DNA of 64,000 nt. Origin: a virus. The notes beneath the pieces are model-generated. The model was given only the letters and a program-made list of their open reading frames with translations. It had not been told where the DNA came from and did not search any database. Location: positions 1-64,000 of the IMG/VR virus record IMGVR_UViG_3300029455_000002, one strand, 5' to 3'. Positions within the stretch are counted from its first letter, which is position 1, and the number at the start of each line of letters is the position of its first letter. The translations under genes were made by a program, and so were the position numbers. Shown one piece after another: positions 1-64,000 of the stretch.

Positions 1-91
1 AGCGGCAACCAACACCGGAAACTGGTCAGCGGCAACCAACACCGGAATCCGGTCAGCGGCAACCAACACCGGAGACTGGTCAGCGGCAACC
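1..91 (+). repeat. 27-bp tandem repeat, about 3.4 copies (AGCGGCAACCAACACCGGAAACTGGTC)
   Basis: Units at 1-27, 28-54 and 55-81, plus a partial unit at 82-91. Copies differ at 2-3 nt. The repeat lies in the open frame that continues into ORF 116-304. Confidence 0.9.
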
Positions 92-304
92 GTAGAAGGA
101 AAAGAGAGCGTTGCAATGGCAATTGGACGCAATTCCAAAGCAAAAGGGTCTATTGGATGCTTTATTGTAATTGCTGAATGGAAGGAATTTGAAGACGAAA
201 CATACCATATTGTAGATGTGAAGTCTGCGAAAGTAGACGGAGCAAAGATAAAACCTGATACATTTTATAAACTTGTAAATGGAGAATTTATTGCAGAAGA
301 GTAA
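2..304 (+). CDS. hypothetical phage protein, 5' end outside the window, with 9-aa repeats (SAATNTGxW)
   Basis: Frame 2 is open from position 2 through the ATG at 116 to the stop at 302-304. The repeat translates in frame. Confidence 0.45.
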   Translation, partial: AATNTGNWSAATNTGIRSAATNTGDWSAATVEGKESVAMAIGRNSKAKGSIGCFIVIAEWKEFEDETYHIVDVKSAKVDGAKIKPDTFYKLVNGEFIAEE

Positions 305-436
305 AGGTTTGGCTCCACAGGTACCGACATACCGCATGGAGCCACGTATCTAACTTAGTTTAGGTAAGTTAAATACAGGACAAGTATAACACACCTTCCT
401 GTATTTATCAAATAAATAATTAGGAGGGCATTTTTT

Positions 437-625
437 ATGTCAAAAACACACATCCAGAACACAGAAACATCAACACTTGCAAGTGAGATCATTTCCGACC
501 TTGAGAAAGAAAGAAAGAAACTTAAAGCCGAAAACAAGAATCTCAGAGAAACAGTCGTAACACTCGGTTTGATGCTGACAAAGATTTTGAAAGAGGGTGA
601 TACACAACATGAAGATGCGAGATGA
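437..625 (+). CDS. hypothetical coiled-coil protein
   Basis: 62-aa ORF with RBS AGGAGG 7 nt upstream. The sequence is charged with heptad-like spacing. Confidence 0.4.
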   Translation: MSKTHIQNTETSTLASEIISDLEKERKKLKAENKNLRETVVTLGLMLTKILKEGDTQHEDAR

Positions 626-1226
626 GAACCAGGTACTTTTATCTGGTGACATTCCGGCAGGGTTCGTGTTCTCACATGAAGAATACGGCGGAACCAAGAT
701 GTATGAGGGAAGAATGACAATATTCAGAAAGAGCACATCTTATGACATTCTTCCGATTATTGTGCCGGAATATATGATTTCAAGAGAAACAGAGCTAATT
801 GCCAGCGTATATGGTGAAATGCGAAGCCGTACAGTCCGGGAAGATGGTAAGAAAAGCCTTACAGCGTATGTAAGAGCAACGAACATTCAGTATCTTGAAA
901 GATTGGAAGAACATGATGCAAACGAAGTTTACCTGACCGGATATCTGATTAAAAAGCCAACAATAAAGATGATTGGTGCGAACAATGACAGAAAGTTGGC
1001 AAGAATACTTCTGGCGGTAAACAGAAAGAAGAAAGCCGGATATACCAGATCAGACGCAATCAGTTGTTTGTGTTGGGAAGAAAACGCAGATGCCGTAGAG
1101 AATCTAAAAAAGGGAACGAAAATCAAACTCTTCGGAAGATTCCAGAGCCGGGAACTCTGGTCTGATCAGAGTCAAGAATGGGTAACAGCATTAGAGGTAT
1201 CGGTAAAGAGATTGGAGATTTTGTAA
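597..1226 (+). CDS. hypothetical protein (possibly an OB-fold ssDNA-binding-like protein)
   Basis: 209-aa ORF directly upstream of the ATPase and RecT genes. The SSB-like idea rests only on position and loose sequence pattern. Confidence 0.3.
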   Translation: MIHNMKMRDENQVLLSGDIPAGFVFSHEEYGGTKMYEGRMTIFRKSTSYDILPIIVPEYMISRETELIASVYGEMRSRTVREDGKKSLTAYVRATNIQYLERLEEHDANEVYLTGYLIKKPTIKMIGANNDRKLARILLAVNRKKKAGYTRSDAISCLCWEENADAVENLKKGTKIKLFGRFQSRELWSDQSQEWVTALEVSVKRLEIL

Positions 1227-1227
1227 T

Positions 1228-3255
1228 ATGAAAAAAATCGAAGTAAGAGAGATTAGATTGACCGATTTTAAAGGTCAGCCGGAAAAGAAAATAGAGTTTG
1301 GACACAGAACAGTAGTTTCCGGGAAGAACGGATGTGGAAAAACTACACTGGCAGATGCTTTCATGTGGGTGTTCTGTGACAAGGACTACAGTTTAAAGAG
1401 CAACCCGGATATCAGACCTGATGATGGTAGAGAATGTCTGCCAAGAGTCGATATTGACCTTGTAATTGATGGGAAGCCGGTAAGCGTAGCAAAGTTCCAG
1501 AAACGCACAGAAAGCAAACCAAAGGACGGGAAGCCGGGCAAGGTTGCATTATCCAACAAATACGAAATCAACGGTGTTCCGAAAGCCGAAAGAGATTTTA
1601 AAGCCGATCTGAAAGAACGAGGGTTTGACTTTGATAATTTCCTTATGCTGTCTCATATGGAAATCTTCAAAGACCTGAAAGATGCAGATGCCAGAAAGAT
1701 TCTGTTTTCTATGTCAGATGGTGCCGGGAAATCAGATTTAGAGATTGCCAAGACGGTTCCAGATTGTGCCGAGTTAGTACCTCTTCTGGAAACCTACAAG
1801 GCAGATGAAATCAAAGCCATGAACAGTGCAACACTGAAAAAAGCAGAGGAACAGTTAAAAGCTATTCCAAACCAGATCATCGGTATGGAACATTCAAAAG
1901 TTGATGCTGATGTCGCGGAACTGGAATTGCAGAAAAATGCCTTGCAGGAAAAGATTTCTGACCTTGAAAAGCAGATTGCACAGGCGGGAAACGAGCGTAT
2001 TAAAAAGCTCAGAGAGGAACTTTCAGGATTAGGCGTTCGGAAATATTTTTTCGAGTCAAAAGCATATGAAGAAGTCTCAACGAAAAAAACTGCAATTCAA
2101 ATTAAAATCAATGAGTTGGAGTCAGAAAGGAATCTGAAAGCAACCGAATTAAACAGAAAGACTTCTACTCTGGAAAGCCTGAGAACACGCAAGAAAGAGC
2201 TACTTGAAAAATTACAGAATGCCAGAACGCAATATCCTAAAATCAAGGATGCAGAATGGGACAACACAGTTCTGGAAAATATTGAATCTGAGACATTCAA
2301 TGATGCAGAGGCCATTTGCCCGACTTGCGGTCAGAATCTTCCACCTGAGCAGATTGAACAGTTAAAGAGCAGATTCGAGCAGAAGAAGCAGGAAAGAATC
2401 AATCAGCAGTTAAAAGCCAAGGAAGAATGGGAACAGGACAAGAAACGCAAACTTGATGAAGTTATTCAGGCTGGCAACAAAGCGTCTGCCGACATGAAAG
2501 AAGCACATAAGCAGGAAGAAACTCTCACATCTGAGATTTCCAAACTGACAGATGAATTAGAGAAGATCATAGCTTCTTTGGATGCAGGAAACAAGAATGT
2601 GGAATCCATACCAGAAGCCCCGGACTTCTCAGGGAATGCCGAATATCAGCAGATTCTTACAACAATCAAAGAGAAAGAGCAGGAACTTAATTCTCTGGAC
2701 GATGGCGAAGAAGTGAAGAAGCAGCTTTTGGAACAGTTATCCGGCAAGAAACAGGAATTGGCAGCAGTTAATCAGAGAATCGGAGAAGCCAACAACAATG
2801 TCCGAATTGACGAGCAGATTGAGAAACTTCAGGAAAACCAGAAACAGTACGCACAGAATAAAGCTGACGCACAGATGATTCTGGACGAATTAAAATCACT
2901 GAGCATGGCGAAGAACACAGCCCTTGAAGATGCGGTAAACCAGTATTTTGACGGGGTTAAGGTAAAACTGTTCGATACGCAGAAAAACGGCGAAGTTGTA
3001 GATGCGTGTATCTGGTACGTGCAGGACAAGGACGGTAACTGGAAGAAATTAATCGGGAATGCCAATACAGCTCTTATGATGAAAGGGAAAATTGCCATCA
3101 TGGACGGTTTGCAGAAGTTTTACGGCGTGAATTATCCGATATTCGTAGACTGTGCAGCAGAACTGGACAACAGCAGTCTGGCAGGAATTAAGGCAGATGC
3201 GCAGTTGATTTTCTTGAAAGTTGCTGAGGGGGATATGACGGTAACGGAAGTTTAA
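1228..3255 (+). CDS. SMC/Rad50/SbcC-like AAA ATPase of the recombination module
   Basis: N-terminal Walker A GKNGCGKTT, a long central coiled coil with a CPTCGQ zinc-hook-like motif, and a C-terminal Walker-B-like IFVDCAAELD. Confidence 0.8.
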   Translation: MKKIEVREIRLTDFKGQPEKKIEFGHRTVVSGKNGCGKTTLADAFMWVFCDKDYSLKSNPDIRPDDGRECLPRVDIDLVIDGKPVSVAKFQKRTESKPKDGKPGKVALSNKYEINGVPKAERDFKADLKERGFDFDNFLMLSHMEIFKDLKDADARKILFSMSDGAGKSDLEIAKTVPDCAELVPLLETYKADEIKAMNSATLKKAEEQLKAIPNQIIGMEHSKVDADVAELELQKNALQEKISDLEKQIAQAGNERIKKLREELSGLGVRKYFFESKAYEEVSTKKTAIQIKINELESERNLKATELNRKTSTLESLRTRKKELLEKLQNARTQYPKIKDAEWDNTVLENIESETFNDAEAICPTCGQNLPPEQIEQLKSRFEQKKQERINQQLKAKEEWEQDKKRKLDEVIQAGNKASADMKEAHKQEETLTSEISKLTDELEKIIASLDAGNKNVESIPEAPDFSGNAEYQQILTTIKEKEQELNSLDDGEEVKKQLLEQLSGKKQELAAVNQRIGEANNNVRIDEQIEKLQENQKQYAQNKADAQMILDELKSLSMAKNTALEDAVNQYFDGVKVKLFDTQKNGEVVDACIWYVQDKDGNWKKLIGNANTALMMKGKIAIMDGLQKFYGVNYPIFVDCAAELDNSSLAGIKADAQLIFLKVAEGDMTVTEV

Positions 3256-3280
3256 TAATTATCAGAAAAGGAGAATAAAA

Positions 3281-3517
3281 ATGGCAGAAACTTATGACAT
3301 TTCAAAAGCAACAAAAGCACAGGAAAAATATTGCACAGAAAAAGGTTATCCGCATTTTGCACCGCATAGTGGAAAATGTTTCAGTTGCGGACAGAATATC
3401 TATTCTGAAAAAGGACGAACAAGAAGCGGAAAAGAGTGGAATGGAATTTCTGTTGAGAGAGCATCAAAGGAATTAATTACAGGATGTCCATTTTGCAATA
3501 GAACTTATTGCGAATAA
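3281..3517 (+). CDS. zinc-ribbon protein
   Basis: 78 aa with CxxC pairs (CFSCG ... CPFCN) and a good RBS. Confidence 0.5.
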   Translation: MAETYDISKATKAQEKYCTEKGYPHFAPHSGKCFSCGQNIYSEKGRTRSGKEWNGISVERASKELITGCPFCNRTYCE

Positions 3518-3535
3518 TAGAAAAGGAGAATTGTT

Positions 3536-4483
3536 ATGGCAAACAAAACACAGTTAGCAACAGCAGGAGAACAGCAGGCAGCAGTTGTAATCAATAATTC
3601 GTTCATTGATGGACTGACCAAACAGCTTGAAGAAAAATGCAAATATGGTCTTTCTTTTCCGAAAGACTATAACCTCAGCAATGCACTTATGGGAGCTTAT
3701 CTGGTTTTGAAAGAAACAAAAGATAGAAACAATAAACCAGTTTTGGAATCTTGCACATCTACTAGCATAGCAAACAGTCTTATGAATATGGCAACTCTTG
3801 GTTTGTCAGTTCAGAAAAAACAGGGCTATTTCATTAGTTATGGCAATCAGTGTCAGTTCCAGAGGTCTTACTTCGGAAACATTACAATCGCCAGAAGATA
3901 TGGAATGAAAGATATCCATGCCGAGATCATCTACGATGGTGATAAGTTCAAATATCATATCGAAGATGGAAACAAGGTTCTGGATTCTCATGAACAGGAT
4001 TTTATGAACATTGACAACGATAAGATTCTTGGGGCGTATGCAGTAGTTCTGATGGAAGATGGAACAAAGCATCTGGAAGTAATGAACATAAAACAGATCA
4101 AACAGGCTTGGTCACAGGGCTATGGTTACAAGGAAAACGGAAATGGAACACATCAGAAATTTACTGACCAGATGGCAAAGAAAACAATTATCAATCGTGC
4201 ATTAAAGCAGATTATCAATAGTCATGGTGATGTTTTCATTCAGGAAGTTGAGGAAGCCACAGAAGAAATTCCAAAGCAGGACATTATTGAACATGAAGTT
4301 GCTTATGAAATCGAGCAGAACGCCAATGCTGAAGAATTTATCCCAGACGAGCCGGCAGCAATCGAAGAACAGCCTAAACAGTCAACAGTCGCAGAAGTCG
4401 TAAAGACTGCCGAGAAAGAACCAGTTCCGGCAGCAGGACAGGAATCAAGCATCCCAGATTTTATGAAGCCAGAAGAGATGTGA
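3536..4483 (+). CDS. recT: RecT-family single-strand annealing recombinase
   Basis: GLSVQKKQGYFISYGNQCQFQRSYFGNITIARRYGM...AEIIYDGDKF matches the RecT core pattern, followed by an acidic tail. The gene ends in TGA. Confidence 0.8.
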   Translation: MANKTQLATAGEQQAAVVINNSFIDGLTKQLEEKCKYGLSFPKDYNLSNALMGAYLVLKETKDRNNKPVLESCTSTSIANSLMNMATLGLSVQKKQGYFISYGNQCQFQRSYFGNITIARRYGMKDIHAEIIYDGDKFKYHIEDGNKVLDSHEQDFMNIDNDKILGAYAVVLMEDGTKHLEVMNIKQIKQAWSQGYGYKENGNGTHQKFTDQMAKKTIINRALKQIINSHGDVFIQEVEEATEEIPKQDIIEHEVAYEIEQNANAEEFIPDEPAAIEEQPKQSTVAEVVKTAEKEPVPAAGQESSIPDFMKPEEM

Positions 4484-4489
4484 TCGCAT

Positions 4490-4672
4490 ATGATGTACTT
4501 CGACTGCATCAATTTCGACCGATGTGACTGCGGTAAGTTCGGTCACGGTATGACTCAGATCGGGCGGTGTGAAAACTGCCCGTACTATGAGTCGGTAAAA
4601 GACTATTTCGAGAAACGAGGTGAGAACTATGAGGATTATATCGCAGAACGGAAAGATAAATCTTCCGTATGA
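4490..4672 (+). CDS. small Cys-rich protein
   Basis: 60-aa ORF with several Cys pairs. Confidence 0.4.
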   Translation: MMYFDCINFDRCDCGKFGHGMTQIGRCENCPYYESVKDYFEKRGENYEDYIAERKDKSSV

Positions 4673-4865
4673 AATGACAGCGTTGCTTGTTTCAGACAAC
4701 TACATACAGGCGGTATTTACCGGAGGAATACAGCAGAGTCCATATGTGATGGCAATGTACTCGACACAGGATAAGTTACTGAGCGTATTGGATGCGCTTG
4801 ACGAAAAATTCATTGTAAGCAGAGGTGATGGGATATTCAGCTTTCCAAAGGATGGTGAAGTATGA
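4629..4865 (+). CDS. hypothetical protein
   Basis: ATG at 4629 preceded by GAGGTGAG. The ORF track starts it at GTG 4620. Confidence 0.4.
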   Translation: MRIISQNGKINLPYEMTALLVSDNYIQAVFTGGIQQSPYVMAMYSTQDKLLSVLDALDEKFIVSRGDGIFSFPKDGEV

Positions 4866-5062
4866 AGAGAGTAGACAGTAAGAAAGACTGGGAGCAGATA
4901 ATAACCATTGAACTTCCGTTGAAGCAACTCAAATTAATACGAGACAGTATGTACAAAGTAAGCTATTCAGAGTTAGAGAGCATAAACGGAAATGATATCC
5001 CATATGCCTATTCCGATTTAGAGAAAACCATAGGCGAAGCTGATGCTATCTTAGAAGCATAA
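4862..5062 (+). CDS. hypothetical protein
   Basis: 66-aa ORF whose start overlaps the upstream stop (ATGA). Confidence 0.4.
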   Translation: MKRVDSKKDWEQIITIELPLKQLKLIRDSMYKVSYSELESINGNDIPYAYSDLEKTIGEADAILEA

Positions 5063-5093
5063 ATGCAATGTACAGAAAGCGAGGTGATTCAAA

Positions 5094-5841
5094 ATGTTCA
5101 TGAGAGTGATAAACACAGGCAGTCAGCCTGGAAACTGCTATGCGCTTAAATCCGAATCCGGCGAAATCGTACTTTTGGATTGCGGATGTAGATACTCGGA
5201 AATCCTGAAAGGAATTTCTTATAGGATATCGGACGTTTCGGGGTGTTTAATAAGTCATGAACATGGTTGATTAAGGTGACCATAAGAAGTCGTACAAAGA
5301 AATATTGAACGCAGGCATTCAAATTTACACTAACGACGAGACAGTTGAGAGTGTAAACGCAATCTCTGGTGAGCTGATGATCGGATTGCCAGAAAAGAAA
5401 CCAAAGGACATAGGTTCATTCCGGGTAACGCCGTTCTATGTCCCGCACGACAATACACCAAACTTTGCATACCTGATATCTCACGAAGAATGCGGACGGC
5501 TGATATATGCGACAGACTTCTCATATTTGCCGTTCACATTCAAGAGCATGAGAATAAATCACTTCCTTATAGAATGCAATCATCTGGATGAATCGCCGGA
5601 GCAGGATTCGTTTAAGTATGAACACTCTATCCGGGGGCACAGCAGTTTATCTACTGTAAAAGAGATTATTCGAGTGAACAAGACCGCTTCGCTCAGGACT
5701 ATAACGCTGTGTCACCTGTCAGAGGGATGGGGAAATCCGGAAGTGACGCAGAAAGAGATACAGGACGTTGCAGGAGATGATGTTCTGGTGCAGATTGCAA
5801 GACCGGGACTGGATGTTGATTTGAATTTATGCCCGTTTTGA
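5094..5841 (+). pseudogene. MBL-fold (metallo-beta-lactamase) hydrolase/nuclease, split by a 10-nt stop-containing insertion in the HxHxDH motif
   Basis: ATG 5094 (RBS GAGGTGA) reads ...GCLISHEHG and then TGA at 5268. The +1 frame continues DHKKSYKEIL into ORF 5305-5841. Removing 5268-5277 gives a 245-aa ORF containing SHEHGDH. Confidence 0.75.
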
Positions 5842-5852
5842 AAGGAGAAAAA

Positions 5853-6419
5853 ATGGAAATTGATAAATCAAAATTAAAGTTGGGAATTTGGTATGAGGAT
5901 GAAAACGGAAATTTAATTAAGCCAGAAGATGATTTGGCATGTGAAGCACCAGAAGGAGCGAGAACGTACCATTCCTGCTTTCCGTTAGAAATAACAGAAC
6001 ACGTTTATGTAGTGCATGGCAAAGCTGAGAAAGAAGCGTGCAAGCACAAACGGAAATATTGGAAAAAGGATACAGGTCTGATAAGGGGATTAAAAGGCCA
6101 TATATGCACTAATTGCGGGTGTAGCCAAACAAGAAAGTGGTGGCAACCATGGGGAAGAAAATGGGATTATGGAACGGGTACTACACCACTTATTGACTTA
6201 CATACAAGTATTGGAGGTGGAAATCAAGATGTCATAATGGCAATGGTAAACAGCGGAGATTATACACTACAGGAAGCACTCGTTGTTTATTCTACGGCCT
6301 GCGAAAGATGTATGAATGTGCTTGCGTACAAGTATTTGAATGGAACGGATGGGTACGAAGAATATTCAGATGAGTGGAAAAAATGCAATACTGAATGCGA
6401 TTTTTGCAAGAATAGTTAA
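5853..6419 (+). CDS. Cys-rich hypothetical protein
   Basis: ATG 5853 follows AAAGGAG. The protein has several CxxC motifs (CTNCGC, CERC, CDFC). Confidence 0.5.
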   Translation: MEIDKSKLKLGIWYEDENGNLIKPEDDLACEAPEGARTYHSCFPLEITEHVYVVHGKAEKEACKHKRKYWKKDTGLIRGLKGHICTNCGCSQTRKWWQPWGRKWDYGTGTTPLIDLHTSIGGGNQDVIMAMVNSGDYTLQEALVVYSTACERCMNVLAYKYLNGTDGYEEYSDEWKKCNTECDFCKNS

Positions 6420-6595
6420 ATTGAGATTCACGAACCATACAGGGAGGAAACAAAATGAAACAGTGGACAGAAGAAGAACTTATTAATGACGGAAACAGAT
6501 TAAGAAATGCTGAAATTACGATTGAAAAGGAGTGATGCCGGGTGGGTCATAGATTAGATTTGGGATGGTGGCAATGATTGAGTTATAAAATAGAA

Positions 6596-7264
6596 ATGAA
6601 GGGAAAAAAGTTTGGGAAATTAACTGTTATTGAATATGCAGGGCAAAAATCAAGAAGACGTACAATGTGGAAGTGTATATGCGATTGCGGAAACATCGTT
6701 GTAGTTGACGGAACACATTTGAGAGATGGACATACAAAATCATGCGGGTGTTTAAGCATAGAACGCATATCAAAATTAAACTACAAAAATGGGCTTGCTA
6801 ACACAAAACTTCAATATACATATAATAACATGAAAAATAGATGTTATCGTGTGAAGGGTCGAAATTATAACAATTATGGAGGAAGGGGAATAAAATTATG
6901 CGATGAATGGAATGGAAAAGATGGGTTTGAAAATTTTTGTAGATGGGCTTGTAAATCAGGCTATAAAGATGGATTGACGTTAGACCGAATGGATAATAAT
7001 ATGGGGTATTCTCCAAACAACTGTAGGTGGGTTGATAGATACACTCAAGGGAACAACAAAAGAAATAATAGATTTGTTAAAATCAACGGAGAAATCGGGA
7101 CTGTAGCGAATATGGCAAGAAAATATAATGTAGGATATTGGAATTTAATAAGATACTCGAAAGGTGGAAAAAACGCAAAATATCCTGATCTTAAAATTAA
7201 GGTAGTGAGTAATGAAGAATTACAAGAATATCGCACGAATCAAATCAATAGACAAAAGCAATAA
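6596..7264 (+). CDS. HNH-type homing-endonuclease-like protein
   Basis: N-terminal GKLTVIEY...WKCICDCGN...SCGC zinc module, plus GGRGIKLCDEW...LDRMDNNMGYSPNNCRW typical of phage HNH endonucleases. Confidence 0.55.
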   Translation: MKGKKFGKLTVIEYAGQKSRRRTMWKCICDCGNIVVVDGTHLRDGHTKSCGCLSIERISKLNYKNGLANTKLQYTYNNMKNRCYRVKGRNYNNYGGRGIKLCDEWNGKDGFENFCRWACKSGYKDGLTLDRMDNNMGYSPNNCRWVDRYTQGNNKRNNRFVKINGEIGTVANMARKYNVGYWNLIRYSKGGKNAKYPDLKIKVVSNEELQEYRTNQINRQKQ

Positions 7265-7805
7265 AAAAAGATTATTAAAAGTAAATCCAAACCTAGATGA
7301 TGAAAATGGCATATATATATTATGGCGGACAGAAATTCACGGATACATCGGGCAAACGAAACAAGGAATATTGACAAGGCTTTCCCAACATATGTCTGGG
7401 TATAAGCAGCATATTGATCTTTCACTTAAAAAGCATGGACTATATTCAGCAGACAATAAGGGAGGGTATAAAATTGATTTCATTCATTGCCCGATATCTG
7501 AATTGGACAACAAAGAAAAAGAGTATATCCGAAAGGCTATTGATTCTGGTTGGATTGTCAAGAACAAAACTGGAGGTGGGCAAAACGAAGGAAAAGAAAA
7601 AATTGCTGAGTATAAACCGCCAAAGACATATATGCAAGGCATACAGCAGGGGAAGAAAACTCTTGCCAGAGAGCTGTCACATATCATAGACACGCACTTG
7701 CAAGTTTCGCTGAAACCAGAGAAGCAGGGTAACAAAGTATCAATCCGGGCTTTTGAAAAGTTTCAAAATTTGATTGATGAAAAAACATATGAAAAGGAAT
7801 CATAA
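7212..7805 (+). CDS. GIY-YIG nuclease-domain protein (homing-endonuclease-like)
   Basis: NGIYILWR...GYIGQTKQGILTRLSQH...EKEYI matches the GIY-YIG motif spacing. Confidence 0.65.
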   Translation: MKNYKNIARIKSIDKSNKKRLLKVNPNLDDENGIYILWRTEIHGYIGQTKQGILTRLSQHMSGYKQHIDLSLKKHGLYSADNKGGYKIDFIHCPISELDNKEKEYIRKAIDSGWIVKNKTGGGQNEGKEKIAEYKPPKTYMQGIQQGKKTLARELSHIIDTHLQVSLKPEKQGNKVSIRAFEKFQNLIDEKTYEKES

Positions 7806-7807
7806 AA

Positions 7808-8065
7808 ATGGATAATTTTAGACATCGGAAACATATGGAATGGAAGCAGAATCGCCGGGATATTTATTATTTTATTTTAAAATACTCAAAATCACATAAA
7901 GGCACACCGCCGACAAGAATTATATCTGATGAACTGGAAATTAGCATGACAGCCGTTCAAAGGCATCTGAGACAGTTTGAGGACGATGGATTGATCGTAT
8001 TTCACGGAACTGGTTCGCACAGGACATATGATTTGGTAGGAGTAAAGAAACATGAAGCTGTATGA
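7808..8065 (+). CDS. winged-helix DNA-binding protein
   Basis: 85 aa. ISDELEISMTAVQRHLRQFEDDGLIV is an HTH-like segment. Confidence 0.5.
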   Translation: MDNFRHRKHMEWKQNRRDIYYFILKYSKSHKGTPPTRIISDELEISMTAVQRHLRQFEDDGLIVFHGTGSHRTYDLVGVKKHEAV

Positions 8066-8309
8066 CGTATATGACGGAATGAAATATATTGGAGAAATGA
8101 CCATTGATCAGATTTCAGAGCTGACAGGAAAAACAAGAAGCCAGGTATCAAGAGCAGTTTATTCAGCCTGTCTGCTCGATGAAAGATATGCGATTGTGTA
8201 CGATGGGCGGGACACAATCTGCAAATCAAATAAAAACGATATGAAAATGCTGATGGAGTTTGATGCTCTGGCAGGCAAAATAAGGAGGGCTGTTGGATGG
8301 GAAAATTGA
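8052..8309 (+). CDS. HTH-containing hypothetical protein
   Basis: TIDQISELTGKTRSQVSRAV is an HTH-like segment. Confidence 0.4.
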   Translation: MKLYDVYDGMKYIGEMTIDQISELTGKTRSQVSRAVYSACLLDERYAIVYDGRDTICKSNKNDMKMLMEFDALAGKIRRAVGWEN

Positions 8310-8761
8310 AGATCAAAAAGCCAAAAATCCAAAAGAACTCAATCCCGGCGCCACTTAATGTAACCAATTTTACAATGGAACAGATATCCAGACAGACCGG
8401 CGTAAGAATTGAATCTCTTAAAGCATATTTGAACGCCAGAGAACAGGAAATCAAAGAGCAGCTTATCAAAGAATCACAGGAAAAGCTGTGGAAAGCAGAA
8501 GATTATATTGCTGTGGCAAATATTTTAATTTCTGTTATCGCAATCAAGAAAGCATGGGGATTCAAGAAAGCAAACCAGAATTTCATTGATAAGATTACCG
8601 AAGCTGAAAGATATGTTGAGGAAGTCGGTGTTGAAGCAGCATACAAGGAAATTAAAGAAGAAATGGGTTTGCAGATTGAATTTGATTCTTTTGATATTAA
8701 CAAGGAATTTGGGTTTGGAGAAAGCGAGGTGATGCCAGATGCAGAAACAGTTAATAATTGA
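8297..8761 (+). CDS. hypothetical protein
   Basis: 154-aa ORF in the operon, overlapping the starts and stops of its neighbours. Confidence 0.4.
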   Translation: MGKLKIKKPKIQKNSIPAPLNVTNFTMEQISRQTGVRIESLKAYLNAREQEIKEQLIKESQEKLWKAEDYIAVANILISVIAIKKAWGFKKANQNFIDKITEAERYVEEVGVEAAYKEIKEEMGLQIEFDSFDINKEFGFGESEVMPDAETVNN

Positions 8762-18806: not shown

Positions 18807-18935
18807 AATATTCGAATTAAAACCATAGGAGGAAAACTTGTGTGTGAGACACAGGCAAAACCATCGTAGACGGCAGAAATGCGGTCTTTTTTTGTTGCCA
18901 AAATTATGTTAATATGGTTGTATGGAGGTGATGTT

Positions 18936-19690
18936 GTGATACATACCGCATATGATGTAATGAAAGAATACCTGATAACCGGAGCAGAATTGGATGGCCC
19001 GTACCAGATACCGGTTATTCCGCCGATACAGCTGGCGCCGAAGAAAAGTATAGATTTTGTTTCTTCAAAATCCAGATCATTGAAAGGGCATAAGGACCTG
19101 ACGGTGAATTTTTATATTGACGATAAAAGTTTTCTGAAGGTATGGAATCAGCCGGACCAGTACGTTGAACATCTCAAATGTTTCCATTCGGTTTGCAGTC
19201 CGGATTTCACAATTGCTTCTGGGATGCCTACGGCACTAAATATATACAACCTATACAGGAATCATGCTCTAGGCTTCTATTTTGCGATTTTAGGCGTTAA
19301 TATCATACCATCGGTAAATGTGTTATCAGTCCAAAGGAAATGCCTTGGATTTTCGATGGTACGCCGCGCAGAAGCACTGTATCATGTTGCACCAACGGGA
19401 GAGTACGGTCTAAGTCTGCCAGATTGGAATTTTGTGAGAATTTCAAGGAAATGCTAGACGCAATAGAGCCGACAAAGGTTGTGATCGTTGGCATCGTACC
19501 GGACGAACTCAATGTGGATGTGCCAATAATAAACCTCAATTCACGTAGCCAGAACATGAAGGAGATGTTCAGAAAGGAAGGACCATGGGAACAGTCAGTA
19601 GCGGATCAGCAAAACGAAGAAACAAAGAAACCGGTCGGCAGAAGAAGCGCCGAAGCAGACTTTTCAGTATTATGGGACGAAGAAACATGA
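18936..19690 (+). pseudogene. DUF4417-family protein, frameshifted
   Basis: FYIDD...SPDFT...YRNHALG...IIPSVN lies in one frame. The expected continuation PWIFDGTPRRSTV...VVIVG lies in the -1 frame (ORF 19340-19690). Confidence 0.5.
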
Positions 19691-19786
19691 CTGGAAAAGA
19701 TGAATTGAATGTGATGAAGTGAAAATTTACATCACGCCGAGCTACGTTATAGAAAATTATATGCAGAATGCACAAACATAAAAAAG

Positions 19787-19826
19787 TCGCAGGTCTGAAT
19801 CAGTTTCAGATTTCTGCGATTTTTTT
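19787..19826 (+). terminator. intrinsic terminator
   Basis: TCGCAG-G-TCTGAA...TTCAGA-TTT-CTGCGA followed by T7. Confidence 0.7.
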
Positions 19827-20603
19827 CAGATTTCCCCAGTTCAAACCGTACCGGTTTTGATACTGCTTCTGACTTGTCGTACATTTCCTTGGTGCTCTTG
19901 CCCCATCCCGGGACCGTCCCGGGAACCTCCGGCCGATCAGTGGCAGACCGCCACTGTGAACCCATGAAAACCCCACCGCCCGGCACGATCTGACAAAATC
20001 AGAGTCAAATAACACAGCCCGCCGGGGATAACCCGGGAGCGGACCGGGAACAACTGCGAAAGCGCAGAGCCAGTGTCAGGCACAGCCAGAGTCAAAATCA
20101 ATTCTAATATAACGCTGTAAAATGCGTTTAAAAACGTTATTGTACAGTTATGGTAAAATATACAGAAATCACATAAAACGCGCTCAAAAATCCAAATACG
20201 GCGCTACAGAAGTATTTAGGACACAACCGCCCAAGCAAAAACGCCTAAAAGCGTACAGAAATAAGACCGCCGGAGCAATCACGAACAAAGCCCGCATAGC
20301 CCCGCACAGTCTGGAAGTATAAAGACCAGACCGGGCGAAGCGTCCGCGCAACTATACAGAGTAATAATAACCCCGTTGCGCTCTGTCGTCAATCCCTGTT
20401 ATTAATTCGACATTTGAAGATTTAAGGCGGTTTTATATACTTGTGATAAAATATACCAGAATCACGATAAAAGCCGTTAAAACATCAAATAGAAGCCGAT
20501 ACAGCTATATAATTGTCAATGCACATCACACCGGGACACAAGCCCCGGAGAAGTCCTGCACAGGTCACGAACCACCGCCGCCCGGAGCAAATGCAAGACA
20601 CCA

Positions 20604-20628
20604 GAAAAAGAGCAGCGCTTTACTGCTC
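20604..20628 (-). terminator. intrinsic terminator of the minus-strand operon
   Basis: On the minus strand: GAGCAG-TAAAGCG-CTGCTC followed by TTTTT. The hairpin overlaps the TAA stop at 20620-20622. Confidence 0.6.
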
Positions 20629-21004
20629 TAAGTAATTTATATTCGTGATTTGGGGTAAGTCCCGGAAAAACTCAGAAAAACCGCTGTCAGTAATATTATA
20701 CTGGCGGTCAGATGTTGGAATCATGCGACCATCTTTTATCTCCATGCAGGAAAGTTGTAAATATCCCGGTTTTTTTAGTAGATTTATGCAGCGCGTATCG
20801 CATAACAGACATCGCACCAGACTGGCAGCGCACCGGCGGTAAGTCGTACCAGACCAGCGGGACAGCACCGGAAGAAACCGTATCAAAGACCTGTTTAGCG
20901 TCTCTTTTTGCAGCTGCTCCGATTTTATCAACAATGGAAAAATCCCCGCTTAAAATGGCGTCAACGGTCTGCTCAGACGTTGGTTTTGCAATTCTGTCTA
21001 TCAT
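20620..21004 (-). CDS. hypothetical protein, apparently frameshifted at a 7-nt homopolymer
   Basis: The start at 21004 has RBS AAAGGAG and this frame stops at 20708. A second frame runs to 20620, just before the terminator. A6 instead of A7 at 20770-20776 would fuse the two into 127 aa. Confidence 0.35.
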
Positions 21005-21077
21005 ATATAAACTCCTTTCTGATTGAAAAACAGGCGGGAAAGCCCCGCCCGAAATTGTTTTATTTGATTTAAAAAGC

Positions 21078-21446
21078 CTAAATCCTTTTTATAAACTCGG
21101 TTTCCGTATAGTTTTCTCCGGTTACCTCATTCACAAATGCCAAGATTCCGGACTTTGTGAAATCAAAGCGGGTAAAGTCAAAGCCCCTTTGTGCAAGCCT
21201 GTATTCATAAGAACGTCCGCAGCCTTCAGCGTCGTAATACGTTCCGTCGATATGCAAGGCGTTAGGCTGTACCACTGGACAGCCTTTTTTATTTGCGTCG
21301 CGCCTCTGGTAGCTTCCAAAATCCGCAATAACGTGCAGGCCGTCCAATGTATCAAATTCTGCGCGAACTCTGCAATTTGGAACGTCTGAGCCGTTTCTAT
21401 AGCCTGTTCCTGTATATCCGTATTCTACTAATGTTAATTTTTTCAT
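21078..21446 (-). CDS. hypothetical protein
   Basis: 122-aa ORF with RBS GGAGGA upstream. Confidence 0.5.
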   Translation of the reverse strand: MKKLTLVEYGYTGTGYRNGSDVPNCRVRAEFDTLDGLHVIADFGSYQRRDANKKGCPVVQPNALHIDGTYYDAEGCGRSYEYRLAQRGFDFTRFDFTKSGILAFVNEVTGENYTETEFIKRI

Positions 21447-21517
21447 GTTTTTAATCCTCCTGATTTTATTTTAAAAGGCCGCCGGGGAAATGCTCCCCGG
21501 TACGCTTGCCAGCCTGG

Positions 21518-21727
21518 TTATGATTCTATTGTTCGGCCGTGGCCGTCCATGAAGACCTCGCCGGCAGGCCACTGACAAAGCTTCGCGCGACCTTCTTTAA
21601 CAACGCGTTCGTTATCGCGTCCGGCGTGCTGGATTGCCTTGTATGTGATTGTTTTAGCGGTTTTATTTACGATTTCAAACACCAAACCGCTTTCATGGTA
21701 TCTTTTTCCGATTTCAAATTTTTTCAT
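21518..21727 (-). CDS. hypothetical protein
   Basis: 69-aa ORF with RBS AGGTAAAAGGA. Confidence 0.5.
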   Translation of the reverse strand: MKKFEIGKRYHESGLVFEIVNKTAKTITYKAIQHAGRDNERVVKEGRAKLCQWPAGEVFMDGHGRTIES

Positions 21728-21806
21728 ATCCTTTTACCTCTTTTCTTATTTTTTTGAAATCCGGCGGTTGCGTTGGGGCTACGGCTTGACCGCCGCCGGA
21801 GGGAAT

Positions 21807-22049
21807 TTATTTAGATGGTTTTTCGTATCGAATAATCGCAACCTGTTCGCCGGTGGACTTTAGAGCACCGAACCCGTTAAACATCGGGCCGTTAAGCCCT
21901 AACAAGAGCGGCTGCCCTTGCAGTTCGTCCCGGTGCGCCGGGTTTTCATTGTACCCGTAAATAAGCGAATTGAACTGCTCAGCGGTTTTGATCTCTTTCG
22001 GAAGATCATAAACAACGGTTTCGCCTGTAAACATTTTTCCTGTAATCAT
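21807..22049 (-). CDS. hypothetical protein
   Basis: 80-aa ORF with RBS AAAGGAGAAAAA. Confidence 0.5.
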   Translation of the reverse strand: MITGKMFTGETVVYDLPKEIKTAEQFNSLIYGYNENPAHRDELQGQPLLLGLNGPMFNGFGALKSTGEQVAIIRYEKPSK

Positions 22050-22288
22050 TGATTTTTCTCCTTTTCTGTGATATTTTATTTTTGCTGGTATTTTAATAAT
22101 TTTTATTTATGACCCCGGAGCTTTTCGGGGTCTTTTTCATGCTGACATTTTATAAAGAATAAGGAATTTTAATTCCTCATACTGTCGGGAGTTAATCCCG
22201 GAGAAGTCGTTCCCGATCAGGTCCAGGAGCTTCACCAATTTTCTTTTTGTGTGGGCCTTTTCAATCTGCCCCAGATAGATGTTATATC

Positions 22289-22507
22289 TCATTTTTTTAT
22301 TTCCTCCAGTCTAATAACAAGCCCTAACTCATTATTCTTGTTTGATCTTGTGATATAGAAATCAATCACTCGATCATCAAAATATTTTTTGCAGGTCTGA
22401 AGCATTTTCCCGCTCATTTCCCATTCTACAAGCTCGCTTTTTCTGCCTTTCTGGATTTCGAAGAAATCACAGTGCATTGTGTTGAATAAGTCTAAAAATT
22501 TAATCAT
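22289..22507 (-). CDS. hypothetical protein, first gene of the divergent minus-strand operon
   Basis: 72-aa ORF with RBS GGAGGA at 22512-22517 (minus strand). Confidence 0.5.
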   Translation of the reverse strand: MIKFLDLFNTMHCDFFEIQKGRKSELVEWEMSGKMLQTCKKYFDDRVIDFYITRSNKNNELGLVIRLEEIKK

Positions 22508-22565
22508 GTTTTCCTCCGTTCCCCCGGCTCTATGTCTGGGTTGCTTGTTCTCTGCTGATGGTTAT

Positions 22566-22594
22566 ATAATACCAGATATAACGCACATATACAA
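22566..22594 (-). promoter_or_regulatory. sigma-70-like promoter (TTGTAT-17-TATTAT) with an operator in the spacer
   Basis: The reverse complement of 22566-22594 reads TTGTAT, a 17-nt spacer and TATTAT. The spacer contains the 15-bp operator. Confidence 0.5.
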
Positions 22595-22690
22595 GATGGT
22601 ATAATGCATAAATAACGCACATATAAAACGCTTAAAACTGTATAATATGTATAACGCACATATAACTATTGACAATATAACGCACATACA
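22577..22690. promoter_or_regulatory. four copies of the 15-bp operator TATAACGCACATATA
   Basis: Copies at 22577-22591, 22611-22625, 22650-22664 and 22676-22690. Confidence 0.75.
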
Positions 22691-22697
22691 TTATAAT
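22669..22697 (+). promoter_or_regulatory. consensus promoter TTGACA-17-TATAAT with an operator in the spacer
   Basis: TTGACA at 22669-22674 and TATAAT at 22692-22697. Confidence 0.7.
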
Positions 22698-22730
22698 AGA
22701 AGAAAAATTGAAGAGGAGGAACAGTGAATA

Positions 22731-22916
22731 ATGGCAACTGATGCACAGAGAAAAGCGGTTAGAAACTATGAGAAAAACAATTATAGATTGAATATTGTCT
22801 TTCCTAAGGAAACAAAGGAGAGAATAGAAAACCTACATCTAAATAAAAGTAATAGTGCTTTTATTCGTGATACGGTTCTTGCAGAACTGGAAAGACTTGA
22901 AAAAATATTGAAATAA
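22731..22916 (+). CDS. ribbon-helix-helix (CopG/Arc-like) DNA-binding protein, candidate operator-binding repressor
   Basis: 61 aa. YRLNIVFPKETKERIENL fits a beta-strand plus helices RHH pattern. RBS GAGGAGGA. Confidence 0.55.
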   Translation: MATDAQRKAVRNYEKNNYRLNIVFPKETKERIENLHLNKSNSAFIRDTVLAELERLEKILK

Positions 22917-22958
22917 CGCACATATACACTTGACATATAACACACATAGATGTATAAT
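22912..22958 (+). promoter_or_regulatory. second consensus promoter TTGACA-17-TATAAT with operator copies 5 and 6
   Basis: Operator at 22912-22926, TTGACA at 22930-22935, a degenerate operator at 22936-22950, and TATAAT at 22953-22958. Confidence 0.65.
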
Positions 22959-23055
22959 AAAGACAGTTAAAGAAAACCATTTCAAAAGCCCATTCGGGCG
23001 GGGCGGTCGCCCTAGTAACTGGAAACCTTGCATGGAAAAATATGGAGGAATAAAA

Positions 23056-23349
23056 ATGAAAATACAGGGAATCGGAACAGTAAGAAAAGAAGTAGCAATG
23101 CAGTTTTTAACAGAGGACGGAAAGAAAGCCGTGAAAAGTGGTGAGATCACCACACAGGAGCTTGGAGAAATGTACAAGCTTCATGAAATCAAAAAACTTT
23201 CCAGAATTGGAAAGTGTAGCGATTTATTTGCAAATTGCTATAAATGGATTCCGGAAAGCTTACAAGAAAAGCTTTCACCAGAAGAACTAGCACAGCTCAC
23301 AGATGCATTTTATGAATGCTATGGAGCCGGAAAAAATGCACAAAAATAG
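23056..23349 (+). CDS. hypothetical protein
   Basis: ATG 23056 follows GGAGGA. The track ORF start at 22930 lies inside the promoter. Confidence 0.45.
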   Translation: MKIQGIGTVRKEVAMQFLTEDGKKAVKSGEITTQELGEMYKLHEIKKLSRIGKCSDLFANCYKWIPESLQEKLSPEELAQLTDAFYECYGAGKNAQK

Positions 23350-23541
23350 AGCTTTTAGTTAAGCTCTATTTAAAAAAATACTGTAAATAAAATTATTTCA
23401 ATCCGTAGCTAAAAGGGGATTGCTATTTAGCCCGCCTGTAAAGCATCCATCACAGGTGACAAAATAAGTATATCTCTTAGTCGCGGAAAAGTCAAGAAAA
23501 AAAACCGCATAGCCCCGGACAGGGGCGGACAGGAGGGAAAA

Positions 23542-23817
23542 ATGGCAGTTACGAGATCATGGAAAGTATATGGAAAGTACGGCGGCCACTGGTTATCAGA
23601 AAGCTTCTTGCCGTCAAGAAAATACGATTGGAGCAGTAAAGAGGACGGCGTGAGAATTGTCGAGATAGAGAATGCCGATAAAACCGGTTCAAATCTTTAT
23701 TCGATTATCAGGATAACAAGAGATAGCGCTGAATTATGTGAACGTGAATTTAACGGCCAGTTAAGTGACGGAATTTTTGAAAATTTCCGAACTGGAAACA
23801 TTGAAGAACTTGCATAA
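23542..23817 (+). CDS. hypothetical protein
   Basis: 91-aa ORF with RBS AGGAGGGA, followed by a terminator at 23901-23932. Confidence 0.45.
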   Translation: MAVTRSWKVYGKYGGHWLSESFLPSRKYDWSSKEDGVRIVEIENADKTGSNLYSIIRITRDSAELCEREFNGQLSDGIFENFRTGNIEELA

Positions 23818-24581
23818 TTACGAACAATGATATAAAATATAAACAGCGTATAAACGGGAGTGATATTTGAGAATGATGTAAATTTAGCTCCGTAAACGCA
23901 AAAGCCCCTGGGAGATAATCCCGGGGCTTTTGCTGTCTTATTCTGGCGGCGTAACGACGGCGCGGCACTCAGCCGGTAAACAGCCCCACCGCCGAAGCTG
24001 TTAAAATACATTTATCACAAAACCGCCGAAGTTGTCAAGCAAAATTTTTTTATTTTAAGGCTTGATTTTTAAAACTGATGTGGATAAAATAAAAATAACG
24101 ACAGGCGACGGAACTCAGGAGGGGAGCGATAGCCAGAGCGCGAAAAGAATAAAAATTTAGCAGCCAGATCACGCCGGACAAGGTGCCGGAAGGTCTGGCT
24201 TTTTGTGTTTAATAGCCGGAAAATGACAGTATTACAATGTGTATAAATATATAATAACTGTCTATATAATCCCCTCCAAGATTCTAGAAACCTAGAGTTT
24301 ATTAATATACATGCTATACAGTACCGTATAGATATATAGAGTTAATAAGAGTAACGTAACAGTAAAAATAAAATTAAATAGACTGTTGACAGTGATATAA
24401 AAGTATGATAAAACAGAATTAACAATTGAATAAGCCGAAAGGCAATAAGAATAATAATACTATTTAAGACGATTAAAACCGTAGCAGACGGAAAGAAGAA
24501 AGGGATTTAGAAAAGTCCCAGAATGTATCTGCAAACGCGTTTTTGTCGTCTTTTTTTATTTCAATTTTTGGAGGTGATACA

Positions 24582-25190
24582 GTGAAAAAGAGTAATACAA
24601 CAGTGACAGAACAGGGAATAGAAGTATATGAGAATGATATATACAGGCTTGTGGACGAATATATAAACACTGTGTTACAAGTAACTCCAGAAGAATTTGA
24701 TACACAGAAAGAATATAAAGCTGTTGTTGCTGATAGTTTTGTGGATATGATCTTTTATATTGCGGATAGAATACCGAAACCAGGTACAGAGGATATAGAA
24801 TTATTAGATAATATATTTAGTGTATATGTGAGAATATGTACTAAATACGGAGTGTTACCAACGTTAGAAGTATTTAGCTTTTTGGTAGGAATAGAGCGTA
24901 GAACGTTTACCAAATGGTCTAATGGACAGTACAGGGCAAGCACATCACACGGCGACACGGTTAAAAAATGGTTCGATATCTGCAAGAATTGTACAGTAAA
25001 CAGATTAAACAATCAGCCCGGCACAAATGCCAATTTAATATTTGTTGCCAAAGCTGCTTATGGAATGGCAGAGACAGCACCAGTTCAAACAGCACAGCAG
25101 GACGGCATACCACACCAAACAGCGCAGCAGATCGCAGATAAACACAGAGCGGCGCTGGAGCTTCCAGAGATGGAAAAGCCGGAATTATAA
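24582..25190 (+). CDS. putative terminase small subunit
   Basis: GTG 24582 follows GGAGGTGA. The ...NANLIFVAKAAYGMAE... region and a Q-rich tail resemble TerS proteins. This assignment is weak. Confidence 0.4.
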   Translation: MKKSNTTVTEQGIEVYENDIYRLVDEYINTVLQVTPEEFDTQKEYKAVVADSFVDMIFYIADRIPKPGTEDIELLDNIFSVYVRICTKYGVLPTLEVFSFLVGIERRTFTKWSNGQYRASTSHGDTVKKWFDICKNCTVNRLNNQPGTNANLIFVAKAAYGMAETAPVQTAQQDGIPHQTAQQIADKHRAALELPEMEKPEL

Positions 25191-25523
25191 CAAGATGTTG
25201 TCGCTTCTGGCTTGAATGCACAATATATAGCATTATTCAATGTTCTTTTAGGGTGTACCCTTTTTAGACAGAACGAAAAACAGAAATATTTGTGCAATAT
25301 CACAACAGATTTTCGCCTACAACGCTTCCTTGACCACTGCCGCAGGCCATTAAAGGTCAGCGTTAAGCCAGGGAAGCGGGAACCCATGGGGCGGCGGGCT
25401 TCCCTGGTAGCGTCCGGAATGGATACCGGGGAGGGGGTGTATATAAGCCCCAGCACACGCCGAGTGAGTACCCCGAGCAAAGTCACCTCACTATTTTGTC
25501 CCACATTAATAAGGAGGAACAAT

Positions 25524-25679
25524 ATGCCACATGGCAGACCTACGACTGACCCAAAGGGAGAGTCAATAAGAATCAGAATTAACGATGACATGAGAAAACG
25601 CCTTGAAAAGAAATCCTTTCAGACTGGCCAAAGCATTTCTCAGATCATACGCAATTTAATAACTGAAAACCTGAGTTAA
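25524..25679 (+). CDS. ribbon-helix-helix protein
   Basis: ATG 25524 follows AAGGAGGA. GESIRIRINDDMRKRLEKK fits an RHH pattern. Confidence 0.55.
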   Translation: MPHGRPTTDPKGESIRIRINDDMRKRLEKKSFQTGQSISQIIRNLITENLS

Positions 25680-25867
25680 AAATTTTCCAAAAAATAAAAA
25701 AGAGTTTCCCACGGCAGAGATAGTGGTTGCAACACGACAAGCCATAAGCCTTAATGGTTTCTCTGCCAGAAATTGGGCACAGCTCCTGATTTCTCCGCTG
25801 CGGAGAGTTTAAATATGAGCAGAATAAAATTTAGCTGTTGCTTCAAGGACGGGAACTAATTAAGGCA

Positions 25868-25894
25868 TAAAAAAAGAGAACCATTACGGTTCCC
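25868..25894 (-). terminator. intrinsic terminator
   Basis: On the minus strand: GGGAACC-GTAAT-GGTTCTC followed by T7. It overlaps the stop of the HTH gene. Confidence 0.65.
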
Positions 25895-26117
25895 TTTTGA
25901 GATCACCAGTATTGAATTGCACAACAACATCCGGGATTGTTTCGACAACAATCCGGCAACCGAGAAATTCTAAAATAGAAATCATCTCGTTGGCGGACAG
26001 TGTTTCTCTTGAGAATTTATTCGCCAGCGCTTGAGGAGAAGTGCCAAGATATTCAGCTACCTGAACATTTGTAACTTTTTTCATTTTCATTATTTGCTTA
26101 ATTTTTTGAGATACCAA
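25884..26117 (-). CDS. XRE-family HTH regulator
   Basis: VTNVQVAEYLGTSPQALANKFSRE is an HTH_3-like segment. Confidence 0.65.
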   Translation of the reverse strand: MVSQKIKQIMKMKKVTNVQVAEYLGTSPQALANKFSRETLSANEMISILEFLGCRIVVETIPDVVVQFNTGDLKREP

Positions 26118-26254
26118 AATATCACCTCCTAATCACATAATAAACGCATACGTTAAAAAAATCAATCAAAATTCACTAAAACGTGTATAAACTGCTTGAT
26201 ATTACACACGATACAGTGTATAATTGACTTATAACGAAACGGAGGCGTGTATAT

Positions 26255-26845
26255 ATGAAAATAGGTTATGTAAGAGTATCAACAGTAGATCAGAATGAAG
26301 CAAGGCAGATTGAAGCCATGAAAACGGATGGAGTTGACAAAATTTACATGGATAAGAAATCTGGTAAAGATTTTGACCGTCCCGAATATCAGAAAATGAT
26401 TTCGGAGTTACAAAAAGGTGACGTGCTGGTGATTCATTCTATTGATCGGCTAGGAAGAAATTATGAAGAAATTATCAATGAATGGAGAAGGATTACCAAA
26501 GAAATCGGCGCGGACATTATCGTACAAGACATGCCGTTACTTAATACTTGCCAGAGTAAAGACTTAACTGGTACGTTAATTTCAGATATTGTCCTTCAGC
26601 TTCTTTCTTATGTGGCTCAAAGAGAACGTGAAAACATTCGACAGCGCCAGAGAGAGGGCATAGAAATCGCAAAAGCTCAGGGCAAGTATAAAGGACGTGC
26701 CAAAAAAGAAATTGATAAGGAACTTTTTAAAAGCACCAAAACCAGATGGCAGAATGGAGAGATTACGAAAGTCCAATTTGCAGAAATTATGGGGATTTCA
26801 AGAGGTACCTTATATAAACTATTGGAGGACAATGTGAATGATTGA
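26255..26845 (+). CDS. small serine recombinase (resolvase/invertase family)
   Basis: MKIGYVRVSTVDQ (catalytic Ser), ...DRLGRN..., and a C-terminal HTH ITKVQFAEIMGISRGTLYKL. The promoter TTGATA-17-TATAAT lies upstream. Confidence 0.85.
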   Translation: MKIGYVRVSTVDQNEARQIEAMKTDGVDKIYMDKKSGKDFDRPEYQKMISELQKGDVLVIHSIDRLGRNYEEIINEWRRITKEIGADIIVQDMPLLNTCQSKDLTGTLISDIVLQLLSYVAQRERENIRQRQREGIEIAKAQGKYKGRAKKEIDKELFKSTKTRWQNGEITKVQFAEIMGISRGTLYKLLEDNVND

Positions 26846-27305
26846 TTTTACAAACAAATCTGTTGTTACAGAAAATGATATCGAATCCGAACACTTATTA
26901 AAGAAAGCGGTCGCACAAGGTTTTTCTTTACCAAAAGGTGAAAAAGCAATGGAACCATGTAGATTTTTCCGTTTTGTTGGAAGCCCATACAAGCAGGTTA
27001 TATCTCCTGAGAAGATAACACCGAGCGAGTTCGAACAAGCAGTTAGGTATTCTGAATTATTTGGAGATGAAAGGGAAGACTTAAGGAAAATTGCCGACTT
27101 AGCTGCAAGATGGTGTAGAACATATGGATATAAGCATTTAAGCGTCTTCGCAAATGAAGAAACCGAAAACTACACTGGAAAGGGAATTGCAAAAACCGAA
27201 AATGGAACAGTGCAGCGTGTTGATATTGAAATAAAGAAACCGCGTAAGATAACAATAGCTGAATTAGAGAAACATTTCGGATATCCTATTGAAATTGTAA
27301 GCTGA
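26838..27305 (+). CDS. hypothetical protein
   Basis: 155-aa ORF that overlaps the recombinase stop. Confidence 0.45.
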   Translation: MIDFTNKSVVTENDIESEHLLKKAVAQGFSLPKGEKAMEPCRFFRFVGSPYKQVISPEKITPSEFEQAVRYSELFGDEREDLRKIADLAARWCRTYGYKHLSVFANEETENYTGKGIAKTENGTVQRVDIEIKKPRKITIAELEKHFGYPIEIVS

Positions 27306-27316
27306 GGACGCTGCCT

Positions 27317-27496
27317 ATGAAAAAGAATAACCCTCAGGGCGAATCAATCAGAATCCGGATGCCGTACCAGCTAGAACGAAAGCTCATTGCCGAGAAGCAT
27401 TGGGACAATATTTTCGAAAGAGGTAGACAAAACGCCGACTCAATTTTTCTCAAAAAAATAAAAAAGAGGTTTTTATATGTCAGAAGAATACAGTGA
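27317..27496 (+). CDS. RHH-like paralog of 25524-25679 (59 aa, below the track cut-off)
   Basis: Translated by hand: MKKNNPQGESIRIRMPYQLERKL.... It shares GESIRIR with the first copy. Confidence 0.35.
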   Translation: MKKNNPQGESIRIRMPYQLERKLIAEKHWDNIFERGRQNADSIFLKKIKKRFLYVRRIQ

Positions 27497-27797
27497 ACGC
27501 TTTGATGAACTTCGTAAGAATCGAGTTGAGGTAAGTTATCATAAATACGGACCCGCCAGAAAGAACTATAAAACCGGGAATGTACAGGCGCTTCCGTCCA
27601 TGGAACGATGCATTGAGAAATACAATTCCACCGGGAATACAGAATACCTTGTGGATGCGGCAAATTACCTTATGTTTGAGTTCATGTACCCACAACATCC
27701 TAAAGCGCACTTTAAAGCCACAGACAGCAAAGATAGCGCCGGGATAGTCGGGATTAGCGTGAAAGAAATGGAGGACTTGAAGAATGAGCAATACTAA
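27477..27797 (+). CDS. hypothetical protein (possibly MazG/DUF550-like)
   Basis: 106 aa. The HKYGPARKNY...EYLVDAANYLMFEF pattern is only suggestive. Confidence 0.3.
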   Translation: MSEEYSERFDELRKNRVEVSYHKYGPARKNYKTGNVQALPSMERCIEKYNSTGNTEYLVDAANYLMFEFMYPQHPKAHFKATDSKDSAGIVGISVKEMEDLKNEQY

Positions 27798-27993
27798 TTC
27801 TACAACTATTACGCACGCGATAGCCATTTTAAGGAACGAACTTATGACACACGGAGAAGTTTACAATGGTTTCAAAGCAAGCCTTAAAACAGCGATTGAG
27901 AAGTATTGCACCTGCGGTTTACCATTTGAGCCAGAAGACGAAACCGCCGGTAAGATTCTTGGTTTTATGATCGGAGAGGAACAGAAAGAATGA
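27784..27993 (+). CDS. hypothetical protein
   Basis: 69-aa ORF. Confidence 0.35.
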   Translation: MSNTNSTTITHAIAILRNELMTHGEVYNGFKASLKTAIEKYCTCGLPFEPEDETAGKILGFMIGEEQKE

Positions 27994-28166
27994 TTCTTGC
28001 AAAATTCGTAGCAGCCATGTTGGATATTGCATTTTTCACATTGGTTTTAGCAGTCCTTATGTCACAGGATGAAGCTGAAAAGAAAAGCAATCCAATAGCA
28101 TCGACAGTATTTATATTGATGGAAATTTGTTTCGCGGTTAATACAGTTGTGATTTTTAGGTTATAA
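27990..28166 (+). CDS. small membrane protein (58 aa)
   Basis: Translated by hand. Two hydrophobic segments. Confidence 0.3.
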   Translation: MILAKFVAAMLDIAFFTLVLAVLMSQDEAEKKSNPIASTVFILMEICFAVNTVVIFRL

Positions 28167-28474
28167 GGAGAGCCCAATGTGGTTAGCATTCACAATACAA
28201 ATTCCCCTGTTCACCATACTGATTGAACGGGTGAAAATACAAGAAAAGCAGAAGCCCGTCGTTCTCAGGTTTGGGAAAGCCTTTGAATCTGACAGGTCGA
28301 GGCATCCAGAGTAGCTTAGGTCTGCGTTGGTGAAACTCAATGGAGAATACAACTTTTCCCGCCCATTGCAAAGTAACTGGCGCGGACTTAACGATACAAA
28401 TATAGACATGATGCTTTCTAAAATCTTATAAAATATATCACTATCACTAGGCCGGGACTTTCCCGGTCAAGCAA

Positions 28475-28546
28475 TGGGCTATCGCCAAGCGGTAAGGCTC
28501 AGCACTTTGACTGCTGCATTCGCTGGTTCGAATCCCACTAGCCCAG
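28475..28546 (+). tRNA. tRNA-Gln (anticodon TTG) with an imperfect T-stem
   Basis: TGGGCTA-TC-GCCAAGCGGTAAGGC matches the bacterial tRNA-Gln 5' half. The anticodon loop is CTTTGAC. The T-stem GCTGG/CCCAC has 2 mismatches. Confidence 0.6.
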
Positions 28547-28592
28547 TCGGACTATATTGTTTAGCCATGATATAGTTCCCCTCCGAATTGGT

Positions 28593-28645
28593 TCCATCTA
28601 TCCCAACGGGGATGATTAAAGGGGCTTCAAATGCCCCGGATGGAT
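28593..28645 (+). ncRNA. 53-nt tRNA-like mini-structure (acceptor stem plus T-arm, no anticodon arm)
   Basis: TCCATCT pairs with GGATGGA. The T-arm is GGGGC-TTCAAAT-GCCCC. A small hairpin ATCCC-AACG-GGGAT sits inside. Confidence 0.25.
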
Positions 28646-28751
28646 TCTGCAGAACGCAGAAATCAACAGTCTCAATCCCTTTGTTGCGGCTGCGAGGGAA
28701 AGAACCGCAACAGCAGAGAGCCGTTCTTGAACTGCAACAGCCCTCTGCTCA

Positions 28752-28824
28752 GGAAACTTAGTTCAGCTGGCAGAACGGTCGGCTCATAACCGACAAGTCA
28801 CAGGTTCGAGTCCTGTAGTTTCCA
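28752..28824 (+). tRNA. tRNA with CAT anticodon (elongator Met or Ile2)
   Basis: Perfect cloverleaf: GGAAACT/AGTTTCC, D GTTC/GAAC, anticodon arm GTCGG-CTCATAA-CCGAC, T-arm ACAGG-TTCGAGT-CCTGT. Confidence 0.85.
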
Positions 28825-29134
28825 TTTCTTCCATATGCTGTCTATCCGTTTAATGGACAGAAAAAACTGCTGAATGAGTGTATGTGGATTATTTCCATGA
28901 AAGGTGTGTAACGGCACAGCCTGTTCGATGAAGATAATTCCCCGTTCGGCACAGTCTCCGAGTTAAATTGTCGTCAATATGTGCACGTTGAGGACAGGAA
29001 GTTTTCAAGAGACAAACACAGGAAGTATTTTCCAAAATCCGAAAACAACTCCGTGGGGCTGGCACGGCATAAAACAGCCTAGTGGAAAGCATAACACGAT
29101 AAACATATTGCTAACCCGGAGTTTCCGGGTTATG

Positions 29135-29206
29135 TGGAATGTGCAGCTAGTGGAAAGCTGATAGGGACGAGTAACCTAGTCTCCGGTTCGATTCCGGACG
29201 TTCCGC
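29135..29206 (+). tRNA. tRNA-like gene with an aberrant anticodon arm (pseudo-tRNA or non-canonical)
   Basis: The acceptor, D-arm (CAGC/GCTG) and T-arm (TCCGG-TTCGATT-CCGGA) fold well. The anticodon stem closes with a G:A mismatch, and the loop ACGAGTA lacks U33. Confidence 0.4.
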
Positions 29207-29324
29207 TTTAATCCGCTTAGAGTTAAGCTGTTTGCATACAAGTGGTCTATGTCTCAGGCGGATTTACGCTATGACAAAAGAGGTGAAATTCAGCCCAGAT
29301 AATGTCTGGCCGTTATAGGCGGTA

Positions 29325-29396
29325 CGGAATGTAGCTCAGTGGTAGAGCAATAGCCTTGTAAGCTATGTGTCGCAGGTTCGATTCCTACCTTTCCGA
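29325..29396 (+). tRNA. tRNA-Thr (anticodon TGT), slightly degenerate
   Basis: TA-GCTCAGTGGTAGAGC D-arm and ATAGC-CTTGTAA-GCTAT anticodon arm. One mismatch each in the acceptor stem and the T-stem. Confidence 0.6.
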
Positions 29397-29517
29397 TTCC
29401 AATGAATTGCAATCATTGGAATCTTTTTCTTTTACTTCGTGCGGTTCCAGTGTTTCTCGTTGGGAGATTTATGCCGTTCAAGTCGGCACACTGGACTTTT
29501 TTAAATTGAGGTTAATT

Positions 29518-29667
29518 ATGCAAAAAGAAAAGTGTTGTAAAACATGTAAGAAACATGACGATTTTACATGGGTATGTTTCAACGGCGACAGTGAACACTG
29601 CGCTGATTTTACGGAACCAGATTGTGTTTGCGAATTTTGGGAGGATGTAGAAAATGAAAATTCATGA
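29518..29667 (+). CDS. small Cys-rich protein
   Basis: ATG 29518. The longer track ORF (29365) would overlap tRNA-Thr. Confidence 0.4.
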   Translation: MQKEKCCKTCKKHDDFTWVCFNGDSEHCADFTEPDCVCEFWEDVENENS

Positions 29668-29929
29668 AGCAATATGTTTGAGAGATGACTATGGTGGAAA
29701 AACAACTCTTGATGACCTTGTAAAACGAATACAGGGAAACAAAATCCATAGATGCCCGAAATGCTATGGAGAAGGAATTGTTATAAAAATGATAAATCGT
29801 GCGCAATACTGGGAATGCCGCGACAGGTATGAAGAAACAAAAGTCACTTGTGATTTGTGCAACGGCGAAGGATATACCGAAAAAGAATATAAGCCTAAAA
29901 TGGTACAGGATGGATGGGAATGCAAATAG
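29654..29929 (+). CDS. DnaJ-type zinc-finger (CxxCxGxG) protein
   Basis: CPKCYGEG and CDLCNGEG motifs. Confidence 0.45.
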   Translation: MKIHEAICLRDDYGGKTTLDDLVKRIQGNKIHRCPKCYGEGIVIKMINRAQYWECRDRYEETKVTCDLCNGEGYTEKEYKPKMVQDGWECK

Positions 29930-30081
29930 CAGGAAAAGAAATTAAAGACGAGTGTTCCAGATGCGGTAATATCATTGAATGTGAATTATTTCGTCAAGGG
30001 CACGGGATACGACAGGAACGTGAGAACATAGCGAAGATGATTGAATGTCAGATGAAACACAGGGAGGAAAGAGAGAAATGA
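29920..30081 (+). CDS. small hypothetical protein (53 aa)
   Basis: Translated by hand. Overlaps the neighbouring genes. Confidence 0.3.
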   Translation: MQIAGKEIKDECSRCGNIIECELFRQGHGIRQERENIAKMIECQMKHREEREK

Positions 30082-30794
30082 ATGAACTGAAAGTATTGAA
30101 TGAGCAGGAAGTATTAGGAAAACAGTTTCGAGTATACGGAACGGCAGAGGAACCACTATTCTTAGCAAAAGATGTAGCGGAGTGGATTGAACACAGCAAG
30201 CCATCAGTAATGATTGAATCTGTAGATGAGGATGAGAAAGTCAAAGTAAATAATGTTTACTTTGAAAATAGAACCGGCGGGAATGGGACATGGTTCCTTA
30301 CCGAGAACGGACTCTACGAAGTCTTAATGCAGTCCAGAAAGCCGATTGCCAAACAGTTCAAGAAAGAAGTCAAAGAGATTCTGAAGACTATCCGTAAGCA
30401 TGGCATATATGCCACGGACAATGTCATTGATAATATTCTGAATAATCCAGATTTCGGCATCGAACTTCTGACCAAACTGAAAGAAGAACGTGCTGCGAGA
30501 GTGGAAGCCGAGAGAAAGAATGCTATTTTGATGCACGTAAATAAGACATATACTATTACTGAGATTGCAAAAGAACTGGGACTGAAATCAGCAATACAGC
30601 TAAATCGGATTCTGGCAGAGAAAAAGATACAGTATCAGGTAAATGGTACGTGGGTGATGTTCTCGCAGTATAGTAATTGCGGATATGAAGAAATCAAACA
30701 GGAAGTTCTGGACTCTGGGAAAGTGATCTACCATAGACGGATTACACAGATGGGACGGGAGTTTATTCTTGATTTATTTGAAAAGACGGCGTAA
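30078..30794 (+). CDS. antirepressor (Bro-N plus KilA-C/ANT-type C-terminal domain)
   Basis: FRVYGTAEEPLFLAKDVAEWIEHS...WFLTENGLYEVLMQSRKPIAKQFKKEV is a Bro-N pattern. Confidence 0.7.
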   Translation: MNELKVLNEQEVLGKQFRVYGTAEEPLFLAKDVAEWIEHSKPSVMIESVDEDEKVKVNNVYFENRTGGNGTWFLTENGLYEVLMQSRKPIAKQFKKEVKEILKTIRKHGIYATDNVIDNILNNPDFGIELLTKLKEERAARVEAERKNAILMHVNKTYTITEIAKELGLKSAIQLNRILAEKKIQYQVNGTWVMFSQYSNCGYEEIKQEVLDSGKVIYHRRITQMGREFILDLFEKTA

Positions 30795-30813
30795 TTAAAG
30801 AGGGGAGATTTCC

Positions 30814-31050
30814 ATGTTTAATAAATTTTTTAATCTATACATAAGATACAAGACCAAAAATCTCAAAGCAATTCCGTTGTTCGTAATGACATTTGACTGG
30901 AAGAAATTTCAGAAAGACGGTAAAAAGGATAGCTGTATATTAAACATACATCCAGATATTGCAAACGATCAATTTGTTAGAGAAAAACTGTCTGAATGCG
31001 TGAATTATATTCGCGATAACTACGATATGGAAATATTCACAAAAATTTAG
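30814..31050 (+). CDS. hypothetical protein
   Basis: 78-aa ORF. Confidence 0.35.
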   Translation: MFNKFFNLYIRYKTKNLKAIPLFVMTFDWKKFQKDGKKDSCILNIHPDIANDQFVREKLSECVNYIRDNYDMEIFTKI

Positions 31051-31064
31051 CGGGAGGGAACCAG

Positions 31065-31406
31065 ATGCAAATAGGAGATTTGGAAAAATGGAGCATAGAT
31101 CAACTCAAAATTGAAGTTGTTCGGCTGTCGACAGTGTGTGAGAAAAAACAGCATGAGATTTTACACAAAAATGAGAAAATCAACGAGCTTTATGCTGAAC
31201 TGGATAAAATGTTCGCTTATAACAATAAGTTAATAAGACAGGTGAACGAAAAGGCAGATACACCATTTTACGACGAATCTGTAGAAATCGCAAAATGTCA
31301 CAGACAGCATCAGGAGGATTGCATTACGATTAACCAGTTGCATACAGCGCTTGATGTTCTGATTGACCGATATGCGAATCTGAGAAAGATTCATGGACTG
31401 AGCTGA
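31065..31406 (+). CDS. hypothetical coiled-coil protein
   Basis: 113-aa ORF. Confidence 0.4.
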   Translation: MQIGDLEKWSIDQLKIEVVRLSTVCEKKQHEILHKNEKINELYAELDKMFAYNNKLIRQVNEKADTPFYDESVEIAKCHRQHQEDCITINQLHTALDVLIDRYANLRKIHGLS

Positions 31407-31648
31407 TGAGAATTATTTATACAGGCTCGGACATTGATTTTCTTGACACCACGTACAATCTTGAGGGAGAATGCCACCGAATGAACATTCCGACTAGGTT
31501 CTATCCAGACAGACACTTGCTTCTGGCAGGGAATACGACTGTAATATACAACCAAACGGGAAATCTTTCTAAAACATGGAAAGCAGATTACATCGGGGAC
31601 AATTATTTGACGATTTTGACATTGATCAGAAAGGACAACGGTAAATGA
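31406..31648 (+). CDS. hypothetical protein
   Basis: 80-aa ORF. Confidence 0.4.
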   Translation: MRIIYTGSDIDFLDTTYNLEGECHRMNIPTRFYPDRHLLLAGNTTVIYNQTGNLSKTWKADYIGDNYLTILTLIRKDNGK

Positions 31649-31878
31649 GTATCAAAACAGCACTTGAATCAGAGGGAGTAGACTTCTCCCAATATATGAA
31701 TCCTCCAGAGCCATGGGATGGAACAGCACAAATTAAAATGGAAAATGGCACAAAGTGGGTGATTTGCCCGTTTTGTGGAAAGAAAGCCTTAAAGATTTTC
31801 CCGACTACAAAAATTTATCGGATGCCGTATAAGTGCAAGGGAAGCAACTGTAAGAAAGAGTTTATGGTGAATGTATGA
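31645..31878 (+). CDS. zinc-ribbon protein
   Basis: CPFCGKK ... CKGSNCKKEF. Confidence 0.45.
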   Translation: MSIKTALESEGVDFSQYMNPPEPWDGTAQIKMENGTKWVICPFCGKKALKIFPTTKIYRMPYKCKGSNCKKEFMVNV

Positions 31879-31970
31879 ATAAAAAAAGAATCAAATGCTT
31901 TCTAACGGGCGGATGTAAAATCAAACGTTCAGATTTTGGCTTTGAATGGCCAGCGAAAGGAGAATAAATC

Positions 31971-32519
31971 ATGAAAAGCACATGGAAAGTATTATTAATT
32001 TCACTTGTAGGAGTTATAGCAATTGCAATATTCGGAATCTTTGGAGTGCAGAGTTTCCAGAATCATGCGATAGCATTGGAAGAGCAGGTGGAATCAGCAT
32101 CTTCGGATATCAAGATACAGGAGAAGCGTAGAGTTGATCTGGTATATAATCTTGCAGATTGTGTGAAGCAATACGATAAGCATGAAAGTGAAACATTAAA
32201 AGCTATTGTTTCCGGAAGAACTTCTGGTTCGAATGATATTGAGAATGTTACTACTGCAATTTCGGCTGTGAGTGAAGCGTACCCAGAGTTGAAATCTTCT
32301 GATAACTATAAGCAACTTATGACAGAACTTTCCTTGACAGAGAATCTTATTGCAGAATACAGGGAGAATTACAATAAATCAGTCAAAGCATATCGAAAAT
32401 ATGTGAAAGCATTTCCGCAGAGATCATTCTTAAATATGCTCGGATATGATAAAAAAGAATTTGAATTGCTTGATTTCGGCGCACCAGAATCGGCACCGCA
32501 GAACCTGTTTGAGGAATAG
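31971..32519 (+). CDS. lemA: LemA-family membrane protein
   Basis: N-terminal TM helix, then ...LEEQVESASSDIKIQEKRRVDLVYNL...YPELKSSDNYKQLMTEL...YNKSVKAYRKYVKAFPQ. Confidence 0.75.
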   Translation: MKSTWKVLLISLVGVIAIAIFGIFGVQSFQNHAIALEEQVESASSDIKIQEKRRVDLVYNLADCVKQYDKHESETLKAIVSGRTSGSNDIENVTTAISAVSEAYPELKSSDNYKQLMTELSLTENLIAEYRENYNKSVKAYRKYVKAFPQRSFLNMLGYDKKEFELLDFGAPESAPQNLFEE

Positions 32520-32523
32520 AGAT

Positions 32524-33270
32524 ATGAAGACGAAAAGAGGTTGGGATTTTGGAAGTTTTGAGGTTACTAAGAGAGAAATTATTGCTAGTATTTCAATCAT
32601 TGCAGTAATGCTTCTTATAGGAACAGTGATTTCTTCCAAAATATCTGACTGGCAGATAAATCAAAATGATAAATACAATAAAGCTGTAAAAATTCAATCC
32701 ACAGATTTGTTTCAGTATGGAATGGAGACTAACGTCGGTAATGCTTTTGTATATGGCGAATTAAAAGCTGTAGATACAGTTACTTACCCGGAAATTGGTG
32801 GCAAATACATATATGTTAAAAAAGTAAAGGAAAAATACACGCGACACACCAGAAGAGTAGCACATAAATCTGGAAAGAGAACTTATTATACCACAGAAAC
32901 GTATTGGACATGGGATTATGTAGGAAAAGAAAGTAAGAAAGCTAAAAAGATAAATTTCTGTGGAATTGATTTCAAAAGCAATAAAATTGTTCTTCCAGAT
33001 GACGAGTACATTGATACAGTAAAAGAGTCCAGTTATATCAGATACAAGTACTACGGAGTTGGAACGAAGTACAAAGGAACAATTTTTACGTCACTAAAAG
33101 ACAAAACAATCAGTGATAAGACTAAATTTTACAACAACCAAAATATCGAAGAAACAGTAAAACTCTTAGAAACCGGAGTATGGTTAATTTTATTTCGTGT
33201 TTTATGGGCTATCTTGACAGGAACGGTTGTTTTTGGATTTTATTACTTAGATAATGATTGGTTAGAATAA
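32524..33270 (+). CDS. membrane protein partnered with LemA
   Basis: ATG 32524, with TM segments at the N and C termini. Confidence 0.5.
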   Translation: MKTKRGWDFGSFEVTKREIIASISIIAVMLLIGTVISSKISDWQINQNDKYNKAVKIQSTDLFQYGMETNVGNAFVYGELKAVDTVTYPEIGGKYIYVKKVKEKYTRHTRRVAHKSGKRTYYTTETYWTWDYVGKESKKAKKINFCGIDFKSNKIVLPDDEYIDTVKESSYIRYKYYGVGTKYKGTIFTSLKDKTISDKTKFYNNQNIEETVKLLETGVWLILFRVLWAILTGTVVFGFYYLDNDWLE

Positions 33271-33289
33271 ACAGTCAAAGAGCCACATG

Positions 33290-33336
33290 AGAGCCAGACT
33301 AAATCCTAAGAAGAAAGGAGGTCTGGCTCTATTTTT
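33290..33336 (+). terminator. terminator-like hairpin that contains the terL Shine-Dalgarno sequence
   Basis: AGAGCCAGAC, a 21-nt loop and GTCTGGCTCT, followed by ATTTTT and then ATG 33337. AGGAGG lies at 33316-33321. Confidence 0.45.
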
Positions 33337-35073
33337 ATGCAAAAATTCACAGAAGGCTCGATTGAATGGTATCGGGCAATCCTAAATCAAATCATCAATG
33401 ACGATATGACGGTATATCAAAACCAGAAAGATTGCCTTGATCTGCTGTTAAATATGAATATTGATCTTCCTTTCAAGGATAATCCAGATGCACAGAACAT
33501 GGCAATGAAAGTCAGTCGGTACGCTCATAATAAAGCTGCGAAAAAGGCAGCAGTTACAGGAAGTGGTTCATTTGACGATTTGTACTGGCAGTATTTGTTG
33601 ATGGAATCACAGAACTATCAGGTTGACAGCGGACTTCTTTACCTTGAAAAGAACCGAATCCCGAAAGAACGATTCTACGAACCACGAAGAAATGTGTTCT
33701 TACAACATAACATCATAGGTTCACTACAAGACCTGATGGATGACAAATTAGATATATTTGCATTAAGCGTACCTCCGGGTTGTGGAAAGAGTACTCTGGA
33801 AGATTTCTTTTTATCATTGGTAGGTGGATGGTTCCCGAATGACTTTAACCTGTCTTCGGCACACAGTAGCATTCTGACACGTTCCCTTTATGATGGTGTT
33901 CTGGAAATTATCAATGATCCCGTGGAATACACGTGGCATGAGATATTCCCTAACGTAGGAATTCAGGGAACAAATGCAAAAGAAACGACAGTAAACCTTG
34001 AAAGAAATGGACGTTTTAAAACTTGGACGTTCCGTTCAATTGATGGTTCTCTGACTGGTGCGACCCGATGCAACCGATTCCTTACCGCCGATGACCTTGT
34101 GTCTGGTATTGAGGAAGCGTTGAACAAAAACCGATTAGATACCCTGTGGACAAAAGTAGTAAATGACTTACGTTCCCGTAGACTTGAAGGGTGCAAAGAG
34201 TTTTACATTGCTACCAGATGGTCAGTGCATGACCCTATCGGAAAGCTACAGCAGTTATACGCCGGGAACCCTAGAGCGAGGTTCATAGCAGTACCGGCAC
34301 TTGATGAGAATGGCAAAAGCAATTTTTTATTCACAGTAAATGGGTTCTCTGAGAAATATTTCAACGATGCTAAAGAGTCCATGGACGAAATCTCTTATAA
34401 CTGTCTTTACCAGCAACAACCGGTAGAACGTGAAGGATTATTGCTTCCGCCAGATAAGCTAAAAAGATTTTTCTTTGGCAAAGAAGACGTTCCCGATGGA
34501 TGCACGGACGAATACACAATTATACCAGACAGAGAAGCAGATGCGATATGGGCAGTATGCGATACAAAAGATAAAGGTACAGATTTTGAATCATTACCTA
34601 TTGCATATCAATATGGGGATAAATTTTTTATCCCGGACGTTGTTTTCGATGATACCACAGATTACGACATCCTGGACAGAAAGACTGCTGATATCTTGAT
34701 AAAACACAATCCGCATAAAATCAGATTCGAGTCAAATAACGTAGGAAATCGTGTTGCGCACAACATTCAAAAGATAATCTCAGGGAAATGCCGAGCGGAT
34801 ATCGAAACAAGACCTACGCAAGCAAATAAAGAAACAAAAATTCTTGTAAATTCTGATTACATATCAAAACATTTTTATTTTTTGCATCCAAGCCAGTATA
34901 AACCAAAATCCGACTACGGATTATTTATGGCAAATGTAACCACATATACCACAAGGGCAAAAGTAGCTCACGATGATGGCCCGGACAGCTTGGCAATGAT
35001 GGCAGAGTACGTGCAGAATCCATTAGGCGGAAAAGCAACTGCAATGCGCAATCCATTTTGGGGAAGGAGATAA
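33337..35073 (+). CDS. terL: terminase large subunit
   Basis: 578 aa with Walker A-like SVPPGCGKST and a nuclease-domain acidic pattern. It sits directly upstream of the portal. Confidence 0.85.
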   Translation: MQKFTEGSIEWYRAILNQIINDDMTVYQNQKDCLDLLLNMNIDLPFKDNPDAQNMAMKVSRYAHNKAAKKAAVTGSGSFDDLYWQYLLMESQNYQVDSGLLYLEKNRIPKERFYEPRRNVFLQHNIIGSLQDLMDDKLDIFALSVPPGCGKSTLEDFFLSLVGGWFPNDFNLSSAHSSILTRSLYDGVLEIINDPVEYTWHEIFPNVGIQGTNAKETTVNLERNGRFKTWTFRSIDGSLTGATRCNRFLTADDLVSGIEEALNKNRLDTLWTKVVNDLRSRRLEGCKEFYIATRWSVHDPIGKLQQLYAGNPRARFIAVPALDENGKSNFLFTVNGFSEKYFNDAKESMDEISYNCLYQQQPVEREGLLLPPDKLKRFFFGKEDVPDGCTDEYTIIPDREADAIWAVCDTKDKGTDFESLPIAYQYGDKFFIPDVVFDDTTDYDILDRKTADILIKHNPHKIRFESNNVGNRVAHNIQKIISGKCRADIETRPTQANKETKILVNSDYISKHFYFLHPSQYKPKSDYGLFMANVTTYTTRAKVAHDDGPDSLAMMAEYVQNPLGGKATAMRNPFWGRR

Positions 35074-35074
35074 T

Positions 35075-35494
35075 ATGACCACAAGAGAATATTTAGAACA
35101 AGTTCGTGATTATAAGAGAAAAATCGAAAACAAAATTTCTGAAGAATATCAGCTCAGAATGCTGGCTACAAGTTTATCTTCTTTTTCAACCGGAGAAAAA
35201 GTTCAAACATCCGGTACAAAAGATCATGTAGGCGATACAATCGTAAAGATTGCCGATCTGCAACAAGAAATTGCTAAAGATATTTCCGAAATGTCAGATA
35301 TTCAGCAGGAAGTATCAAGCACCATTAATAGCCTTGATAATTCTCTATATTCTCAGTTGCTGCACAAAAAATATGTGGAATACAAAAGTCTTGTTACAGT
35401 AGCTGACGAAATGGGATATTCAATTCAGCACATCCGTTCTTGCCATTTGAAAGCAATTGAATCAGTCAAAAAAGTAAAAGGATTCAAAAGATAG
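35075..35494 (+). CDS. DUF1492 / sigma-70 region-4-like phage transcriptional regulator (RinA/ArpU-type)
   Basis: REYLEQV...IVKIADLQQEI...QLLHKKYVEYKSLVTVADEMGYSIQHIRSCHLKAIESV matches the DUF1492 layout. Confidence 0.6.
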   Translation: MTTREYLEQVRDYKRKIENKISEEYQLRMLATSLSSFSTGEKVQTSGTKDHVGDTIVKIADLQQEIAKDISEMSDIQQEVSSTINSLDNSLYSQLLHKKYVEYKSLVTVADEMGYSIQHIRSCHLKAIESVKKVKGFKR

Positions 35495-35607
35495 TATGCA
35501 ATCATATGGAATCATATTGATAATATATTATATAATATAAGCTGTAAAATAAGCGCTGAGGTCGAACCTTGGTGCTTTTTTCATGCAGAAAAATAGGAGG
35601 ACAGGCA
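35495..35607 (+). promoter_or_regulatory. late regulatory cassette, copy A: conserved 24-mer, GGAATC-17-TATAAT, and a promoter-proximal terminator
   Basis: 24-mer at 35495-35518, GGAATC at 35508-35513, TATAAT at 35531-35536, and a hairpin at 35551-35578 plus a T-run. Homologous to 52571-52687. Confidence 0.5.
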
Positions 35608-37062
35608 GTGGGGAGAAACAAAATAAACTTTGTTGACCTATGCCAAGGAGAGTTTGGCAGAAAGATTGCCTATACTGGCGTAGACCAGATTACTCCCCAG
35701 AATGTGGCACAGGTTCTTTCTGATACAATTGGAATCCACAACAGGAACAGAACATTGATAGATTATCTATACAGATATTACAAAGGCGACCAGCCGATTC
35801 TATATCGTGAGAAACTTGTTCGCCCAGAGGTCAACAATAAAGTTGTTGAGAATCATGCCCTTGAAACAGTCAAATTCAAGGCAGGGCAGATATACGGAGA
35901 ACCTATTCAGTATGTCTGCAAAAAGAAAAAAGCAAGTGAAAAAATAAATGAACAAGTTGACCGGTTCAATGATTATCTGGATGAAGCTAATGCAGATGCC
36001 AGAAACATTCAATTAGGAATATACCAGAGTGCGGTAGGAACTGCATATAAAGCAATTCTGAGAGAAGATGAATGGACAGAAAACGGAGATTTACCGCCTT
36101 TTAGAATATTTATTCCATCACCGCAGGATGTATATATTGTTTATTCAAACGCCACAGGCAAACCGATGCTTTCCGTCCAGATTTTAAAAGACGAGGACAA
36201 TCAGCAATATTATCAGTGTTATTCTTCCAGACAATATTTCAAAATACAAAATGCAGTGGTGACAGAATCCGGAATCAATGGTTTTGGTGGCATTCCAATT
36301 GTTGAATACCCAAATAATCACGACAGACTTTCCGACATTGAAATTGCGATCACAATGTATGATGCAATCAACAAATATCAATCTGACAGGCTGAATGGTG
36401 TTGAGCAGTTCGTGCAAGCCCTGATGAAATTTAAGAACTGTGAGATTGATGAAGCAGAGTTTGTAAAGATGGTTAAACTCGGTGCGGTATCAGTAAAAGA
36501 TGTTGGAAACGGAACACAATCAGACGTTGATTTAATGACCGCTGAACTAAACCAGTCAGAGAGTCAGGTTGCAAAAGATGATATTTACAACAATATGCTC
36601 ATTGTAGAAGCGATGCCAAACCGTCAGAGCAATACAGGCGGTGATACTGGTAATGCAGTATATCTGAGGAATGGTTGGGATTTCGCAGAGAGAGACGCAA
36701 AATTAGTAGAAGCGTTCACAAAAGAAGCTGAAAAGGCATCTGCCAGAATTATTTTGAATATTATTCGAAAAACATCAATGGATGTAAATATTTCAACCAG
36801 AGATTTCGATGTAAAAATCACCAGAAACCCGACTGATAATATGCTTGTTAAAGCACAGGCGCTTGATTATCTGTTCAAAAATAAAATTCATCCGCTTATT
36901 GCGCTGATTACTTGCGGATTATTTAGTGATCCGCAAAAAGTATATGAAATGAGCTTACCATATCTTGGAACTATTTACCCGGAATTGGCAGACCCGGACT
37001 CAGAGCTGCAGAAAGCGCAAGATTTGCTGAATGGCTTTAACAAGGATGTGATTACAGAATGA
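35608..37062 (+). CDS. portal protein
   Basis: 484 aa from GTG 35608 (RBS AGGAGG). The position after TerL and the size fit an SPP1-type portal. Confidence 0.75.
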   Translation: MGRNKINFVDLCQGEFGRKIAYTGVDQITPQNVAQVLSDTIGIHNRNRTLIDYLYRYYKGDQPILYREKLVRPEVNNKVVENHALETVKFKAGQIYGEPIQYVCKKKKASEKINEQVDRFNDYLDEANADARNIQLGIYQSAVGTAYKAILREDEWTENGDLPPFRIFIPSPQDVYIVYSNATGKPMLSVQILKDEDNQQYYQCYSSRQYFKIQNAVVTESGINGFGGIPIVEYPNNHDRLSDIEIAITMYDAINKYQSDRLNGVEQFVQALMKFKNCEIDEAEFVKMVKLGAVSVKDVGNGTQSDVDLMTAELNQSESQVAKDDIYNNMLIVEAMPNRQSNTGGDTGNAVYLRNGWDFAERDAKLVEAFTKEAEKASARIILNIIRKTSMDVNISTRDFDVKITRNPTDNMLVKAQALDYLFKNKIHPLIALITCGLFSDPQKVYEMSLPYLGTIYPELADPDSELQKAQDLLNGFNKDVITE

Positions 37063-37712
37063 ATGTTTCATCATACGATGAATTGAATATCAGACCCAGT
37101 AATCGCAGAAGCGAACCGTATAAAGAATATTTCAGCAAAATGTCGATATCACACAAAGAAAAGCAAGAAAGGATAGCTTTTTCCGAACAAATGGAAGAAG
37201 TTGTCCTTTATATTTTGGCGCTGATAGAAACAACCATAGAAAGCGGAGAAACAAACCGAGAATATATCCAGACTCAATTTTATGACAAATATCTGGATGT
37301 AATTGCTTCGTATACGCTTATAGACACATATATCAAGCAATATGCTCTTGGCGTGACACAACAAATTATTGATGCAACATTTGAAAGATTTTCTTCCGAA
37401 GATAAAAGCATTACTGATGATTATTACCTGTCAAACGACCGGGCAATGTTTATTTCAGAATGCGAAGCTAATTCGATACTGAATTACAGACAGTATTCAA
37501 ATGCTGTAAAAGCAGGAAAGACAAAGAAGAAATGGGTTGACGTAGGAGACAAAAGAGAACGAAAGACACATCTTGAAGTCGGAGGAACCACGCTCCCGAT
37601 TGATGAGCCGTTTTCGGTTGGAGATAGCTTGCTACAATTTCCCAAAGATACCTCATTAGGAGCTTCGGCAGACGAGATTGTGAATTGCCGGTGTTCAATT
37701 CAATATAGTTAA
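37059..37712 (+). CDS. head morphogenesis protein (Mu F / SPP1 gp7-like)
   Basis: C-terminal ...WVDVGDKRERKTHLEVGG...NCRCSIQY pattern. Confidence 0.65.
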   Translation: MNVSSYDELNIRPSNRRSEPYKEYFSKMSISHKEKQERIAFSEQMEEVVLYILALIETTIESGETNREYIQTQFYDKYLDVIASYTLIDTYIKQYALGVTQQIIDATFERFSSEDKSITDDYYLSNDRAMFISECEANSILNYRQYSNAVKAGKTKKKWVDVGDKRERKTHLEVGGTTLPIDEPFSVGDSLLQFPKDTSLGASADEIVNCRCSIQYS

Positions 37713-37835
37713 TTTAGGGACGAGTAAAATCGTCTCTTTTTATTTAAAAAATATGCACCCCGATAGCGTAATCATGGGAGACACCTTGAGCTGAGCGAAC
37801 AGCGTAAAAAAGCGTATTGGTGACAGGAGATTTCA

Positions 37836-38462
37836 ATGACAAGAGAAGATGTTAAAAAGATTTTCCCAGATGCAACCGATGACCAGATTACTTCTTTTCT
37901 GAATCAGTCAAATTCTGATGTGGCTAAAGAGAAAGCAAAAGCCCAGAAAGCAAAAGAGCAGGCTGATAAAGCAGAAGCACTGGAAAAAGAACTGGAAGAA
38001 TTAAAAAAACAGAACATGACTGAAGCTGAGAAAGCAGAACTGGAACGTCAGAAAGAAAAAGCTGCAAACGAAAAAAGAATTTCTGACCTTGAATCTGCAC
38101 TTGCGACTTCACAAAAAGAAGCACTCGTAGGGAAAATTACTTCTATTTTTGCAAACGCAGGAATGAAAGGAGATGCCTATGCAGGAGCGATCAAAGCGTT
38201 TTCTAACATGAACGCAGAGGATGCTCTCAAAGAAGCTCAGACATTTGTCGATGAAATTTCCGTAGAAAATAAAAACGCTCTTGATACCGCAAAAGCAGCT
38301 TGGGAGAAAGAAGCACTTGAAAATACACCTAATCCCGGTGGCGGTAAATCTGGTGGAGAACCAGAAAAGAAAAGCGAAGCATCTGAATACGCAAAAGCGT
38401 ACTCAGCAAAAATGTGTCCAGAAAATAAACCGGCAGATGATAATGCCCCAGTAAATATTTAA
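37836..38462 (+). CDS. scaffolding protein
   Basis: Highly charged Ala/Lys/Glu coiled coil, positioned before the capsid genes. Confidence 0.6.
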   Translation: MTREDVKKIFPDATDDQITSFLNQSNSDVAKEKAKAQKAKEQADKAEALEKELEELKKQNMTEAEKAELERQKEKAANEKRISDLESALATSQKEALVGKITSIFANAGMKGDAYAGAIKAFSNMNAEDALKEAQTFVDEISVENKNALDTAKAAWEKEALENTPNPGGGKSGGEPEKKSEASEYAKAYSAKMCPENKPADDNAPVNI

Positions 38463-38480
38463 GTAAAGGAGATTTAGATT

Positions 38481-38825
38481 ATGGCTTTTATGAAAACAGA
38501 GCAGTACGAATCCACACCTAACATCCTCGAATCCGAGGTAGGACTGGTTCTTAAAACCTATACAGCAGAACAGACAAATGCTGAAACCGTTGGAACTAAG
38601 AAGATTATCAAAGCAGGTTCTGTATATCCGACAAACGCAACTGGTGCTAAAGGCATTGTATTTGAAGACGTCGATATGACAGACGATACAAAACGACCGA
38701 TTTCCGTAATTGTTGCAGGACGTGTTCTTGAAAAAAGACTTCCGGTAACAGTAGATACTACTGCAAAAACGGAGCTTGAAAAAGCAGGTATCGTTTTTGT
38801 GACTACTACAGACCCAGAATTTTAA
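38481..38825 (+). CDS. head decoration-like protein
   Basis: 114 aa, between the scaffold and the major capsid. The call rests on position. Confidence 0.4.
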   Translation: MAFMKTEQYESTPNILESEVGLVLKTYTAEQTNAETVGTKKIIKAGSVYPTNATGAKGIVFEDVDMTDDTKRPISVIVAGRVLEKRLPVTVDTTAKTELEKAGIVFVTTTDPEF

Positions 38826-38838
38826 GGAGGTATAGCAG

Positions 38839-39876
38839 ATGCCATTTAATATTTTAGAATCAATCACACAGGAAGAAAGACTTAACTTTTCTCAGGATTT
38901 CAGTGTAAAAAGACCAGGCATTCTTGACACCATATTTCCGGATGTCAAAACCCAGTTCCTGAAAGCCGAATACTACAGACTTATGGCTGGACAAAGACTG
39001 CCGGAGGTAGCATTCGTTCACGCTCTCGATACCGAAGCGGAAATTGGCTCCAGACCGGGATTCGAAAAAGTTCTGACTGAAAAGCTCTTCATCAAGAGAA
39101 AAATCAATCAGTCTGAGAGATTACAGCAGGCAATTGAAAATGGTGTGCCAGATGATGAGAATTTAAAGAAATTTGTATTTGATGATGCAGCTAATCTGTT
39201 TGAAGGAGTTGTTGCTAGAGCAAATGTCATGAAAGGCCAATTTCTTAGCACAGGTGTTGTAAAAATTAAAGAAAACAATGTGGATATGAGCATTGATTAT
39301 GGTGTTCCGTCCGATGCAAAAGTAGAAATGACAGACTGGTCTAAACCAGATGCAGATATCATGGGTGATATCCAGAAGATGGTCGCTATTGCAGAAGATA
39401 ATGGATTTGTGGTAAACAAAGCCCTGACATCGCTTAAAATGATTAACTACATGAGAAATAACACTGCAATGCAGACCGCAGTTTTAGGAGCAGCTAACAA
39501 ACGTCTTCTGACTAAACAGGAACTCGCTAATCTGCTTATGCAGGAATACGGAATCACAATTGATCGCTGTGACGAGAAATTCAGATTCAGAAAAGCGGAT
39601 GGTTCTCTCAAAACAGGAAGATACTTTAAAGAAGATGTATTCACTCTGTATGAAGCAGAGCCGAACGGTTCATTTGGTACTGGACTCTGGGGCGTAACAC
39701 CAGAGGAACTTGAGTACAGACAGTTCATTCAGGAAGAAAATCGCTCCTTCGTAACACTGTCCATGTGGGCTACACAAGACCCAGTTGCAGTTTGGACTAA
39801 AGCATCAGGTATGTTTGTTCCAGTAGCAGCAAAAGCTAATGGCGGTATCGTAATCGGTACCAAAGCGGGGGAATAA
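38839..39876 (+). CDS. major capsid protein (lambda gpE-like family)
   Basis: 345 aa. Position and N-terminal pattern resemble the capsid protein E family. Confidence 0.65.
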   Translation: MPFNILESITQEERLNFSQDFSVKRPGILDTIFPDVKTQFLKAEYYRLMAGQRLPEVAFVHALDTEAEIGSRPGFEKVLTEKLFIKRKINQSERLQQAIENGVPDDENLKKFVFDDAANLFEGVVARANVMKGQFLSTGVVKIKENNVDMSIDYGVPSDAKVEMTDWSKPDADIMGDIQKMVAIAEDNGFVVNKALTSLKMINYMRNNTAMQTAVLGAANKRLLTKQELANLLMQEYGITIDRCDEKFRFRKADGSLKTGRYFKEDVFTLYEAEPNGSFGTGLWGVTPEELEYRQFIQEENRSFVTLSMWATQDPVAVWTKASGMFVPVAAKANGGIVIGTKAGE

Positions 39877-39971
39877 ACGGGCATAGTCTTGACGAGAACA
39901 GCCAGTCACCATCTGTAGCAAGTGTTGACGATACCTCAAAACACAAATATACAGAAAGCGAGCTGTCAAGC

Positions 39972-40076
39972 ATGACAGTGGTTCAACTGAAACAGTTCGC
40001 AAGTGACAATGGCTATGCCCTCATATCTACAAATAAGGCTGGTATTATCTCGGAAATTTTATCTCAGCAAGGGTAG
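39972..40076 (+). CDS. HeH/SAP-like (Rho-N-like) mini-ORF, or a frameshift extension of the capsid protein
   Basis: MTVVQLKQFASDNGYALISTNKAGIISEIL is a helix-extended-helix pattern. The same frame is open back to 39840 with no start codon. Confidence 0.3.
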   Translation: MTVVQLKQFASDNGYALISTNKAGIISEILSQQG

Positions 40077-40086
40077 GTGATCTTAA

Positions 40087-40413
40087 ATGAACGAACAGCT
40101 TGTAAATGATCTGAAAGAGTATCTATCCGACGATGCGGAAACTGACGGTATGATTTCTTTATCTGTAAAACGTGCAATTCGTTCATTTAAAAAGAAGCGC
40201 AACTATCCGTCTGGATATACAGAGGAAAAAATCAACACCGATATGGAATATTGCTATGATTGTATATTTGATCTGGCTCTCTATTTCCTTGTGAAACAGG
40301 GAGCCGAGTTCCAAGAATCGCACTCTGAAAATTCAGTAAGTCGAAACTGGGAATCCGAAACAGAAATATATATCAATCATGGCGTTTTTCCATTTGCAGG
40401 AAGTTTAATTTAA
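40087..40413 (+). CDS. head-tail connector (gp6-like)
   Basis: 108 aa. LKEYL..D....D..I...V..A pattern and position. Confidence 0.55.
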   Translation: MNEQLVNDLKEYLSDDAETDGMISLSVKRAIRSFKKKRNYPSGYTEEKINTDMEYCYDCIFDLALYFLVKQGAEFQESHSENSVSRNWESETEIYINHGVFPFAGSLI

Positions 40414-40525
40414 TAAGATGGTTGGGTCACGTGGCACAGTATTTTTGTCCTCCCGGAGTGCCGCTGGGTTGCTTATATTCAGTAGGGAAAAGCAAATGTT
40501 AAGGGAGTGAAGAAAGGAACTGGCG

Positions 40526-40837
40526 ATGGGATGTGAACACGAATGTTTTAATGAACACCGCATAGCAGAATTAGAAGATAATCTTCGGAAGATGCAAGAA
40601 AGACAATCCGACCGCAATAAAGAGTTTTATGAGCGCATCGGGGAACTGGAAAGAAAAACAGCATTAAGCGAAAACGACTTGAACCATATCAAGTCAACTG
40701 TAGATGAGATGAATAACAATATAAAAACTCTCATGGCAGTTCCAGGAAAGCGCTATGATACAATCATTGTATGTGTTATTACGGCAATTGTCAGCGCAGT
40801 TATCGGATTTATGTTAAAAGGCATTCTTCCAGTTTGA
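40526..40837 (+). CDS. xhlA: XhlA-like hemolysin/lysis-associated membrane protein
   Basis: N-terminal coiled coil (RIAELEDNLRKMQE...) plus a C-terminal TM helix IIVCVITAIVSAVIGFML. Confidence 0.55.
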   Translation: MGCEHECFNEHRIAELEDNLRKMQERQSDRNKEFYERIGELERKTALSENDLNHIKSTVDEMNNNIKTLMAVPGKRYDTIIVCVITAIVSAVIGFMLKGILPV

Positions 40838-40866
40838 TTCCACTTGTAAGGGAGGACGGTGGAAAT

Positions 40867-41121
40867 ATGAATTATACAGACTTTTCAGAAGATGAAAGAA
40901 AATTTTATTTAAAAGAAGCAGGCTTCGATTCCAGAGAAGAAAAACTGTTTCGATTACGGGCCTATGGCGAAAAGACACTATGGGAAGCATCTGAACTTAT
41001 GGGGTATAGTCCAAGAACCATAGACCGAATTAATAAAAGAATAAAGAAGAAAATTTCTAAAGTTGCCCCGATGTACTGTCGGGGCTTTTCTTTGTATTGT
41101 GGCGAAAACGTGGCGAAATAG
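40867..41121 (+). CDS. sigma-70 region-4 / LuxR-like HTH protein
   Basis: EEKLFRLRAYGEKTLWEASELMGYSPRTIDRINKRIKKK. Confidence 0.5.
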   Translation: MNYTDFSEDERKFYLKEAGFDSREEKLFRLRAYGEKTLWEASELMGYSPRTIDRINKRIKKKISKVAPMYCRGFSLYCGENVAK

Positions 41122-41276
41122 TGACGTTCAAAAACAGAGTTCCTTCCTATATAATATAATTATAGGAGAAAACACTATGATTACGTTAAATAACCCTTAT
41201 GAGGGCGTGTGGGAAAAGTATCGCTCCATAGATGATATGGACATGATTCTTGAATCCCGGATAGGAGGAACAGATT

Positions 41277-41774
41277 ATGGCAGGATACCCGTATTATCCA
41301 CAACAGCCAATGATAAACAGCCCGTACGGACAAATCCAACCGTATCAGGACAGGCTTGCACAACTGCAAAATAATTACCAGCAAGCAATGCCGTATGGTC
41401 AGATGCAAATGCAACAGTTACAGTCCGTCCCACAGTCCCCTATGTTACAAGGTCAGATGGTGGATGGAATTGATACTGTAAAAGCTAAAGATGTGGATAT
41501 GTCTGGAAATCCTGTTTACTATCCAAAGACAGACGGAACTGAAATTTACAGAAAACAGCTTCAATCCGATGGAAGAAGCAGGATTTTTGTTTACCGACTC
41601 GTAAATCCAGACGAACAGCAATCTAAGCAAGATGAAAAGCAGGTTGATATTGAAGCAATGTTTAATCAGCTTCGGAATGATGTTTGTTCGGAGATTTCTG
41701 AAATAAAGAATATGTTTCCGACACAGATGTCGGGGACATCGGAACCTAAGCAGAACGGAGGTAGGCAGAGATGA
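41277..41774 (+). CDS. Gln/Pro/Tyr-rich low-complexity protein
   Basis: MAGYPYYPQQPMINSPYGQIQPYQ...MQMQQLQ. RBS GGAGGA. Confidence 0.45.
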   Translation: MAGYPYYPQQPMINSPYGQIQPYQDRLAQLQNNYQQAMPYGQMQMQQLQSVPQSPMLQGQMVDGIDTVKAKDVDMSGNPVYYPKTDGTEIYRKQLQSDGRSRIFVYRLVNPDEQQSKQDEKQVDIEAMFNQLRNDVCSEISEIKNMFPTQMSGTSEPKQNGGRQR

Positions 41775-42016
41775 CATTCAATCCAAACGCCATGATGAAA
41801 AAGCAATTTGAGAAAATGATTTCTCAGAGGTTCGGAAGTGTTGACAACATGATGAACGATATGAGTAAATTTGCAGGAAATAATCCAACATTGAAGAATG
41901 CGTTGGATTTATACAAAAAAGGTGATACAGACCAGTTACATCAAATACAGCAAAATGTATTCAACGAAAAACATTTATCTCCAGATGGAATTATACAAAA
42001 ATTCCTTGGATTATAA
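41771..42016 (+). CDS. hypothetical protein
   Basis: 81-aa ORF. Confidence 0.4.
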   Translation: MTFNPNAMMKKQFEKMISQRFGSVDNMMNDMSKFAGNNPTLKNALDLYKKGDTDQLHQIQQNVFNEKHLSPDGIIQKFLGL

Positions 42017-42113
42017 CACTTCCCCACAATTGGGTGATTAAAAATCGCTACAATTCGGGACGACAGCCGCGGATGTCTCCTATTGTAAATAAAATTTTAA
42101 GGAGACTAAAAAC

Positions 42114-42923
42114 ATGATGAATGGTTCAAATTATAGTCTTAGTGACATTGCTGCCGCTACAGGCTCTAATAATCGCGCCAATGATATGTGGGGCGGTGAT
42201 GGCTTTTCACTTATCTGGCTCGTCCTGATCTTTGCCATCTTTGGATGGGGAGGCTTTGGCGGCTGGGGCGGCGGCTTCGGCGGCAATGGTGGAAACGGTG
42301 CAAATGGTGCTGGATTCCAAGGATGGGCCACACGTGCGGATATTAATGAGGGCTTTGCTCTTAACGATATTCAGAACGGTATCAGAGGTATTCAGCAGGG
42401 CATTTGCGACAGTACATATGCACTCAACAATACCATGCAGAGTGGCTTCAACGGCGTGAACGTTGGAATGCTTCAGGGCTTCAATGGCGTTCAGCAGGCA
42501 ATTAACGCTGATACAGTGGCTAATATGCAGAACACCAATGCATTACAGTCTCAGTTAGCAAATTGTTGCTGTGAAACAAGGGAAGCTATCCAGGGTATCA
42601 ACTACAACATGGCTACCAACACTTGTGCTCTCCAGAACACAATGAATAACAATACAAGAGACCTTCTGGAAAACCAGAACAGTAATACAAGAGCAATCCT
42701 TGATTTCCTGACTCAGGATAAGATTGCAACATTACAGGCAGAAAATACTGATCTGAAACGTGCTGCATCTCAGGATCGCCAGTCTGCGCTGCTTACAACT
42801 GCTATGGCTTCACAGACTCAGCAGTTGATCAATGCAATTAATCCGGCAGCCATCCCGGCATACGTTGTTCCTAATCCGAATACCTATTACGGTGGATGCG
42901 GATGCAACAGTGGTTGCTGCTAA
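42114..42923 (+). CDS. membrane-anchored Gly-rich, Asn/Gln-rich protein with a Cys-rich C-terminus
   Basis: TM LIWLVLIFAIFGW, then GGFGGWGGGFGGNGGNGANG, N/Q-rich repeats, and an ending YYGGCGCNSGCC. RBS AAGGAGA. Confidence 0.5.
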   Translation: MMNGSNYSLSDIAAATGSNNRANDMWGGDGFSLIWLVLIFAIFGWGGFGGWGGGFGGNGGNGANGAGFQGWATRADINEGFALNDIQNGIRGIQQGICDSTYALNNTMQSGFNGVNVGMLQGFNGVQQAINADTVANMQNTNALQSQLANCCCETREAIQGINYNMATNTCALQNTMNNNTRDLLENQNSNTRAILDFLTQDKIATLQAENTDLKRAASQDRQSALLTTAMASQTQQLINAINPAAIPAYVVPNPNTYYGGCGCNSGCC

Positions 42924-43001
42924 GTAACTCACCCTTAGAGGTTGACTAATTCTAAGAGGTGGGTTGCGGCTCACCTCTTATTTGATTGAGAGGTATAAAA
43001 T

Positions 43002-43427
43002 ATGAGTTGTAAAAATGTTTGTAAGCTCTGCAACCATCTTGTGATAAGCCAGTCTATATCGTTTACAGGAGGCAATCTTGTAATCACACTTCCGGCAGGC
43101 AGTTACAACAATGGAGAGAAATATTGTATTGTTGTTGCACAAAGTATACCGGAAACAACCACAATTTCTGCTCCGGTAGTAATTCAGGTAGGAACGGGAA
43201 CAACCTTGTATCCGTTGCAGAATCGTTGCTGTGCACAAGTTACGGCTTGCGGAATAAGAACCAGAACGAAGTATGCAACCAGAGTAGCTACAAGTGCAAC
43301 CGGCGGAGTATTCAAGATGTTAGGAAATCCGGCTTGTAGTCCAACTAACAATTTAACAGCAATTAATGGTACAGCCCCAACGACAGAAGCACCTGTTACA
43401 CAGGCTGTTAGAAAGGGGGAATTGTAA
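43002..43427 (+). CDS. Cys-containing beta-rich hypothetical protein
   Basis: 141-aa ORF with RBS GAGAGG. Confidence 0.45.
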   Translation: MSCKNVCKLCNHLVISQSISFTGGNLVITLPAGSYNNGEKYCIVVAQSIPETTTISAPVVIQVGTGTTLYPLQNRCCAQVTACGIRTRTKYATRVATSATGGVFKMLGNPACSPTNNLTAINGTAPTTEAPVTQAVRKGEL

Positions 43428-44053
43428 TGCATAAAGTTGCAATGGAAATGGGAAAATGGGCTATGGAGAAAGCCAAAGCGCATGGATTTGACAATCTTAG
43501 TTCTCAGGACTGGGATGATCTGAAAGATTGCTTAGAAGCAGTAAAATGCGCAATCTGTGCAGACAAAGATTATCGAATCGTAGAAGCTATGGACGAATGC
43601 GAACAGGAAGAAAAGTATCTTGGACGCATGGGATATGACAGATATCGTTATGTAAACGGCAGATTTGCACCAAAAGGCAGAGGAAGCCGCATGGGATATA
43701 TGCCATATCTTCATATGCAGGATGATGACTGGATAAGCGAATATCCGAATAATCCAGAGTTTGACCAGAACCTGTACCGCATGGGATATCATCCAGACCG
43801 TAGTGATATGAGAATGGATGGAATGAACCATAAGCAGTCCAGATATGGTGAAACCTACGACAGATACAGCGAGAATCGCAGACATTACCATGATTCCAAA
43901 GACGCTGAGTCTAAGAGAAAAATGGATGATTCCATGAAAGAGTATACAGAAGATATCATCCGCAACATGAAAGAAATGTGGGATGATGCAGACGCATCAA
44001 TCAGACAGCAGATGAAAACTGACTTAACACGTTTCATACAGCAGATGAATTGA
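43427..44053 (+). CDS. charged protein with RMGY repeats
   Basis: GRMGYDRYRY, SRMGYMPYLH and YRMGYHPDR. Confidence 0.45.
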   Translation: MHKVAMEMGKWAMEKAKAHGFDNLSSQDWDDLKDCLEAVKCAICADKDYRIVEAMDECEQEEKYLGRMGYDRYRYVNGRFAPKGRGSRMGYMPYLHMQDDDWISEYPNNPEFDQNLYRMGYHPDRSDMRMDGMNHKQSRYGETYDRYSENRRHYHDSKDAESKRKMDDSMKEYTEDIIRNMKEMWDDADASIRQQMKTDLTRFIQQMN

Positions 44054-44121
44054 ATATGAAATGAGCTTTGCCCTTGTTACAGGAATGTAGCAGGGGCTTT
44101 TTGATTGAAAGGAGAATTATT

Positions 44122-44433
44122 ATGAAGAAATTATTTATTAGTCAGCCGATGAGAGGAAAAACAGATGAGGAAATCCTTGCAACTAGAGAAAAAGCGATTA
44201 AGAGCGCAGAGAAGCAGATTGGTGAACCTGTAGAAGTAATTGATTCTTTCTTCCAGTCAGCACCAGTTGACGCAAAACCACTTTGGTATCTGGGCGAATC
44301 CCTTAAACTACTGGCAGAAGCTGATGTGGCGTTCTTTGCTAAAGGATGGGACGAAGCCAGAGGATGCAAGATTGAGAATACTTGCGCTATTGAATATGGC
44401 ATTGAGACCGTTATCGAAGATTATACAGCATAA
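44122..44433 (+). CDS. DUF4406 / nucleoside 2-deoxyribosyltransferase-like protein
   Basis: MKKLFISQPMRGKT...ADVAFFAKGWDEARGCKIE pattern. ATG follows AAAGGAG. Confidence 0.5.
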   Translation: MKKLFISQPMRGKTDEEILATREKAIKSAEKQIGEPVEVIDSFFQSAPVDAKPLWYLGESLKLLAEADVAFFAKGWDEARGCKIENTCAIEYGIETVIEDYTA

Positions 44434-44457
44434 GCCAAAAAAGGATGGTGATAAACT

Positions 44458-44844
44458 ATGCTAAGACAATTTTACATGAACGGTGACCTATGGAGAGTGC
44501 AGTTTGTATCTCCGCATGACAGCGTGTTAATTGACCGTACAGGCAATAGGACGCTTGGAGTATCGGATTATTCCACCCACGTTATTTCAATCGCAAATAA
44601 CCTGTATGGAGAACTTCTGAACCGTGTATTTATTCATGAGTTAGGGCATTGTGTGATGTTCAGCTATGGTCTATTACCAGAACTTCATCGCATGGTCAAG
44701 AAACGGTATTGGGTGGACGCGGAGGAATTTGTATGCAATATTCTGGCAGATTATGGACAGTTTGTTATTGGCACGGCCAGAGATATCTTAGGAAACCAGT
44801 TCACATATGTAGCTCCCATTGGGGCAGAAAGGATGAGTGCATAG
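44458..44844 (+). CDS. zinc metallopeptidase-like protein (HExxH)
   Basis: FIHELGHCV motif. Confidence 0.55.
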   Translation: MLRQFYMNGDLWRVQFVSPHDSVLIDRTGNRTLGVSDYSTHVISIANNLYGELLNRVFIHELGHCVMFSYGLLPELHRMVKKRYWVDAEEFVCNILADYGQFVIGTARDILGNQFTYVAPIGAERMSA

Positions 44845-45087
44845 ATGGCAAAAGCAGAAAACACAATTATTTTTGATGGCATTCAGTACAAACCCGGTGA
44901 TGAATTGCCGGATTTAGGTAGTTGGGTATGTACAGATGCAAAAGGTATGGTTCGCGATTATGAGGGACTTTCAAAAGACGTGTCAAAGCTCCCGCATTAT
45001 GTACAGAGCGGTTCTTCGGCGTTATGCCTTGATACCTCTGAATTATACGAATATCACAAACCTACTGACACATGGTACAAACTATAA
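44845..45087 (+). CDS. fibre N-terminal module (separate 80-aa ORF; fused in the paralog at 49362)
   Basis: About 40 percent identical by eye to residues 1-80 of ORF 49362-50372. Confidence 0.5.
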   Translation: MAKAENTIIFDGIQYKPGDELPDLGSWVCTDAKGMVRDYEGLSKDVSKLPHYVQSGSSALCLDTSELYEYHKPTDTWYKL

Positions 45088-45100
45088 GGAGAAAAAACGC

Positions 45101-47110
45101 ATGGCATTAACGGCAAAAAAAGTATACGCAATTTTAAAACGCCAGATTTCCGATATGGAGTCAAAAATAAAAACACCTGTCATATATAAAGGAACCGTTA
45201 CGACAGCTGATTTGCTTCCACTAAATCCAAGTATCGGTGATATGTACAATATTGAACAGAAATCAATATATGGCGAAGCAGGAATGAATGTGGCATGGAA
45301 CGGCGTAGTTTGGGACACCATGGGAGCACCGATTGATATGTCACTTTATATTAAATCTGATGAATTGGCAGATTGGGTAAAACAGCAGAACAAGCCAACA
45401 TATACGGCTGAAGAAGTGGGGGCATTGCCCGCAGATACAAAGATACCAACAAAAGTCAGTGAACTAGAAAATGATTCAGAATTTCTTTCCGGAACAGATA
45501 AGACCCTGAGCGTATCTGGAAAGGCTGCGGATGCAGCAACTGTAGGCGAACAGTTAGAAAAGATAACAGAAATATTAAATAGTGCTTCAAGCATTGAAAA
45601 CGCACTTTCAAATTTCTTCGCCCTCCGCAGAACAGGAAAAGTCTACACAACCAGAATCTACAAGTATGACACATCCACCAGCCCGACAGGAGTGAAAATG
45701 AATGACAATGAAGGACTGGTGAGAAAACCGTCTACAAATACAGTGATTGGACAGGATGATTACAGGGAAATTGGCGTATTCATGCACTTTCCATGTAATT
45801 TTACCGTAGATGATAAAGGTTTTAACCATGTGACTGCACTGCAGGGACAGCCGGATTTTAAAAAGACCGGAAAAGTAGATGTGGGAGAGGTTACAATGTC
45901 CGCGTGGGTTGGCATCACAGACAATCCTGAGTATGTAGATTATCATTACTCAGACAGTCCGAACGAAGCCCTTGGCCTTAGACCAATGGGAGAGTCAATT
46001 AATCCGGACGGAACAATATCACCTTTTATGATTCATGGAAAATACGGGGCAGGAGACATTGATGGAGTGCCGTACAGCTCCGCAGGGCTGATTCTGGCAA
46101 ACGGAAGCCAGAAAGGAGGAAAACCAGTATCACATACAGGACTGATCGCATACATGAGAAAGAAAGGCTCAATGTACGTGGGGACAACAAACTGGGATCT
46201 CTTTTACAAACAGCTTATGATGATTATTTTGTACGCAACTACGAACAGCCGGAGCGTTATGACCGGATGTAATTCTTATACATCACAGGAAATGGCAACA
46301 GTTGCAGAAACCGGAGTAACAAGAGTAATTCTACCAAAAGCAAAAGCAAACAATTATATTGTTGGGTCTTATGTATCTGTCGGGGATATTGGTTCAAATA
46401 CAAATAAAGGTAGATATTACGCATACATGCACAACCTCGCATATGACGTGAAGATCTTGAAGATTGAACCGGTAGACGATACAAATTCTGCAATATATTT
46501 GGACACAGAACCATTCAACACGACATTAACGACCTGCATCTCAACAATGCCATGGCGGACCGGCTCAACCGACAGCGTGCTTGGATCAGATGGATCACCG
46601 TTCTCAAATACAGATAACAAGAATCCATTCAAGATCCAGGGAATCGAAACCGGATACGGTGCTTATGAAGTCCTCAGTAATGTATTCATGGATATTGTTA
46701 CAGATGAAGACGGAACACCAAAGAGAGACGTATACATCTGTATGGATGCGTCACTGCTTACAACGGATATGAATGCAGCAAAGACACGATACAAGAAAGT
46801 AGCGGCTCAGGTAACATACACAGCAGCATCATGGAAATACATCTCAAAATGCTTTGTTGATCCAGCACTGGGAATTATGGTACCGACGGAAGCAAAAGCT
46901 GGAAGTACAACAGGATTCTGCAATGGACTGTATACAGATTCAGGCACGAGCGGCCAAAGAGAATGGCTGTCCCTGGGCGGTCTGGACGATGGCACGTTTT
47001 GCGGCCTCTGGCTTCTGCATGCGCACTATGGCGTTGGCGATGCGTACTGGGCTATCGTCTCCGGCGTTTCGCCGAACGGCACACGGGGTGAATGGCAGGC
47101 GGCAGCCTGA
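45101..47110 (+). CDS. DGR target protein: fibre/receptor-binding-like, with a C-terminal variable (CLec-type) region
   Basis: ATG 45101 follows AAGGAG. 669 aa. The last 49 codons contain the VR, ending ...WLSLGGLDDGTFCGLWLLHAHYGVGDAYWAIVSG.... Confidence 0.8.
   Translation: MALTAKKVYAILKRQISDMESKIKTPVIYKGTVTTADLLPLNPSIGDMYNIEQKSIYGEAGMNVAWNGVVWDTMGAPIDMSLYIKSDELADWVKQQNKPTYTAEEVGALPADTKIPTKVSELENDSEFLSGTDKTLSVSGKAADAATVGEQLEKITEILNSASSIENALSNFFALRRTGKVYTTRIYKYDTSTSPTGVKMNDNEGLVRKPSTNTVIGQDDYREIGVFMHFPCNFTVDDKGFNHVTALQGQPDFKKTGKVDVGEVTMSAWVGITDNPEYVDYHYSDSPNEALGLRPMGESINPDGTISPFMIHGKYGAGDIDGVPYSSAGLILANGSQKGGKPVSHTGLIAYMRKKGSMYVGTTNWDLFYKQLMMIILYATTNSRSVMTGCNSYTSQEMATVAETGVTRVILPKAKANNYIVGSYVSVGDIGSNTNKGRYYAYMHNLAYDVKILKIEPVDDTNSAIYLDTEPFNTTLTTCISTMPWRTGSTDSVLGSDGSPFSNTDNKNPFKIQGIETGYGAYEVLSNVFMDIVTDEDGTPKRDVYICMDASLLTTDMNAAKTRYKKVAAQVTYTAASWKYISKCFVDPALGIMVPTEAKAGSTTGFCNGLYTDSGTSGQREWLSLGGLDDGTFCGLWLLHAHYGVGDAYWAIVSGVSPNGTRGEWQAAA
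46964..47064 (+). repeat. DGR variable repeat (VR)
   Basis: 101-nt gapless match to 47215-47315. All 13 mismatches are at template adenines. Confidence 0.9.
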
Positions 47111-47111
47111 C

Positions 47112-47129
47112 AGAGGGGCTGTCCCCTCT
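47112..47129 (+). other. GC-rich hairpin just after the target stop codon (DGR-associated hairpin candidate)
   Basis: AGAGGGG-CTGT-CCCCTCT: 7-bp stem, 4-nt loop. Confidence 0.5.
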
Positions 47130-47214
47130 ATGTAACTGATAACTAATCAACTTCGAAAAAGCAGAATAGCAATAAATTACGGACTTGTAACACGAGGTAG
47201 CGGTTCCTGTTCCC

Positions 47215-47315
47215 TGGCTGTCCCTGGGCAATCTGGACAATGGCACGATTTACGGCCTCTGGATTCTGAATGCGAACAATGGCGTTGGCAATGCGAACTG
47301 GAATATCGTCTCCGG
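47215..47315 (+). repeat. DGR template repeat (TR)
   Basis: Holds 22 adenines, 13 of which are substituted in the VR. In the VR frame it encodes AAT/AAC at 8 of the 11 varied codons. Confidence 0.9.
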
Positions 47316-47520
47316 ATTTTCTTGAAAATGATTTGATATTTGTGTTACATTTCGCTCCGCAGGACGGAGCCTGCAACAGCAGCGTGGGGCATCACCGAAA
47401 TTTGATTGAAGCCGAACCTTGTGATCGGGAGCATAGGGGCCTGAGACAAGGACCATGAATGCAGTTGATTCATGTGTGGGGTGAGTAGAAAAACCGAAAA
47501 CCCCTTATATCAAGAAACGA

Positions 47521-48750
47521 ATGAAACGGTATTGTAAAAACATAACATTAGATCAGAATTTTATAACCGCATGTATCTACGAATGTCTAAGCGATAAATG
47601 GAACCGTATGGATACAGCCAGATTTCTGGCAAACTATACGAATATCATTACAGCCAGGCAGATACACAGGATTATAAAAGAAAACCTTAAAGACTGGTTG
47701 CATAATTTAGTCTGCACAGCAGCGGCAGGACTGGAAGAAGAAATAAAACTTAGAAAAGTATCTTTTGATCCTATAGAGACAAGCGCAAGACTGGATGGAA
47801 ATTCAGGAAAAGTAAGAGATATAGGCGTTGAGTGCATAAAACAGCAGATATACGATTATGTAGTCACAAACGGCTTAAAAGAATTAATTGTAAGAAAAGT
47901 AGGAACTTATCAATGTGCGAGCATTCCAGGGAGAGGACAGATCTATGGAAAAGAAGCAATTGAAAATTGGATCCGCAAGAATCCGGGCAAGACCAGAGTA
48001 GCAGCAAAGGGAGATGTCCGGAAATGCTATCCATCCATCAACAGGAGAAAATTGAAAAGAATGTTAGAGAAGCAGGTCAGAAATGAGGACCTGCTTTATT
48101 TGACTTTCGTTTTAATTGACTCATTCGATCAGGGGCTGTCAATCGGATCATACTTGAGCCAATGGCTCTGTAATTATTATCTGAGTGCAGCTTATCATTA
48201 TACTGCTGAAAAGCTGTTCAAGAGGAAGAAACACCGAGACGGAACAACAGAAGAAATCAGGCTGATTAATCATGTATTGTTCTACATGGACGACTTCCTA
48301 CTGATCGGAAGCAGAAAGGCAGATGTGAGAAAAGCAATGAAACTCCTGATTAAATACATGAATGAGTATTTAGATCTGACGGTAAAATCAGACTGGAAGC
48401 TGTTCCAGATCGACTGGATAGACAAAGAGGGAAAACATCATGGAGAACCTATTGATATGATGGGATTCAAAATATATCGGGACCACACAGAGGTAAGGCG
48501 GAGCATTTTCCTGAGAGGACGCAGGACGTTTGTAAAAGCCGGGAAATATGCGGAGAAAGGAAAAGCGATACCATTAGATCTTGCGTACCGGTGCATAGCA
48601 TATTACGGATGGTTCAAACATTTCGATTCTGAATATTTCAGAGAAAAGTATAACGTAGATAAGATCTTTGAGAAAGCGAAAAGGAGGGTAAGTCGTGAAA
48701 GCAAGATTTACAGAAAAGCAGGATTCTGTAACCTGGAATGTGCTGCCTGA
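47521..48750 (+). CDS. DGR reverse transcriptase
   Basis: LFYMDDFLLIG (YxDD box), SIGSYLSQWLCNYYL (DGR-type motif 4) and IPGRG. 409 aa, immediately downstream of the TR. Confidence 0.9.
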   Translation: MKRYCKNITLDQNFITACIYECLSDKWNRMDTARFLANYTNIITARQIHRIIKENLKDWLHNLVCTAAAGLEEEIKLRKVSFDPIETSARLDGNSGKVRDIGVECIKQQIYDYVVTNGLKELIVRKVGTYQCASIPGRGQIYGKEAIENWIRKNPGKTRVAAKGDVRKCYPSINRRKLKRMLEKQVRNEDLLYLTFVLIDSFDQGLSIGSYLSQWLCNYYLSAAYHYTAEKLFKRKKHRDGTTEEIRLINHVLFYMDDFLLIGSRKADVRKAMKLLIKYMNEYLDLTVKSDWKLFQIDWIDKEGKHHGEPIDMMGFKIYRDHTEVRRSIFLRGRRTFVKAGKYAEKGKAIPLDLAYRCIAYYGWFKHFDSEYFREKYNVDKIFEKAKRRVSRESKIYRKAGFCNLECAA

Positions 48751-49036
48751 TGGAAACGTGGATGTAATGATATGTCTGAATGAAAAGACTGTTACAGAAA
48801 CTTATCCGGATACAGATCCGGAGACAGAACAGACAGTATTCGAATATGATTTTAACCAGTTCCGGGAAAGACAGGAGAAGATCTCAGAGGAAACTGTAAG
48901 AGCATCACCGGAAAAATATCTGAAATATATTCCGGAGAAAGAAAAAAGCACTGAACAGAAATTTGCAGAGCAGGCAGAACAGATCGAAATGTTGAAAGAC
49001 TGCCTGCTGGAAATGAGTGAACAGGTTTATGCGTAG
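48695..49036 (+). CDS. XkdW-like tail-fibre-region protein
   Basis: GTG follows AGGAGGG. Acidic, with a C-terminal ...IEMLKDCLLEMSEQVYA. Overlaps the RT 3' end by 56 nt. Confidence 0.4.
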   Translation: MKARFTEKQDSVTWNVLPDGNVDVMICLNEKTVTETYPDTDPETEQTVFEYDFNQFRERQEKISEETVRASPEKYLKYIPEKEKSTEQKFAEQAEQIEMLKDCLLEMSEQVYA

Positions 49037-49076
49037 AAATTTAATTATTTTATTGTTAAGCAAAGGAGACAAAGAA

Positions 49077-49223
49077 ATGATGGCGAAATTATGGGCGAGT
49101 GAAATTTTAAGCAAAGAAACTATTGAGGAAGCAAAAAAGGAATACAACAGAGTTCCACGCCTGTTAAAAGAAAAGGTAAAGAAGCTTCTCATTGACGCAG
49201 GTATGGAGGAAATTACTGAATAA
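49077..49223 (+). CDS. XkdX-like small protein
   Basis: 48 aa. ATG follows AAAGGAGA. Confidence 0.3.
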   Translation: MMAKLWASEILSKETIEEAKKEYNRVPRLLKEKVKKLLIDAGMEEITE

Positions 49224-49361
49224 ATGACGAAACTTCAGATCATAAGAGGGTTTTAGTTAAGCAATTCGCAAAATTACAAAAGAAAAGATAGAAAATCTCT
49301 CAATTCTTACAAAGGAAGAAAAAGATTATATTTTGAATTGATAAGTGAAAGGAGAACTATT

Positions 49362-50372
49362 ATGGCAGTTGCACAAAATACAGTAATCATTGATGATGTA
49401 GAATACAAGCCAGGCGAACAACTTCCGGAACTTGGCAGCATTCACCGAGTTTTCAAAGATGGTGGTAAACGTCATTATGAAGGACTTGCGAAAGATTCAG
49501 ACAAGCTTCCTCTGTACGTTGCTAACAATTCATCATGTTTTATGACCGATACAGGAGAGTATTACAAATTTGATGAGAGTAAGAAATTGTGGTATAAACC
49601 TGATAAGATCGAACAAAGCAAAGTAACACCGATTGAAGTATATGGCGTTCTTAATGGAAAAATCAAACAGGTCTCAGAGGACGTAGAGGGAATTGCAACA
49701 CCACTTTTATACAAAGGTTCAGTATCAGACATTTCACAACTTCCGTTATCTCCTAAGATTGGATGGATGTATAACATATCTGAAAAATCTATTTATGGAG
49801 AGGCAGGTATGAATGTCGCATGGACAGGAGAAATATGGGACGCTCTTGGACCGGCTATTGATATGGCACCATACTTGAGAGAGGATTCCGAGATCATAAC
49901 ATCCTTGAAAACCAAAACGGAAAATCTGGAATCTGCGAATTACACCGACAGAGGTACATTAGCTGATACTGACGCATTTCTGATCAATGACGGTACAGGA
50001 ATGAAAAAGAGTGTGCTGAGCAAGCTGTCAGACTTTGTCCTTAATAAAATCGCCGATAAAGTGTTTGCAAAGCTTCAAACGAACGACAAAACAATTCTGG
50101 GAGCGATTAATGAATTAAATAGTAAGGCTCTGATGACTTATGTTGGCAAAAAAGCAACAAATGAAGATGGTGTAATTCCCATAAATAATATAATTTCTGG
50201 AGTGTCAATAAAAAACGTTATTAATGCAAAAGCATATATTTCCGATGGAAATAAAAATATTTACTCAAGGCTATACTCGTACAACTCTTATGCTTATATA
50301 TTGGTCACTGACTACGAAGGCAATCGATTTAAAAACACAGAATTAAATGTTGTAGTGCTTTATACAAAATAG
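49362..50372 (+). CDS. fibre paralog without a VR
   Basis: The N-terminal ~190 aa align with 44845-45087 plus the first ~90 aa of the DGR target (for example SIYGEAGMNVAW in both). The C-terminus is unrelated. Confidence 0.6.
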   Translation: MAVAQNTVIIDDVEYKPGEQLPELGSIHRVFKDGGKRHYEGLAKDSDKLPLYVANNSSCFMTDTGEYYKFDESKKLWYKPDKIEQSKVTPIEVYGVLNGKIKQVSEDVEGIATPLLYKGSVSDISQLPLSPKIGWMYNISEKSIYGEAGMNVAWTGEIWDALGPAIDMAPYLREDSEIITSLKTKTENLESANYTDRGTLADTDAFLINDGTGMKKSVLSKLSDFVLNKIADKVFAKLQTNDKTILGAINELNSKALMTYVGKKATNEDGVIPINNIISGVSIKNVINAKAYISDGNKNIYSRLYSYNSYAYILVTDYEGNRFKNTELNVVVLYTK

Positions 50373-50650
50373 TAACTGCCTGGTATCCGTCGATGCTGAT
50401 TCAGAGAATATAAATTTGAGGATCAAAAAAATTTACTATTGCCATTTAATTCATTAAAATTCTTAAAACTTTTGTAAAAAGTTCTACCTGTTATAATGAA
50501 ACCGTGCTATAATTTCTATAACAGAATACAAAAAAAGAGGAGCTGGACTCCCGTCTACCAAACAAAAAGTCCAACTCCAAGCACCACAAAGGGTACAGGT
50601 ATATTATAACACGGTACCCTCCCTTTGTGAACCCAAAAGGAGGGTTTTTT

Positions 50651-51637
50651 ATGGAAAATTTCGCAACAGAGTTTATGACCAAGTTAGACGGAAAGTTATC
50701 CCCAGAACAGATGAAGACAGTTCTGGCAGAATTGGAAATGTTTTCTGCAAATTTTGATATTGAGAAAAAGCAGACAAACATTGTCCCGTATCAGGGCTGT
50801 GTACCAGAGTGCTATAAGGTTTACCTTGTCTCTAAAAAGATAGAGGGAATGTCGCCGCAGTCTCTAGTGACTTATAAATGTAATCTTGATGATTTCTTTC
50901 GTTCAGTCAATAAGCCACTGGCCCAGATCACTACAAACGATATAAGGCTGTACTTGTATAGCTTGTCAGAAAGAAATACGAATCGAACGATTGACGGGAA
51001 GAGGCTTATCATTCATACTTTCTTCGACTGGTGCGTAAAAGAGGAGTATCTTGCAAAGAATCCGTGCAGTCGAATTAATCCGATTAAATTCGAGGTAAAG
51101 CCGAGGGAGCCGCTTGACGATATTGAGTTAGAATTGGTCAGAGATGCTTGCAAAGATTACCGTGAACGTGCGATTATCGAACTTTTTTATAGCACCGGTT
51201 GCCGTGTATCAGAGATGGTGGTCCTGAAGAAGTCAGATATTGACTTTCAGACTAAAGAAGTGCATCTATTTGGAAAGGGAAGTAAGCATCGCATATCTTA
51301 TATCAACGCTAGGGCAGAAGTGGCATTGAAAAAGTACTGGTTTACTAGAGATGACTGTTGCGACAGTGCAATAGCAACTATTCACAAACCGTACAGAGGA
51401 GTCACAAAGACACAACTGGAACAGATTGTAAGAAAAATTGGGGAAAGGTCGGAAATCGGAAGAAACTTATACCCACACCTTATCCGCCATACAACTGCCA
51501 GCTCAGCTCTTGAAAGAGGTATGAATGTTACGGACCTGCAAAAGATGCTGGGACACGAGAAACTTGATACAACTATGATTTATGCAAAGGTTAATCAAGA
51601 GTCGGTCAGATACAATCATCATAAATACGTCATTTAA
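50651..51637 (+). CDS. XerC/XerD-like tyrosine recombinase
   Basis: SAM-like N-domain, then ...TGCRVSE..., HLIRHTTAS and LGHEKLDTTMIYAKV (R, HxxR, H, Y). Confidence 0.85.
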   Translation: MENFATEFMTKLDGKLSPEQMKTVLAELEMFSANFDIEKKQTNIVPYQGCVPECYKVYLVSKKIEGMSPQSLVTYKCNLDDFFRSVNKPLAQITTNDIRLYLYSLSERNTNRTIDGKRLIIHTFFDWCVKEEYLAKNPCSRINPIKFEVKPREPLDDIELELVRDACKDYRERAIIELFYSTGCRVSEMVVLKKSDIDFQTKEVHLFGKGSKHRISYINARAEVALKKYWFTRDDCCDSAIATIHKPYRGVTKTQLEQIVRKIGERSEIGRNLYPHLIRHTTASSALERGMNVTDLQKMLGHEKLDTTMIYAKVNQESVRYNHHKYVI

Positions 51638-51647
51638 GGAGAACTAT

Positions 51648-52046
51648 ATGAGAGGATTAAAACGTCAAAAGCAAACAATATACTGGTCTAGGGTGACAGA
51701 AGAACTTGACGGAATAGACACAATCAAGAAATATCAGAATCCAGAACTGCATTGTCTATCCGTGTCAGCAACAGCCGGAACGCCGGAAGAATTATCTGCC
51801 GGGTACGTCCCGGACTATGACAGATACATCACAAATTTTGACCGTAGCTTTAAACCGCAGATTGCAGATGTGTTCTGGATAGACTGCAAACCGGAATTGA
51901 ACGAATCTGGAGAACTTATTTTGAATGAATCTGGAGCGCCTACAGTCCCACCAGATTACCGTCTAAAAAAGATTCTTGATACCCAAAGAGGGAATGTGGC
52001 ACGGTATGGTATCAAATATATAGGAGATGGCTCAGATGGCGAATAA
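51648..52046 (+). CDS. putative head-tail joining protein
   Basis: 132 aa. The call rests only on its position before the gp10-like gene. Confidence 0.3.
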   Translation: MRGLKRQKQTIYWSRVTEELDGIDTIKKYQNPELHCLSVSATAGTPEELSAGYVPDYDRYITNFDRSFKPQIADVFWIDCKPELNESGELILNESGAPTVPPDYRLKKILDTQRGNVARYGIKYIGDGSDGE

Positions 52047-52554
52047 GAGCATTAAAATGGAACTGTCACATAAATCTATACAGGATACAATAAAACAGCT
52101 CAGAGCGTATCAGAAGTCGCTTGCAAGCAAGAATGAAGAGTTTGTCCGCAGGCTGGCAGAACTTGGAATCCCGGTCATAGATGAAAATATAGCATTGGCG
52201 CAAGGCGATTCTGACAAAAGTCATAACACCTATATCAGAATCAATAACTTTGGCGGCTATTCTCAGGCAACGCTTGTGTGCGAAGGCTCTGACCTCTTGT
52301 TCATTGAGTTCGGGTCGGGTATTTCGTACAACACTCCGGCAGGAACCAGCCCACATCCTAAGGGACAAGATTTTGGTTATACAATCGGTTCGTACGGGCA
52401 AGGGAACGGAAAGAATGAATCGTGGGTTTATTATTCCGATTCTGGCGAATGGGTACGCTCTTATGGTACCGAAGCCACTATGCCGGTATATAAGGCAAGC
52501 GTGAAAATCATGCAAAACATCAGAAAAATTGCAAAAGAAGTTTTCGGTTCATGA
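52027..52554 (+). CDS. HK97 gp10-like tail/neck component
   Basis: LLFIEFGSGISY and GTEATMPVYKA motifs. Confidence 0.5.
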   Translation: MAQMANKSIKMELSHKSIQDTIKQLRAYQKSLASKNEEFVRRLAELGIPVIDENIALAQGDSDKSHNTYIRINNFGGYSQATLVCEGSDLLFIEFGSGISYNTPAGTSPHPKGQDFGYTIGSYGQGNGKNESWVYYSDSGEWVRSYGTEATMPVYKASVKIMQNIRKIAKEVFGS

Positions 52555-52570
52555 AGAAATATGAATATGC

Positions 52571-52687
52571 TATGCAATCATATGGAATCATATTCATTAA
52601 AGATGATATACTGTAACATATAAAAGCATCTGTCAAAACGACAGGTGCTTTTTTCATGCAAAAAACATAGAAAAGGAGAATGTAAGC
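52571..52687 (+). promoter_or_regulatory. late regulatory cassette, copy B
   Basis: Identical 24-mer at 52571-52594, GGAATC at 52584-52589, TATACT at 52607-52612, and hairpin AAGCATCTGTC-AAAAC-GACAGGTGCTT at 52624-52650 plus a T-run. Confidence 0.5.
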
Positions 52688-53362
52688 ATGTTTGTAGGAA
52701 CAATTGTCATCCAAAAAGTAGAAAGAAGTGTTGTTACTAGCCTTGATGTTGCAGAAACTTTTGAAAAAGAGCATAGCAAGGTTTTAAGAGATATACGAGA
52801 GCTTGAATGTTCCGAAGATTTTCGACTATCCAATTTTGGACAGTCCTCTTATATCAATTTGCAAGGTAAAAAAATGCCGATGTATTACATGACAAGAGAC
52901 GGATTTACGCTTGTTGCTATGGGATATACCGGTGAAAAAGCAATGAAGTTTAAAGAGGGATATATTCGCCAGTTCAATGAAATGGAAAAACTTCTTATTG
53001 GTAAAATCAGAGAACGAGACAAAGGCATTGCAGTAAGACAGGCATTGACCAATGCGCTTAAAGAATCACAAGAAAATGAGAGAATGCATGGTCATGCATA
53101 TTCGACATATACAGATATGGTATATCGCACATTGTTTGGTAAAACTGCAAAACAGCTTAGAGAAGAAAAAGGAATTTCTACTAAAGACAATCTAAGAGAT
53201 TTCCTCACCGAAGAAGAATTGAAATCAGTTCAATCAAAAGAAATGCTTGTTAGCGGATTGGTTGATTGTGGATGGGGATATTCTCAAATAAGAGATTTCC
53301 TTAAAGATCAGTTTCAAAATATGTTAGAACAGGCAGGAGGATTCTATGCCAGACGCGATTAA
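52688..53362 (+). CDS. Rha-family phage regulatory protein
   Basis: VVTSLDVAETFEKEHSKVLRDIREL...MTRDGFTLVAMGYTGEKAMKFKEGYIRQFNEME. Confidence 0.7.
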   Translation: MFVGTIVIQKVERSVVTSLDVAETFEKEHSKVLRDIRELECSEDFRLSNFGQSSYINLQGKKMPMYYMTRDGFTLVAMGYTGEKAMKFKEGYIRQFNEMEKLLIGKIRERDKGIAVRQALTNALKESQENERMHGHAYSTYTDMVYRTLFGKTAKQLREEKGISTKDNLRDFLTEEELKSVQSKEMLVSGLVDCGWGYSQIRDFLKDQFQNMLEQAGGFYARRD

Positions 53363-53753
53363 CAACCCGGTATCAGAAGTATTTTCACGATGGGGCAACT
53401 CAATTCAACCAACAGTCGGCAAAGGCAATTTTTCCATGGAAAAAAGCCAGACAATAGCATCTGGAAAAACGAAATACGCCAGATTGTTCATGATGGGGAA
53501 TCCCACGCAGTCAACAAGTCTTGAAGGTCACGAATGCGCAACAATTCTTTCGTTTCAAGTGGAAAGTTACGCATCTGGGACAAAGGCTTTATCGACTGCA
53601 TATGAAATCGACAGCAAGAGTCATCAGGCTATGGTTTCAATGGGATTTCGCCGGACATACGGGCCAGAAGAGGTTGCAAACTCTGAAAAGAGTTTTAAAC
53701 GAATTATAAGCCGGTACAGCAGAATTTACACCGGGCAATTATTGGAAGCGTAA
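53346..53753 (+). CDS. putative tail completion protein
   Basis: The call rests on position only. Confidence 0.3.
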   Translation: MPDAINNPVSEVFSRWGNSIQPTVGKGNFSMEKSQTIASGKTKYARLFMMGNPTQSTSLEGHECATILSFQVESYASGTKALSTAYEIDSKSHQAMVSMGFRRTYGPEEVANSEKSFKRIISRYSRIYTGQLLEA

Positions 53754-53796
53754 CAGCTTCTATTTTTTATACCAAAAAGAAAGGGGTGTGTCCTAT

Positions 53797-54009
53797 ATGA
53801 GTAAAGATAAATTACAATGGCTGAAAGCTGCGGGAATCAGAGCTGTTAAGACAATTGCTCAGACAGCAGTTGCAACAATCGGAACCGCGACAGTCCTTGG
53901 AAGCGTTGACTGGAAGATGGTCGTATCCGCGTCCGTTCTTTCCGGCGTTTTATCCTTGCTTACATCTGTAGCAGGGCTTCCAGAACTGAAAACAGGCACA
54001 GATGAATAG
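53797..54009 (+). CDS. holin (two TM segments)
   Basis: IRAVKTIAQTAVATIGTATVLG and VVSASVLSGVLSLLTSVAGL. Confidence 0.6.
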   Translation: MSKDKLQWLKAAGIRAVKTIAQTAVATIGTATVLGSVDWKMVVSASVLSGVLSLLTSVAGLPELKTGTDE

Positions 54010-54054
54010 AAAGGACGGTGATCCTTTTATCTCCCGGATGCAGGGTTACGCATC

Positions 54055-54076
54055 AGAGCCGTGTGGCTCTTTTTTA
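54055..54076 (+). terminator. intrinsic terminator
   Basis: AGAGCC-GTGT-GGCTCT followed by T6. Confidence 0.65.
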
Positions 54077-54114
54077 TTGTGATTTTATAGCTGAAAAGCA
54101 GAAAGGAGCCGAAT

Positions 54115-64000: not shown

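Follow-up and report, generated by a model that had tools for sequence, protein, structure and literature searches.

A probable accessory-free diversity-generating retroelement at a fibre gene of a tailed phage of Lachnospiraceae-type gut bacteria

A repeat pair lying beside a reverse transcriptase (RT) gene and a fibre-like gene raises the question of whether the locus is a diversity-generating retroelement (DGR) and, if so, whether it is complete and active. The whole 64,000-nt stretch of DNA analysed here, referred to as the window, represents 64 kb of a ~78-kb genome and encodes the phage functions terminase, portal, major head protein, tape measure and integrases; a search of the GenBank phage collection gave no close DNA match to the phage. 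All features described below lie on the plus strand.

The variable repeat (VR, 46964-47064) and the template repeat (TR, 47215-47315) align without gaps over 101 nt at an offset of 251 and form the largest repeat of the window. Re-alignment reproduced exactly what a sequence-only reading of this DNA had claimed: the repeats differ at 13 positions, every one of them opposite a TR adenine (13 of 22) and none at C, G or T, so that a TR/VR pair near an RT differs only at TR adenines, the DGR pattern (13/13). In the TR to VR direction the substitutions are A>G (six), A>C (four) and A>T (three), and the probability that 13 random mismatches would all fall on the 22 adenine positions is 6.1e-11. A search of the window with a pattern carrying N at each TR adenine matched two sites, the TR and the VR, where no chance match was expected. 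Eleven codons differ in the frame of the target ORF (45101-47110), and eight of these (residues 627, 630, 640, 642, 643, 647, 649 and 651) are AAT or AAC in the TR and encode G, D, H, H, Y, D, Y and A in the VR, also as first described. The TR, which is conserved among relatives, contains eight such AAY codons; the outcomes of A>N changes are all stop-free and ~1e13 protein variants are possible. A 14th difference, C/A at 47065/47316, is read as the edge of homology rather than as a mutagenised site because it is invariant across all relatives.

The same pattern was found among related elements, 28 of which carry 27 distinct VRs and 6 distinct TRs, with 325 of 335 VR-TR mismatches at TR adenines. 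For 50 distinct close relatives, an unbiased set retrieved through the RT, entropy was 1.65 bits opposite TR adenines, 0.088 at the remaining VR columns and 0.166 across the gene outside the VR, and the 15 most variable of 1100 columns were all TR-adenine positions. The order target-TR-RT is kept in eight lineages from Blautia, Hespellia, Lachnospiraceae and other Bacillota genomes, and both layout and adenine specificity are alike in seven of the eight, at RT identities of 37-89%. Diversifying selection is common on receptor-binding tips, and a recombination patch lies nearby in the target gene (20 substitutions, 46405-46826), so one could envisage that the repeats are merely a duplicated gene fragment whose fibre copy evolves fast by diversifying selection or gene conversion, with no retro-mutagenesis. 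Selection, however, cannot limit change to the adenines of a second, non-coding copy (p ~6e-11; 325/335), and a DGR-type RT lies 205 nt away from the template, a conserved structured RNA encloses the TR and the pattern recurs at 37% RT identity. The adenine-confined change, the RT, the RNA and the distant recurrence effectively refute this explanation, to which we assign a negligible probability.

The gene that bears the VR (45101-47110, with a GGAG ribosome-binding site) encodes a 669-aa tail-fibre or receptor-binding protein, in which the VR specifies residues 622-655, in keeping with its initial placement at the C-terminal end of a fibre-like protein. An N-terminal attachment region spans residues 1-160, and the remainder (residues 160-669) is a conserved C-terminal module of the type known from DGR variable proteins (C-type-lectin/FGE-like), which 853 clusters at the 50% identity level have in common. 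The protein matched phrog_17147 in PHROG (E 9e-127) and has more than 7000 homologues, one of which is named 'tail collar fiber protein'; no domain (DUF1566, FGE-sulfatase) was detected by a Pfam search. A C-type-lectin pattern had been proposed at the outset, with structure prediction as the check, and the AF2 model of the C-terminal module (pLDDT 94.8) indeed had as its best Foldseek match in the PDB the DGR variable protein TaqVP (5vf4; E 1.3e-6, probability 1.0), with Mtd among the weak matches (E 0.38). Matches in BFVD included many 'tail collar fibre' models along with entries labelled TvpA-like and sulfatase-modifying-factor-like, and the module's structural neighbours include crAss-like phage fibres. 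Sequence and model together place the VR in a coding target, at its C-terminus and within a predicted C-type-lectin-like variable-protein fold, and support the identification of the target as a phage fibre or receptor-binding protein. In the target, as in TaqVP, Mtd (1yu0) and TvpA, the variable residues fall within the last 50 residues; global TM-scores to these proteins are only 0.35-0.48 at 12-13% sequence identity, and the target module is larger (510 aa), with a phage fibre attachment region on its N-terminal side.

The element had originally been given the range 44845-48750, the end of which coincides with that of the RT; its start does not hold, since position 44845 opens a separate 80-aa ORF (44845-45087) just upstream of the target. 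This ORF is a paralogue of the N-terminus of a second fibre-like ORF at 49338-50372 (BLASTP, E 2e-23, 48% identity over 79 aa), matched nothing in Pfam or PHROG and is absent from 767-aa target variants. It is a fibre-module neighbour and not a component of the DGR.

The RT ORF (47521-48750) encodes 409 aa and contains LFYMDDFLLIG and SIGSYLSQWLCNYY, both of which had been noted after the TR. It matched RVT_1 in Pfam (E 3e-8) and phrog_1423 in PHROG (E 2.7e-70), and its sole PDB sequence match was bRT of the Bordetella phage BPP-1 (8ub7, E 3e-6), whose IGSLTSQ aligns with the motif-4 sequence IGSYLSQ of the present enzyme. The ORF is full length and, together with the catalytic YMDD, all motifs that are invariant over the eight lineages, down to 37% identity, are present. 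With [I/L/V]GxxxSQ, YxDD and bRT as the closest match, its sequence identifies the RT as intact and of the DGR type. Although palm and finger motifs are weakly alike in group II intron RTs, the latter have an intron-type motif where the RT here has SQ; the match to the group II intron RT/maturase family TIGR04416 (E 5e-11) reached 42 bits against a family cut-off of 300 bits, no intron RNA was found by Rfam search and no maturase or endonuclease domain was present, and this assignment was rejected.

Whether the copy in the window still diversifies its target can be addressed by comparison with its nearest relative, in which RT, TR and spacer are 100% identical and no difference occurs between 47072 and 49867, whereas the VR differs at 13 positions, all opposite TR adenines. 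A changed VR beside an unchanged RT, TR and spacer implies that diversification postdates every other substitution in 2.8 kb. The relatives' sequences thus combine a conserved TR with an adenine-templated hypervariable VR, and the near-isogenic relatives suggest that the copy in the window is probably active. The locus could instead be a DGR by descent that is now inactive, its VR being the frozen product of past diversification. Decay does occur among relatives, of which three retain RT remnants (L170, L188, L194) and others have RT-less loci (L197-L203), and for this reason the cassette appears to be lost fairly often; in addition, five adenines have been lost from the TR of L034, the mismatches of L042 fall at G (five) and C (three) as well as at A (eight), no Avd was found, and the RT start codon in the window has no clear Shine-Dalgarno sequence. 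Against this stand the full-length RT with all its motifs, the intact TR, spacer RNA and both RNA duplexes, and above all the VR that differs at 13 adenine sites beside an identical RT, TR and spacer, and we therefore consider inactivity improbable.

A conserved structured RNA of ~335 nt (47186-47520) surrounds the TR and consists of a duplex bracketing the TR (duplex A), a duplex at the TR 3' edge (duplex B) and five hairpins between. In duplex A, the 5' strand TGTAACACGAG (47186-47196) pairs with TTTGTGTTACA (47339-47349). Close relatives show compensatory changes (TGTAGCGC/GCGCTACA and TACAACGC/GCGTTGTA), distant lineages have other but complementary sequences of 8-12 bp at the same places, and matched partners scored 22.9 versus 15.6 +/- 2.9 for swapped partners. 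Duplex B joins the sequence just 3' of the TR, TTTCTTGA (47318-47325), to TCAAGAAA (47510-47517), which includes a conserved GAAA 4 nt upstream of the RT start codon; it covaries in 11 lineages and was equalled by one of 5000 partner shuffles. For the spacer between TR and RT (47316-47520), RNAalifold predicted 38 pairs, with 97.2% of alignment cells paired; compensatory change was found at 17 pairs, compared to 9.5 +/- 1.6 after shuffling (0/500) and 3-4 in slid controls. RNAalifold and covariation define hairpin 1 (47354-59/47365-70), hairpin 2 (47371-74/47379-82), hairpin 3 (47417-23/47445-51, inner stem 47426-29/47440-43) and hairpin 4 (47454-60/47468-74), while hairpin 5 (47478-82/47500-04) has a nearly invariant 17-nt loop, GAGTAGAAAAACCGAAA. 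An Rfam search of the structured RNA gave no family match. Covariation thus points to the cis RNA elements described for BPP-1 (bioRxiv 10.1101/2023.10.23.563531; PMC12875486), namely a TR:spacer duplex and an upstream/downstream 'stop' duplex; by analogy, duplex A would correspond to the BPP-1 'cPRT stop' duplex, and the structured RNA as a whole may be functionally equivalent to the BPP-1 elements. The new detail of this locus is a TR that lies inside a structured RNA supported by covariation and without an Rfam match.

Downstream of the last variable adenine the two repeats share only 10 nt of homology, and the IMH is accordingly poorly defined. The candidate IMH (47055-47090) consists of this invariant 3' homology, TCGTCTCCGG (47055-47064), and the G+C-rich flank beyond it, and the candidate IMH* (47306-47341) extends into the A+T-rich TR flank; past TCGTCTCCGG they resemble each other weakly, with only TTTC and GAA in common. 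The IMH function is suggested by analogy with BPP-1 (PMC5758913). Two tandem hairpins follow 3' of the VR (47096-47129; DNA fold z-score -3.3). The first, CAGGC-GGCA-GCCTG (47096-47109), spans the target stop codon, and the second, AGAGGGG-CTGT-CCCCTCT (47112-47129), is a G+C-rich inverted repeat located 47 nt past the VR end. About a third of DGRs have such a repeat 3' of the VR. Both hairpins are present in all eight diverged lineages; hairpin 1 covaries (CAGGC/GCCTG, TTGGC/GCCAA, TTGTCC/GGACAA), and in close relatives the post-VR stem is kept and the loop alone varies. This conservation makes them candidates for a DGR target-site stem-loop or cruciform. They may also act as a weak terminator, but a terminator scan did not call them and no U-tract follows them. 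One relative, L014, is without the G+C-rich hairpin, yet differs from its own TR at seven adenine sites.

The element had been called complete, which holds for an accessory-free target-TR-RT arrangement but not for Avd or HRDC, since neither accessory gene was found within the window. An avd gene is present in 74% of DGRs. Among 58 small ORFs searched against Pfam, neither Avd (PF05635) nor HRDC was among the best 25 of 35 families, the others having E >0.004; BPP-1 Avd compared with 761 six-frame segments of the window gave a best E of 0.52; and none of the eight lineages has an ORF between target, TR and RT. An accessory gene is not obligatory, as 29% of DGRs have architecture A, which is without any, and Lineage 3 is without avd (PMC5758913). 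We conclude that the locus is very probably an accessory-free target-TR-RT DGR in a tailed phage whose hosts are gut bacteria of the Lachnospiraceae type, that is, a known kind of system in its variant without the Avd helper.

Nevertheless, Avd is essential in BPP-1 (PMC12875486), and it is conceivable, if unlikely, that the DGR is active but depends on a protein cofactor that is not recognisable, RT and RNA alone being insufficient. Such a cofactor could be an Avd analogue elsewhere in the phage, of which the window covers 64 of ~78 kb, or in the host, or it could be the product of a 113-aa ORF (48695-49036) that overlaps the RT 3' end and follows the RT in 8/8 lineages. The latter protein is acidic (26 D+E versus 14 K+R), whereas Avd proteins are basic, with an average pI of 9.5 (PMC5758913). 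In L197, L198, L199 and L203 it also stands immediately behind target homologues that lack an RT, which marks it as a member of the fibre module, and it has no Pfam or PHROG match; it is probably a fibre-associated protein and a conserved neighbour that is not specific to the DGR. The lack of any ORF between target, TR and RT also argues against a cofactor, as does the profile search of Wu et al. 2018, in which genomes with accessory-free DGRs yielded no distant avd (PMC5758913).

For an accessory-free DGR, the BPP-1 analogy suggests the following mechanism. A transcript of 47186-47520, probably continuing into the RT ORF, would bind the RT, and cDNA synthesis, primed in cis by an adenosine within the GAAA (47514-47517), would begin at the TR 3' edge (~47317). 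Misincorporation would occur at the 22 TR adenines, and synthesis would halt at the TR-bracketing duplex; the priming site and the roles of both duplexes are inferred from that analogy. The cDNA would then replace the VR by way of the invariant homologies TCGTCTCCGG (3') and TGGCTGTCCCTGGGC (5') and the post-VR hairpins, recoding up to 14 residues of the receptor-binding tip, eight of them through AAY codons, with ~1e13 stop-free variants. Without Avd, the larger RNA and an RT somewhat extended at both termini would be enough, unless an unrecognised factor helps. If this mechanism is true, recoding of the receptor-binding tip would change host range.

Comparison with known DGRs shows both likenesses and differences. 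As in the prototype of BPP-1 (mtd-avd-TR-brt), information passes from TR to VR with adenine specificity, the VR is found at the 3' end of a tail-fibre gene whose product has a C-type-lectin-type fold, the RT carries an [I/L]GxxxSQ motif, and TR and RT are separated by a non-coding spacer. Also in common are two duplexes, one between sequences on either side of the TR and one between the TR 3' edge and an adenosine-rich spacer strand, as well as a G+C-rich inverted repeat 3' of the VR. In contrast, BPP-1 has avd between target and TR, where the present element has 104 nt and no avd; its spacer is 144 nt rather than 205 nt with five hairpins, its TR 134 nt rather than 101 nt and its RT 328 aa rather than 409 aa. 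The presumed primer strand lies ~50 nt into the spacer in BPP-1 and at the spacer 3' end, 4 nt before the RT start, here, where the IMH is also short and poorly defined and the host is a Gram-positive member of the Bacillota. The TR-RT core with an adjacent target and no avd or HRDC is that of architecture A1 of Wu et al. 2018, and the RT may belong to their avd-less Lineage 3; Avd-independent mutagenic homing is likewise implied for these DGRs (PMC5758913). However, Lineage 3A was reported only from Bacteroides and relatives, whereas the present lineage occurs in Lachnospiraceae and other Bacillota, and the conserved RNA architecture seen here is not described in that study (PMC5758913). Finally, the hankyphage, Bacteroides uniformis siphophages and the crAss-like phage LMMB also carry DGRs that diversify tail-fibre tips, but in another host phylum and with RTs of another lineage.

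After re-alignment, the repeat pair proposed in the sequence-only reading was recovered as an ungapped direct repeat of 101 nt at an offset of 251, comprising the variable repeat (VR, 46964-47064) and the template repeat (TR, 47215-47315) of a diversity-generating retroelement (DGR). As had been claimed, the 13 mismatches all fell at TR adenines (13 of 22; six A>G, four A>C and three A>T); the probability that 13 random mismatches would all do so is 6e-11. The 3' end of the target gene (45101-47110, encoding a 669-aa tail-fibre protein) contains the VR in frame, and the codon changes were also as described: 11 codons differ, eight of which are AAY in the TR and specify G, D, H, H, Y, D, Y and A in the VR. 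The computed capacity of the TR is ~1e13 protein variants, and stop codons are never produced. A 14th difference between the repeats (47065/47316) is invariant across all relatives and is the edge of the homology, not a mutagenized site. After the last variable adenine only TCGTCTCCGG is common to VR and TR; the flanks past it are G+C-rich on the VR side and A+T-rich on the TR side, and the IMH, the homology element at the VR 3' end, is poorly defined. VR and TR form the largest repeat of the 64-kb window, and since a pattern with N at each TR adenine had only these two matches in the window, the window holds a single VR and no remote target. In the range originally assigned to the element, 44845-48750, the start was misplaced, 44845 being the start of a separate 80-aa ORF.

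Variation among relatives shows the same adenine specificity. Pattern-based retrieval from viral contigs, in which the search pattern fixed the non-A bases, yielded 27 additional elements in which both repeats were present; with the window included, the set contained 27 distinct VRs and only six distinct TRs, and 325 of 335 VR-TR mismatches were at TR adenines. Because the pattern had fixed the non-A bases, the RT protein was then used to retrieve loci for a second test (50 distinct sequences in an alignment of 1100 nt). Mean entropy was 1.65 bits in VR columns opposite a TR adenine and 0.088 in other VR columns, with 0.166 bits in the rest of the target gene and 0.074 in the spacer between TR and RT (47316-47520), and the 15 most variable columns of the alignment were all at TR-adenine positions. 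The nearest relative is 100% identical in RT, TR, spacer and downstream genes, with zero differences over 47072-49867, and its VR differs from that of the window at 13 positions, all adenine-templated. These two independent samples of related sequences leave little doubt that the DGR is active in its lineage, and we infer the activity of the window's own copy from these relatives. In the relative L034 (IMGVR_UViG_3300045988_124014, 10246-10346) the TR has lost five adenines (TR positions 76, 77, 83, 89 and 90, which read GG..T..TT) and is the same as the locus's own VR in its 3' part. The apparent cause is VR-to-TR gene conversion or inter-repeat recombination, either of which would freeze the five positions. 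The distant relative L042, from a Sedimentibacter MAG (5471-5811), has 16 VR-TR mismatches, eight at A, five at G and three at C, and may be a decaying or non-canonical DGR.

The 669-aa target protein had no Pfam match; it matched phrog_17147 (E 9e-127) and has more than 7000 homologues, one of which is named 'tail collar fiber protein' and one of which comes from a Ruminococcus genome. In a search of 1.8 billion cluster representatives, a C-terminal module of ~500 aa was common to 853 clusters with varied N-termini. An AlphaFold model of residues 160-669, built with 38 diverse homologues as input, reached a pLDDT of 94.8 and a pTM of 0.93. Its best match among solved structures was TaqVP (E 1.3e-6, probability 1.0, TM 0.35-0.48), the DGR variable protein of Thermus aquaticus; Mtd was among the weak matches, and superposition was globally loose at 12-13% sequence identity. 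In a library of viral models, 40 proteins matched at E<1e-3, mostly annotated as tail collar fibre, several of them from crAss-like phage, with one Treponema variable protein and one sulfatase-modifying-factor-like label. The TaqVP and viral fibre matches of the modelled region thus provide structural support for the fibre-like, C-type-lectin-like character that had been proposed. Within the target body, ~420 nt (46405-46826) hold a cluster of 20 substitutions against L046, a relative that is otherwise identical; this suggests a recombination tract unconnected with the DGR.

The ORF at 47521-48750 is, as had been read, a 409-aa reverse transcriptase (RT) containing LFYMDDFLLIG and SIGSYLSQWLCNYY. 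It matched Pfam RVT_1 (E 3e-8) and the PHROG reverse-transcriptase family phrog_1423 (E 2.7e-70), and it scored 42 bits against the group II intron maturase model, far below the cut-off of 300. The sole sequence match among all PDB chains was bRT, the DGR RT of the Bordetella phage BPP-1 (8ub7, E 3e-6), with IGSYLSQ aligned opposite IGSLTSQ and YMDD opposite YMDD. RT relatives of 37-89% identity occur in genomes of Blautia, Hespellia, Lachnospiraceae, Sedimentibacter and Bacilli, and the IGSYLSQ and YMDD motifs and an N-terminal region of ~95 aa are conserved in them.

No gene for an accessory protein such as Avd of BPP-1 was found in the window. Only 104 nt separate the target stop codon from the TR and 205 nt the TR from the RT, and no ORF fits between target, TR and RT in any of eight diverged lineages. 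No Avd or HRDC family appeared among the 25 listed of the 35 Pfam families matched by the 58 small ORFs of the window, any match beyond those 25 having an E above 0.004, and BPP-1 Avd, taken from the annotated genome, matched none of 761 six-frame segments of the window (best E 0.52). This is the layout of the accessory-free architecture A1, which makes up 29% of a curated DGR set in which one entire RT lineage is without avd (PMC5758913). An ORF of 113 aa, which in every lineage overlaps the 3' end of the RT gene, was for this reason considered as a possible Avd substitute; it is acidic, whereas Avd proteins are basic, and it lies directly behind RT-less fibre genes in four related loci (L197, L198, L199 and L203), indicating that it is a member of the fibre module and not part of the DGR. 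Those four loci have no TR-RT cassette at all beside their fibre genes, and truncated RT remnants of 99-185 aa lie beside related fibre genes in three others (L170, L188 and L194). The ~1.6-kb unit of TR, spacer and RT, located between the fibre gene and the 113-aa ORF and present, decayed or absent, is therefore gained or lost as a whole. A homologue search with a diverse profile recovered only the window's own near-identical family.

The non-coding DNA flanking the TR shows strong conservation, and the changes that do occur in it are compensatory. RNAalifold predicted 38 pairs from 15 spacers, with 97.2% of cells paired; with all 20 spacers only three helices resulted, because the distant sequences were misaligned, and the 15-sequence subset was used instead. 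Seventeen spacer pairs changed on both sides, compared to 9.5 +/- 1.6 in shuffles (0/500) and three to four in a slid-partner control. Two long-range duplexes were identified. Duplex A (47186-47196 x 47339-47349) brackets the TR, 19-29 nt upstream and 24-34 nt downstream of it; close relatives carry the double compensatory changes TGTAACAC/GTGTTACA, TGTAGCGC/GCGCTACA and TACAACGC/GCGTTGTA, and distant lineages have unrelated yet complementary segments of 8-12 bp in the same places, with a pairing score of 22.9 for matched and 15.6 +/- 2.9 for swapped partners. Duplex B (47318-47325 x 47510-47517) joins the sequence directly 3' of the TR-VR homology to the spacer end, 3 nt before the RT start codon; its TTC and GAAA ends are invariant and its interior covaries across 11 lineages, a level reached by 1 of 5000 partner shuffles. 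The RNA also contains five hairpins, the last with a 17-nt loop, GAGTAGAAAAACCGAAA, nearly invariant down to 37% RT identity, and no Rfam family matched the TR/spacer RNA. A closing helix suggested by RNAalifold (CGTT/AACG, 47343-46 x 47516-19) lacked covariation and mispaired, and duplexes A and B were adopted in its place; complementarity of a spacer segment to the TR 3' end through the first hairpin (CGGAG/CTCCG) was rejected because it is not conserved in the relative L039. The TR 3' end (47298-47325) has its own 5-bp hairpin (CTGGA...TCCGG) followed by ATTTTCTT, called terminator-like by a scan; since this hairpin overlaps duplex B, alternative RNA folds are possible.

Two hairpins also lie 3' of the VR in all eight lineages. 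The first (47096-47109) spans the target stop codon and covaries; the second (47112-47129, AGAGGGG-CTGT-CCCCTCT) is G+C-rich, with a conserved stem and a variable loop, and matches the homing-enhancing inverted repeat found there in BPP-1. The second hairpin could possibly act as a weak terminator; no U-tract follows it. A 61-nt deletion removes it in the related locus L014 (IMGVR_UViG_3300045988_068354, ~10317-10409), where VR and TR differ at seven adenines, suggesting either that the hairpin is dispensable or that the deletion is recent. A further hairpin at the VR edge (CGGCG-TTT-CGCCG, 47061-47073) was discarded as window-specific, all relatives having A at 47071.

The window is a tailed-phage genome, with large terminase (33337), portal (35569), major head protein (38839) and tape measure (55566) genes, two integrases, a Rha-type regulator and three tRNA genes (Gln-TTG, Met-CAT and Thr-TGT, 28475-29396); the GenBank phage collection held no close DNA match. 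In relatives from Blautia and Hespellia genomes, the fibre-DGR block is at its usual place before the lysis genes, which points to Lachnospiraceae hosts. The tyrosine-integrase genes lie at 17315-18595 and 50627-51637, and just past the second of them, at the equivalent of ~51.4-51.7 kb, is the end point of many related IMG/VR contigs 33-41 kb long. The fibre-DGR-integrase-regulator block stands, in an unusual order, with the head genes (33-40 kb) on one side and the tape measure (55.6 kb) on the other. This pattern could stem from an inserted module, from tandem elements, or from a prophage end or attachment site. The portal gene and the Rha-like regulator gene are each closely preceded by one copy of a 62-nt direct repeat (35488-35549 and 52564-52625, 79% identical, core TATGCAATCATATGGAATCATATT), which may be a shared promoter or operator. 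A second fibre-like ORF (49338-50372, 344 aa) is a fusion-type paralogue: residues 9-87 resemble the 80-aa ORF (44845-45087, 48% identity) and residues 96-183 the target N-terminus (45101-45360, 51%), two modules that, upstream of the DGR target, are split between two genes. Its sharp divergence from the otherwise near-identical L046 from ~50131 on suggests a swap of the fibre-tip module by recombination. Directly upstream of the fibre block, ORFs at 44122-44433 and 44458-44844, one nucleoside 2-deoxyribosyltransferase-like (phrog_355, E 9e-16) and the other of 128 aa with a HELGH zinc-peptidase-like motif (phrog_1233), separate the head module from the fibre module and are both moron-like.

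Taken together, the repeat, the RT, the target fold and the VR variation of relatives support the DGR interpretation: the element is a real DGR of accessory-free architecture that diversifies the receptor-binding tip of a phage fibre, and it marks this tip in a common Lachnospiraceae phage family. Tens of thousands of DGRs have been catalogued, their commonest targets being gut-phage fibre tips; the kind itself is ordinary, and all that goes beyond this is the lack of Avd and the RNA architecture, which is well supported. Because of these two features the lineage is well suited as a model of Avd-independent retrohoming. It is a clean and abundant natural case of a less-studied class: target homologues number more than 7000, and near-isogenic genomes with different VRs run to dozens. 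The covariation map provides testable coordinates (the TR-bracketing duplex, the duplex of TR edge and GAAA, and the invariant loop) for asking how cDNA synthesis in DGRs is primed and terminated when Avd is absent, and could help in designing a minimal diversification tool of two parts.

Tentatively, and with considerable doubt, we suggest that in this widespread avd-less Bacillota-phage lineage an enlarged, highly conserved RNA and longer RT termini replace Avd; retrohoming would then be two-component (RT and RNA), the priming A would lie 4-7 nt upstream of the RT start, and the RT would act in cis on the RNA from which it is translated. The RNA substituting for Avd would consist of the TR clamped by the two long-range duplexes, the five hairpins and the invariant loop. 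By analogy with BPP-1, and apart from the question of an Avd substitute, cDNA synthesis would be primed from an A of GAAA at 47514-47517 and the first templated base would be ~47317, a predicted position that agrees with the observed 3' limit of homology at 47315/47316. In BPP-1, cDNA synthesis ends at a duplex formed by the sequences on either side of the TR and is primed by the 2'-OH of an adenosine, which is presented where the TR 3' end pairs with a spacer strand (bioRxiv 10.1101/2023.10.23.563531; PMC12875486). That survey of RNA elements covered only 278 DGRs with Avd homologues. The layout of the window RNA is parallel, duplex A resembling the stop duplex and duplex B the priming duplex, and to see a BPP-1-like RNA logic where avd is lacking adds modestly to what is known.
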